Origin: Podarcis cretensis
Taxonomy: Eukaryota
NCBI GenBank assembly: GCA_951804945.1
Contig: OX638161.1
Coordinates: forward strand, 25,668,001 to 25,732,000
DNA length: 64,000 bases
Direction of reading: 5' to 3'
In this document: positions 1-64,000 of the stretch, one piece after another
Layout of the letters: every line of letters begins with the position of its first letter
Position numbering within the stretch: position 1 is the first letter of the stretch
Notes under the pieces: generated by a model
What the model saw: only the letters and a program-made list of their open reading frames with translations
The model's database searches: none
Told to the model about the DNA's origin: nothing
Position numbers and translations under genes: made by a program

Positions 1-3000
1 GAAGGCTCACTGTCTTCCAAAAAGGGCATGCTCTCCGGTGAAAGGCCAAAGGGCATGCTCTCCGGCGACGGTCCATGGATGCTCTTGGGCTAAGATGAGG
101 AAAAGGAATGATCAGTGGGCACCATCGAGGGATCCAAAGGCTTCTTGGTAAGCACAGCCACAGCCGCCAGGCGCAGGCAAAGTCAATATCACGGCAGCAG
201 GAATGTTGCGCAAGCAAAGGCGCCCATAGCAGCCGGGCAAAGAATTCCCTCATCCCCCAAAAAAGTAACAGGCCCCTGCTCTCACACACCTATGTTAATA
301 GGCATTTTCAGCCCACAAAGAAATGAAAGCTTCCTTTCTTGTCTCGCTGTGGACCGTTCTTACTCGCCACAGGTGACTTGCTATTCCAGGTCTGAAGAAC
401 TTGTGATTCACCCAAGGTAACCACAAACCCACCACCAATGAGTTATGGCCTGTCGGGTGCTTAAGAACCCCACCCTGATTTTTGCAGGCTGCAAAAACAA
501 GAGGCTTCCCTTCATGTGATTTGATATTTTTCAGAATTTCCTATGTTCCGCTACTAAGTGCCTTCCTTCCTCACTACTGAAGTAAAGGCTAGTCTTTTTC
601 TCATTTCACCTGACCACATTTGTGCCTGCTTTTATCTGTCAGATACTGAAGGTTGTTTGGAGGGGCAGGGAGGGTCTTGGGGATAAAAAGGAAAGAGGCT
701 GTGCTGCAACCCTAAAAGCTTGCAACCGAAAAATAACTTTTATTTCCTTCTGAAGATTAATGCACTTTCTGCTTCAAATGTGTATCCCATCTTTCAATGC
801 AAACAGGTCAATTGACTGATTCCGGAGTTTCTTTCTCCTTCTCCCTGAAGCTATCCATAACTCACAAACAGACAGCCTGCAGAAGGTGGAGTGAGACACA
901 CACGCCCCAACCTAAGCCATATCTGCCTCAAGGTGCAGACTAAACATCCTGTGGCATTCTGTTCTAAATGTTTAATCTGCTTTTCCTTCCCCCAACATGA
1001 TACAAAATCAACAAAAGCCTCCTGCTCTGGTCTTTGTTCTGTTTTGCAGGCATTGTCAGGTTTGGAATTTACTCCAGGAGCCTGACAAGGGACCACAGGT
1101 AGGCTTGGTTCCCTTTTGTAACAAATGCACCTAGAATAAAACTTTTCAAGGCAGTCTGTTTTTATGCAAAAGTACTTTTTGGACTGCCCATTTCCTCCGG
1201 TAACAAATGTCTTCCCCAAATGGCTTTTCTTCACTTGTTCTTTTCTCTACTTTTGGTGCATTTTGCTTTCTCGTTTCTCCATCTCACATAAATCATGGAG
1301 CTAAACCCCTGAGTACAGCCTCAGTGTGATGAATTCTCACTGTCCCAAACTGTATTATAGCCAGAGAGCACAGCGAAGAGCGTGTGCATGTGCGTGCTCT
1401 CTCTTGCTCCTCTTTCTCTTGTTATAACCTGTCAGTTGATGTCAAACAATAGGTGCCTGCTTAATGGATAGTGCAGTTGCTCTTTGTCTAAAGTCATGTC
1501 ACACCCAATTCTAAAATTGTGGTGGGGTTGAAAATCAGTTTTGCATGGCAGTGGTTGCAAAAGGCATGACAAAGTAAAATAACTTTTTGATTTGGTGAAA
1601 GAGCTGTTTTCAGGGACACAGGGAACTGCCTTAGCAACTCTCCAGGGATGGAGACAGGAATCCTTCCCAGCTCTGCTTGCATATGCTGGGGACTGAACAT
1701 GCAAAACACACTATTACTGTGTTGTGCTCTTTCCTCCAGGGTTTAGACTTCTATTGCTTTGGAATTAGCACCGATGGCCTGTGCCTATGCAAAGCCTACT
1801 CAGCTTGTACATTTGTTGAAAGAGAAAAAGTGTACGAAGCTACTGTATGGTCCCAGTGCTCTGGACTCCAAAGGAAACTGGTTCAGTAAAACACGGCTAT
1901 GGAACCTGTGGCCCTCAAGATGTTGCTAGACTCCAGGTCCCATCTGCCTCAGGCGCCATGGACAGTTGTCAGGGATTATGGGAGATGTTGTCAAACAACA
2001 TTTGGAGGGCCACAGTGCCCCCATCCTTCATGTAAAGGCTTCCCTGACTTGCCCTGTTCCCAAGGAAGGGCTGCTGAATTTACAACTTGATAAACAATGC
2101 TGATTGAGAGGATAGAAATAAAATGGCTCCATAAATATTTCATTGAGATTGATAGCAAACCCTTTTGATGTCTAAAGTTTGGCAAAAGATACAACTTTAT
2201 TCATGGCTGGAATGAGATGTAATTACTTCCAACAGAAAAGTGTGCTGCGTTTATTTCTGTGAGCCCACAAGTACTATTATTGTTGTAGCTGTCGTTACAA
2301 CTATGGCACCATGCCCCACTTTTATCCTCTTCCCAACTTTATCTTATCTTGAATACCAATGGGAAATGTTGCTTCCTTCCATCAAGCTGCCTTGTTCTGA
2401 GCCAGTTTGTTGCTGCACTGCACAATCTGTTTTGACAATGCAAACAGCATTCCAACAAGACCATGTTTCCAGCCTCAGTTGCTTTAAAATAAACAGCAAG
2501 AGCAGCAACATGTTAATAATAAATCCTTCAGATTCTGCATTCTACATGGGCAGAGAAACAACGCTATGCATCTAGATACAGAGCTTTTTCTTCATTTAGA
2601 AATTTGAAAAAGTAACCTTTTTTGCTAGCAGCCAAAGATTATCATGAGATACTGCTGTTTAAATGGTGCCGATGGGAACCATGAAGCTGAATTCTCTGGG
2701 TGTCACTGGGGAACCACAGCTTTGAGGCCACGAGTGAGTCCGAAAATAGATAGAACAATCCCACAGCTGGCTCCCAGGAGAGGGCGCAGGCATGGCCTTA
2801 TAGGGCCTTCTGCGGCTCTAACTGGGATGGATTTTTACGACCAAAGGACAAAAACTCATTTGTCAAAAGCACATTGCAGCATCTAGGAGTTGCAGTTGTT
2901 CTTCTGACAAAGAGAGGCTGCTGTGTTACAGTAGACTGCAAAGTGAGGAGGGGAGAATAGGTGGGGTGAGGTAGCCTTTGACACTGCAAACCACATGCCC

Positions 3001-6000
3001 GAGTGTGTGAGCATGGGTGCACATGTATATCACAGAGTCCATATGCAGGTTGGGCCAAATCATGGTTCTCTCTGCAGTTTTGCTCCTGTTGCATATAGGA
3101 CAAATGAAGAACCATCTTTTTCTCTTGTGGAATTGGTGTGGAAGTAAATATATTAGAACAGATGAAGGGCTTGCATAAAGGAGTAAAGAATGGCTGTCAT
3201 CAAGGTTGTGTGTATGAATTCAATACACGGCGTAGATAAGAGAACCCTGAAAATCTCCAAGAATTTTGTCTACCTTGTGGTTCTGCTGGAAAGTTTGAAG
3301 AGGTGTCAGCAACCCGACAGTAGTTCACAGCCAAAGGGAGACTTGGGGTGCAGCTTCTGGTGATCAAGGATGGGTTTTTGGCAGCCCATATCGTTCTCTC
3401 TTCCTCTTGATTCATGGCAATCACCTTGCAGAAAAAGTCATTCCCTCACCCACCTACACTTTTGTGTTTACACCAAAAAAAAAAAAAAAAGCTTCTTCTT
3501 CTTCAGCATTCTTTCCAAAATCATAGGAGTGTTTGTAAGTACAACTGTCAGATTACATGTGGCCGGAACAAATAGGAAATGTAGACAGAGATCTAGAAAA
3601 ACAAACTTTTTCTCCTATTTGCCTTAAGTTCCCACCACTGCCTTTAAAAGTGAGAAGGGGTCTGCCCCTCTGTTTTACTGTAAGCCAAGGATGCTACCAC
3701 CACCATCACACACAAAGGGAGGAGAAGCAAGGAATAACGGAAAGATGTGGAAAAATAATTCCATCTCATTGGCATCTAAACAGCACTACCAGAGACAGGA
3801 GTCAATGACTGTCAATGATCTGGAATTCCAAATGACCCAGGCAGGAAAACAAGCAGCATTTCCAAGGAGTCAGCACAAGAGGTACTTATAACACCACCTA
3901 CTCATTCCAGATTGAATAAATCCAGAACAAATGCCATACCCTGATTCTATTATCACAAAGGAGCAATTCACACATTGCATTTTGGAGTATTATCTACAAT
4001 GTTTTAAGTGTGCACCCTTCAAATTGTAAAGACTCTGCAAAGACGTATCGTGCCAAAATCATGAATGCCAAACCTGCGTTCAGTGGTAAACCTGGGTTTG
4101 CTATTGTGTAATTACAGAGGTGGGGGAAACGCTTTCAGCATGAGGGCCACATTCCCTTCTGAACAAGGGCCAGATGGCAATGGTGGGTGGGATCAGAGGC
4201 AAAAGTGGCAGAAGAACAAATTTACATTTCACCTACGTATGCTAGCCTAGTTTCTACACACCATCACACAATCTTCTCTATCCTCCATCCAGGCTAGCAA
4301 GAGGCATTATCAGAGTTGAAGGGCATGTTACAGCCAGGCAAAAATATTTGGGGTGCAAAACAGAGCCAGTGAGGGCTGTGGCCTAAGGAGAATTCGAAGA
4401 ATCAGCCAGCATTTGACTCTCAAGCCTGAGTGTCTAATGCATTAAAATGCCCAAATGTAGAAAGCAGTTATTTCAAAGTTTTTAAAGAAGGACTCCTCGG
4501 GACTGTCTACTGTGCTCTAGGTATTGCCTAACATGCTTCAGACTCTTTTATTTTTTTAACAGAATCATTGTCAGCTGCAGTGTGAGTTGTGTAGGCAAGG
4601 TCAGGTGGCCTGGGCCTTAGAGACAACCAAAGTGATGGTGATAGAACACAGTAGAAGTAGAGGGCAGACCTTGGCACTCCTACCTGCCAGTCCTCACTCC
4701 CTGTACTCAAGTAGCCTTAGCAAACACCAGGCCATACTCAGACCGCATGAGCTTGGTGCATGTTGATTTGCTAATTCTGACAAGGGCATGAAGCAACAAC
4801 GAAAGTGCGTCCTGCAGTGTTCACAGTCACACCCGTGCAAGCAACTGCTTTAATAAGTTCTGAGGAAATCATCTGCCTCTGATGTGGTTGATAGTAATAA
4901 TTCACCCAGATCATGGCGCCAAACTTGCTCTGCCACCCCACTCCCCAGTATTCATATAGTGCCCCACCTCCACCCCACTCAGTCATCCTAGATGGGATTC
5001 TCTGAAAGCTCGAATCAAAAGCATAGATTGAAGGTTGCAAACTCTGCTGCCTAGAGAGTTTTCAGAGTGTTAGTCCTATAGCTGCAGGACAGGGAATGTT
5101 AGTATTTTAGCAGTGCAACCCAATTCTCGCCCCAGATGGCAAGCTCTGTTCAGCGTGCAAGACAAGAGTAATTCTGAAACAAAACAAACAGTGCCAGAAG
5201 CATCCACAGCAACAGTACAGGCTGACCTCAGTGAGAAAAAATCCCCCTTTGAAAGCAAATCTATTTTCTCCCATTGTTTGAAAAGTTGTTGCAACAGGGC
5301 AAGGTTCTGGTATATACACCACCAGCTTTTCCTAGGCCCCCTACAGTCCATTGTGATTAATCACTGTGTTATGGGGCTACGTGTGAGGGAAGCGCTTGCT
5401 CTCTATTTGCTTCAAAGGGCAGCATTTAATCATTGTTCCTGCAGCCCTTTATGGTGTACAGAAGCCCTTCGTGAGTCTAATTTCATTTTCGCACCACCAC
5501 AACCCTGTGCCATCACTACATTTCCTTCATTTACTATAGGCCTGCAGGGTTGGACATCATTATTCCCATTTCAAAGATAAGTTAACAAAGGATGTTTACG
5601 TGAGACTATATGCATGTGACTCTTAAGGGCAATGCTGGGATATGAACTCCAGACTCACAATATTTTAGCCAACGGTTCAGCCGCTGGAAAATGCCAACAC
5701 TCCACAATGGGCAACTATGAGGTGGCTACTCCTACTAATAGCCAACATGGTGGGACACTGGCTAGAGTGTGATATCTTGAAATGGAAATCCTGGATTCAG
5801 GTCCTTAGCTCAGTCATGAAGCTCTCTGAGTGGCTGCAGCAAGTCACCATCCCTCACGCTGCAATCCTATACAAGCTGTCCTCAGAGTAAGCCCTGTGGA
5901 ACTCAATAAGACATCAGAATATGCCAGCAGGTTTCCACTGCGAGCCTCTCTTACATCACAAGATTGTTGTGAGGTTAACATGCTGCTCTGAACCCATTGT

Positions 6001-8330
6001 AGGAAAAGTGAGATACAAAATCTAATACGTATCAAATAGAAATAGTAGGCAGCATTGCAGCTGCATATAAGGAATGCTGCTTTATGGAGGTACAAGGAAA
6101 GGCACTAATGGCTTCCATTTGCATGGCTTATGGCTTTCCAGTGGTTCTATCATGCCTCCCATTGTCCCCAAACACAAGAAAATCCCTGCTGTCTCCAACC
6201 ATGAGGTAGAAATGAGAAAATAACATGATCATCATAAAAAACGAAGCTATCATTTGGTCTAGTGGTGTGATACCAGGATCACTGAATAATCACTTCAGTA
6301 AGTGTGGGTTTTGGGATTTTTCTTATGGGCCAACATGGGTAGGACCCCTTACATTTTATTTAGCTTTTTTTGTGATTCAAGACAAGTCAGCTTACTGGGA
6401 TGTCCTTGAATATCTTGAATGGCCAAAGGAAAAATGGCAAGGTGGGTGGAAAACCCATTATCTGCATGGTCTGAGAAATTTACCTCCTATATATCTGATC
6501 AATATCTGGTATTCACTGAGAAAATAACATTATGATGCTAATGCTAAACCAATTCTATGCAGGCTTAGTCAGAAACAACTGCCACTGAGTTTAAGGTAAT
6601 TCACTTCACGTTCCAGGTAAGGACACATAGGGCTGCAGCCTTAGTATTTATATAGCACTTTTGATGGAGTTCTCTACTTCACACAGGGCTCTCTGAGAAA
6701 TTCTTAAGAACCATCCTGTACTACAAGTTAATATTATTATTCCCATATGACAGAGGCAGGTCTGAAGGTTTATTACCTGTGCATTGTCACCTAGTTCCCC
6801 CAGGGATGAGCTGCAATTTGAACTAGTTCCTGGCTCATTCCCTTAACCACTATACTACACCACAGTAACCAAACATCTAACAGAACCACACCCATGTTCC
6901 CTATTGAGGTGCTTTACGGAGTCCAAAGTTTACTATCCCTGCACCTTCACAACTTGGAACCCCAGGCTCCACTGTTCAAGAACCTATTCAAGATCAAGTT
7001 GCTGATCTGGTTTCCACAAAAACCCAAGAGCATTTTGCCACCGCCTCATAACTTTTTAGACTCCAGTGAAAGGGGAAAGGAAATATCTCAACCAAAATAG
7101 TAACTGTGTTCGTATTTGTAAAATGGCCTGAAAAGTAAAACAGCACAGACAGATTTTCCTTTCTATTCCCTCCTCCGTTGGCTGCTGCATGTTCCATTTC
7201 TCCTCACTCCTGCATAATTTTCCTACTGGTGGGGCCTGAAATTCCCTCAACATAATCTACAAGGCTTCCGATAAAGTGTATTTATAAATCTGGTTTGGTG
7301 GTGTTCATAACCCTTATATACTGGAGTATTCCCGCCTTTGAGGCATGATATAATTGAGAATGCTCAAGCAGTGAATCAGAGGGCTATATCTGTCAGCTAC
7401 TTGCCAGATTCCTCAACCAGACATAACTAGATCCCCTTTCATGTTGCGATAGTAAGAAACGCAGCTACATTTTTGTAGGTTTTCTGTCCTAAGCCATGTG
7501 TGTGTCTGTGTGTTTGTCCTTACAGAACAGGGCAACCTATCTCATAATGTCCCACTTCTCCTCCAACACAGGTATTAAAGGCCAGACCACCACACAATAG
7601 GAAGCATGGTTCAGAGCTGCCTATTTTGAACTGTTTGATATTAGGAGGTCTGTAAGGCTAGCCAGCAAACGTGTTAGAAAGAGGACTGCAAACAGCAGAA
7701 CAAAGCAACCTCTCACTGAAGTGGTGAAAAAGCTCCAGGGCCTGAAAGGTCAGGGCCAAAAGAATCTGTAACCCACACTGCATCAGATTTAGTTTTGCAG
7801 GGAAAGTAGAAAGCACAAACCCAAGGGACAGAGAGCTCTGACTTAGCACCAAACCTGCAAAGTTGGAGTGTGCTCTGGGCAATGCTACTTCTCTAACAGA
7901 CAACTGTGAAAATGTGCAGATTGCTTTCCCAAATGATTGCCTCAATAAGCACATTTTACAAACCGAAAAAGGGATTTCCAGGCTTTGTAGCTTTAAGGAC
8001 ACTGGTTGGCTTTCTACTGCCACGAGACAACAGGTTATTCCCCCCACCGCACCCCTGGCTCCCTCTATGGTTCTTTGGCAAATTCCTGCAAAGTTTGCAC
8101 TGGTGTAGCATTTAAGGCAAACTCTGGAATCTTCGTGAAATCTTGGGCAATACACTTGTTCTCTTTAGGATTCCAGTGATAACACAAGTCCTGAATATCC
8201 TATATATGGCGTGCTGTAGCATGGGAATCTTGGGAAGCCCCATATAGAAGGCAAGAGGTGCCATCATGCTGGATGGTCTTATGCACCAACCGAAAAAGAT
8301 ACGAGCGGAAGAGATCAAAAGGTGCCTTAC

Positions 8331-8756
8331 CTGGTAGATCATGACTTTGAAGTTCCTGCGCTTCAGCAGCTCTGCCTCATTAGATTCCAGCTTCTTGATT
8401 TGGCCAGCTTGCTTCTCCAGGTTCTGCCGGACAGTTTTGACGTTGACACTGACCTTCCGGACCTTCTCCAACATCTTGTTGACCGTATTACTGGTGGTGG
8501 AGTGGGCCTTCGTGAGCTTGGCGAGCTCCCCTTGGATGCTGGAAACAACCCCATCCATCTCCTGCTGCCTTTCCTCCAGCTGACTCTGGGTCAGCTGAAT
8601 CTGATCAACAGCTCCGATGATCTTGTCCAGAAGGGTAAGAACCATAACACCATTGATCTGGTCAGATTTGATGGGTTCTTCGGTCTCACCTGCTGGCTCC
8701 TCCGAGGCCTCAGAGACTGTTGGCTGCTCAACGATCTGGAGGGTGGTGTCTGCCAT
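8331..8756 (-). CDS. CAVIN1: Caveolae-associated protein 1 (cavin-1/PTRF), coding exon 1 (142 aa, HR1 coiled coil); exon 2 lies outside the window to the left
   Basis: Translation MADTT...SDQINGVMVLTLLDKIIGAVDQIQLTQSQLEERQQEM...KAHSTTSNTVNKMLEKVRKVSVNVKTVR...QIKKLESNEAELLKRRNFKVMIYQ matches cavin-1. It ends at a CAG|GTAAGG donor (8331/8330) and lies head to head with ATP6V0A1 as in mammals. Confidence 0.96.
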
Positions 8757-8899
8757 GGTTGCTCAGGAGTCCTGACTAGCAGAGCCTGGAGAAGTTTGAC
8801 ACTGCAGGGACAAGAGAGAGAGAGAGAAGGCGAGGCTGAATCTGAGATCTCTCAGATCTGGGAGGCGAGCCAGAAGCCAAGAGTGCAGTGTGTGGATGT

Positions 8900-9420
8900 G
8901 TGCTTCAATTGAAATGGCACAACCCTTGCAAAGCTGTCCGGAGAAACTGTCCTGCAAAATTTTCCAAGCTTCCAGGCGATTGGCTGACTCCACCTCAACT
9001 GGAGGAAAGGAGCCTCTTGCCAAATGCCTGGCAGACCCACCCCTTTTTTTTCTGAAATGATTAAAATAGTTGGAGAGGAGGCAACGGCTTTAGCATGCGA
9101 GCACAGGCAGGGTTCGCTCGCTCGCTCACTTGCAGAGGAATGCAGCGCTCCAAACTTCAACAGCCTCTGATTTTAATAGACAGGACGAAGACAGGGATTC
9201 CTAGCAAGATTTCTGGGGAATCCAGGGCGGCGGCGGCAGAGGACAAAACAAAACAAGCTCTGTGCAAAGCTGCTGATGAGAAACCGACAGCCCTGAACAG
9301 AACTGCAAATGTTTAAGTATGGCTGGGACAAACCCAAAGGGATCCCTGCCTTCACCCAGGCCTGCACAAAGTGGAGCGTTTCCTTTTAAAGTCACAGAGT
9401 GACAGTTTAGGGCACGTGTG
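8900..9420 (-). promoter_or_regulatory. Putative CAVIN1 proximal promoter
   Basis: Directly upstream of the CAVIN1 ATG. CCAAT box on the minus strand (ATTGG 8979-8983), MCAT/TEAD-like GGAATG 9137-9142, E-box CACGTG 9413-9418, locally raised CpG. TSS not determinable from sequence. Confidence 0.5.
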
Positions 9421-9633
9421 GCTTGGATCACTCACCAAGCGCAACTGGCTGTGTTAGTGAGCACATTTATACTGCAGAGATGTGATCGCAAGAGCAGGCA
9501 CATTCAGCTCAGATGCACTTCAGAAACCCAATCTGAATTAAAAGGAGAGTTATTTGGTATATAATGCGGAGGGAGTAGGCAAGGGAAGATCATGAGAACA
9601 CTATCTGCTGCAGGTGGCAACCATGCCCATAAG

Positions 9634-9892
9634 CAGGGGTCAGCAAACTTTTTCAGCAGGGGGCCGGTCCACTCTCCCTCAGACCTTGTGGGGGGCTGGA
9701 CTATATTTTTTTGGGGGGGTGGGGTGGGAATGAACAAATTCCTATGCCCCACAAATAACCCAGAGATGCATTTTAAATAAAAGCACACATTCTACTCATG
9801 TAAAAACAGCCGATTCCCAGACCGCTCGTGGGCCGGATTTAGAAGGCGATTGGGCCGGTTCTGGCCCCCGGGCCTTAGTTTGCCTACCCATG
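9634..9892. mobile_element. Non-autonomous hAT-family DNA transposon (MITE)
   Basis: Imperfect TIRs (CAGGGGTCAGCAAACT ... AGTTTGCCTACCCATG) and a perfect 8-bp TSD CCCATAAG at 9626-9633 and 9893-9900. Confidence 0.85.
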
Positions 9893-11273
9893 CCCATAAG
9901 CAACAGTTGCCATATTATGCAGTGTGAAAAATCAAATCCTGATTGTGAATCTGATGCAAAGGGCCTATCTGAGGATGATTCTGGCTGTTTTCTGGTGCAG
10001 TCAGTGAAGGTGACAGGCTCTGTTTTTATTTTTAAATGTAGATTATTATGTATTAATTACATTCATAAACCACCTTTGTTCCATAAAGTTTGAGACAGTT
10101 TGCCTTTTGGCAAAAGCCTCCGAAGGGGCATAAAATATTAAAAATATAACAGCAAAGTAATTTTTTTTTTTTTTTTAAGGAACAGCAGTAGGCACATGCG
10201 ATAGGCTTGACGAAAGGGCGACATCTTCCTGGCATCAGCTTCTAATTTTGCCTTTCTGTGGTATAACCAAAGGGAAGAAAATACCAATGTCTGTTCCAAA
10301 TAATCAAGAAAGGGGTAGGCCCTTTCATGGGGAAAGACCTATCTTCTAGCATATACAGTATTAGTCTCCCAGTGTGAAGCAAAATAACAATATTAGCTGT
10401 TTTGCAAGTGAGTCTGAAAAAGCTGGGGGTTTTTTTGTCCTATCTACATATCTTGGTGTTCTGCACCTTAGCCTCTCCTTAGGAGACAACAAAATGTGAG
10501 AGCTTGTGGCAGTGCAGTGCCACAGCATAGGGCTTGGATGTGGGGAATCCAAAGTTCACAGCCTTAGTCAGCTGCTATGAAGCTTGCTGGGTTCCCTTAT
10601 GTAAACTGCTATGTGCACAGTCAGTGTAGCACAGGACAGCATAAGTACAATATAGCAAGCACCTACCCACTGCACATCTGGCTCCAGGTCCGCATCCCAG
10701 CTCCACAATGGATATCAGAGAGAATGAACTGCTGCTGTCAACAAACCCTAGCATGGGTCAGTCCTCTGGCCACCACAATGGTGAGAACAACCCTACTGGG
10801 GAATATTTCCACACAGCCTCATTTGATTTTAAATCTGGACAAAACACCCCAGGCACCATGTTCAAAGCAAATAACTTCAGAATCAATGTTTCTGCTGCAC
10901 ATCTCAGCAGAATGATGCACCTCACCTATGGCTGGCATCTGACCAAAGACCCCCACACACTTTGGAATGGTAACTAAAGTCAGAGGAAGTTATGCTATTT
11001 GCAGAAATTACTGCCTCTAGGTCCTTGAAGTTTTACAGAACTCCATGCCAACTCTCCCACTCCCCCACAGAAAATGTAACTACTGTACAAGTCATAACTG
11101 CTGAATACTTGTGACCTTTTCTTTATAAATATTCTGGTATGTAGGACTGAGTAGCTCCAAGTATGCACTCTTCTCCTGCACCCTCTCACAAGGAAAAAAT
11201 ACTTTCCAAAACATAACTAAGACGGAAGAGCTTCTGATCATGTATAGAGTGCTTTTCCTTTGTGCATCCAATG

Positions 11274-11409
11274 CAGGCATAGGCAAACTCTGGCCCTCCA
11301 GATTTTTGGAACTACAATTCCCATCATCCCTAGCTAACAGGACTAGTGGTCAGGGATGATGGGAATTGTAGTCCCAAACATCTGGAGGACCGGAGTTTGC
11401 CTATGCCTG
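11274..11409. mobile_element. Palindromic hAT MITE
   Basis: TIRs CAGGCATAGGCAAAC/GTTTGCCTATGCCTG, near-complete internal palindrome, 8-bp TSD ATCCAATG at 11266-11273 and 11410-11417. Confidence 0.9.
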
Positions 11410-14400
11410 ATCCAATGCCTCCTCAACTATCTAGTGCCCTGAAATCTGGTGCCCTGCATGGGGATGGCAATGATGAGGCCTGAGGGAATCATATGGTGTG
11501 CAGTCATTTGACAGGAGAGAAATTTGAGCTTTCATTTGGGCTTACTGGTTTGCTTACATGGCATCTGGCTTTTTCAAAAAGAAATGGAATAAATTTGGTG
11601 CTCTCAAGTATTGAGATTTCTGAGATCGACTACAGTTCCAATTATATATATGCTACAGATGTTGCGTCTACAGAATCTATGTACTCTAGACGTAATCCAG
11701 AATAAATTTCCAACAACTCTTATGTTTACCAGGCAGTGTATCAGCTGCTGTACTGAGAATGGAGGCAGGCCTGGCATTCATTCCTTACTGGCTGCAATTA
11801 CAGAAATTGCCAGATAATTACCCCCTTCCTCAAATTCTCAGTGGAACGTTTACTTTCTTGAAGTTGACATAAACAGCTTTCATATGCTGCAGTTGTCCGC
11901 ATTTCAAGAAATAGATCGAACTCCAACAGCATTAATTTTGGAGTACGATTGTCTCCTGAGGTGTAGAAAACTGTGGACTAAAGTGCTAAGAAAATAAAAT
12001 CCTTCTGTTAAATGCTCCTGTTTAAAACTGAGAACCATTCAAACTATTTGCTTTGCCAAATGGTATTATCTGCTTGCATAAAATCATTCAGTAAAGGTAG
12101 TTTCATATTAGGCAGTTTTCTGTTCTCATGCAATTGTGTTTTCAAGCAGTGGCACATCTTGATAGAAGATTCTCAAGCCTTAATCAATCAGCAGTTATGT
12201 GTACATGGCCTAGCTACAGTTTAGGTGAACATTGTTCCATATATCCTTTGTGAACAGAGAATACCGCCTAATATAGAGTACGGTAAGTTTATTGATCCAT
12301 CTAGCTCAATATTGTTTGCACTAATTGGCAGGGACAGCCCTACCTGAAAATGCCAGGGACCGACTCTAGAACCTTCTGAATGCGAAACATGCGCTCTATC
12401 CCTGAATTATTATCCTTCCACATTTTTATCCATTACTGGATAAAATCATGCAGGTAGTTCATTAAAAAGTACACCTAGATTAACAGAAGCTTTAAAAAAA
12501 GTTGTTTTTGGTATCAGAACTAGACAAATAAGTTATCTACAAGTTGGCATTATTTGAGTAGCCGGGCCTTGAGATGTGGAGACCCAGAAACAGTGGAACA
12601 ACCCCCCCCCCCACCATTCTTTTTTCAGACTGTCACATCTCTTGCGATACGAATGTGAACAAGGTCACTGAATATAAGCTGATCATTTTGCTGCTCTTTG
12701 GCAAATTTGTTAATATTTCTAACAATGATGCCTTGTTTTCTTGAACCGCAAAATAACGCATGAATATTTTTAGGAAGGTTATTTATATATCTCTGTTGCT
12801 AGTTGTCTAATTCAAGCTTTTCTTTTTAATGACCTATGGCTGTATACAAATAAAGATTGCCTGACTGGCATGACATTGGAAACAAACAGAAAAGCATGCG
12901 TACAAACACACCAACATTTTGCAAGGTGCATTTGGCAAAACTTCCTGGATTACTCTTATTCAGGGGTGGAGATGTAGGGAGAAGCATAGTCTGCATGCCT
13001 TTGTTTTTTCCATCACAATGCTTTCATCAAGCATGCAGAGGAATACATTAGAAATTCAGTCGCTATCCTTGTGTACCCAGATAACTCAGCAGCATTCGCC
13101 AACCTCCTGACCACAGCTCATGGGTACTTCAGTTGCATTTGCAAGCAGGCAGTCTCAAATTCAGTCCTCGGAAACTCCAATTAAAACCTGCCTGAGCCAG
13201 GAGAGCTGCTTCCATACCCAAGAGCATTCTTAAATATGCAGGAGATTTGCTGGCAGTCAATCGACCAGCATCCCCCACCCTCAAGTGAACAATTTCATTT
13301 TTATCACGTTATCCCACACGTCGTTCATAAAGTGGAAACAATGGCCCCTCCTGTTTGTTTGGGGTTTTTTTTGCCATATGTTGAAAATAGCTGACCATTT
13401 TATAGAAAAATATTTCCCAAGGCACGCCTGAGCAGAGGAAAAACAAATGTTTCCAGTGTTTGAGGGTGATGAGTCAGTTTTGCATGAAAAGTCTCTATTT
13501 CAAGCAGGAGCAAAGCAAGGGCATTTGCCTGTATTACTCATATGACATCTGTTTCAGAAATGCTCCAAAACGGTTAAAGTTTTGTGCTGTTTTGGACGTG
13601 AGCCACTATATGAAGAAGATGTATGGACTTTAAAATGTTTGTCAAAATACAGAATGTTTACAAAAAGCTCTAGAAGTCTCATTGCTGATTAGAAGGCTGC
13701 AGTATTTTTACAAAAACACACACACCACAAAACACTGTTGGATGAGAACTTTAGATGTTTATGCCTTAATGTGCAAGCGTTACAAAAAAAAAATAATCTT
13801 CCCTCTCCAAAGGTTATAGTGTAGTAAGTATACAACTAGGTCTGGAGAGAATTGGGTTTAAAGTCTGCTAAACCCCAAAGCTCATTGAATAATCTAGACC
13901 TCGTAATACTTTCAACCTAACCTATTTCACAGGTTTGGGGAGAAACACACACACAGTGCACATTATTGCCATAAACTCCTCTGGGAAGCAGCTGGATAAA
14001 AATCTAAGATACAAAAAAAAACATTTAAAGCTTTTCCTTGACAGAAACTCTATACTGTACTCTTTGCAGGTACATGACAGGCAGAAATTCAACCTACAAA
14101 ACTTTGCTCCCGAGGAAGGGCTGGAGAGGCTGCACCTACTAATTTCTCCTCACTATATTGCTGTTAGGCACAGTGCCCCCAATGAACAAAAGTAATCATG
14201 AGGACAAAAAGAGTAATAAAAATAAATTCTACTAACGTCACAAATAAGTCCTTTTGCCTACAGGGCTTCAGGCATCTCCAAATGCACAGAAAACTAAGGG
14301 ATCTTTTGTTCCTTTCTGTATCACATTCCATCTCTGTGGACTTCCCTCACTTTTACAGCTTCCATAGTTTCTCCTATGGGGATTTCTGTCCTGCACCTTA

Positions 14401-14610
14401 ACAAGGCCTATGTTACCCAATTCCCCATAGGAAACAAGAGATTTCATGAAGGAGACTAACCAGATGATTGTGCAATAGCTTTGCATCTGAGCCATGCTAT
14501 ATGAATATTATTTCAGGCTGGGGGCCTGTACGGACTCACCAGGAGAAGGACATGGTGTCAAAATGGGGTGGGGTGGGGGTGGAATTATAACCTGAACTGT
14601 ACAGCATCAA

Positions 14611-14956
14611 GGTAAAGGTAAAGGGAGCCCTGACCAGTTGTGACCAACTTTGGGGTTGCGGCGCTCATCTCGCTTTATTGGCTGAGGGAGCCAGTGTACA
14701 GCTTCCGGGTCATGTGACCAGCATGACTAAGCCGCTTCTGGCGAACCAGAGCAGCACACAGAATCGCTGTTTACCTTTTCGCTGGAGCGGTACCTATTTA
14801 TCTACTTGCACTTTGACGTGCTTTCGAACTGCTAGGTCGGCAGGAGCTGGGACTGAGCAATGGGAGCTCACCCCGTTGCGGGGATTCGAACCGCCAACCT
14901 TCTGATCGGCAAGTCCTAGGCTCTGTGGTTTAACCCACAGCGCCACCCCCATCCCC
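14611..14956 (-). mobile_element. Sauria SINE (squamate tRNA-derived SINE), near full length
   Basis: tRNA-like head at the right end (B-box GGTTCGAATCC on the minus strand), (ACCTTT)n-type tail at the left end (GGTAAAGGTAAAGG), characteristic Sauria SINE body, TSD TACAGCATCAAG at 14600-14611 and 14957-14968. Confidence 0.88.
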
Positions 14957-15067
14957 TACAGCATCAAGAGACAGAGTTAAACTTATATTTAGGAAGATAC
15001 TTGCTGCAGCAGACCAAACGCTTTATCATGTTTATTGCTCTCTTCGCTTATCGTAAAACTACCAATA

Positions 15068-15297
15068 CAGTGGTACCTTGGTTCTAGAACTTAATCCGTT
15101 ACGGGAGTCGGTTCAACTCCCGAAACCGTTTGAAAACCAATGCGCGACTTCCGATTGGCTGCAGGAGCTTCCTGCACTAAAGCGGATGTTCAGCTTCCAA
15201 AAAACATTTGCTAACTGGAACACTTAATTCTGGGTTTAAGGTGTTGGGGAGCCGATTTGTTCGACAACTAAGCCATTCGAGAACCAAGGAACCACTG
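15068..15297. mobile_element. Tc1/mariner (Tigger/pogo-like) MITE
   Basis: TIRs CAGTGGTACCTTGGTTCT ... AGAACCAAGGAACCACTG flanked by TA on both sides. Confidence 0.85.
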
Positions 15298-16164
15298 TAG
15301 ACCTATGGGCACGGCTGACTCAATACATTTTGGCACCCAAGGCAGATCCCAAAATTCCCTGCCAAGGAAGGAGTGAGGGAAGAAGGGCATATAAAGAAGA
15401 AGGGCAGGAAGGAGGGGGGAGAAAGATCAACAGTGGGATCTGCTGCTCCAGTGAATCCTGCTGCATAACGTGGTCACCTTGCCTTGCCTCATGAGTGGGC
15501 CGGCCCTGCCTATGGGAAATCCACAAGAATATGAATTCTTCCCATTAACTGGTGTTTAGTGGAACACTGCCTCCAATTCTGGGAGCAATATAGCCATCAT
15601 GACTAGTAGGCAATGTATAGCCTTAGCTTGTCCAGTCCCCCCTTTAAAAGCACCCAAGTCAGCAGCAATCACTATACCTTGCGGTCAAGAAGTGTGCCTT
15701 TCTCTGTCCCGAAGCTCCCACCGCTCCGTTTCATTGGATTCTGTTGCTAAAACTCTACATTCTAGTATGAGATTTTCTCCCTGAACACTTTCTCCACAGC
15801 ATAAGCCACCCTTCTAATCTGCTATTCTCTAAACCGAAAAAGCTCCAGAACATTGTAGCTTTTCCTCAAAGGGAAATTACTCCAGATCTCCCTAAACGCT
15901 GTGGCAGTCGTTTTCCTGTGCCCTCTCCTTTTCCCCCCACCTCAGAGCCCCAGTGTGATTTACAATGATGCACATGTTTTTGGGACTTGCCTACTTTTCT
16001 TTATGCTATAAAGAACTTAGTAGGACAGCAATGTTTAGTGAATTGGCCACTTTGTTAATGCAAAAAAAAAAAAAAAAGAAAGCTTGGATCTCTAATTCAT
16101 CAGCTAAAACTCAGTACAACTAATCTCTTATCAGGTAACAGCCCTGATAATTATGAATCAATGA

Positions 16165-16432
16165 TAATCATAGGATTGTAAAGTTGGGAAGGATACTGCA
16201 AGTCTAACTCCCTGTAATGCAGGAATCTCAACTAGAACATACATGACAGACAGCCATCCGACCTCTGCTTTAAAACCTCCCATGAAGGAAGGAAGGAAGG
16301 AAGGAAGGAGTGTGTCCACCATCTCTCGTGGGAGTCTGTTCCACTGTCGAACAGCTCTTATTCTCAGAAAGCACGTCCTGATGCTGACTCGGAATCTCCT
16401 TTCTTGTAACTTGAATCCATTTGTGTTCTTCC
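16165..16432 (-). mobile_element. CR1 LINE 3' fragment (ORF2 C-terminus + 3'UTR)
   Basis: The minus-strand translation TNGFKLQERRFRVSIRTCFLRIRAVRQWNRLPREMV matches the conserved CR1 ORF2 C-terminal motif. Interrupted by a (GGAA)n run. Confidence 0.8.
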
Positions 16433-16559
16433 AGGTACACACCCTTCGATACATCGATACACCAAGGTGCTACTGGAAGGAATTTTTTTATTTTGTTTCG
16501 ATACATCAGTCACTGGAGCGGGGGGGGGGGTAAAGAAACCATTTTCTGAGGCGAACCCT

Positions 16560-17130
16560 TTCAACCGCCACGATCACAAAAAACCCAGGGCGTGACGTCA
16601 CCGGCCATGGCACGCCGCCGCCGCGACTTACGAAAGCGGTCGCCAAAATGGCGGCCGCTTAAGGCAGGCAATCCAGAGAACCTTGCCCGAACGCACCACG
16701 CCGGCGCGGGCCCTGTTGCTAAGCAACGCCACCGGGCCGGGCGGAAGAAGGGAAGGCGGGCGCCGCGCACTTACGCAGTGGCGTCATCAGCGGAAGCTGG
16801 TGGGGGGTGGGTTGGTTGCCGCTTTGTCGGAGCAGGTGCTGCGGCTTGTTTTCGGTGAGGCGTTTAAAGGTCTGCGGCGGCTAAGCCCTTTTCAAGGTGC
16901 AGGGGGGAGGGGAGGCGGCGCGGCGGGGCAGGTGGCGTTGAAATGCGGTTAATACGGGGAAGCAACGCAATGCGTCATGGGAGAGCGCGGGGCCTAGTGG
17001 AGGAGGGGAAGGGTCGGCCCTGTCCTCTGCGGTTGTGGGGCGCGTGATACTCCGCTTAGGGCCAGTGAGGGGAGACAAGGGGCAGCCTGGCTGTGTCGGT
17101 GGGTCAGTTTAGGCGGGTAGGTCGCCTAAT
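16560..17130 (+). promoter_or_regulatory. CpG-island promoter of ATP6V0A1
   Basis: Dense CpG. Palindromic CRE GTGACGTCAC 16592-16601, YY1-type CAAAATGGCGGC 16644-16655, RFX-like GTTGCTAAGCAAC 16715-16727, ETS/GABP GCGGAAG at 16741 and 16790, GC boxes. Confidence 0.85.
16790..16854 (+). other. ATP6V0A1: Probable non-coding exon 1 of ATP6V0A1 (5' end approximate)
   Basis: Lies inside the CpG island after the ETS motifs and ends at a TCG|GTGAGG donor. The first coding exon has its own acceptor at 19609/19610, so an upstream exon is required. Confidence 0.55.
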
Positions 17131-19171
17131 CCAAGGTCCCCTGGTGGGAGGGGGAAGCAGAAGGTATTATATTTGAATGTGTGGGGGTGTCATTGGGTTT
17201 CAGGGGCGCCCCAGGGGTGAGCTGGTTTCTCCCATGGGTACCTTTGGAGAGGAGGAGGAGAGGGAGCTGTCCAGAACCTGTGGGGACGTTTAAGAGTGTA
17301 GGGAGGAGGCCGGTTTCATGCTGGGAGTGATACCTGGGGCGTTGCCTTCTTGTGGGCAGGCGGCGCTGGATGGATAAAATGTTGGGATGGTGATGGAGGA
17401 GCCACTTGATAACCCATTTGTTTCTGAGAAGTAGATGTCTCCTGCTGTTTGTCATCTGTTCCCTCTTTGGGGAGGGATGGGGGTTGCTGTTCATGTTGTA
17501 ATGTGGGGTGACAGCAGCTTCCTGCCTTTGTGTTAGGTATAAGAAGATGGAAGGCACATTCCTGCTCACCAAGGGGGTGAAATACAGTAAAGAGAAATTG
17601 CCCCAGTTTTGATGGGGTTGAGTGAAAATGGGCTCTGGCACATCAAAGAGATGCATTAAAGTCAGTTACAAGAATGGAGAGTTCTGCAAAGGGGAAAGAA
17701 TGTACTTCACTTTAAAAAAACTGAGGTGGGGGAGCTCAAGAGACAATAAATTGAAATGGGGATTCTAGTCTTAAGGATTCTTTAGATTCCTGTCATCCAG
17801 CACTTACTAACTTTATTAATTCATTAATGCTATCCTTCTGACGTGAAAGCATGTGTTCAAGCATGACATTTGTTTCGGTTGCTGCACCTTAGCTTGTATA
17901 AAATAATAATTGCAACTTTTCTTGGAGTTGGGCCTTACAAATTTGTCAGGCATTTGGGCAGATAAGCTCAAAGTTCAGTCATACTGCCGCTGTGGTGCCC
18001 TTGCAATGCCCCCATCTCTTGTTGAGTGGCTTATTGGAGTAAGATGCCAGAGTTAATTTGTAGTTAATTTTTTGGAAAGGCTCCTAGTCTCAGTAATTGT
18101 TAGCATTCAGCATGGATAATGTGTGCTGCTTTTTAACTCTTGCTGCTCAGCCATCAGTGAGCAGTAGCGTCAGTGCATTATTTTCATTGAATTAGTTATG
18201 TCAGAGCTTTCAAAACTTTTCATGTTGGTGACACACTTTTTAGACATACATCATTTCACAACACAGTAATTCAGTTTTACTAGCAAACTGGAGATTAAAC
18301 TAACCCCTTTCCAGCCCTGGTTGGAGTGTGGGGACCGTTTGCGCCACACACCTACACACTGCAACCGACACACAGTTTGGAAAGCTCTGATCTATACTAT
18401 ATTATAGCAAGCTATATTTTCACATGTATTTCCCAAGTACCTCCCTCTTTTGTCCACAGATCAAAAACCAAGTGGACAGTAGCAACACCATTCCAATCAT
18501 TGATGCATTAAATGCTTACAGCATCAATAGCAAGCAAGACAAAAGTATGGACTGGATAAATCTCTACATAGTGTTTTGCCTCAACTGTTTGAAAAAGACT
18601 TTCCAAGCAGAACAAAAAATGATTCACTTTTTAAAAAAATCTTCATTTATATGTTAATAAATTGAAATATTTCTGGACTCTGATTAAGCCCATATCATTC
18701 TGATGTGGCATTTCTTATGTCTCAAGCCTGACATTAGTGGTTCACTTTCTGTTTTATCAGCATGACTGAGGAGACTGCAAAACCAACCAGACTTTACTTT
18801 CACTGGATAATCCCTGTGGACTATGACATCCGGATGTTCTCCCATCCCTTAGTGAAAATAAGCTCTGAATCCCTATGCGACCAGCTAAATCTGCTGCAGT
18901 GCTATGTAACAGTTTTTCCCTGGAGATGGCTGTCAGCTGATAGGCTGCTGCTTGTGTTTCTGGGGCAGCAGCTTGCAGAGGTGCCACATGATGGGCAGCT
19001 GGTCATGAAGCATTAGCTGGAACTGAGAGGTGAAATTCAGAGGCAACAGAATTTTTGAGTGCTGCTTAGTAGGGGTTAGTTGTGTGTGGCGCATAAAAAT
19101 GAGACACCATGGAATAGGCTTTCCTTTTTTACAATTCTTAAATAATATTTTCAGAATTTTTATGCTCTTAA

Positions 19172-19423
19172 GAGCCAGTGTGGTGTAGTGGTTAAGAGCG
19201 GTAGTCTCGTAATCTGGGGAACCGGGTTCGCGTCTCCGCTCCTCCACATGCAGCTGCTGGGTGACCTTGGGCCAGTCACACTTCTTTGAAGTCTCTCAGC
19301 CCCACTCACCTCACAGAGTGTTTGTTGTGGGGGAGGAAGGGAAAGGAGATTGTTAGCCGCTTTGAGACTCCTGAAGGGGAGTGAAAGGCGGGATATCAAA
19401 TCCAAACTCCTCTTCTTCTTCTT

Positions 19424-19453
<30 letters not shown>
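19172..19453 (+). mobile_element. tRNA-derived SINE with (CTT)n tail (Squam3-like lacertid SINE)
   Basis: Pol III A-box TGGTGTAGTGG and B-box-like GGTTCGCGTC at the 5' end, SINE body, (CTT)n tail ~19410-19453. Confidence 0.8.
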
Positions 19454-19454
<1 letters not shown>

Positions 19455-19654
19455 ATTCAGTTTGAGGTGTTCCAGTCTTAGTTTTCAATCTCCGTGAGAG
19501 AGATATAAATTAATCTACAATATATGCCTTCCATGTACCTCAAAAGGTAGATAACAGAATTGATACCTTTCTGGTGAGTCTTACATTTATCCTCCTTTTT
19601 CTCTTAAAGGCAAAAGGATTCTCACCCTAGTTTGACTGGCTCTTCTCTCTCACT

Positions 19655-19771
19655 ATGGGGGAGCTCTTCCGGAGTGAAGAAATGACCCTTGCGCAACTTT
19701 TCCTTCAGTCTGAAGCAGCCTATTGCTGTGTCAGTGAACTGGGAGAACTTGGGAAGGTCCAGTTTCGAGAT
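19655..19771 (+). CDS. ATP6V0A1: V-ATPase V0 subunit a1, coding exon 1 (exon begins 19610)
   Basis: [39 protein letters not shown]; in-frame upstream TAG at 19628-19630; donor GAT|GTATGT; 117 coding nt. Confidence 0.97.
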
Positions 19772-20456
19772 GTATGTATCTGGCCCTGTTGGTCCACACA
19801 ATTTATTGTGTTGTTGTTTGTGACAACTGTTACCTATGCTCAAGGATTCCCCCCCCCCCATACTAGGATATAACTGAAGCATCTTTAGATTCTGTGAAGG
19901 TATTAACTATCAATGTTGCTGCCTTTTGTTGTGAATGATTGTTCTGTGCCCTACAATGATCAAGTACTTGCCTCCATCATAAGGTCCTAGTACAGGTTAC
20001 AGCAATTTAAAAATAAAATATTAGAAACAGTGTGAAACAAATTACAATCACAAGAATAGAATGGGTCCTGAAAAGATATCTCAAATGTTAAAAGCCAGGC
20101 GAAAGAGGTACGTCTGCAGCATAAACAGAAATCATACAGTGAAGGTGCTAGGTGTACCACTGTAGATAGATAGTTTTATAACAAAGGGGCTGCTGCAGAG
20201 AATGCTTTCTCCAGGGCTGCCACTGCTCTCTGAACTTCTAAGGGTGGTGGAACTAACAAATGGGCTCTTTATAGATCTTTTATTGATCAGGTAGCAATCC
20301 TTTGCGTTTTCTCTTTGAACAGTTAAAATGTTCATGAGCTTTCTGTGACATCACACCAATATAGTTTATGGTACTGAAGGGTTTGGAGATGAGCAATAAC
20401 TGGTTTTCAGTCACTGCACACATGTAATAGAAATTATGTTTTGTTCTTATTGACAG

Positions 20457-20535
20457 CTAAACCCTGATGTGAATGTGTTCCAGCGTAAATTTGTCAATGA
20501 AGTCCGGAGGTGTGAAGAGATGGACAGGAAACTTA
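20457..20535 (+). CDS. ATP6V0A1: ATP6V0A1 coding exon 2
   Basis: LNPDVNVFQRKFVNEVRRCEEMDRKL(R); AG/GT boundaries; 79 nt. Confidence 0.96.
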
Positions 20536-20569
20536 GTATGTCATTGCTTTCTCTTGCATGTGCATAGGC

Positions 20570-20705
20570 CAGGCATAGGCAAACTTTGCTCTCCAGATGG
20601 TTTGGGACTACAATTCCCATCATTCCTGACCACTGTTCCTGTTAGCTAGGGATGATGGGAGTTGTAGTCCCAAAACATCTGGAGGGCTGAGTTTGCCTAT
20701 GCCTG
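20570..20705. mobile_element. Palindromic hAT MITE (same family as 11274-11409, opposite orientation)
   Basis: Same TIRs CAGGCATAGGCAAAC/GTTTGCCTATGCCTG; 8-bp TSD GCATAGGC at 20562-20569 and 20706-20713. Confidence 0.9.
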
Positions 20706-21303
20706 GCATAGGCTGATGGGGCTAAATCAGTCTGGGATCCTTTAAACCTCTCCCCAGATTTCTGTGGCTATGCTAAATAATCTGCATATTGTACATTGTT
20801 GCAGAAATTAGAACAGGATCCAAATCACGAGAATATGATATACAACGTGACATGATAGTTAGCAGCATAACAGATAAAATAGAAGGAAAATAGATTCAAA
20901 TAGCAGCTAGCAAAAGTATAAGATGTCCTTGTTGTGTGGTAATGAACCCATAAGGTCAAAATTCCTTCGTATAAGTCTGGGGAGAGTGACGTGATTATTT
21001 AGTCCTCATGCAATTGTTATTTATTAAGGCATGCTGCATCCATTCTACTATCATGAAATCAGAACAAAATATATGGTAGTAATCTACTTTCTTTGACCTG
21101 TGGTTTTTAAACTATCATTTTGTAGATTATTTAAATGAGAAGAGATGTTCATAGTGGAGGTGTTTGTGTGGTCTGGTGGAATGGGGCATCAGATGATCAG
21201 TTGCACAGGGGAGATATGCAGATCCGTGAGGCCTTCTCTCACGTATATGATATTACATACTCTTCTTAAATCATCCCCTCATTACAGTTCTCCCCCTTTT
21301 TAG

Positions 21304-21401
21304 GGTTTGTGGAAAAGGAGATTAAGAAGGCCAACATTCCCATCACAGACACCGGCGAGAATCCAGAGGTGCCATTCCCCCGAGACATGATTGATTTGGA
21401 G
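21304..21401 (+). CDS. ATP6V0A1: ATP6V0A1 coding exon 3
   Basis: FVEKEIKKANIPITDTGENPEVPFPRDMIDLE; 98 nt; AG/GT boundaries. Confidence 0.96.
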
Positions 21402-22066
21402 GTAAATAACACTGTGGCTTGTAAAATCATAGCACCTTGGGGTTTTGCAAGGCTTATTTCTCTTGATACAGGGCTGTGAAAAGTGAATACTGAGTGGGAA
21501 AATCAGATTGCAGAGGAAATAGCTAGAACTGGATGCTGAATAGAGTTTTACAGAAAAGTCTGGGGGAATACCCTGACATATTTTCCTGGTTTGTTAACCA
21601 TGGTTCAGCCAGAGTTCCTTAGTCCAGACATTAACAAAGAACACTGGTTTAATACTAGCCACGGTCTTTGTTCTGAAGGTGGTGCACAATAGGGGATGAG
21701 GGAATAAAGTGTTTTGCTCCAGCACTTGTTCATGACTTCATAAGCAATCATCCAAACAGCCTTGATGGGAGCCCAGCTTTTATAGGTCTCTAGTTTTCCA
21801 ATAAAGGGAATCATAAATGCATCAGCCAATGACAGTTTAGTTACTGATTTATATAATTTGTTCAAGGGCATCTCTGGCTGTAAAAGTTAAAAATAATAGT
21901 TCTTTAATGTAGAAGATTATCTCTATTCTAGCATAGGATTTGAATTTGGCTATAGAGAGATTAAAGGAACTGACAGTTCATACATCGAGGAAAAGATGCG
22001 TCTACTACAGCATGTTGACAGCTAATAATCAACTCACTTTCTCCTTACTTCTCTTTTTTTCTGCAG

Positions 22067-22195
22067 GCAAACTTTGAGAAGATTGAAAATGAGCTCAAAG
22101 AGATTAATACCAACCAGGAAGCCCTGAAAAGGAACTTCCTGGAGCTGACCGAATTAAAATTTATACTGCGCAAAACTCAGCAGTTTTTTGATGAG
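22067..22195 (+). CDS. ATP6V0A1: ATP6V0A1 coding exon 4
   Basis: ANFEKIENELKEINTNQEALKRNFLELTELKFILRKTQQFFDE; 129 nt. Confidence 0.96.
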
Positions 22196-23457
22196 GTCAG
22201 AATATCGGATGTTTTTGCTTCTTATGCAGCTGGGCCAGCTCATCACAACCTTCCACTTTTCTTCTTGAGAATGCTTGTTTAAGTTGCAGTTTTGGGCAGC
22301 AGTGCCTCCCCTTAATTTCGAGAAACTTCTACAAGTTGTTTTCCATCATTCATGCAAACATATGAGCTAGCCACTCCATGGCTTACATTATGTGCAATTG
22401 CTAAGTGTTCATGTCTAGGTAAAATATTCCTCTGACACTTGTCAGAAGGGTGTATAAACCTTTGATCATGTAGAGCCCCCGAAAGATTCCTGGGGGCATG
22501 ATGGAAAAGGGCTTGGAAAGCAGAGCACCTATCCAGATTTCCAGTTGCTAGGATCAAAGTTTCAGTAATAAGGAAAACTGAATGCTAGGGTATTTCCAGC
22601 CTCATTTCTGCTAGCTAGACAAGCAAGAAAAGTATGGATGCACAGTGATCTGTCTCCCTCTTTTGAATAGCACAATGTTAGAACAGGTCAACAAGAGCTT
22701 TGCACAATCTGAGCCTTACCTAGGTGTCAGGCTGGGAGTCCCTGATGTGATTCAGACTTGCTGCTCATGCCCTTCAGATTTCTAGGCATCTGGACAGCCA
22801 GTTGGCTAGGATTTTTCTAGTCCTGTTAGTCATTTAGGAAGGGTAGTAGAGAAAGTGGCAGAAGTTAAAAAATCTGGATCAGCAACTATTTTTGACACAT
22901 CATTAAATGAATGTCACTAGCAAATCCAAACAAATGCTTTAGAAAAGTCTGTTCTTCCAGGTGGTGATATGATGGCACTGAACACGTTTAGATTTATGTT
23001 CCCAAGACTGTAGAGTTATTGACTCAATTAAGAGGCTTTTTGCAACCATGATATGTCATGTTCAACTTGGATAGTTGGAGCCCTGGTAAAGGCCTGAAAC
23101 CTGTGGTCCAGTAGTGCTACCCTCCCTCTAATTCAACACTCAGAGAAAAATGGATTTGTTAGGTAAACAAAATGGGATCTTGCTTTCCTTCTTTGAAAAA
23201 TGACAAGTTTTTTGCTGCCTCTGCTCTTGCTTTGTGGATGATAATGTGGGTGCTTGGGGAATATGATCAATAATGGGTCTAAGCTCCTTGTCTTCAAATG
23301 TTGAAAAACAGTTTGTAAGCTGTGGTCGGTTGGGGTGGTGCCTCCTGGACACACACACACACACGAGTTGTGCTTTGGGTTTTGCAGCTGCCATCTAAGT
23401 GTGGAATTTGGTATTGAATGTGACATTCAGCATCCTGAGAATCTTGGCTCGTGTATA

Positions 23458-23781
23458 CAGTGGTGCCCCGCAAGACGAATGCCTCGCAAGACGAAAAACT
23501 TGCTAGACGAAAGGGTTTTCCGTCTTTCGAGGTGCTTCGCAAGACGAATTTCCCTATGAGCTTGCTTTGCAAGATGAAAACGTCTTGCGAGTTCGTGCGA
23601 TTTTTTCCCTTTCCCCCCCCTTTTTCTAAGCCGCTAATAGCCGCTAAGCCGCTAATAGCCGCTAATAGCGCTAAGCCGCTAATAGCGCTAAGCCGCTAAT
23701 AGGGGTGCTTCGCAAGACGAGAAAACCGCAAGACGAAGAGACTCGTGGAACGAATTAATTTTGTCTTGCGAGGCACCACTG
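23458..23781. mobile_element. Tc1/mariner-type MITE with internal (AGCCGCTAAT)-like tandem array
   Basis: TIRs CAGTGGTGCCCCGCAAGACG ... GTCTTGCGAGGCACCACTG, TA TSD, repeated GCAAGACG subterminal motifs, short tandem array ~23628-23701. Confidence 0.88.
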
Positions 23782-25684
23782 TATATTAAACTGAGTGTCT
23801 GCCTGTTAAGGGTGCCAAGGTAGGATTGAAGGCAGTGTCTGGTGAAATCTCAGAATGTTGAGAGTAAATTGCACAGGATAAGCAAATATATAAGCAAAAA
23901 TTTGCTTTTTTCTCAGGAGCATCGATGGCCATAACTTAGCTTAATTACAAATGTGGCCTCTGGTAAAAATTAATTGCTGACCACGGTGATAGGGCCTTTC
24001 TAACGTTTCTGATATGATCCTTTGCTGTTAACCATCCACCTAGCACTAAGGCAGGGGGGCTGCATGGACAGCTTGTTCCGTCTGAGGTGCAATGCTCAAA
24101 TGGTTCTCAAGAAATACTTGAAGCAGCTGGAGCACTTAGAAATGTGACAGCTAGGATTAAGTGGATATATGCTCAACTTCCGCCTTTGAAATAAAAATGA
24201 AGTTCCGGACCCTTCGCAGTTGTGGAAAAACACTTGAACGTGTAGTGTTTGGGGAAGCATCCAATCTTGGTGCAACAAGTGCTGGTTAATTTTACTTTGG
24301 CTCGGCAACCTGCATCTATATGTGTAAATGTTGAGCTTTGTGTGTTGTTTGATGGCCAACTTAAGTATCATACCTGCTGAAGAGCAACCTTATATTGGAC
24401 TGCACAACACCAGCTACCTGACATTGAGTTTAGGTAAGTTACGTGATGATTTTGATTTTTGCCCTTTACCACAGCTGAGCTTTTTTTGCAGTGCCTTGTC
24501 TAGCAAATGTTTTTTCCAAGTTTTCCCACTTGGGCATTGCTGGAGTTGCAGTTCTTCCAAGTGCTTACTTGTACTAAATACATAGCGTAAATGTGAACAT
24601 TTACAGCAGGATCACATGATGGTGTGCTTCTTCATATAAAAGAACAATCCCTTCTAAGCAGCATGCCTGTTTTCTGCATACAGGATATTTTGTGTGGTGG
24701 AACATCCCATCACTGGAACTCCACCTGTGGTCTGAAGTGGTACATTCCAGACACAGGTTTGGCCACGTCTTCTGCTGCTTAAGAGAGCTAGGCCTTCACA
24801 ACTTTTCAGCTTCAAAATCTAAACAGGGTATAATGAATGGTAGTGCTTGCTGAATGGTGCAGTTGCCTCTACAAAGTCTCTTTTTAATGTTTTTAGGATT
24901 GGGGACCCATTTGAGCAACTGTTTAGACTAAGCAGGCCACGGTGAATAGTATGTACTGTGTAACTTTCCACTGAAATGTAGTTTCCTCAGAGTCATGAGT
25001 TGTTTCATGTTTGTTCTTTGAAAGAGCTTCACATAAATAGATGATGGTCCTGTCAGTGATTCAAATTTAGGGAGCGGAATTTAAGGTGGCACAACAGAGC
25101 TGTTGCTCAATCATCTTTTTTTCCAAACCACTGAGAAACTTGCTGCTGCAGTTCAACATTTGAAGACTTTGTAAAACTTTGGGGGAGTTTGTGAAATATT
25201 CATAACTTGACAGCAAGAAATGGTTTGCAAGGCCAAGTCTTTGATCTGTGGACCCTGAATTCAGTTGTGGGAGCTGCAGGAGGGAAGATGGGGCCCGACA
25301 ATTAACGAATGGGACCACAATGCCAGCGAAGCCATTTCTTGCCTATGAAAAAGGACTCAACGGTTTTGATTCTGCTAAAATGGTGATTCTTTTCTCGGTC
25401 TTCATATTTTTGCTTTGTGAAGAACAGTAAGAACTGGAGAAATATCTCTGGATCTATTAACCATAAGTGCCCCAGAGTAGACTGGAAGAAGACTGGAAAA
25501 GTAATGGTTAATGGCATGCAGTTTCCATCTCTTTCCTCTGGTTTCTTTCTTTTCTGTCATCATCTTCAACCCTTAGTTCTCATTCGCCATCTGTCATCTG
25601 TTCCTCCTTTTGGTGGTCCCTGCTGCAGTTGTTGCGGACTGTGAAAACTGTATCTGTGTTTACTCTTGTCATTCGCTCAAGGGC

Positions 25685-25685
<1 letters not shown>

Positions 25686-25718
<33 letters not shown>
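25686..25718. repeat. (GT)n microsatellite
   Basis: Perfect TG dinucleotide run. Confidence 0.9.
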
Positions 25719-25720
<2 letters not shown>

Positions 25721-28598
25721 TGTTTTGTATATCCATTGCAGAAAGACCTTGAGCTGCACACCCTGGACAACAGCTAAAGTATTTATAGAGTGCCTCTCAT
25801 ATTTTTTAAAAAATACCAAGGTGGTGTAAAAGTAATACGCAAGTACAATAAAACATAAAATGCCATAAAATGGATGCTCTTGTAGGAAAGCTTTCTGATT
25901 GTGCATTTCTTCTTCAAGTTGTGGGATGGTTGCTGCTTGTTGGTATAAGAGATGCTGATACAATTCAATCCTCTTTAGCAGGAACTATCACTGGGTCTGA
26001 GCTTGGCCCTCCCAAACAATAAACGAAAGCTAAGACGTCATCAAATTGATGGCGGAAGTGGCACAAGGTTTGAAGCAAGTCTCTACCTCCCCGCCCCTTG
26101 CTGACTTCCATTTTCCCTCCTTCGCATGGGGAGGCTCCCTGTAACATAATTTGAGGACTTGTACAATTGAAATAAACATTTTTGTACTTGCAAATGCAGT
26201 TCAAGATCTTTCGCTTTAAAAAAACCCCAGCCATTTCTGTTCTCCATGTACGTATGTTGGAGGAGCTGTGTTTTATAGAGTATGCTGGCATTTTATTTCC
26301 TGCTTTCTTTGTTGCATTCCTTGAACAGTCAGGCAGGGGACTTCAGCATTGTGGTAGGCACAACGAGGGGAGATTTAGGAGGAAGCAAAGAGGCCTTGAA
26401 AGCAAATTATCTTTTGTGAAACGGTATCATGAATAGGAGAGTTGAAAATGGAAGAATTAAGGCTAGTTCGCCTGATACTGTTTTTGCCAGGATATCATGT
26501 GAATCCTGCCTATGCATTTCTTACATGGGACTTACCTACACATCTGTTTTGCTACATGCAGAATGAAATAGATAGGGGAAGATATCACCCTAGTCTCTCA
26601 CTCTAGACTCTTAATGGGCAGAGCCAAGGTGGATAGTAATTCCTCAGGCTGCCCACAGCTGTGACCCATTCAGCTGTCCTCTCCACACCCAGTTCTAGGT
26701 ACAGCAAGTTTGTTGAGTTTCCCAGGAGGTCCAAAGGATGGGGAACAGGGGGTCCCTCCACTCACTGCTCTTTCTTCACTCTCTGTCCTCTCCTCCTTGA
26801 AGTATTGTAACTGTGGATTGGATGGGGAACCTGTGGACCTTCAGATGCTGTTGGACTCTCATCAGCCCAAGTCAGCATGGTCAGTGGGCATGGATGATGA
26901 GAGTTGTCATCCAATATCATCAGGAGAGGTCACAAGTTCAACATTCCTGCTATAGATTGGAGAAGGAATTGGAAGACCAGGGGAGCATATTTCAGCACAC
27001 TCCCACCTTATTACCCTGTTGCCGAAAGCTTGTGCTTTTTACAATTTCAGGGATATTTTAGGAGCCCCTTTGTGTTCTGAATAGCAAATCAGTCTGCCTG
27101 TGCTGCTGGACTGTGGTCTGTACTCATGGCCAGTTGCTTGGTCTGATATGTGTGTCTTCGGATTCTCATGCCCTTCATTTGCAGGAGCCCCTTGCATGCG
27201 TGTTGGAAGGTGATGTCTTATTTTAAAGCTGCATCTGCTTCTTTTCTCCCAGTGTTTTCTTTACCGTATGGGCTGTGTCAAGGTGGAAATGATTTTGACT
27301 GTTTTGTCATGTTAATGCTGCCTCTGAGGGTGTAGCATCAACATCCTTCCTGAGCTATATCATGAGCGCTTGCGCAAGTTAAGTTTCCATTCAGTCTTAG
27401 CCAGCAAGTTACAGGGGAAATGATTAAGTTGTGAATTCCAGCTAAAAAGATGAAGAGCTAAAAAGATGTTTTAGGGGAAACAATTTATAAAAGAAATTAA
27501 ATAATAAACAAATGTGTACAAATGTTCTAAGTCATGCATGCTTTGTTTGAAATAAAGCGTGCTGGGGGAAAAGGGTGTCAAAAGTCCCTTTTGTGGGGTT
27601 CACCCAAGGTGCAGAAGTAGCAAGTTATTTGCATTTGGGGGATATAAAATTATCTTGTTCCTCTTCAGATCTTTCTGCAAGGTCAATCTAGTCAAATAAA
27701 TCAGAGCTGTGTATGTTCTGTACAAGCACAGAACTTGGTATAAGACAAGATTATGCTGTACCTTTAGAACCTGGCTTCTTGATCATATTGAAATAAAAAG
27801 AAATAATAAAAGCCCTTTTCTAGCCATTATGGCAGAGTATTCTTGGAAGTGTGTGGGCGAACCCTGCTGAAATCTCGGAAGCCAGTGAGGATTGCTAATG
27901 AGATTTCTATTATTTGTAGCTGGGTCCTCCATGTTCTTTGCCACGTACAGCTAGCAAAAGCAGAATAAATTGGACAGAGCAATCACATTTCATAATAAAT
28001 CATTCATAATAGGATATTACGATGATTTGCCTAAGTTCTGATTCAGCTTGCAGAATTCTGGTTCAAATTTTTAGGCCCTGGTGTTGGGTATAAGCACCCT
28101 AAAATCCACATATTTCTTAAAGCGATCTTAAATCTTTTTTAGTATTTAAACTTTTGTATGTTTTAAAGTAGGGTTTAAATTTTTCTTGACTTTACTGTTT
28201 CATCTTTCATGCTTTGAGGTTTCTTTTTCCAATCAAGCAGTATATACATTTTATTAAATAAGTAAGTAAATAAAGCAAAGGTTTAGACCCCACTGGTCAT
28301 GAAACTAGGCAGGAAAAATACATAGGAAATGCCTGCTGAAATCACAGAAAATGGAATAGGGGCTGGGAGGCTTTCCAGGACTGAGCTTCAGTGCCCTCCA
28401 TAACTCTTGCTATTCCCCATTAGTAACAGAAGCAGAATAAATTACAGTATAAGTAGGTAGGCGCTTTAGTTTGCTTAATCATAACCCACTGACACTTAAC
28501 TTTGTTTAGTGTAGAACATGGTTTGCTTTATGGCAGAATTTTGATATTTTGTTATCTTCTCCCTAAGGTTCATAGTATACATAGCCCAGTGTATATAG

Positions 28599-28726
28599 CA
28601 GTGTTTCCCAAACTTGAGTCTCCAGTTGGACTACAATTCCCATCATCCCCAACCACTGGTCCAGCTAGGTAGGGTGATGGGAATTGTAGTCCAACAAGAG
28701 CTGGAGACCCAAGTTTGAGGAAGCTG
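28599..28726. mobile_element. Palindromic hAT MITE, related subfamily
   Basis: Shares the ACTACAATTCCCATCAT/GATGGGAATTGTAGT core with 11274 and 20570; near-TSD GTATATAG/GTATATAT. Confidence 0.8.
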
Positions 28727-29207
28727 GTATATATCATCCAGTTCTTGGCCAGACAACCTCTTGCCTTTCTTCCAACTTCTATGTACATGTTCGCTTCTCT
28801 CTATTGAGCCTGGAGCATCTTTGCTGAGGCTGATAGCATGCACTAGAGTACAGAGCAGCTGCATAGTTGCATGGTGGGATTTAAAGGGGGGAGGGGAGAC
28901 TCACTATTCAGAAGTCTGCAGAGGCTTGAATGGGAATGTTTCCCACCATATTTCTTTGGAGCTTAACTTGCAGTTTTTATGCCCAGCTTGGAAGGTCTGT
29001 GTTTCGCAAGCATCATGTCGCTCTCCCTCTGTTGGCTTTGTGGAGATGCCTTGCTCACCTTTTCTTCACATCCTCCTAGAGCCTTCTCTTCTTTCATTTT
29101 TTCCTCCTTTGGTATTTCTTTGCTTCTCTCCATCCATCTCCTGGTTCCTCATCCCCCTGCATGCCACTAACTAGTTTCATTAGATGTTAATTGATTTGTG
29201 AATTCAG

Positions 29208-29311
29208 GCTGAATTGCATCATCAGCAGATGGCGGATCCCGACCTGTTGGAGGAGTCTTCGTCTCTGCTGGAGCCGAGTGAACTGGGAAGAGGAACCCCA
29301 CTACGGTTAGG
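29208..29311 (+). CDS. ATP6V0A1: ATP6V0A1 coding exon 5 with alternative acceptors (29208 adds AELHHQQ; 29229 is the short form)
   Basis: (AELHHQQ)MADPDLLEESSSLLEPSELGRGTPLRL(G); acceptors TTCAG|GCT and CAGCAG|ATG; donor AGG|GTACGT. Confidence 0.95.
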
Positions 29312-30892
29312 GTACGTGCAACTTTCACTTTTCAGCAGTGTCGGTTGTGTTCTGTAGGATCTCTTCTGCGCATCAGTCATGATTGGTTAAGGCTGTAGGA
29401 CTTGGGTTTGCATTCTTCCATACTATTCTTGATTCCTTGGAGGAGAGCAAGCTATTTCTTGGTGTTCATATTATTTAGCTGAATCTGAATTAAGTTGCTC
29501 AGTATTAGATCTGATTGAACAGCATGCATCTCGTGCCAGATTGTTGACAGAAAAGCAGTTAACTGACAGCAGTTCCACTTTTATGTTTTTGGAAATGTAA
29601 AGAACCAAATAAATATTGGCCCCAGGCTGTGCAGATAATATAGAATTTCTGTAGCTTATCAGTTTTCACTCTTCACTCTATCTCCTTGTAGTGCTGCTTT
29701 GATATTTGGATAGCCTTGACAGCTGCTATGGATGCCTTTTATGTGCACCAACAATTGATAAACAGAGTTCTAGATTTACACAATAGTGGATTTTGTTCAG
29801 ATTCTGAAAGGCTGACATGGAAATAATGATTTTCAGTTAAAGATCTACTAAATTTGTCCTTCTCTTAGCATGCAAAATTCAGGCAAAATGACAATCCTAT
29901 GTGTTTTTCTGTCTGCATGAATTTTGCTCAGCTTCCATTCTCATGTTTGATTTCATGTAGTATTGTACTTGATACTCACTTGTTTTATTTTCTGTGGTGC
30001 ATCTTAGTTTTTTTATATAATTGCTTAATCATTGTTAAATGGACCATTTTAACAAATAGTGTCCTGCAGCAAATTCCCACCTCTTTGAGAATGTAACTTC
30101 TTTAGGTTTTATTTCCATATCATTTGCTAATTTTTGCCTCATCTCAGATTTTAATGCCAATCACGCTTTGAACTAACTATCTAGAACCCATAATGGTTTG
30201 AGGTTCCGAACATACAGCAGGTATACTATGTGGTGTGTAGAGTGCTTGGCTGCTTTTGTTTTTCCTTTGTCTCAACACTCAGTGCCATAAGATTATGCCT
30301 CTCTCCTTGGTGTAGCAGTCTTTGGGAGTAGACTGTAACCTATAGCTGGTCAATTCAGACACCACATCGCATATCATGATTCACAAATCCACCTCAAAGC
30401 ACGGTTCCCCATCCTGTTTTGCTGGTCAATTATGAAACAAGGGTTGCCAGTTTATATGTCATGCCAAACCATAGTTCTGCTTCCTTAGCCACAGTGTGTC
30501 ATGCCTTTCTATAGGCACAGCACAAAAGAGCAAAAGTGGCTTCATAATCATCATAATAATAATGCTCCCAACAGAATATTAAAAATAGAATCAAACATTA
30601 AAAACTTTCCTAAACAGGGCTGCCTTCAGATGTTTTCTAAAAGTCAGGTAGTTCTTAATGCTGGAAGAAACAGAGTTTGAATCCTACCTCCTTCTTTTTT
30701 TTTTACTAAAATTGCATAGACAGTGGCTTGTTTCCCTTTCACATTCACCAAACCGTTCATGTTGGGTCCCTCTCTTGCTTTCTGTTGCCTTTACAGTATC
30801 TGTCTGTGTGTCTTCCAGGCCCTGCACTGAACAGAACATTGCTGAATGCATACTAATTTCTTTTATTTTTGTGTGACTTCCATTGTGTTCAG

Positions 30893-31019
30893 ATTTGTGG
30901 CTGGTGTGATCAATCGTGAGCGGATCCCTACCTTTGAGCGGATGCTGTGGAGGGTGTGTCGTGGAAATGTCTTCTTGCGTCAGGCTGAAATTGAAAATCC
31001 GCTGGAGGACCCTGTGACG
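30893..31019 (+). CDS. ATP6V0A1: ATP6V0A1 coding exon 6
   Basis: [42 protein letters not shown]; 127 nt. Confidence 0.96.
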
Positions 31020-31591
31020 GTATAAGGACTGCTTTTGCAGCCACAGGCTGCTGAGGGCTGTCAAGATGAAAGCTTGCAGCCTAACTTCTTACAGTGTGTT
31101 CTTCCTAACAAAAGCTTGACTTCTGTTGTGGATCAGGGAGAAGTCATATTTTAATTGGATCTGAAATATAACTGCTTGCTTGCTTTGAAGCCATTGATAA
31201 TGCCCTCATTATGTGGAGGTGTAGGATCGTGAAATTTTAAAAGTGGCCTTTTCTTTTGACAGCTTAACAATTCACTTATTGAAGTTACCTTTTATCTCAG
31301 TGTCCTCAAATACATCCTCAAAAGAGTTTTATGTCAATATCCTTAAAAAGATATTAAGCTAGATGAATGAGCTCAAAAACCAAATGCTCTCTAAATATTG
31401 GATAGACTTGATTTAAATACATGTTTGCATATTCTAATGTTGGTGTCCTATAATAATTAAATTTGTCACATGTTTTAAAATGTAAACAAAACGGATCCTG
31501 AAACGCACTGTTAAATGACACAGATGGATCTGTTTTTGTTAACTTAAACAACTAACAGTATCAACAGGGTTAGTAGTGAGGACAAATAATG

Positions 31592-31625
31592 GTACCCAGC
31601 CAGATGGGCGGGGTAGAAATAAAAA

Positions 31626-31668
<43 letters not shown>
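31592..31668 (+). repeat. Retroposon 3' tail with (ATT)n microsatellite
   Basis: CCCAGCCAGATGGGCGGGGTAGAAATAAAAA followed by ~14 ATT units, typical of a LINE/SINE 3' end; family not certain. Confidence 0.55.
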
Positions 31669-31669
<1 letters not shown>

Positions 31670-31927
31670 AGTGGTGTCCCGCAAGACAAACGCCTCGCAA
31701 GACGGAAAACCCGCTAGACGAAAGGGTTTTCCGTTTTGGAGGCGCTTCGCAAAACGAATTTCCCTATGGGCTTGCTTCGCAAGACAAAAATGTCTTGCGA
31801 GTTCCTGTTTTCCGTTTTGGAGGCGCTTCGCAAAACGAATTTCCCTATGTGCTTGCTTCGCAAGACGAAAATGTCTTGCGAGTTCCTGCGGGGTTTTTTC
31901 CCTTTTTTCCCCCTTTTCCTAAGCCCT
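31669..31927. mobile_element. Truncated Tc1/mariner MITE (family of 23458-23781) with internal 81-bp tandem duplication
   Basis: Left TIR TA|CAGTGGTGTCCCGCAAGAC; duplicated unit starting at 31726 and 31807; right TIR missing. Confidence 0.8.
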
Positions 31928-33072
31928 AAGGTAGTAAGTAGTATGGAGCTTGAATAATGCCAGCTACTCTAGAATTTGGGCTCAGGGGTTACCCTAAGTC
32001 TCGGGAAATGCTTCCAGGCAGGCTTGACTCTTGGGTGTCTTGTTTGAGAAACCAAACACCAGTTACAATGAAGGTGAAATTAGGATTTGTGAAAAGTTCA
32101 GATGGGTGCGTGAGAGGCAGAAAAGAGGTCTCTCTTCCCTCCACAACACAGTTTGAAGCCCCTAGTCAAGGTTTATTTTGTTCCTATCACCTGTCTACTA
32201 ATGTCCAAGATAAGCAAATCTTTTCATTTTTCCTTCATTTGCATGTCTGTATATGCTGCAGAAACCAGCTGTTTGTGGGGTGGGATATATATTTTTAAAG
32301 CACAGTCCCAGCTTAGGATTCAGAATGTCTTTGTCTTAGAGAAGGCAGTCGGAATCATAGCAATCAGCTGCCTTCATCCTTAGCAGAGGAAAGTGTAACA
32401 GACAACAAGGTTGCACCCACCCAATGCCCCTATTCTCATCAAGGCTGCACAAAAGTTTCCTAATGGAGGTAGCCCGGTGTCTTGTTCTTGAACAAATGCA
32501 GGAAGGGGGGGAAGTCGCTATCTGAGCCCAGCCAGCTGCCTGAAGAATGCACTGCTGGCCTCCCCGGAGAGTTCAAGGGTTTGGACTCTAAAGTCCACCA
32601 CATACATCAGTTCCGTTCCATTCACTCCTTTTCCTTCTGCTTGTTTACTGCAGATCACGTCCTTGTTCAGCTGCTAGACTTATCTGCCTGGGTTCTCTGG
32701 TTACATTGCAATTCCTCTTTATACCAGCCAAACTTAATTAGATAGGGTTATTAATCTCTGCTTCTCCTCCTCACCTGCCCCCCTCAATTATTCTGCAAAA
32801 CCACAATGAGTTTACTCGATAGCCTCTCCCTGGAACACGTATGAGAGCCTTGCAGGGTCTGAGGTGGAACTGGATACATTTTGAAAGGCTCCCTAATGCT
32901 ACAGATGTTGGCAGGCTGCTGGGTCTGGGGGTGTGTGTGTGTGTGTGTGTAGTTGAGACCCAGGAAATGGCTCCATATTAGTGTTAAAGGTTTTGAAGAC
33001 CTAACCCCAGAAGCTTATTCTGCTGTTTTTTGAAGGCTTCTCTCTGCATTGGTTTCCCCCCTTCTCTTCTAG

Positions 33073-33155
33073 GGGGACTATGTGCACAAGTCGGTGTTCA
33101 TTATTTTCTTCCAAGGTGACCAGCTGAAAAACCGAGTCAAGAAGATCTGTGAAGG
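33073..33155 (+). CDS. ATP6V0A1: ATP6V0A1 coding exon 7
   Basis: GDYVHKSVFIIFFQGDQLKNRVKKICE(G); 83 nt. Confidence 0.96.
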
Positions 33156-33299
33156 GTAAGCAAGTTGGAAATACGGGAGGTTCTTGGAGTTCAAGCAGCT
33201 CATTCCAAATTCATGTAGCGCTGGCTTTCAAGTGGTGATCACTCCATCATATTAGCTGTGTTGTCACTTTGTCACTGAAGCAGACTGTGTGCCTTTCAG

Positions 33300-33393
33300 A
33301 TTCCGGGCTTCTCTCTACCCCTGTCCAGAAACTCCACAGGAAAGGAAGGAAATGGCTGCTGGAGTCAACACCAGGATCGATGACCTTCAGATG
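33300..33393 (+). CDS. ATP6V0A1: ATP6V0A1 coding exon 8
   Basis: FRASLYPCPETPQERKEMAAGVNTRIDDLQM; 94 nt. Confidence 0.96.
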
Positions 33394-35564
33394 GTATGAA
33401 TGATGCGGGGGTGGGGAACGATCAGATTTTTCCCCCCTTGGTGCTCCTCCTGAGCTCTGAATTGTTCTCTGTTGTGGTTGGTTTGCTACCCTCAGGGAAG
33501 TTTATCTTCAATTATATACTCTAATAGGGGGTGTGGTGTTCATTGATCTAAGTGGACAGATAATTTGGCTGTGAAAGCTAACTGCCAGGTGTCCCTCGAA
33601 TCAGGTGTTGGTTCTGGTCCAAACCCACTCCCTCCTAAGGCTATAACTATTTTCTTAATGAAGTATTTTTAGGCCGTATCTCAGGGTAGACACCCTCACA
33701 AGGCTGCTTACAATGGTAAACAATAATAAAAATAGATAAAATAAAAACAACTATTTAAGGAGCTCCAGGTAATAGTATACATGATTCAAAATAATTTCAA
33801 TTTCAGCACTGTAATACCACCAACAGGAAAAAATCAAGGTGGTATAGATAGTTTTTAAAAATCCTGCATAAAAACGTTAATACCTATCTTAGTGGGTAAA
33901 AAATGCATAGAGGTGCAGCCACTGAAAATGCTGTTGTGTGCCTGCCCAACCTACTTGATCTCAATACACAGGCAAGATCATGTGGATGAAGAAGGTCCTT
34001 TAGGTAACCTGGTCCCAATACTTTTCCAGTGTACCTTATGACACCTGACTAAGCTTCCCTGAATGAGACATCCTTTATTTCAATCTGCTTCCCTGGCTGG
34101 GTATGCAACTTTGGTAGCCTTTGTAGACTATCTCCTCCTGGGAATTGGCAGGGCGAATTTCTACTTGCTGATTCTCTTAGACCTTGGAGGTTTTTGGCAC
34201 TGTAAGCTACCACATCTCATTACTTGATTTGGAGCTTCTAGTGGGCGTTCAATGCCAGCCTTGAGTTGCTTTTGGTTTCTCTGGATGATTTCAGAAAGTA
34301 ACCTTCAAAGAATGCCAAGCCATCTGCTTACTGGGTATTTTGCGTTCAGGGGCTGCATTTGTCTCTAGCCATTAACTCTACTAGCTAGCTTCTTGGCCCA
34401 ATTCAAGGAGCTAACTTAACCTGAGATATCCTAGTCTTGCGGAGCCCCTCTTCTGCCTCGACATATTTTTCTTTAGCAAAGGCCCTACTGAAGATCCTGA
34501 CATAGTACGTACTGGCATAGTACGTTGGGCTCACCATTGCCCTGAGGCAATGGGCTGCACTTCTTGTGGAGGTAACAAATGCAGCTCTGTTCAGCCCCCT
34601 GTAAAGCACTAATTGTGGTCATTTGTTGGTTTTTGGGTACTGTCAGAAGTTGGCCTTGCTATAGCTTCCAGAGTGGTTATATTGTTTTAGTCTTTTTAAT
34701 AGACTTATTCTGTCTATATGGTCATTTTTCAGATGTAAAGTTTTGAAGCAATCTGGTCTTTTTCACAAGAAATCTGCCAAAGTTGAGAAACTCCCCACGC
34801 AGTCTCTCTCTCTCCCTCCCATACTGCATTTTTTCTACCAAATGCCAGCAGAGGTGGGGCAGGGGTGAACATTCTCTTACTGGGAATGCAAGCAATTTGT
34901 TCTTTTGGCATACTCGGCAGGGATGCTGTGGAATATGTAGCATATGTAACTGCAACAACATGGTTGGAATTGCAGAGCTCGTGAGCAGGGGGTGGTCCTG
35001 TCCACCCCCATTTTTCAGTCTTCCTCACCACTGCGTAGTTATCATTCCCTCCCTCTGCCTTCAGCTAAACATCTTGTTGTTCTTGGGCTGGAAGGGATTT
35101 CTGGGATTGTACCATGGAGGCATGGACATGGTTGTCTGCTGTACAACAAAAAACATCTGGGGGAGGCTGGGGGAGGGAAGATATAAAGTTTGTAGCCTGT
35201 ATGGCTGCAAAAATAGGATCTGAAAATATGTGAAGTCTCAAGCTGGAGTGGGTTAAGTAAAATTTCCATAGATGATAGGGTAGAGAATGTTGAATGCCCC
35301 ATTTGAGTCTCATCTTTCCTTGGTTAATCGAAAGCAGAATAAACATTGCACGTTAAGACTATGGGTAATTGCATTTATTTTAATTGGAGCACGTAATTCC
35401 CTGTTTTCTGGATGCAAAATCCATAGTATGCACAACAACAGTCTTTGTTCCAGGCTTCCTGTATCTTCGGTTACAGCAGAATTCTCAGAATTAGACAGTG
35501 TTGGAATGCAGTTCAGCATCTCTTGAGCCTGGCCTCATGTGACACGGTCCCTCTTCCCCTTCAG

Positions 35565-35777
35565 GTGCTGAACCAAACCGAGGATCACCGACAGAGGGTC
35601 CTGCAGGCTGCTGCCAAGAACGTCCGTGTCTGGTTCATAAAGGTGCGCAAGATGAAGGCCATCTACCACACCCTGAACCTCTGCAACATTGATGTGACCC
35701 AGAAATGTCTCATTGCCGAAGTCTGGTGTCCCGTTGCTGATCTTGACTCCATCCAGTTCGCTCTCAGGCGGGGCACG
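35565..35777 (+). CDS. ATP6V0A1: ATP6V0A1 coding exon 9
   Basis: [71 protein letters not shown]; 213 nt. Confidence 0.97.
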
Positions 35778-36701
35778 GTAAGTACAACTCATACCACTCT
35801 GGCTCTACTGCTATGCCCTGAAAACACTGCTGGTGCACACTTCCAGTGAAAGCATCTTTATAGGCAAAACATGGGGGGAATCCCATTGGTCTTGGAAGCA
35901 AAATCTGCTGCTTTCCCCAAAAGACTCTTGGTTTTTGGATACAGGTGTCCTGAGTCGAAACAGGCCTGCAGAATAGCCATGGCTAGTTTTGTGTGTGGAC
36001 ACAAAGTACTGCTCTGGCCTTGACAAACGTGCTTCTTCTCCAACCCTGATATTTGTGTGGATATTTCAGTGGCAATCTATTTATTTCCCTTTTTGTCTCC
36101 ACCCTCTAAACGGGAGAAGAGCACAGTGCACTCATTTGAAATCTGTCTGATTTTGAAAACAAACACGGCCTTTGGCCCAGATTCCTCACTTCTTTCTGAA
36201 GGGAAGAGACTTGCCTAGAATTTTTAGCCTATAACAAAGATACACCCACAGCTTGGATCCCCTTTCTGACTCTGTAGCGTTAGGCCAACTGAATTCTTCT
36301 AGTTCTGGACTCGTTTGGATGGTGACGAGTGGATCTTTTCCACTGGGTTTTAAAAGCTTGTCTGACGCGACGTTTGTTTTCACATAATGCACAGGACATT
36401 TTAATACATGCACACCTTCCTGCCTTAAGGCATTTGACTGGGAGAGGGACTGGAATATATTAATTGATTTGCTGTTAGAGGCTCAGAAGCTAATCCAGTC
36501 CAATCTCTCTTGCCTTTGGAAACATGCCTGATCATGTAATTTGCATCCGTCGGAAACAAAATGCAGCTGTGCAGGGAGCCTGCAGAGTGGCAACCTACAA
36601 GAGCTTTCTAAATGATTAGGAATAGTGTTGATAAGTTGATCTTGGTTTCTGCTCCACAACAAGCTAATCTCTCTAACCTCCAGTGTGTTTGTGTGTAACA
36701 G

Positions 36702-36852
36702 GAGCACAGCGGATCCACTGTCCCCTCCATCCTGAATAGGATGCAGACCAACCAGACGCCACCCACATACAACAAGACAAACAAGTTCACCGCTGGGTTT
36801 CAGAACATCGTAGATGCCTATGGCATTGGAACCTATCGTGAGATCAATCCAG
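36702..36852 (+). CDS. ATP6V0A1: ATP6V0A1 coding exon 10
   Basis: [50 protein letters not shown]; 151 nt. Confidence 0.96.
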
Positions 36853-38419
36853 GTAATGGCGTCTGGCCTACTAAAAGCAGCCTTTCCTTCTAGCACCTGA
36901 TAAATTGTTGAAGAAGCTTGATCTGTTTGTTCTCTCTGGCTTGTGCATCTGCATAACCCTATGTGGAGAGGAACTGATGTTGCTTGGGGTGGGGGAGGGT
37001 TGACTCTTAGCAAATATGACTGCAGCATAGATCTCTTCACCACCATCACCACCCTCAGAAACTAAACAGATTTATGAACATAGTGAACCAAATCCATATA
37101 GAACTAAGGAAGCCAAGGAGGCATGCATCTGGATGGGAGGCCGCCTCGAACCCCATGTAAACTGCTTCTCAGCTTCCTTCAGAGTGAGAATGGGAAGTAT
37201 AATGAATAATAAAAAAGACTCAAAACTTTACGGCATTTTAAGGTATGCTTGTCAATCTTCTTGAGGCATGTGTAGAATGTGATTAATAAATTAATAAATA
37301 AAATAGAAAGGGAGGTATCAGCAGGCTCATGGGAAAGTCGAGATTTGTAAAAGTAGGAAAAATATTTAGGGGATCCCCCTACCCCACAAAAAACATCCCA
37401 CAGTTAATTAAGGGCTGAGCATGCACAATAGGTACATAATGCTGGCTGGCAGGGTAGAACTGAGAATTGGAAAAGGATGTGGATGGCTGGAACCCTGAAT
37501 AGGAACACTTCACACTGCAGTATTTTGTTGTAGCTCTCACTTGCCATGTCTAACATTCATTGTTAAATGACATCTCCATGAATTTAGTAAATCCTTTCTT
37601 GGGGAAATAGGCAGTTGTGCTAGTTCATACAGGATACATTAGCATTTGAAAAATAATTAGGTTTGAAATACATTGTCTTATCCCAAGCTAGTTAATTTCC
37701 CTTACCTCAGAAGCAGAATTGCTCCTTTGCTAGCTTAACGCAGCATCTCCTTCATGAAAACTAAGCAACTTCTGTAGAGCAGAAGGACAAGGGTTGGGGG
37801 GGGGGGTTGGTCAGAGAGAAAGAAGGCTCTGTTAGAGAGGGATCTGAGCACCGAGAAGGGGAAATGAGTGAGCTGATATGTCGGCTTACTTTTTAATCCA
37901 ATTTAAATGAGTGTGAAGCTCATTTCCTTACACAAGGACTTCTGTGAAATATTGTAAAGCTGGATGAGTGGTGGCGTTTTTCTTCAGGGCAGCATAGGCT
38001 TGTGAAAGAGAGAACGTCTAGTCTTCCGAGTCAGTTGCGCAGAGTTCAGCAGAATGGCCAAGTAGCATCCTACAGCCCTGAGTGGTATGAAAAGAAGACG
38101 TAGTCGTAGCCTGAGCAGAACAACTTTATTAGGGCTATTTAGTTAGGTGCATTTAGCAGTCTACTACACAGTATAATATTATCCACTTTGATATATCTAA
38201 AGATATGGCTGATATTTGCCCAGATTTCAAGTATTCATTGCATTTACCGCCTAAACAAATTGCCAGTGAGACAGTGGTTTTTCAGAATGCACTAAGCCAG
38301 CTCATATAAGGAGTCCATAGGGCGAGCGGTCCAGAACTGGTCCTGGGACGGCTGCCTCTCCCAAGAGATGGGCTGTGTTGTCCATCATGCACTTACCTTC
38401 ACTTGCATCCCCCCCCCAG

Positions 38420-38559
38420 CTCCATACACTATCATCACCTTCCCGTTCCTGTTTGCTGTGATGTTTGGGGATGTCGGCCACGGAATTCTCATGACGTTGT
38501 TTGGTGTGTGGATGGTGATCCGGGAGAGCCGTATCCTGTCACAGAAGAGCGACAACGAG
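38420..38559 (+). CDS. ATP6V0A1: ATP6V0A1 coding exon 11
   Basis: [46 protein letters not shown]; 140 nt. Confidence 0.96.
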
Positions 38560-39195
38560 GTATTGACGGCAAACCCCCCCCCCCAAATTTGGGCAGGTTA
38601 TGGGGTTGGGAATGAAAGCGAAAGTGAAAGATCAGTCTCCAGCTCCTTGTGAAGTATTTGATTCAATCTTCAATATGAAGAATTCATTGTAATCTAGAGA
38701 ATAGCAAGAATTAGTGAGGTCCTTTCCCGGCAGAGTTGCGACTTTTGCAGCCTTTAATAAGTGTCCAGAGAACAGCTTCGCATGCTGCCATAAGGCTAGT
38801 AAGCTTTGAGAGGTACGAGAATTTGGTCTGGAGAATGGCAGGGGTGCAAATAAGCTTCACTTAATTTAGTCACAACTACTGGGAACTTGTTTGGCATTCA
38901 AATTTGAAGAAGGAAGCTTTGCACTTTCTGGTGTTTTTTTGTCTCCTTTCCCTGGGCAGAGCAGGCAGGCGTTTTCAGTAAGTCTCTGTCCGTCTGGATC
39001 AGACCTGTGGCCTCTCAAGCCCTGGAATAAGGTGGACAGAGATTTCCCTTGTCTTTGGTCACAGTGTCCTTCTCTGAGGGGTGACAGTGGTGGGGAGACA
39101 ACAATGTCTTGATTATGCAACTCGTATTTTTTATCTCTCTCTCTCCCCCCCCCCGCCTCCGCCCCCAAATTCTCCTCCTCTTGTTTACTGGCCAG

Positions 39196-39353
39196 ATGTT
39201 CAGCACCATTTTCTGCGGCCGCTACATCATTCTCCTGATGGGTTCTTTCTCCATTTATACCGGCCTGATCTATAACGACTGCTTCTCAAAGTCTCTCAAT
39301 ATGTTTGGCTCATCCTGGAGCGTCCGGCCAATGTTCCTGAAATCCAACTGGAC
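39196..39353 (+). CDS. ATP6V0A1: ATP6V0A1 coding exon 12
   Basis: [52 protein letters not shown](T); 158 nt; contains the luminal NWT sequon. Confidence 0.96.
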
Positions 39354-39633
39354 GTAAGTTGATGAGATGCTCACAAAGGCACAAGGAAGGCCTGTGAAAT
39401 GCTCGCTGTGAGCAGTGTGCTAATGCGGGAGGGGTGGGTGGGAAGAGGAGGACATGGCAGGGATGCAGCAGCACCTCCTGTGTGACTAGCGTATTCTCTG
39501 TGTGGAACTTAAGCTGTTTCCCGCCCCGCCTCCCCTGCCCCCCAGCTGTGCCGAAGATGCGCTCCAGTATTGTGCCTGTGTTGTACTCCGCCAGTCATTC
39601 TTTGTTTATAGCTTTCTGCTCTCTTGCCCACAG

Positions 39634-39724
39634 AGAAGATCTTCTCAAGGAATATCCTAGCCTTCAGCTAAATCCTGCCATTGAGGGTGTCTTCGGTGGG
39701 GCATACCCCTTTGGCATAGATCCG
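39634..39724 (+). CDS. ATP6V0A1: ATP6V0A1 coding exon 13
   Basis: EDLLKEYPSLQLNPAIEGVFGGAYPFGIDP; 91 nt. Confidence 0.95.
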
Positions 39725-40045
39725 GTAAGAGCACCTCCTTGCAGCTACTGTTCACGTGTAGAGTTGTTTGTTTCTTGAACAGCAAGTGTTGATAGGGTGG
39801 TAGAGTTCTGAACTGTGCCACTTCCTCTTAAGTCTCTTTTTGGGCAGCCACCGTGTAAAGAACTCCCTGCATACTGTAAGCTTAGTAAACCAGGGAGGAG
39901 GCTGTGCTGAACTGTTCCCCTTCTGATGTTGCTTTATGAAGGGAACTTTTGAAGTAGAGTATTTTTTAAAAAGACTGAAGCACTACAGTCCTGAATTACT
40001 CTAGTACCTCTTTCTATAGAACAGCTCTGTCTCACAAATTAAGTA

Positions 40046-40205
40046 CATAGAAAGCTGCATCATGCAGAGTCAGACCATTGGTCAGTCTATCTTAGTACTG
40101 CCTACACTGACTGGCAGCAGCTCTCCAGGGTTTCAGGCAGGAATTTCCCCTAGCCTTACCTAGAGAAGCTGCGGGTTGAGAACCTGGGACCTTCTGCATG
40201 AAAGG
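40046..40205 (-). mobile_element. Degenerate SINE-like repeat (related copies at ~12290-12410, ~40860-40950, ~46440-46630)
   Basis: Shared motif CATAGAAAGCTGC...GAGTCAGACCATTGG...ACACTGACTGGCAGCAGCTCTCCAGGGTT...ACCTTCTGCATG recurs in several introns; family assignment tentative. Confidence 0.55.
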
Positions 40206-40686
40206 CAGATTCACTAGAGTCAAATGTGGCATGTTACTGCTGTGGAACGGAAATGCCCTTGAAGTTACTCACCCCTAAAGTGCAACTTGTGTAGTCTGAC
40301 ATCAGGGAATATTAGTGGGCAGTAAGATTGAGACCAAAGTTCACAGTGGGGACAGGCAGGCCTTCAATTATGTGGAGAACACAGGGGAGGGAGATCCAGC
40401 CAGATCCTTGGAGTATCCTTTACACTCAAAGCCTTTCACAGAAACTGTCTTAAAGTTTTTCCTGTAGCCATGAACACACGGTTAACATTTTTAAAAATAA
40501 AAGACACACCACGTCATGCTTGGTCTCAAGGATGCTTTATAAAGTAAAAGGAATGTTCCTACGGAGAGCAGATTATTTTGGATGTTACTGGGGATATTAT
40601 GGGTTTGGGTGTACTTAATTAGCTGTTTCACTGTTTGTCCTCTTCCTTGGTTCTAAACACCCTTGGGTCTTTGCACTTTGCACTAG

Positions 40687-40805
40687 ATCTGGAATATCGC
40701 CACCAACAAGCTGACCTTCCTCAACTCCTTCAAGATGAAGATGTCTGTCATTCTGGGCATCATCCACATGCTCTTTGGCGTCTCTCTCAGTCTGCTCAAT
40801 CACAT
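40687..40805 (+). CDS. ATP6V0A1: ATP6V0A1 coding exon 14
   Basis: [39 protein letters not shown](I); 119 nt. Confidence 0.96.
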
Positions 40806-41018
40806 GTGAGTGTGCTCATTTTAGTTTAGTAGTCAGTAGACAGGCTGAGAAGATGCAGGACCATAGAAAGCTGCCTTATACTGAGCCCAGACCTTTGGTG
40901 TGCCTTAGCACAGTACGGTCTGCACTGACTGGCAGCAGCTCTCCAGGGTTGGAGACATATCTCTTGTATCCGATGATTGAAGGCAGGGTCTTAAATTCCT
41001 TCTTTGCATATCCTCTAG

Positions 41019-41232
41019 CTACTTTAAGAAACCTTTGAACATCTACCTCGGGTTTATCCCTGAAATAGTCTTCATGACATCGCTGTTTGGCTATCTGGTC
41101 ATCCTCATTTTCTATAAGTGGACAGCCTACGATGCTAAGAACTCCATGGATGCACCAAGTCTTCTCATCCACTTCATCAACATGTTTCTCTTCTCCTATG
41201 ATCCCAAAGAAAAGATGCTTTATAAGGGACAG
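41019..41232 (+). CDS. ATP6V0A1: ATP6V0A1 coding exon 15
   Basis: [71 protein letters not shown]; 214 nt. Confidence 0.96.
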
Positions 41233-41739
41233 GTAGGTGGTTTGGTGAGGGCAAGAGCTGTTTTGCAGAAAGCAGCGCCTTCCTTGTTCTGGCTTTAAGT
41301 GTGTGTGTAGGGGAATCTACTGTTGAGCTGGGAGGGGCAAGAATCCTAGAATTGGAAAGGATCCTGAGGATCATCTAGTTTAACCCCCTTCAGTGCAGAA
41401 ATATGCAGCTGTCCCATATGGGGATCGAACCTGCAACCTTGGCATTTCAGCAAGAACTACTTTGCAAACCACATGAAAACATGCAGAAGCTCCCATTTGT
41501 TGTGAAGTTTGTGCAGGAGCACACACATCTGTATCTGCTAGCATTCATGCAATTATTTAGAATATGGGTTTTGATTTAAGAGCATGTTTCTAGACCCTAT
41601 GGCAACAGGGAAGGGTGGGCAAGTTCTCCTGAAAGAATCTGAAAGGGTTCTTCACTCAAACACAGGCAGGAGGGCTTAGGGAACTGGATGTGCTTGCCTG
41701 TTGGTGATAATCTCACTCCCTTATCTCTGTTCCCCACAG

Positions 41740-41847
41740 AAAGGGCTCCAGTGCTTCCTGGTTGTGGTAGCATTGCTGTGTGTGCCGTGGATGCTGGTTG
41801 CCAAACCTCTGGTCCTTCGCCAGCAGTACTTGCGAAGAAAGCACTTG
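41740..41847 (+). CDS. ATP6V0A1: ATP6V0A1 coding exon 16
   Basis: KGLQCFLVVVALLCVPWMLVAKPLVLRQQYLRRKHL; 108 nt; ends in phase 0. Confidence 0.96.
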
Positions 41848-42692
41848 GTGGGTGAATCTGTTTTTCCCTCTTTCCTTTGTTTTTTTTTTTATGTTCTTAT
41901 TTGTTCAGATACTAGAGGTTTAGTCTGGATTTCTGCGATGGAGATCTGCATCCAGATGAAGCTCTGTTAGCACTTCAGTCCTAAGCATACTTTCTTAGAA
42001 TGAAAACGTACTGGAATCATTTGCGACTTACTTTCAGGTTTAGGATTGCAGTTTAAATCCTGCTTGCAGGCAGAGGCACAGCTGTAATTTAGCAAACAGG
42101 CAGCATCTCTCATGACCACTGGTCGCTTTCTGGATCCATCTGAAATCCTGGTTCATATGCATGCATTTGCCACCCATGGCCGGGATCCACAGAGTTGCTT
42201 TAAGTGTGCCCCAACCCACTGGGATTTTTTTAAAAAACCTTTCTTTTGACCAGCCAGCCCCTATTTCACAAAAGAGGCTTTTGAATCTCCCATTTGGTTT
42301 CAGAAGAGATTTGCCCATGTAGAGTGAGACGTTGCTGCTCAAGCAGCCACTTGGGAGTGCGGAACTGGTGTGGTTCTGCTGGAGGAAAATAGCCTTCCAT
42401 CAGCAGAGACATTCAGAATGGTTTAGTCTTAAAACCCGTTGTGCAGCTGGTGACGTTAAGCTTTTAAGGACACCAACCTGCTGCTGTGATTCTCCAGAGA
42501 CGTGGCGGCTGTGGTGTTCTTGTGGCAAGCTGTTAAAGATGCAACAGCCCTTCAAATTGCAGCTCGGTTAAAGACGCTCCCTCTTCCTTCTCTGACCATC
42601 TCATCTCCCCATGACCCCTCCATTCGTCTCCCTTCTTTTCTCTTTGTTTTTCTCCTCCTTTTCCCCTTTTCTTTCCTTCCATTCGCTATCAG

Positions 42693-42767
42693 GAAGGGCA
42701 GCCCGTGGAACCCCCTGTCAGCCCAGCCCAGAGTCCGCAGGCAGTAGAGGCAGCGGCGGCTGCAACA
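42693..42767 (+). CDS. ATP6V0A1: Candidate in-frame cassette exon of ATP6V0A1 (EGQPVEPPVSPAQSPQAVEAAAAAT, 25 aa)
   Basis: ~117-nt AG-free polypyrimidine tract ending ATCAG|, donor ACA|GTGAGT, 75 nt, phase 0-0 matching the flanking exons, no stop codon. Confidence 0.75.
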
Positions 42768-45419
42768 GTGAGTGGATTAAAAGATGCCAAAAGGATGCAC
42801 ATGGCGAGAACGGGAGGTGCCCAGGGGCCTTGGAAAGTATCTGCCCCGAGGAGGAGGAATGGCACAGCGGCCCTTTCCTCGGAAAGATACGTTCCAAGAA
42901 ATCTCATCCTTTCCAAACCCTACACTCACGTGCTCAGGGGACACAACGCAACCGTATAATGTGGTTGGATTTCAAACTTTGGTGTGTATGCCAAGGGTCT
43001 CCTGCAGTTGTGCTTGGCAGAGGACACTAGGCAGTGCTCAGGGGTGTGCTGCCCTCATTTCCTTGGAGTGCTGTCCAGGTTTGTTAGGGCCAGCCGCCGT
43101 TCTTCATAAACTGAGTTGTATGTGCGCATGTCTTGGGATGCACCCAATTCTCCTCTGTGGATGCACACTGCATGGGAAATTGGCAAGGATGGACAACACT
43201 GCCTTATGGGCAGCTTCCTTGTCATTATAAATGTTAATTGTGGAACTCCTGCTAAGTGTCTAAGGAACTTCAGAGTTCCTGGGGCACACAGTTTGAAAAC
43301 CACGGTTGCAGCACAAAGAGATTCTTCGCCCTAGTGTGTGTATGTGGGGGAAGCCCCCTCTTTCCAGATGCCAAGGCCCTTGGCTTTTGCATAGCTGCCA
43401 CTTCTGTGGCTTTCCTCCCCTCCCTTTCTTCACAGTCCTCCCCAGGATTTTTGTCTCTTGAGTACGTTTTTAATTTGCATCCCATGTTTTCAGAGTGCCA
43501 TAATTGGTGGTGTCTCTCAGCAATGCCATCCCTTCTGAGTTCACGTCTCTGGCCTTCACCAGTTTCTTGCTGCCTGCTAGCTAATGGTCGCTTTGGGAAT
43601 CCTTGTGGCAGTGCACTGAGTTGCCGGCTGCCCACTTCAGTGCTGTTCTAAATTGCGCCCACAACTGTCTGTGCCGTTGTGATAGTTGTAGCCTACCTAC
43701 CGACGATTGCTGGAGAGCAAAACAGCTGTTTGCATTTCGGTATGCTGTTGCACTCCAGAAAGTCTTCTGCAGTCAGTTGAATGGCATGCCAGGTTTTTGG
43801 AACAAAGCACATGATTAGTGCTGTGAAATTGGGGTGTGGTATTTAGCAGTTAACCCGGCAAAAAAGTTGTGTGTTCTACAGTCTTGATGCGAGAACATGG
43901 AATTTGCTGCTCATGAAAAATCTGGTAACTTCAGAATTTCTTGCTTTCATGTGGGAAATGGTTTTAACCCTCAAGGCTACAAAGGCGGGTTGAAGAACAT
44001 AGGACCAGAAAGCCCATTAGCCCAGCATTCTTTCCAGATGCTTCTTGGAGCTGGCATGCTTGAACCTGAAGCTGATAACCTTCTCAACATCTGGTATTCA
44101 GAGGTATACTGCCTCTGAGTATGGGCGTCCCATTTGACTTTCAAGTAACTATCTGTGCAGTCGGAAGCCAATGGGATGGGAATATTGCTAGGGCAAGGGT
44201 TTGTAGTGGTCAGGTGCTCTGCAGCCTGCAGATTCCACAGTGTGTCCTGTTAGAAACAATATGGGTTTCCTTTTTGCCAATTTTTTAATAGAATATATCA
44301 AATCTACTTCTTAAAGCAAAGGGTGTACACACAGACAGATCTATGTTCTTTTTTTAAAAAAAATACTGATTAATCTACATTACAAAGAATCCCTTATGGA
44401 CTTATCAAAGTAAGTTGCCTCTAAGAACAATCTAGTTATTAATGTATTCCTTCCTAGCATCTGATGACGGCTGCAGACATTGGAGAGTCTCAAATGGCTG
44501 AATGTATGCCCCAGAAAGGAGTGACTTGGCCTGGCCAGGCCTCCCCATGTAAGGACAGGTCTGGTCTTCCCTGCTTGTGTTGTCGAAGAGCCAGACAGTC
44601 TCACCCATACCCAGCAGCAGAGTTCAGGAGGCTTTGCGTCCATTTCTTCACTTGCTAACAGATTATTTATTTCATAGGCCACTGATTGCATCTTTCTCTA
44701 GGGAATATTGTGAGAGTTCTTGCTGATGTTGCAAACATACAGCCTTTTTTTTTTTTTAAGCATTTGAGATTCTTGATTCCTGGCTCTCCTTCTCTCACTT
44801 CTCCTCTCTCCCCACCCCTCCAGCCCCTAACCCCTAGTTTCCCATTTTGAGAGGTCTGGTAAGCTCTCTACTTTAGACTAATGTTGTTGCGCCAGTTTTT
44901 GCTGCCTTTGGATTCGTAGTAGAAGAAGCTTAGGCTGTTCCGAAGAAGGAGGAGCCCTGGAAAACAGACGAAAGCATGCTTTAGTAGAAAAAACACTTTA
45001 ACAAATTGCTCAGTTCTTGATGCTCAAAAGTGCTGGGAAATAAGGCATGTGCTTATGATCAGGCAATGCAGTGTTTTGTGCTAGACTCGAGGTGGAAAAT
45101 CTAAATGGCAGTCTCTCAATCCCAAAACATTGTGATGCCTGAAGTGCTCTCATGCAAGTCTTGTTTAACTCAATGGGGCAGGCACATGAGAACTTCTCAG
45201 TGGGTTGTGCCCCATGGGTCAGATCTGTCTCCTGTGCCGCTACTGTTATTGGTACCCATAATATGTTGCCTGAGGCAAGTCTCTTGTCTCTCTTTCTCTC
45301 TTTCTCTCTCTCTCATATGGTAGGGCCAGTTCTGCTAATGGCCCTGCATGCCAATTCCATACTAAAACATGAACCGATTGTGTGTCTCCTCTTGTTTTCT
45401 CCTCTGTTGTCTGCTTTAG

Positions 45420-45527
45420 GGGACACTCAATTTTGGTGGGATCCGTGTGGGCAATGGCCCAACTGAAGAAGATGCAGAGATAATACAGCACGACCAGCTC
45501 TCAACCCATTCGGAGGAGGGGGAGGAG
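45420..45527 (+). CDS. ATP6V0A1: ATP6V0A1 coding exon 17
   Basis: GTLNFGGIRVGNGPTEEDAEIIQHDQLSTHSEEGEE; 108 nt. Confidence 0.96.
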
Positions 45528-46963
45528 GTAAGACCTCCCATTCTTTCTTTGTACAACAAACTTTCATTTGGGAGATGTTACAAGAAGGGGTGGACCTTTT
45601 ATGACTCTCCTTACATATATTACCAGGTCAGACCAGGCCTGTATCCATTTACCCTCTCTTGCAGCTGACATTTACTCAAACTAGCCAAAGCAGACTGCTT
45701 GGAAACTGTGTTGCCCCAATAACTGTTTTTCTTAAGACTAGGGAAGCTCAATTTGACACTTGGGAACACTTCCTGTAGTGTCTTTGTTCTGGCACTTGGA
45801 AAAACCTGTGGGCAGCCCCCTTCAAAAGGTGGTTGTAATAAGCTGAGGCTGTGTCTTAAGTTCTCAATAGTTTGTGGTGGACGGGGGTCCCTTTCAAGGC
45901 GGGTAGTAAAGACTTCAGGTCAGATTTGAGGGTCTGTTACAATCTCCTCGCTTCCCGATGGGAAACCTCTGAATGGGCTGCCTCACTGCTGCCCTTGTTT
46001 CAAAGAGAACTGAACAAGGGATCTTCCATTCAGTTTGCTTGTCTGCATGGGAGAAGGTCTTCCGATTTTTCCAGGCAGACCACTATGTCTCAGGGTGGTG
46101 GGAGGTGCATCTTAGCTGTGCAGGCTCTTGTTATCCGCTGTTTGAAGAGGGCATCCTTGTACGCTACCTTTGTGTACAAGGCAATCTTACTGAGATGGCT
46201 TAGACCCCTGAAACATTAATAAAAACTCAAGCATACAGGATCTCTGGTTATAGTTGGTGATGTGGCAGTTCAAAATGTAAGCCAGTTGAGCAGTGTAATG
46301 GGTCTTGTCCTGTCCTGAGGGCTGCTGTCCTAACAGAGGTTTTAGCCTTCATATAAAATGAGCATTCTCAGGGTTCCTTGCTGGAAAGCAGTTTTAAGTT
46401 CTGAGAACAGGCATTGCCATTGGTGCAAATGTATGAACCTGCCATATCTTGAATCAGACTGTCCCACCTAGCCTTAGTGCTGTCTACTTTTGATTGACAG
46501 TGTCTCTCCAGAGTGTTAGGAAGTCTTTCCTAGCTCTACTTCCTGAGATCCTTTGGAGAATCCCTTAGAGATGCCAGGGATTAAATGCGGGTCCTTAATG
46601 CATGCAGAGTATGTGCTCTTAACTTTGAGCTTTGACACACACACACACCCCTACAATGCACAATGTACACTACAAGCTTTCAGAGTTTTTCACAACTGGT
46701 ACACAAGAAGCACTGTAAAACTAGACTAATATCCCTCAAATTGTGATGATAGGGCTGAAACTGAGAGCTGATGGTTTGGCAAATCAGTCTTGGCCTTCTC
46801 TCCCTTGGGGAGAAGTCACAGTTGTTACCAATGCAAAATGAAGTGGAATGCAGCAACAGCAATGATAGAGCACAGTTGCATTTTAGGATATTGCACTGAA
46901 AGAGGATATGCTCTTGTGTTATCAAATGATTTACCAAACCAAATATTCCCTTGTGTTTTCAAG

Positions 46964-46981
46964 CCTGCCGTGGAGGAGGTG
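46964..46981 (+). CDS. ATP6V0A1: ATP6V0A1 18-nt alternative microexon (PAVEEV)
   Basis: TTTTCAAG|CCTGCCGTGGAGGAGGTG|GTAAGC; same position and size as the mammalian neuronal 6-aa insert (P[S/T]EDEV). Confidence 0.85.
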
Positions 46982-49900
46982 GTAAGCCTGTAGCCAGTTT
47001 CTCTGTCTGTCTTTATCCAGATCATTGCTCCCATCACTGTAAAGCATTTTGTAGAATTAGGCATATTTGCACCTGTGACTTGAAATTCTTTCTTCATCTT
47101 TTCATAGCATCTCATTTTGTGATGCCTCCTTCTTGTAATCAGAGGTCAATAATACCCATTTCCATAGAAAACAGCTTCATATTCATTTAAAAACAAAAGA
47201 CATGTTTGTTTGAACAGCTGCATGTGCTTAATGGGGACCCACTGCCTTACCTTTGTAGTGTGGGTTGCATATTTGTCACTGTTATGTGCACAACCTGTGC
47301 ACCTCAATAATTTGTAGAACAGAATCCCAAAAGTAGCAGAAGCCTTTGGAACGGGACGTGGACATGTTTGTACCTTTATTTTAAAAAGCCAACTTCCTCA
47401 ATCCCCTGAACTCCAGCGTGCCCCTTAATTGCCAAATTTCCAATATCCCTGGGGCATGCTCTCCTGGGTCTTTTTGCTTATTCCCATGGCCGTTTCCTGA
47501 AAATTCTGGCAAGACTTTACAACAGGATCACTCATTGGACAGTTCATGCAACATCTCACTGAGAGAGCTGACTACAGACACGCTGAGGTTAGTTTTTTTA
47601 CAGTTGCTGGGAGGGAAAACCCACCCCACCTGGCATTGAGCTAAGCTGAACCATGGTTAGCACAAACACTTGAGCATGCAGGTTCCAGAAGAGGAGATCA
47701 CAGTCACTTTGCTTCTGCTCCCATCCTCTTGTTGCTGCAGGTTTGGCCTGAGTGTCATCAGAGCCTGGACTTGTGGTTCGTGCCACTCTAGACAAGCCAC
47801 AAGCTATCATCAAGGTTTCTTGGTTTTACAGCTTGTGGTTTTTCTAGAGAAGACAAACCACGAGCCTGGGTTCAGATGACACACTGAGCCAAACTGTGGC
47901 TTAGCTCACAGCAGTGCAGAGAAGGTGCAAAATGACATTCTCCCCAAGTTGGTTTATTGTTCTGTGCAAATTGAGCCAATCAGTTGATAAACATTCAGAT
48001 TAGGAGTGACGGATGCAAGTCTTCAGGTGGGGTGTTAATGTTCACTAGCCACCTACTCAAAGTCAACAGGTCTGGACACAATCCACCAGTAAAAGGGGGA
48101 GTTAGTGGATTGGGATTCCACAGCATATTTGCTCCTTGCTTTGACTTCTTTATCTAGCTTTTGTGGAGAGCCACCTCCCTGGCAGCCAACGATAGCAAAA
48201 GTTAAAAATAGACATTTTATCTTTGTGCCTCTGCCAAGAGAAAATGCAGCAACCTCCACATCAGTCAGCTGATAAGAGGCTCTGATCATGGATATCAATG
48301 CAGTGATGGTAAATGCTGGATGGGCCCAGAAGGTTCTGCATAGGAAAAGAGCAACACTTGAATTGCCCCCATTGCCTTTGTACAATAACCATGGAAATGC
48401 TGAGCAGTGCAGTCCTGAGGGGTCTGTTGCCAGGCTGCAAAAGTACGGAAATTAACTTAGTAAGCAGTGCATCGAAAGAACTGGAATATTGCTTATAATT
48501 TTAATGTTGGTTTATCCATCTTCTGCTGCTGCAGCCATCCTTTCAATCACCTGCTGGCTCTTACAGCATTGTGCTTTGTTGCTTGTCCTTCAAATACATG
48601 TTGGAGATTGGCAGGGCACAGTGTCCTGCAGTTCTGATGGAGTGCAGAATGAGGCTTTGGGCACAGAATTCAGCCGCCTGAAAAAGTCAGCTTTCACTTG
48701 CACTCCTCTTCTCCCCGCGCCCCCTAACACATTCCTAGCCCTCTTCACTGTGATGGTATGCCTGAACGTTTATGGGCAAATGCCTACTGAAATGTCAGAA
48801 GCCGGGGTGGGGGGTGGAATGTAGCTGAACAAACTGCCCTGCTTATTGCAGGTGGGGATTCATTGCCTGCTACCATTTCTTGTTGTCCTGCCCTGCCTGC
48901 CCCCCCCCCCCAGCATGACTAGCAAAAAACCCCAGGATCAGTTATATAATTATAGTGGGGACGGGGGTGGGAACCCATCAGACTCGATTATGCCAAAAGG
49001 AGGCCAAGCAAATTTTGATCATTTTGATGTAGAGCATGTGCATCCCTGGAGTCTAGTAATTTCATAGCTTGCTTGGCACACTCTCATCAGGGCAGCTTTT
49101 GCTAAGAATTTTTGTTTCTTGGTTCCAAAGCTTGAGGCCTAAATGTTAACAAGTAGCTTGCCTTCCTCAGTCTGAAATGTTTGCTGTGCTGGATACTGGA
49201 GGGGAATGAGAGAGCGCTCAGTTCACCTTTATCTTGGAACAGTTTTGGAACTTGGCAGCTTTAGCTGGGTGTAGTCCGTTTGATTGCTAGAAGACTCCAG
49301 AGATTCTGAGATGTGGCAGACAAAAATACTAAGATGGGATTTTTCACAACTTTGATTTTGCAACACTTAATCTCTCTCTGGTCACTTCTCCTCCTCCTAG
49401 TTGTTATTCAAACCTTCGCCACAGTGACTTAAGCAGCATTTCCTAAGAGGATTTGGGGACGGTGGGGGATGGCAGGGTGGCAAGCAAGAGGGGACAGCAG
49501 GCTTAACCAAATCTCAGCAGAGGCAAGCAAGGTCCTGTCTGGCACCCAGTTTTGTAATGGAAATGTGAGCCTCGCCTGATTGTATGCCGACATTAGTTGT
49601 TCCTAATTATGTCCATTTCCCTTGCAGTCTGTCACTTCTGGATTCCAAGGCCACTTGAGTGCCTTTTAATGCCAGGCAAATAAGGATTCTGCCATAGATA
49701 CATGGATAGAGTGACTCCTGCTGTCTGTGCCTGATCCAGCTACTAAATCTTAGCTTTCAGTTTACCACCAAGAAGGGCAGGGCTGAGGAACATTCAAGTA
49801 GAGTCTTAGATCTGAACAAGCCATTGAACACTTGTACATTTTAATGGCGCTGAGTGTCCTGCAGTTTTGAGTTGTGTTGAGCAAGTGATCCTCCCAAGTC

Positions 49901-50077
49901 TTGGTGAACAGAGAGGGAAATAGTCCGGCCAGCGTTCTAGCTGTGAGCTTTGAGTGCCCTTGCAATAGAGTTAGTTGCTGTTGCTGCTACTGTTGCTGTC
50001 CCTGCTTTCTAGCTGTCTAGTCGTTGCTGCACACTCCACCGACCGCTCAGACCTGGCTTTATTACTTCCTCTTGCAG

Positions 50078-50195
50078 TTTGACTTTGGGGACACTGCTGT
50101 TCACCAGGCCATCCATACCATCGAATACTGCCTGGGCTGCATCTCCAACACAGCGTCATACCTTCGCCTCTGGGCGCTTAGCCTGGCGCATGCAC
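50078..50195 (+). CDS. ATP6V0A1: ATP6V0A1 coding exon 18, contains the essential Arg of [12 protein letters not shown] (codon 50165-50167)
   Basis: [39 protein letters not shown]; 118 nt. Confidence 0.97.
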
Positions 50196-50227
50196 GTGAG
50201 TAGCTTCACCATGGCTGGCTCTTTTGA

Positions 50228-50493
50228 TTTTTTTTTAAAATAAATATTTATTAGATTTTTCCAAGTTAATACAAAACACAAACAAAAAACAAAAATGCAC
50301 AAAGAATAACAAACAAACAAACAAACAAACAAACAAAACAAATGTAATTTTCATTACTTATTCCATTAACTTATTTCCCGGACCTCCTCTCACCTCCCCC
50401 TTTTGTATTCCAGTTCGAGTTCTTAACTCAGCAAATCCTTATTATAACTTATTATAACTTATTTTAACTTAATACTCAACCTTTACATTACAG
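50228..50493 (-). mobile_element. 5'-truncated non-LTR retrotransposon (L1-like 3'UTR) insertion
   Basis: Poly(T) at the left end with minus-strand AATAAA just inside; perfect 18-bp TSD CATGGCTGGCTCTTTTGA at 50210-50227 and 50494-50511. Confidence 0.85.
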
Positions 50494-51026
50494 CATGGCT
50501 GGCTCTTTTGAGTCCAGGGATGAGGAAGGGGAAATCTGAGCTGTGAGAACAGGGGGAAGGTGTCACAAGCCCTTTTTCCTGTGGTAGTAGCCAATGACTT
50601 TTGTGTACTCTCATTCCAGGCCGTGTCATGTAGAGAGGGCTAGAAGACTATGTAGCAGTCTCCTCTCTGCCCAGTATCTTTTTTTGCCCACCCAAAATTC
50701 TTATTGAAATCTTCTGAATTCTCTGAAGGGGAGCATTGGGTAGCTTGTGAGAATGAGTTCGAAATGTCCACAGAGTGCAGAATTTGGACCCTAAGCAGGA
50801 GGAGGCTTTGCTTTTTCTTAAAAGGAAAATTGGTCTGGGGTGTGATTTAGGAGCACAGCTCACTTTGGGAACTCATCCAGCTTCCAAAATCTCACTTTTA
50901 TTAGAGCAGTGGGCACTGCCCTCCAAAGAGGAACAGCTAGAGTGAAGGCAGGCATGCAATCCCCTCTCCTCCAGAGCTGTGGCCCTTGCTGATCGGTGAT
51001 CATTGTTCCTGTCTTTCTCATCACAG

Positions 51027-51198
51027 AACTTTCTGAGGTCCTCTGGTCCATGGTGATGCGTCTGGGGCTCAGCGTACAGAGCTTGGCTGGTGGGTTCGGC
51101 ATGTTCTTCGTGTTTGCTGCCTTTGCCACCCTGACAGTGGCCATTTTGCTGATCATGGAGGGCCTCTCTGCTTTCCTGCATGCCCTCCGCTTGCACTG
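51027..51198 (+). CDS. ATP6V0A1: ATP6V0A1 coding exon 19
   Basis: [56 protein letters not shown](W); 172 nt. Confidence 0.97.
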
Positions 51199-51636
51199 GT
51201 AAGTGTCATCTGGTACAGCTCTGCACTGCAAACAAACAAAAGCACAGTGGGTACAAAGTTTGCATCATGTTTGATCTCTGTCATCTCTACTTAAAGTATC
51301 TCAAGAAGCATGGCTGGGAAGTGCTCCTGCCTGAACCCTGGAAGAGCTGCTGGCAGTCAGAGTAGACATTGCTGGACAAATGAACTCAGGTTTAGGCTGG
51401 AGAGAGGACAGCTTTATTTGTTCAGGTCTAGTCAAGCTAATATCCATATTTCTCAGATGCATGGTTATTTGTTCTGATTGTGCTTTTTCCTTGGCAAGCA
51501 TCAGATTACTTTCTGGGGGCTTTTCTAAGTTCAAAGGGGGTGTCCCTGCTGCATTTTAACTACTTGCAGGATAGACCTGCAAGTCCTCAAATGCGCAATA
51601 TCTATTGCATATAGAATGAATGAATGAATTTTATTA

Positions 51637-52238
51637 CCGTATTTTTTGCCCCATAGGACGCACCGGCCCATAGGACGCACCAAGTTTTTTGGGGGGGAAA
51701 TAAAGAAAAAAAAATTTATTCCCCCCCCCCCGGCGTTTGTGGGGCCGGCAGCGGGGAGAAGCGCTCTTCTCCCCGCCGCCCGCCTGCAGACCAGGTCCGG
51801 GGACAGCGGGAAGACGCGCTGCGCCTCCCAGCTGTCCCCGGAGCTTGCAGGGCAGGCAGCGGGGAGAAGCACTCTGCTCCCCGCCGCCTGCCTGCAGACC
51901 AGGTCCGGGGACAGCGGGAAGACGCGCTGCACCTCCCAGCTGTCCCCGGAGCTTGCGGGGCTGGTGGCGGGGAGAAGCACGCATCTCCCCGCCGTCAGCC
52001 TCCAAACCACATCGGGAGACAGCGGGATGGCGGCGTTCCGCCTCCCCGCTGTCCCCCGACCTTGTGGGGCTGGCGCTGCTGCTCTCCTGAAGCCTGGAGA
52101 GTCAGAGGGGTCGGTGCGCACCACCCCTCTCGCTCTCCAGGCTTCAGCGAAAGCCTGCATTCGCCCCATAGGATGCACACACATTTCCCCTTCATTTTTG
52201 GAGGGGAAAAAGTGCGTCCTATAGGGCGAAAAATACGG
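51637..52238. mobile_element. Tc1/mariner-type non-autonomous element with GC-rich 108-bp internal tandem repeat
   Basis: TIRs CCGTATTTTTTGCCCCATAGGACGCAC ... GTGCGTCCTATAGGGCGAAAAATACGG with TA on both sides; repeat units start at 51747, 51855 and 51963. Confidence 0.88.
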
Positions 52239-55200
52239 TATTTCGGTCACAGAGCAGTTCCAGCCCACATACAATATCAATATAAAACACGATAGGGATA
52301 CATTTGAATTTGCAATTAGGTATAACAGGGACAATACAGATATAGCAACAGTTTAAAAATATATAAATTAAAACTTAGTCACTAACATATAACCTAAAAT
52401 TGTCATTTAAAACCTTAATCATTATGATAGCGCAGCTTGTTCCCTATGTTTTATGGCAATCACACAAGTGCATATAGACTAGATTGAGGCTGGGGTTAGC
52501 TGTGCTGCCGACATCATCAACTTAAAGAGTGGTCAATGTGCACTGCGAAGCATGAATGAGTGAGAGAGTTCTTTACCTGCAGATAGGTTCAATTGGGGGT
52601 TGAAACTGGCTGGTCTCAAACCAAATCTGAAGGAGTCCCTTTTTGGTCAACTAACAAGCAAGGCCCTTGCCAGCACTTTTGATCCCAGGAGCTGCCCATA
52701 CAAAACTGCTGTAGTTTGCAAAAAGGATGGCATGCAAAGTCTTCTATGCTGTTTTTTAAGATCATAGGCATAGCACTACTGGATCAGAACTAAGATCCAT
52801 TTGCAGGCACATTCAAACAGATAGAATAGTTTTAAGGACAGTACAGTAGACAAAACTGAAGACGACCGTTCATCTTGTTTTGTTCTTTAAACCCAAGGCA
52901 GATATCTTTACATCCAGCTGGAAAAGCTTGTCAGAACAAAAATGTCTTCAATTGTTTCTGGAAAGAACAACTAATGATTGCCTGGTATATCTCAACATTA
53001 TAAAAGGAATATTCACTATCTATACACCATGATTTCATAAACCACCCTGTCCCCTTTTCTAAACTAAAAATTCCCAATTCTTGCAGAAAGTGCTTCAGCC
53101 TCTAGAATCATTTTGCTGTAGAAGCAGAATAGTGTAAACTTAAATGAATGGACACATAAAGTAAGTTTGTATGCCGTTGATGAATAATTATGATGACCAT
53201 GTTGTGTCAACACTTCCATGTGCAGTAGCAGTTTTCTTACATTTTAGAACTGTAGGCTGCCTCCAGAATCCAGCTTGATTTTTCCTAACCCAGCTTTAAC
53301 TCCTGCTCTCGGTAGGCCTGGCTTGTGACGTTTGTTTTCATGACCCTACTTCAAGTTTCAGTGGCTGGTTTGACTGGGCTCCATTCCTTGTCAGGAAAGC
53401 CCATCTTAGCAGAACAATAGCAGCTGCACCCCAAGCAATCATGACATCAGCCGTTATCTTGATCTTGTGCTAGGGGCCAGGGATTGCTGTCCTGGCCCAG
53501 CCTTTTCTTCTCTGTGCCAAGTTCAAAACAAATAAGCTTCCAGCAGGGGCCAGCTGTGTCTGGAGATAGGAGCGGTTGAGTCATTCTGCTGTAGGGCAGG
53601 AGTTGCTGTCAATATCTGGGAGTGTACAGGAATCCCCACTGCTGATTTAAGTGACTCTTAACTGAAAACTTTGAGGAGAAAGCCAGAGAGACAACTTTGG
53701 AGTTCTTTCAAGGTGCTGTTTTCTATCAGTACAGTGCAAGTGGCTGGAGTGTGTGTTGGGGTGGGGGTGGGGGTGGAGGAGAGGTTCCCTGTTGCATCAG
53801 TTGATCATAATTTGGATAGCCGGTGATGAGCTGCAGCCAAACCATTCTCAGCAAGGTTTTCGCAAAGGGTGAAAAATTGCACTTAGGTTATTTAGAGGTG
53901 CAAAATAATGAACCTTCTGCTCCTCAAATATAAATACCTTTCCAGATTGCAAAATCCACTTCCATTGGGGGTAACGACTCCATTAGAAAATTACTATGAG
54001 CTGTTTTCGATCTGTTGTGCATGTGCGTTTTTTTAAAAAAGGCAGATGGCAAAATTCTTTAAGGGGGGGAATAAATTAGGGAGTTTGACTCCTGAGGTGA
54101 CTAAATTCAGTGCTAATATGTGGAACTTGCAGCTCATGCATCTCTTCCCTTTAGCAGTGGAATCTGCAAGGTGGTGACACACACATATGGAAGGTAGAGT
54201 GGAGGGAGGAGACTTTGCAGATTTTGTTGGCCTCAGCAAATGGTCTTTATACTGAGTCAGACCATTGGTTCATCCAGCCCAGTTCTTCCACAGGCACCAA
54301 CCCTCCCAAGCTCCCATGTTGAGCTCTGTTAACCTGGAACCCATCTGATTTGGTGATGCCAAGGATTGCACCTTGAACCATCTGCATGCAAATGATTTGC
54401 TTTACCGCAGAGCCTTGTTGCTTCCTCTTAGAATTCAAAAGCTGAGGGTGTGTCACTTTTTGCTGGAGAGGAAGAACAGTGAATCTTCTTTCCTGCTGGA
54501 AAAAATGCTTTCCATCTCTCCTTCCTCAGCCCGGCCACTCCCGGCTGGGATGGGTTTATCTCGTAACTTTTCAGGCAGCAGTACATTCCAAGCAGATGGT
54601 TGCCTTGGCTGAAAAACAAATAGTTTTGCAAAGCGGGGGCTTCCTTATCTCCACCGCTGTGTGGGAAGCAAGTGTGTATTTCGCTGCCAGTGCCATTGGC
54701 TGATCACGCTCTACCCCCTTAGCTGCACAAAGGGCCCTTTTGACATTTAGTTTGCAGCGAAAGGCATGTTGGGGTTCATTGTCTTGCCACCTGAGACCTT
54801 AGGAGGGCTGAGATGGAGGGCAGGATGGAGATGTGCTCCGGGGATTGAGGCACAGCTGGAATGGGAGTTTCCCTACACCTTGGGCATAAAATTAATGGAA
54901 TGGAAAAGAGAGCGATGGCAATGCAGTCCTCTTCTCTCTGCTTTTCTGTGTATTAATAACTGGCATGCAGTAGAACCCTTCAGCCTTAGGGAACTGAGTT
55001 CCAAAAAAGATAACTGAGGCCAGGAAAGCAGAATGAAAGTTATCCAGTTGGCCGGCGCTGCACGATGCACAGGAGGCGAGACTTGTTCCAGTTGGAGAGG
55101 GCGAGATCTTTGGCTAAAAGCAAGGAACCACCTTAGCTCCAGATGGCTGGGCCAGGAGGTTGGGGGGGCGGGGGAAGGAGGCTCAGGTAATTAGGTGCCA

Positions 55201-58200
55201 ATGGGGAGCTACACATTCCATGGCTGGAAGGAGCGGAACATTGGGACATTCCGTTGAGGGAGGATGTTCTGTGGAACTGTGTGTGTCTCCGTGTGTATAC
55301 ACTTAATTTGATACAGGCCTTAGTAGAATCTGAGCTGAACTCGGAAGGGGAGAGGGATTGTGTTCCTCTGCTCCTGCAGTCTCCAAGTATGTGTGCTCTT
55401 GTCTAGCAGTAGGATACTATCACCAGCTCCTCTCTTGAAATCATGCAAGGCCTTCTGGGGTTGCAATCTTTTGACTCGGTGCTACCCATCTCCTCCTCTT
55501 GCCCGGGAGGGTGGGAAAGGGGGACTTTTTTGTTCCTGACCACCTGCAGTTTCTCCGTCCACCATCGAATCCTGCAAATGGGAGCCCCTTCCAACTGCTT
55601 TCCACGCCTCTACTTGGGGCATGTGGAAGGTAATGTTTCCAGACACAGTGTTCCCTGGACCCGACGGCTGGCAATTCATAAAGTTCCTGGGCTGAATTGC
55701 TGCGTGCCCATTGGAGAACAGTGAAACTGAGACCGAGGAGCTCCCCCACCCCACCCCTTTGGATGTGAACCACAAATTTCTTGCCTGCCTCTTGATCACG
55801 CAATGCCTGTTGCCAGAGACATGAGTCTTGAAACTCGCTAACTTCTTTTAAAAAAGGCTTGAAATATGGCCACCCCCGTGTCCCTGCCAATTAGTGAAAC
55901 AAGTGGAGAGGAGCAGAGCGCGCAGCTGTTTCCAGTCTGTAAGTGCAGCTGGCACACCCTGGATATGCTGGGAATGCTTGGCGGCCTGGCAGCGCAACTG
56001 GTATTCTCAGTCGGGGGGAGCTGTTCGCCGTCCAAGTGACGTGAGCATGCTGGCGGGAGCAAAGAGAGCGGAGGTGGTGGTGGTGGGCTGTTGCAATCCT
56101 CTGCCCTTTCGCTCTGCAATGGTTTTCCCTTCTTAGCTTATCAGAGGCTGCATTTTGCTTGCGTCTGGGGTATATCGCTTCAGCCTATGGGTGGGCGGCT
56201 CACGTGACTGAGCTCTCCTCCTTAACATGCACAAATCTCTGCATGTAGAAAGGTGGTGTATCAGGAAGAAGAGCTCTAGCATAACCTTTGCCCTGATGCA
56301 CTAGTCTTCTGTGTGCAAGGATTTTGCTCATGTGGGTGTGGCAGGCGAATCGTGAAATTGGAGATTTTGCAAAGGGAGAGAAGGCTAGTTCATATTGGTA
56401 GCTGACAAATTCCATCTGTGCCTTTTGCCTTTTGGGGGAAGGTGTTGCATTTGCTTGCAAAGGTGTATGAGAGTTTGCTTGATCCATTATGCCTTCTCAC
56501 TGCCCCTGAGTTAAATGGAGTTTCTCTGTGTTCTCTGGTGTATTTGGGTTTGCAAGATGGATGTTAGTCTTTAAAAAGAATCCTGCACTTGAAACATTCC
56601 ACCCTAGAGGAGCAGCGGCAGCAAATCAACTCGTACTCCGTTTTTCTCTGTATCTGGCAGATGAAGGGGATGGAAAATGTTTCTCACCACAGAGCCAAGA
56701 GAAGAGCACGGGGTTTGTTTTCTTAATGAATCATGGGGTTTTTCTTTCCATGTTTGGTGCCTGTTTATGATTGGGCAGCCTTCCAGTACCATTCCCTTTA
56801 CATTTTGAGTTCATTAGTGGAAACGGCAAAACAGCAAAAGAAACAAACCGATCCTGGAATGCAGGCCTCTGTTCCTTTCTCTGGTGTTTCCCTGTGGCAC
56901 CCTGAAGTTGGTGATGGAAGAAGAGGGGCTCCAGACTGCTCTGGTTCAAAAGAAAGACGTCTCGTTTGCCGTGGCTTAGATGGGCATTTAGAATAGTTTT
57001 TGGAGTGCAGCTGAGGTGAGCTACACAGATCTGAAACGAACTGTGACCTTGCTTTTTGTATGGTATTCCAGTACTGAATCTTTAGCTTTTTTGCCAAAAT
57101 GGAAGATTTTCGTTCCACTTTGTGAAATGTATCGAAGCCTAATCAACTTGAATCGTTCCCTTCCCTTTTCTTTTTGAGGGGAACATCATAGGTTAGGGAA
57201 GACATGATAACAGTGACCCTGACTTGGCTGGGTGAACCTAAGACTTTGGATTGATGTCCAGGTAATGGCCTTCCACGAAATCACTACTGGGAGAATGTGG
57301 CATACTTGCAAAGTTCCCTGGCATAGATACAACCCCGAAGGCCTTGCAAGAAATGGGAGGGGGGAACCCGGGTACCTATGCCATGTTGTGCTACACCCCT
57401 GTGGTTTATTTGAAAAAGGCCTTGGGAGACCTCAGTTCAAACCCCTCTCGTCCATGATGCGTTAGGATCAGTGACTATATTTCAGCCTAGCCTGCCTCAC
57501 AGTGAATGGCGAGGATAAAATATGATAACCTCCATGTATTGCCCTGAACAATTTGGAGGAAGGTGGAATACAAATACGGTATACACCACATGAAGCGCTC
57601 TCTCTGTATGTGTGTTAGAATCTTGGCTGGTTCTGAGTTGGATGTTTAACTGGTCACCCCTGGGAATTTCAAGAAAATCATCATCTTTGGGAGGATGCAG
57701 AATGCTCTTTGGAATTCTGAACCATCAAATCATCCTGACCTCAGAGATGAGGAATAGGATTCTGCATCACTGACAGTCCAGAATTCTAAAGAGCCTGTCC
57801 TTGCAGGGGTTGTCACTCACGGTTCTTCTGGGGTATATCCATGGAAGCTGCTTCGGTGCCTGGTTTCCTGTTGTGATGCTAAACCAGATGCAGAGGAGAG
57901 AGTCTAAAGTAGTGCTGTGTTGGGCATTCAGTCCAGGTGTGCCCCTTGCCCTGAGCCTCCTAGACACATGGTTTAGCAGAGATAGACATAACCACAATGA
58001 TTGTGTTTTTCCTCCATTGTCAGAGGTAGTGTGCCCCCTGAATGCCCACTTCTTGGACTCACGAGAGGATAGAGTGCTGTTGCACTCAGGTCCTGCTTTG
58101 GGGCTCCGCATGGGAATGGGGTTAACCACTGTGAGAACAGGGGGCTGGACTAGATGGGCCTTTAGCCGGATCCACTTTAAGGACATATCCCATCCACCCA

Positions 58201-58587
58201 GAAGTGCTTGAGAGAGGTGTGGAGCAGGGCCAGTGAGAGTCCAGAGGGATGGATAGAGGGGCCTGTATTCAGCCACCAGACCTGAGGTTCCCCATTCCTA
58301 CTTTTGGGCATAGAGTGCTGTTATCGCTTGCATGCCTGAGTCCTTGCACTGATACCCACTCACATTTGCTGCAATTTGAACCTTCTGCAAAGGCAACCGG
58401 GAGGGGGGCTGTGGGTTTAAACTTGGACAGGGAATTGGGATATCTGAAACGGTACATTGCAGTAGTAAAACATGAATGCCATAGAAAGGATAAGGTCACT
58501 GCCACTTTTGAATCTCGAAATTCTTTGACATGCCTCCTGAGCTGATGGTTGTTTGCTTCTTGTGTTCCTTTTTTTGTTTCTCACTAG

Positions 58588-58681
58588 GGTGGAATTTCAG
58601 AACAAGTTCTACATGGGCGCTGGGTTCAAGTTCCTCCCTTTCTCATTTGACAACATCCGTGATGGGAGATTTGATGAATGA
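58588..58681 (+). CDS. ATP6V0A1: ATP6V0A1 terminal coding exon 20
   Basis: [33 protein letters not shown]; the constitutive exons sum to 2496 nt = 831 aa + stop. Confidence 0.97.
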
Positions 58682-60305
58682 TCCTCTTGAGGCCAGTTGG
58701 ATGGATGTGTGGCAGTAAACCTTGGCTCCCTCCTGCATGTTTGTGTTTACCTGTGTGTGATAAATCTGAAGTTGTATAGCTCTCCGGTTGTGTAGTCGAG
58801 CTGCTAGTGTGACAATATCATGCTTTTCTCATGAGAACCCCACTCAAAGGAGAAAGGGAATAATAGGAAAAACCTAAGAATCATAAGAAAATATTGTCCC
58901 TGTAATCACCTTGGCAGGTCCTGGGGTGTGGCAGTGTCCTTCAAGTTGCACAGACAGAGACTACCGTGGAGGAGCACATCCTAACCACCTGCAGCCTGTT
59001 AATAACAAGCATGTTAGCTGCTCAGTTTGGTACCAGAAAGTGAAGTGCAGTTCAAGAACACACATGACTAGAAACTTGTATAAGCTTCTTCTGGCAAATT
59101 GTCTTGCCAGAGGGGCCATTATTCCAGTCCAACCACACACACTTATCTCTCCTGACCTTTAGAGCAGCACACTGGACTACTAGCAACAAGTCCCAGATTT
59201 TCCCTGTGCAAAAGTTGAATTCCAGCTTTATGCCTATCCAGCGATTTGCTGGGGGCAGATTTTCCTCTTTTACTGGCACTTTTTCTCCCATGCCCTCAGT
59301 TAAATTGCCATCATAAAATTGCTTAAAAGGCAACACACATGACAGGCAAGAGAGCTCCCACCCCACCTGCGCCTGCCACACGTCCTAGCTTGAAGCTTGA
59401 CCTCTGAGCAGAGCATTGGCTGCTATTCCCTCCCCCTCTCATTGCTCTTGCTCTACTGCTTGTAAGCTACATTTTGTCCCCTCTTCTCTGCCTCGCCCCT
59501 CTGTGTGGGCGTAATCCTCTAGGAAACTCTGACCGAAAGCAAAGGATTCTTTGGGAAAGGTGACCCCCCACATGGCATTACAACTGGATGTTTTTGGAAC
59601 TGTCCTTCCCTGGACAAGAGCAGGTTGGCGAGGGAGGGAGGGAGTTTGCTTGCCTGCCCCATTGCAGAGCCGACTTGTGCCTGGCTCTGCAGGATTAGTT
59701 AATAAGGAATCTTTGACTCACCCTGCCTGCAACTCTGAATGGCTTGTTTTGTTCCAAGGAAACTGAGGGACTTTCACCTCCAGGAAGCTCCTATGTAACC
59801 CTGACATTACTAGATGGAAAGAAGAAGCAGGGTGGGGAAACCTGCACACCCCGATTACTACTGAGCATTTGTAGAAGCCATCCACAGCAGCCCTTGTGCA
59901 TTTTAGGGTGGGCTTTCCTAGGAAAATAGGAATCTCCCAAGGGCGGGCAGCATCTGCCTTCCCTTTGCCATAGGAAAGAGGCTCGGCTTTCTGTGCCTCC
60001 GTATGCTGAGTATTTATATGATTCGTGTGTATTTGTGTGACTTAAGCATGCACTGTTCTAGAATTGTCTCGGTATGAGGCCACCTGTGTCGCGCACTAAA
60101 GGCAAGAGCACTGGAACTGGTGTGGCAACTTTATGGGCAGGTGCTAATCCCTTATTTGCTCTTGAGTAGAGACTCTGAAGTATCAGGTGCTGCCATGTGT
60201 ATGTGTGAAATAGAGAGCAACCGGTCATTGTGTTTACTGTTACTGTTTTGGACAAGTGAAGTATTCCATCCCCCCTCTGGTCCTCATCAGTCAATCACTG
60301 TGTCT

Positions 60306-60350
60306 ATTAAACTAGTTCATCTCATCTCCTGTGTGTCCTGGTCTTCTTCT
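60306..60350 (+). terminator. Probable ATP6V0A1 polyadenylation site (ATTAAA + downstream GU/U-rich element)
   Basis: ATTAAA 60306-60311, CA dinucleotides 8-13 nt downstream, then TGTGTGTCCTGGTCTTCTT. A second AATAAA lies at 60401-60406. Confidence 0.55.
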
Positions 60351-62387
60351 TCTGTAGTGGGGAGGATTAACGGAAGGTGGTTGGCTGGGCTGTGTCAACT
60401 AATAAATATTGCACCCAATGCAGTCTAAAAACTGAATTCTGGGGTTGGTATGAATGATGCAGATGGGATTGCCTCTCATAATTTGCAGGGTGTATTCCAC
60501 ATTTCTGCCATTTTGCATGCTTCCGGTTGTGTTGCCGATGGGAGAGGCAAAGTCCTGCCTACAGCCAGCGACTGCGTGGGCAAGCTTTTTCAGCCTCCCC
60601 TTTGGCTTGTGGAACTCTCAACAAATATTTGCAGCTACAAGAGCTGAAAACTTCCTTTAGAAAAAAGAAGAAGTGGAGGGGAACGCCCTCTAATTTCCAA
60701 GGAATCCCAGAATCCACACAGCTGGGCTTGCTGTCTCCTGTGGGTGGTCTTTCAGGTAGGCCTAAGACCACAGAAAAGGCTCTACATCCTGTTTTATATC
60801 AGAGAAACTCCAGAGCTTGCTGCCTTCTCCGTGATGCAGGTGGAAGATATGCCCTTGCCCTCCCATTGGCATAACTGGGTTTAGGGTAATTCCTCAACAG
60901 CACAAGCTTCCTTGGAGAAGTGAAGGAAGCAAGTTATTATTTGTCTCACAGCTGCTGCAAAACTTGTGCTGATACTTGAAACGTCCATTACCTTTTACAT
61001 TGCAGCCAGCGCTATAAACCACCCTTGACAGCTGTGCTGTGTCAGCTTTTTGTGGGGAAGTTTTCCCCTCTGTGTTTTGCAGTGCATGGCTATAGTTGCT
61101 CCAGAATGGCTCACTTCTTCCCTAAAATTGCAAACAGCCTGCAAAGGGTCATATGTTTAGTGTCTTTACAGCACAATCCTAACCATGCTCACTCAGAATT
61201 CAGGGCAGGGAACTTCCTGCTGTCAATGGATCCATCCTTATTATGAGAAGAAACATTAAGTGGGCTGGGAGAGGGGTGGAGCAGCATGTGCTATCCTTTT
61301 TTCTCTGCAAAAGTTCTGCAGTGCTTCACAAATGCCTTCTGGATCTGTTACACAATGCCTGGGGAGAAGAGCCACATGGGATATGAGAGGAGCGGGTCAA
61401 TTGTGTTGGCACAAACCTATGTTCCTTCCAGCAAACAAAACTCCCTTGTGCATTGAAAACTAGCACATCTGGGATAGGTTTTTGCCTAGCCTCGTCCAAG
61501 CATGCCAAACATGCACATGATTCTTATTTTTCAGTGCAAATGATGTTGCCGTTCAGTCACAATGGTTCATACTGTTTGTAATAGCTGCAAATGAGCTGCA
61601 GCAAACCTCAGGTTTGCATGCTCCTCCTTCACTTATGTGACTTCTGCCACCATTAAATTTGCATGTTCTCTTAAGGTACCAGGGGACTCTTTGGCCTCTG
61701 TGAAAAACCATGCACACCGATGGTCCTAAATAAATAAAAGATGAGCAAGATGCTTTGCGAATAAGATCTCAAGTTACACATGTGCATGCTGGGATTTAAA
61801 GAGTGATTGAGAGACACTCCCTTGGGGTGAGGGGAGGTGGAGAAAGGGCATTGGTTGGAAGTCATAGAATGCAAATCCCTTCCAAGGCTGGTGATGAACC
61901 AGCTTTGTCACTATAAGGAAAGTGAGAGATTAATGCTTGAAAATGCATCACATCAGAACATCTCTGAATGCCTAACCACAGTGAATGTGCACTTCTGCTT
62001 TTTGCAACAGAAAGAGGAAGCAAGGTTTCTGTGAAAGTTTGAACTCTTAGCACTTTTTAGAGAAGAAAGTCACAGCTGGGGGCAGTGGGTATAAATATCT
62101 GGGTGACAGCTGGCACAATCAGAGTGTAGGAGAGAAGGGATATGAGACATGATGGTTGAGTGCTCTGGCATTTTTGGTGAGAGCTGGAAAAGACTGAGCC
62201 AGGCTTTTCTTGGTTTCCCTTTCTTCCCTAGTGGGTTCCACACACTGTCATCCCACCCCCAAATTTATTTGGTGGTCAGATTTGACCCATCCTCTTTTGG
62301 AATAGAGGTACTGTGCAACTTCCTTTGGCCAAAGGCTCTGTGAGTTTGCTGTACACCCCCCCCCTTTTTTATGTGTTCCTTTAAAGA

Positions 62388-62523
62388 CAGGATGGTGGAG
62401 CCTGCAGCCCTTCAAATATTCCTGGACTTCAAGTCCCATAATCCCTATTAGCTGTGCTGGCTGGGGCTGATGGGAGTTAGGAGTCCGACAACACCTGGAG
62501 GGCCACAAGTTCTTCATTTCTGC
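62388..62523. mobile_element. Degenerate palindromic hAT-like MITE (older copies also at ~1890-2030 and ~26815-26950)
   Basis: Decayed versions of the CCCTCCAGATG...CCCAT...ATGGGA...CTGGAGGGCCAC hairpin structure. Confidence 0.55.
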
Positions 62524-64000
62524 TTTTAACATTGAATTGTCATGTCTCTTCACCCTGCCCTCCACTGCTCATGATCCTGGTGCTTCACTGGCTCTGCTGG
62601 TAAGTCAAAGCAACAACACTTTATTTTCTTTCTCCCCTGGCAACGTTTGCAGTCAGAGTGAAGAGCACTCCATTACGGGCCAGCAAATTCTGAGAAGAAA
62701 TAATTGTATGGTAGCTGCACCTTGATCCTGTGATTGGAGAAACTGCCCGTGGTACTATTCTGATGAAACTGCAGGTGACTGTGGCGTTGCATTTGAAGTC
62801 AGGTACCAGACTGTGGGTTCTGGTCCAAGCAACAATGTACAGACAATTGTGTTGAATAGGCATCTCTGTAATCATTGAAGTTGAATATCACAACATATTT
62901 GGGGCCTGTGCAAACTTTCATATGCCTTCTTTCCAAACAATGCCTTGCTGGTTATGAGGAATTGCTGTTTCCTTCTACTCTGCATAGGAAATAACAGCAG
63001 GAATAAAGGGACTCTGGGAAATGTTTCAACACTTCTTCTCATTGGCTCCAGCAAATCTGACAGCATCAGGTCACCCTTATAGATATAGAAAAGCTGGGAC
63101 AAACATTCTCATGCACGATTTGCAACTTAGCCTACTTCTCTTCTGCCCCTGCCCTGCCCCAAGTTGTTAAGAGGTTTGAAGCCCATATTTTTGATACCAC
63201 CCTAGCTTGAATTCTGGGCTCTGGTAAAGTGTATCAGTTTCCCCACATGACATTGTAACTGGGTCCAGAATACAATTAAACCCAATAGGCCTGATATTAA
63301 TTCCGAAGGAAACATGTTGAATCTTGTACCGTAGGATCATGAAGTGATGCTTTTTCTCACCAAGTTTATTATTTTTAAAAAAGTGGTTCCAGCTGTGAGC
63401 TCTTACAGCGTATCGTCTCAAAGTTTGAATTAAGAATTGGGAAGTTCACAGTTCTAATGTCACCTCTGCCATCAAGTAACTAGGTATCCTTGAGCAAATA
63501 AGTATATTTACATATCATCTTTCCTCCAAGGACCTTGAAAGTGACATACATACCCCTTTCCTTTATCCTTACAACAAGCCTATGAAGTAGGTTAGCCTGC
63601 GAGGTAGTGACTGGCCCCAGGTTATCTTGACCTAGTGAGCAACTATTATCTCAGCCTCCCGCTAAGCACCTCCTATACAAAGATACTAAAACTGATCTGT
63701 GTTGCACTGTCTAAATCCCCAGTATTATTCTTACAAATGGGACTTTCGGCAAAAGGTTGGCAGTGTGGATTCAATCAAGCTCACTATCCCCCCCCCCGGA
63801 TACTCCATTCCATCTCCCTCTTCCCCAGCAATCCATCAACATTTTGTGCCCACAGTCCTCACTGGACTGTGTTTAGGGTTTTACTTTTTATATTTTTTAA
63901 TATTCAAATATAAATAACCATAATGCTTTTAAAAAATCAGTATATTACAATCACTATGGTGTTTTTTTCATGTTTTCACCCTCTTAAGATTTTTTTTTTA

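Follow-up and report, generated by a model that had tools for sequence, protein, structure and literature searches.

The two small splice inserts of the V-ATPase subunit a1 reportedly decide its neuronal expression and sorting. The gene, ATP6V0A1, encodes the neuronal a subunit of V-ATPase, which is essential for brain development and whose variants lead to epileptic encephalopathy; three human RefSeq transcripts were counted as of 2021 (PMC8032687), and the splice variants are given as v1 to v4 only (PMC2835735). Exon C, of 18 nt and 6 aa, belongs to the rat variants a1-I and a1-IV (Poea-Guyon et al. 2006, as cited in PMC8032687). The other insert, encoded by a 21-nt exon, adds 7 aa (AELHHQQ in the cat protein model P0302) to the N-terminal cytosolic domain.

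The locus studied here lies in a window of 64,000 nt from the lizard Podarcis cretensis, in which all features described below are on the + strand. We propose that the segment 42693..42767 is very probably a genuine alternative cassette exon of ATP6V0A1 that predates the lizard-mammal split and whose inclusion inserts 25 residues after ..RRKHL. As the initial annotation had argued, this is a third site, distinct from both classical inserts. The cassette resembles the N-terminal exon in being a small, optional and frame-preserving exon of ATP6V0A1, whereas the latter lies tens of kilobases upstream. The C microexon (46964..46981, 18 nt, PAVEEV in the lizard) is likewise optional and frame-preserving in the same gene and extends the same loop ahead of the helix that bears the Arg, but it lies 4.2 kb downstream, after exon 17 and not before it, adds 6 aa instead of 25 aa and is present in the literature. 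A literature search that included the peptide string found no description of the 75-nt exon, functional or other, in keeping with what had been stated at the outset. The cassette brings no new kind of biology, and automated annotation already has it in at least one mammal.

Position of the cassette exon in the a1 loop

The host gene encodes a V_ATPase_I protein (PF01496) and is the a1 orthologue: all of its exons align to the fish a1 protein P0017, and exon 17, searched against the PDB, matches no chains but those of subunit a1 (residues 670-705 or 677-712). Exon 16 (41740..41847), aligned to P0017 by tblastn and matching Pfam PF01496 positions 614-645, encodes the final part of a transmembrane helix together with ..RQQYLRRKHL, with CGA AGA AAG CAC TTG as its last codons and gtgggt as its donor, from 41848. 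Exon 17 (45420..45527) encodes an a1-specific part of the loop (GTLNFGGIRVGNGPTEEDAEIIQHDQLSTHSEEGEE), starting with GGG ACA CTC.. (GTLNFGG) and followed by the donor gtaaga. Behind 45527, the loose end of a contig from the RNA assembly X1 maps to the C microexon with 0 mismatches. The next constitutive exon (50078..50197), also aligned to P0017, begins the helix with the essential Arg, and there a loose end from the RNA run X23 reads TTTGACTTTGGGGAC...

Between exons 16 and 17, the cassette spans 75 nt, phase 0-0 and open, so that the frame is kept on inclusion and no stop is introduced; its translation is EGQPVEPPVSPAQSPQAVEAAAAAT. The boundaries of exon 16, the cassette and exon 17 are all in phase 0. 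The acceptor is ..ctatcag/GAA and the donor ACA/gtgagt, and the GC content of the exon is 0.69, versus 0.47 for the intron. This layout, a 75-nt phase 0-0 exon between RRKHL and GTLNFGG with its two splice sites, agrees in coordinates and translation with the one first put forward. Past the exon, the donor and the first intron bases (42768..42785) continue the frame as VSG.. and are retained in P0164, an open reading frame from another species. Before it, the conserved intron segment 42553..42692 holds an AG-free pyrimidine tract, a branch-like CTGAC motif (42592-42596) and the acceptor. The tract covers 42574-42690, since the last AG upstream is at 42572-42573, and over these 117 nt it is 87% C/T, with four TCTT and five TTCT; the AG-to-AG gap around it, 119 nt, is the longest and most pyrimidine-rich of the 2,717 gaps in the gene. 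The motifs reported earlier, namely CTGAC, the tract of about 117 nt and two TGCATG (42158-42163 and 43169-43174), are thus all present.

Scanned with relaxed criteria for good acceptor/donor pairs, the gene yielded about 20 decoy pairs, of which ~1/10 would be expected to be both a multiple of 3 in length and open in frame, and the cassette is the sole non-annotated pair with both properties. As evidence for a cassette exon, such signals taken by themselves are only suggestive; the decisive support is that from RNA and other species, not from motifs.

By alignment to the a1 chains of the PDB, the insert separates residues 669 and 670 of the mammalian protein (838 aa), directly after ..RRKHL and hence at the start of the loop leading to the helix with the essential Arg. 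According to the literature, this loop faces the cytosol. The lizard peptide is acidic (net charge -3) and contains no residue types other than E, G, Q, P, V, S, A and T; its ends are invariant between species (EGQPVE ... EAAAAAT), while the middle 12 residues vary freely. From these invariant ends, variable middle and restricted acidic composition, we infer that the peptide may be a flexible loop extension and not a folded element. An AlphaFold2 prediction on the cat model gave a mean pLDDT of 38, too poor to read disorder from. Two S-P sites had been pointed out as possible kinase targets: S10-P11 is common to lizard and cat, whereas the other is not shared, and the peptide of P0164 has none.

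Orthologous exons in other species

The protein search with exon 17 returned mostly short genomic open reading frames and one full-length fish a1 (P0017), and a profile built from a 232-aa fish fragment (P0036) and lizard exons 16-19 led to two mammalian sequences, P0190 and P0302. The comparisons below were made with the human partial protein P0189 and the human-type Logan fragment P0304 set aside. P0190 is the open reading frame of a 2,239-nt JGI contig, which is mammalian and has several a1 junctions spliced; its sequence begins with VEAPVSPTPSQQGLEAAAAAT and continues directly with GTLNFGG, so that the orthologous cassette donor is joined to exon 17. It also carries the C microexon, as PTEDEV. 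P0302 (GAB5581085.1) is the 'V-type proton ATPase 116 kDa subunit a1 isoform X1' of Prionailurus iriomotensis, an automated model that bears no functional annotation; like the lizard locus, it has a 25-aa exon directly after ..YLRRKHL, which reads EGQPVEAPVSPTPSQQGLEAAAAAT. The expectation that the cassette might already appear in predicted amniote isoforms was therefore borne out by this cat model. As one oddity of the automated model, the cassette and exon 17 of P0302 are separated by 46 further residues, which match nothing in the lizard window and are absent from P0190.

Searching with the cassette itself among candidate open reading frames of 63-200 aa gave P0164 as the only match. This Logan sequence, genomic or pre-mRNA, reads IRYQ, then EGQPVEAQGSTVPNQQALEAAAAAT over 25 codons, then VSG, and aligns across frames to 42553-42785 (..LKTLPLPSLTI.., SIRYQ), so that the contexts of both splice sites are kept along with ~140 nt of the upstream intron; the similarity fades shortly past the donor. 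The orthologous cassette in P0302, P0190 and P0164 thus has 25 codons in each case, with identical ends. Between lizard and cat, 19 of the 25 residues are identical and both ends are common (aligned at 42693-42767), compared with 32/36 and 34/36 in the neighbouring exons.

A chance pseudo-exon, devoid of evolutionary history, could in principle arise from noise in splicing where a cryptic acceptor is strong. One open, symmetric decoy among some 20 acceptor/donor pairs is not improbable, and the low usage described below would fit as well; yet cat and a third species have this same exon, equally long and with the same ends, and the cat loop, searched against the window by tblastn, matches the 42693-42767 segment at E = 3e-7, which makes such an origin extremely unlikely. 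The conservation might instead be that of an intronic RNA regulatory element, for instance for the splicing of exon 17 or of the nearby microexon, with accidental inclusion and a peptide devoid of any role. The ~140 nt of upstream intron are conserved as well as the exon ends, the middle of the exon varies, and inclusion is low, all of which would suit this explanation. However, exactly 25 stop-free codons are kept in three species, the lizard-to-cat identity reaches 19/25 at the residue level, and an assembled mRNA-type contig holds the inclusion form in one mammalian sample; we regard an RNA element devoid of coding role as very unlikely. Altogether, the lizard acceptor join, P0190 and the cat model argue, as the initial annotation proposed, for a real alternative exon that preserves the frame of ATP6V0A1 between RRKHL and GTLNFGG.

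The exon is not pan-vertebrate, since none of the 110 teleost a1 proteins among the matches listed in the search with the P0017 region, which were all from teleosts, has an insert between RKHL and GT. Teleost a1 proteins have loop inserts of their own (for example 9 aa, HCLLSPALK, in Seriola X1 and Toxotes X4), which resemble the cassette in being optional, lineage-specific and in the same loop, but are located after exon 17. Metagenome contigs searched with P0190 gave, among the matches listed, distant eukaryotic a subunits only and no P0190 contig.

Use of the exon in lizard RNA

Lizard RNA was examined in X1, a contig assembly from a close relative, and in X23, a raw run of which ~6% was read, with joins listed from at least 3 reads. 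In X1, one 387-nt contig of depth 5.69 joins 41847 to 42693 (GT..AG, 845 nt skipped), whereas the main form, at depth 130, joins exon 16 to exon 17 (41847 to 45420). The skipping isoform is also present in X23 (14 reads, 11 starts), and no inclusion join reached 3 reads in the ~6% of that run. Because of the depths of 5.69 versus 130 in X1 and of the lack of a listed inclusion join in X23, inclusion of the cassette amounts to at most ~4% in the one positive sample, and skipping is the dominant form. Of the two junctions predicted for an included exon, the upstream one was thus recovered in the X1 contig, but no lizard run showed 42767 to 45420, and the one X1 contig with the acceptor continues through the donor to 43050. 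As contigs drop rare branches, the missing donor-side contig is not informative.

This pattern raises the question of whether acceptor use in the lizard is mainly unproductive, exon 16 being spliced to 42693 with retention of the 2.65-kb downstream intron up to a stop at 42957-42959, and the transcript being detained in the nucleus or degraded, so that full inclusion would be negligible in this lineage. The sole junction contig does read past the donor to 43050, the in-frame stop at 42957 is there, and X1 covers the intron more deeply past the cassette (2.2-5.7 in most bins to 44810) than before it (0-2.5), which fits a first intron removed and a second one kept. Nevertheless, assemblers prune a short low-depth branch into an exon 17 of depth 130, the intronic part of the donor, gtgagt, fits the consensus and is conserved in P0164, and the mammalian transcript P0190 makes use of its counterpart. 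Moreover, an unproductive path has no need for a 75-nt open frame kept from lizard to cat. We therefore consider this explanation unlikely, and retain the reading of a rarely included cassette exon.

An alternative last exon, tried as another outcome of acceptor use, is unlikely: there are 0 AATAAA on the + strand over 40501-46218, and the only ATTAAA (42776) is not kept in P0164 and is read through in X1. This ATTAAA, at 42776-42781, lies just past the cassette donor.

Possible regulation and significance of the insert

A hint of tissue specificity comes from the C microexon, which occurs in P0190 together with the cassette and in X1 together with use of the cassette acceptor, whereas X23 skips it; the two transcripts found to use the cassette or its acceptor both carry it. 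We take the C microexon to be neuron-type.

Control by RBFOX through the flanking TGCATG motifs, as first suggested, is not supported: the distance from these motifs to the cassette is 530 nt on the upstream and 400 nt on the downstream side, beyond ~300 nt, and TGCATG occurs in the window at chance level (74 on both strands versus 58.8 +/- 8 expected). We rather propose a model in which inclusion would normally be repressed via the unusually long CU-rich tract, a candidate for PTBP-type repression, and in which this repression might be relieved in a subset of neural cells. As in PTBP-repressed neuronal exons, the cassette has a very long CU-rich tract, a distant branch site, weak inclusion and co-occurrence with a microexon; unlike classic PTBP targets, it has no CUCUCU in its tract. 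The insert could then modulate the sorting, partner binding or phosphorylation of a1, with one conserved V-S-P site, and not proton transport itself.

A more ambitious hypothesis, to which we give rather low probability, would be that of an amniote-wide module, at least ~300 million years old and active solely in certain neuron or sensory-cell types, adding a flexible tail responsive to proline-directed kinases (through the conserved V-S-P) to the a1 loop beside the proton path, and conferring distinct sorting or regulation on synaptic-vesicle or lysosomal V-ATPase. If this were true, the cassette would be a third functional a1 splice switch, overlooked beside the N and C microexons. As a third a1 insert, found in lizards and cats at least and placed in the same loop, shortly ahead of the helix that has the essential Arg, the peptide would be a candidate for regulating how the pump is targeted or coupled. 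The cassette would also be coding sequence now ignored by clinical variant interpretation and structural work, and a clean case of a low-inclusion exon retained for hundreds of millions of years.

A cassette exon of ATP6V0A1 and its sequence context

Altogether, our analysis argued that ATP6V0A1 (V-ATPase a1) has a genuine alternative exon in the 75-nt cassette at 42693-42767, and that this exon is older than the lizard-mammal split. The claim of a real in-frame alternative exon, made in the initial annotation, was upheld by an acceptor join in RNA contigs of a close relative (X1), by the ORF of a spliced mammalian transcript (P0190), and by a cat gene model (P0302). The a1 coding region is complete within the window (19655-58678, + strand), and a fish a1 protein aligned by tblastn to every exon of this gene; the exon(s) for a1 residues ~143-169, i.e., the N microexon region, were not located in 22199-30893 with the fish protein. 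Exon 16 (41740-41847, + strand), which matches Pfam PF01496, ends with ..RRKHL followed by gtgggt. The cassette, on the same strand, encodes EGQPVEPPVSPAQSPQAVEAAAAAT between the acceptor ..ctatcag and a donor reading ACA and then gtgagt. Exon 17 (+ strand) starts at 45420 with GTLNFGG and, among solved structures, matches "subunit a 1" chains only (residues 670-705 or 677-712). All boundaries of these three exons are in phase 0. A branch-like CTGAC (42592-42596) and an AG-free tract (42574-42690) lie upstream of the cassette on the + strand, and rereading the sequence confirmed that the positions first assigned to the exons, splice sites, CTGAC, and tract were exact.

A relaxed scan of the gene for acceptor/donor pairs returned the known exons and ~20 decoys, of which only the cassette had a length divisible by three and, in the correct frame, no stop; by luck, this would be the case for ~1/10 decoys. 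Taken from sequence alone, the case for the cassette would be only partial. The pyrimidine tract is exceptional within the gene, the AG-to-AG gap before the cassette (119 nt, 87% C/T) being the largest of 2,717. The flanking RBFOX-type TGCATG motifs previously put forward as support did not hold, as they are distant from the cassette (530 and 400 nt) and as the hexamer count in the window (74) is near the shuffled expectation (58.8 +/- 8).

The described a1 variants carry the N (7-aa) and C (6-aa) inserts. ATP6V0A1v1-v4 have been listed (PMC2835735), and three human RefSeq transcripts of ATP6V0A1 have been noted, with Poea-Guyon 2006 cited (PMC8032687). Our literature search found no paper on the cassette exon and none with the cat peptide string, in agreement with the earlier statement that no functional description was known. 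The cassette, already included in at least one gene model built by automated annotation, is thus a new, uncharacterized alternative exon of a1.

Orthologues in other species

Searching the cassette open frame against proteins of 63-200 aa gave one hit, P0164, an ORF of another species from a 973-nt Logan contig. It reads ..SIRYQ, EGQPVEAQGSTVPNQQALEAAAAAT (25 codons), and VSGFKN..., with the first six and last seven residues identical to those of the lizard cassette. Both splice-site contexts are preserved in P0164, with ..YQ for ..tatcag at the acceptor and VSG for gtgagtgg at the donor, and P0164 aligned across frames to 42553-42785, the similarity fading soon past the donor. A profile (A4) of a 232-aa fish a1 fragment and lizard exons 16-19, with one row per exon, retrieved P0190, a 190-aa ORF on a 2,239-nt JGI contig, which starts with VEAPVSPTPSQQGLEAAAAAT, then directly GTLNFGGIRVGNG.., and goes on with PTEDEV, encoded by the C microexon, and with every exon after it until the natural C-terminus. 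As the cassette peptide stands directly before exon 17 and the later exons, P0190 represents a spliced mRNA in which the cassette is joined to exon 17. P0302 (GAB5581085.1), a member of the 90% cluster of P0190, is the Iriomote cat "V-type proton ATPase 116 kDa subunit a1 isoform X1"; it is 100% identical to P0190 across the overlap and reads ..YLRRKHL and then EGQPVEAPVSPTPSQQGLEAAAAAT. With these orthologous 25 aa, the guess that the exon occurs in predicted amniote isoforms proved right. The possibility that the cassette is a product of chance is excluded by these orthologues.

Over the 25 residues, identities were 19/25 (lizard/cat), 19/25 (cat/P0164), and 16/25 (lizard/P0164), the lizard/cat values for exons 16 and 17 being 32/36 and 34/36, respectively; the human partial protein P0189 and the human-type fragment P0304 were left out of comparisons. 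The peptide ends are invariant and the middle is variable among lizard, cat, and P0164. A purely RNA-level regulatory element would fit the conserved intron flanks and the variable middle but leaves unexplained the exactly 25 open codons in three species. An insert between RKHL and GT was absent from 110/110 teleost a1 proteins.

P0302 also holds a second, 46-aa segment between the cassette and exon 17 (residues 707-752, GDSDAAG...KMKLR). As the lizard window contains nothing matching this segment and the spliced transcript P0190 lacks it, we treated it as model specific; it may represent an artifact of the model or an exon specific to mammals.

Cassette splicing in lizard RNA

A run search with 42678-42782 gave three raw RNA-seq runs (X21-X23) and 20 other data sets, which carry four organism labels and are all near-identical; X1 and X21-X23 were aligned onto 41700-45560. 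X1, from organism A, is clearly RNA: the exon 16/exon 17 join is carried by a contig with a depth of 130. A further, 387-nt contig (depth, 5.69) connects 41847 with 42693 across a skipped stretch of 845 nt that has GT..AG ends, exactly the acceptor-side join that had been predicted. Splicing at 42767 was not seen in this contig, which reads into the intron up to 43050. As assemblers tend to prune low-depth branches such as one into exon 17 (depth, 130), failure to see the donor join does not show that it is absent. Intron depth in X1 was 2.2 to 5.7 downstream of the cassette versus 0 to 2.5 upstream, which fits molecules without the first intron and with the second still present. An unproductive path, with the acceptor used, the next intron retained, and a stop at 42957, agrees with this single contig reading past the donor, but it leaves unexplained the conserved open frame and the mammalian transcript.

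The alternative exon that we favor is skipped in most transcripts. In the ~6% of X23 that was read (from a slightly different species, given that most reads are 95 to 99% alike), 14 reads cross the exon 16/exon 17 join, and inclusion joins all stayed below the 3 reads required for listing. In X1, the one positive sample, acceptor use amounts to at most ~4% of the main join. The classical C microexon (46964-46981, 18 nt, + strand, PAVEEV), which we take to be neuron-type, is used in X1 and skipped by X23; hence, the splicing state differs between the two RNA samples.

Four to five X22 reads lie directly upstream of and into the cassette (42345-42731) and none on exon 17; 4/6 reads fit only partially, too few for interpretation. 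ATTAAA at 42776-42781 starts 9 nt past the cassette donor, and is read through by the X1 contig; the P0164 translation (VSGFKN) implies its absence there, and it probably does not work as a poly(A) signal. The cassette is unlikely to be an alternative last exon, since AATAAA is absent from the + strand in 40501-46218. An organism A contig has six consecutive T>A changes (44751-44757) and lacks 1 nt within the T-run at 44746-44758; either a local rearrangement or a low-complexity alignment artifact would account for this.

Proposed role and other a1 inserts

The cassette inserts 25 residues where the loop before the essential-Arg helix begins, a loop that, according to the literature, is on the cytosolic side. 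With a net charge of -3, the insert is acidic; it has no bulky hydrophobic or basic residues, and we infer that it forms a flexible extension. The structure model (mean pLDDT, 38) was too poor to bear on flexibility. The record-length CU-rich tract and distant branch site suggest that inclusion could be under PTBP-type repression, and co-occurrence with the C microexon suggests that it may take place in neural cells. Of the two S-P sites initially pointed out, Ser10-Pro11 is common to lizard and cat; cat lacks the other, and P0164 contains no S-P site. A role as a kinase switch is thus possible, if weakly founded.

Vertebrate genomic ORFs P0011, P0015, P0018, and P0026, some of them from NCBI contigs of as much as 3.5 Mb, have 25 to 27 conserved codons immediately before exon 17 (REAGPAENLETLEQTGTTSPTGLTQQ, then GTQKFGG). 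Between species, these codons differ by an in-frame indel of 2 codons, and the sequence past the exon 17 donor is unrelated. The arrangement resembles a 5'-extended exon 17 and would make this a further lineage bearing an insert at the RKHL/GT site; its upstream codons show weak similarity to the amniote cassette (E..P.E start, 25 aa). Teleost a1 isoforms P0049, P0068, P0046, and P0156 have other optional segments, namely, 9 aa (HCLLSPALK/RCLLSPAFK) after exon 17 and 32 to 35 aa in the N-terminal domain after ..EDPTT.
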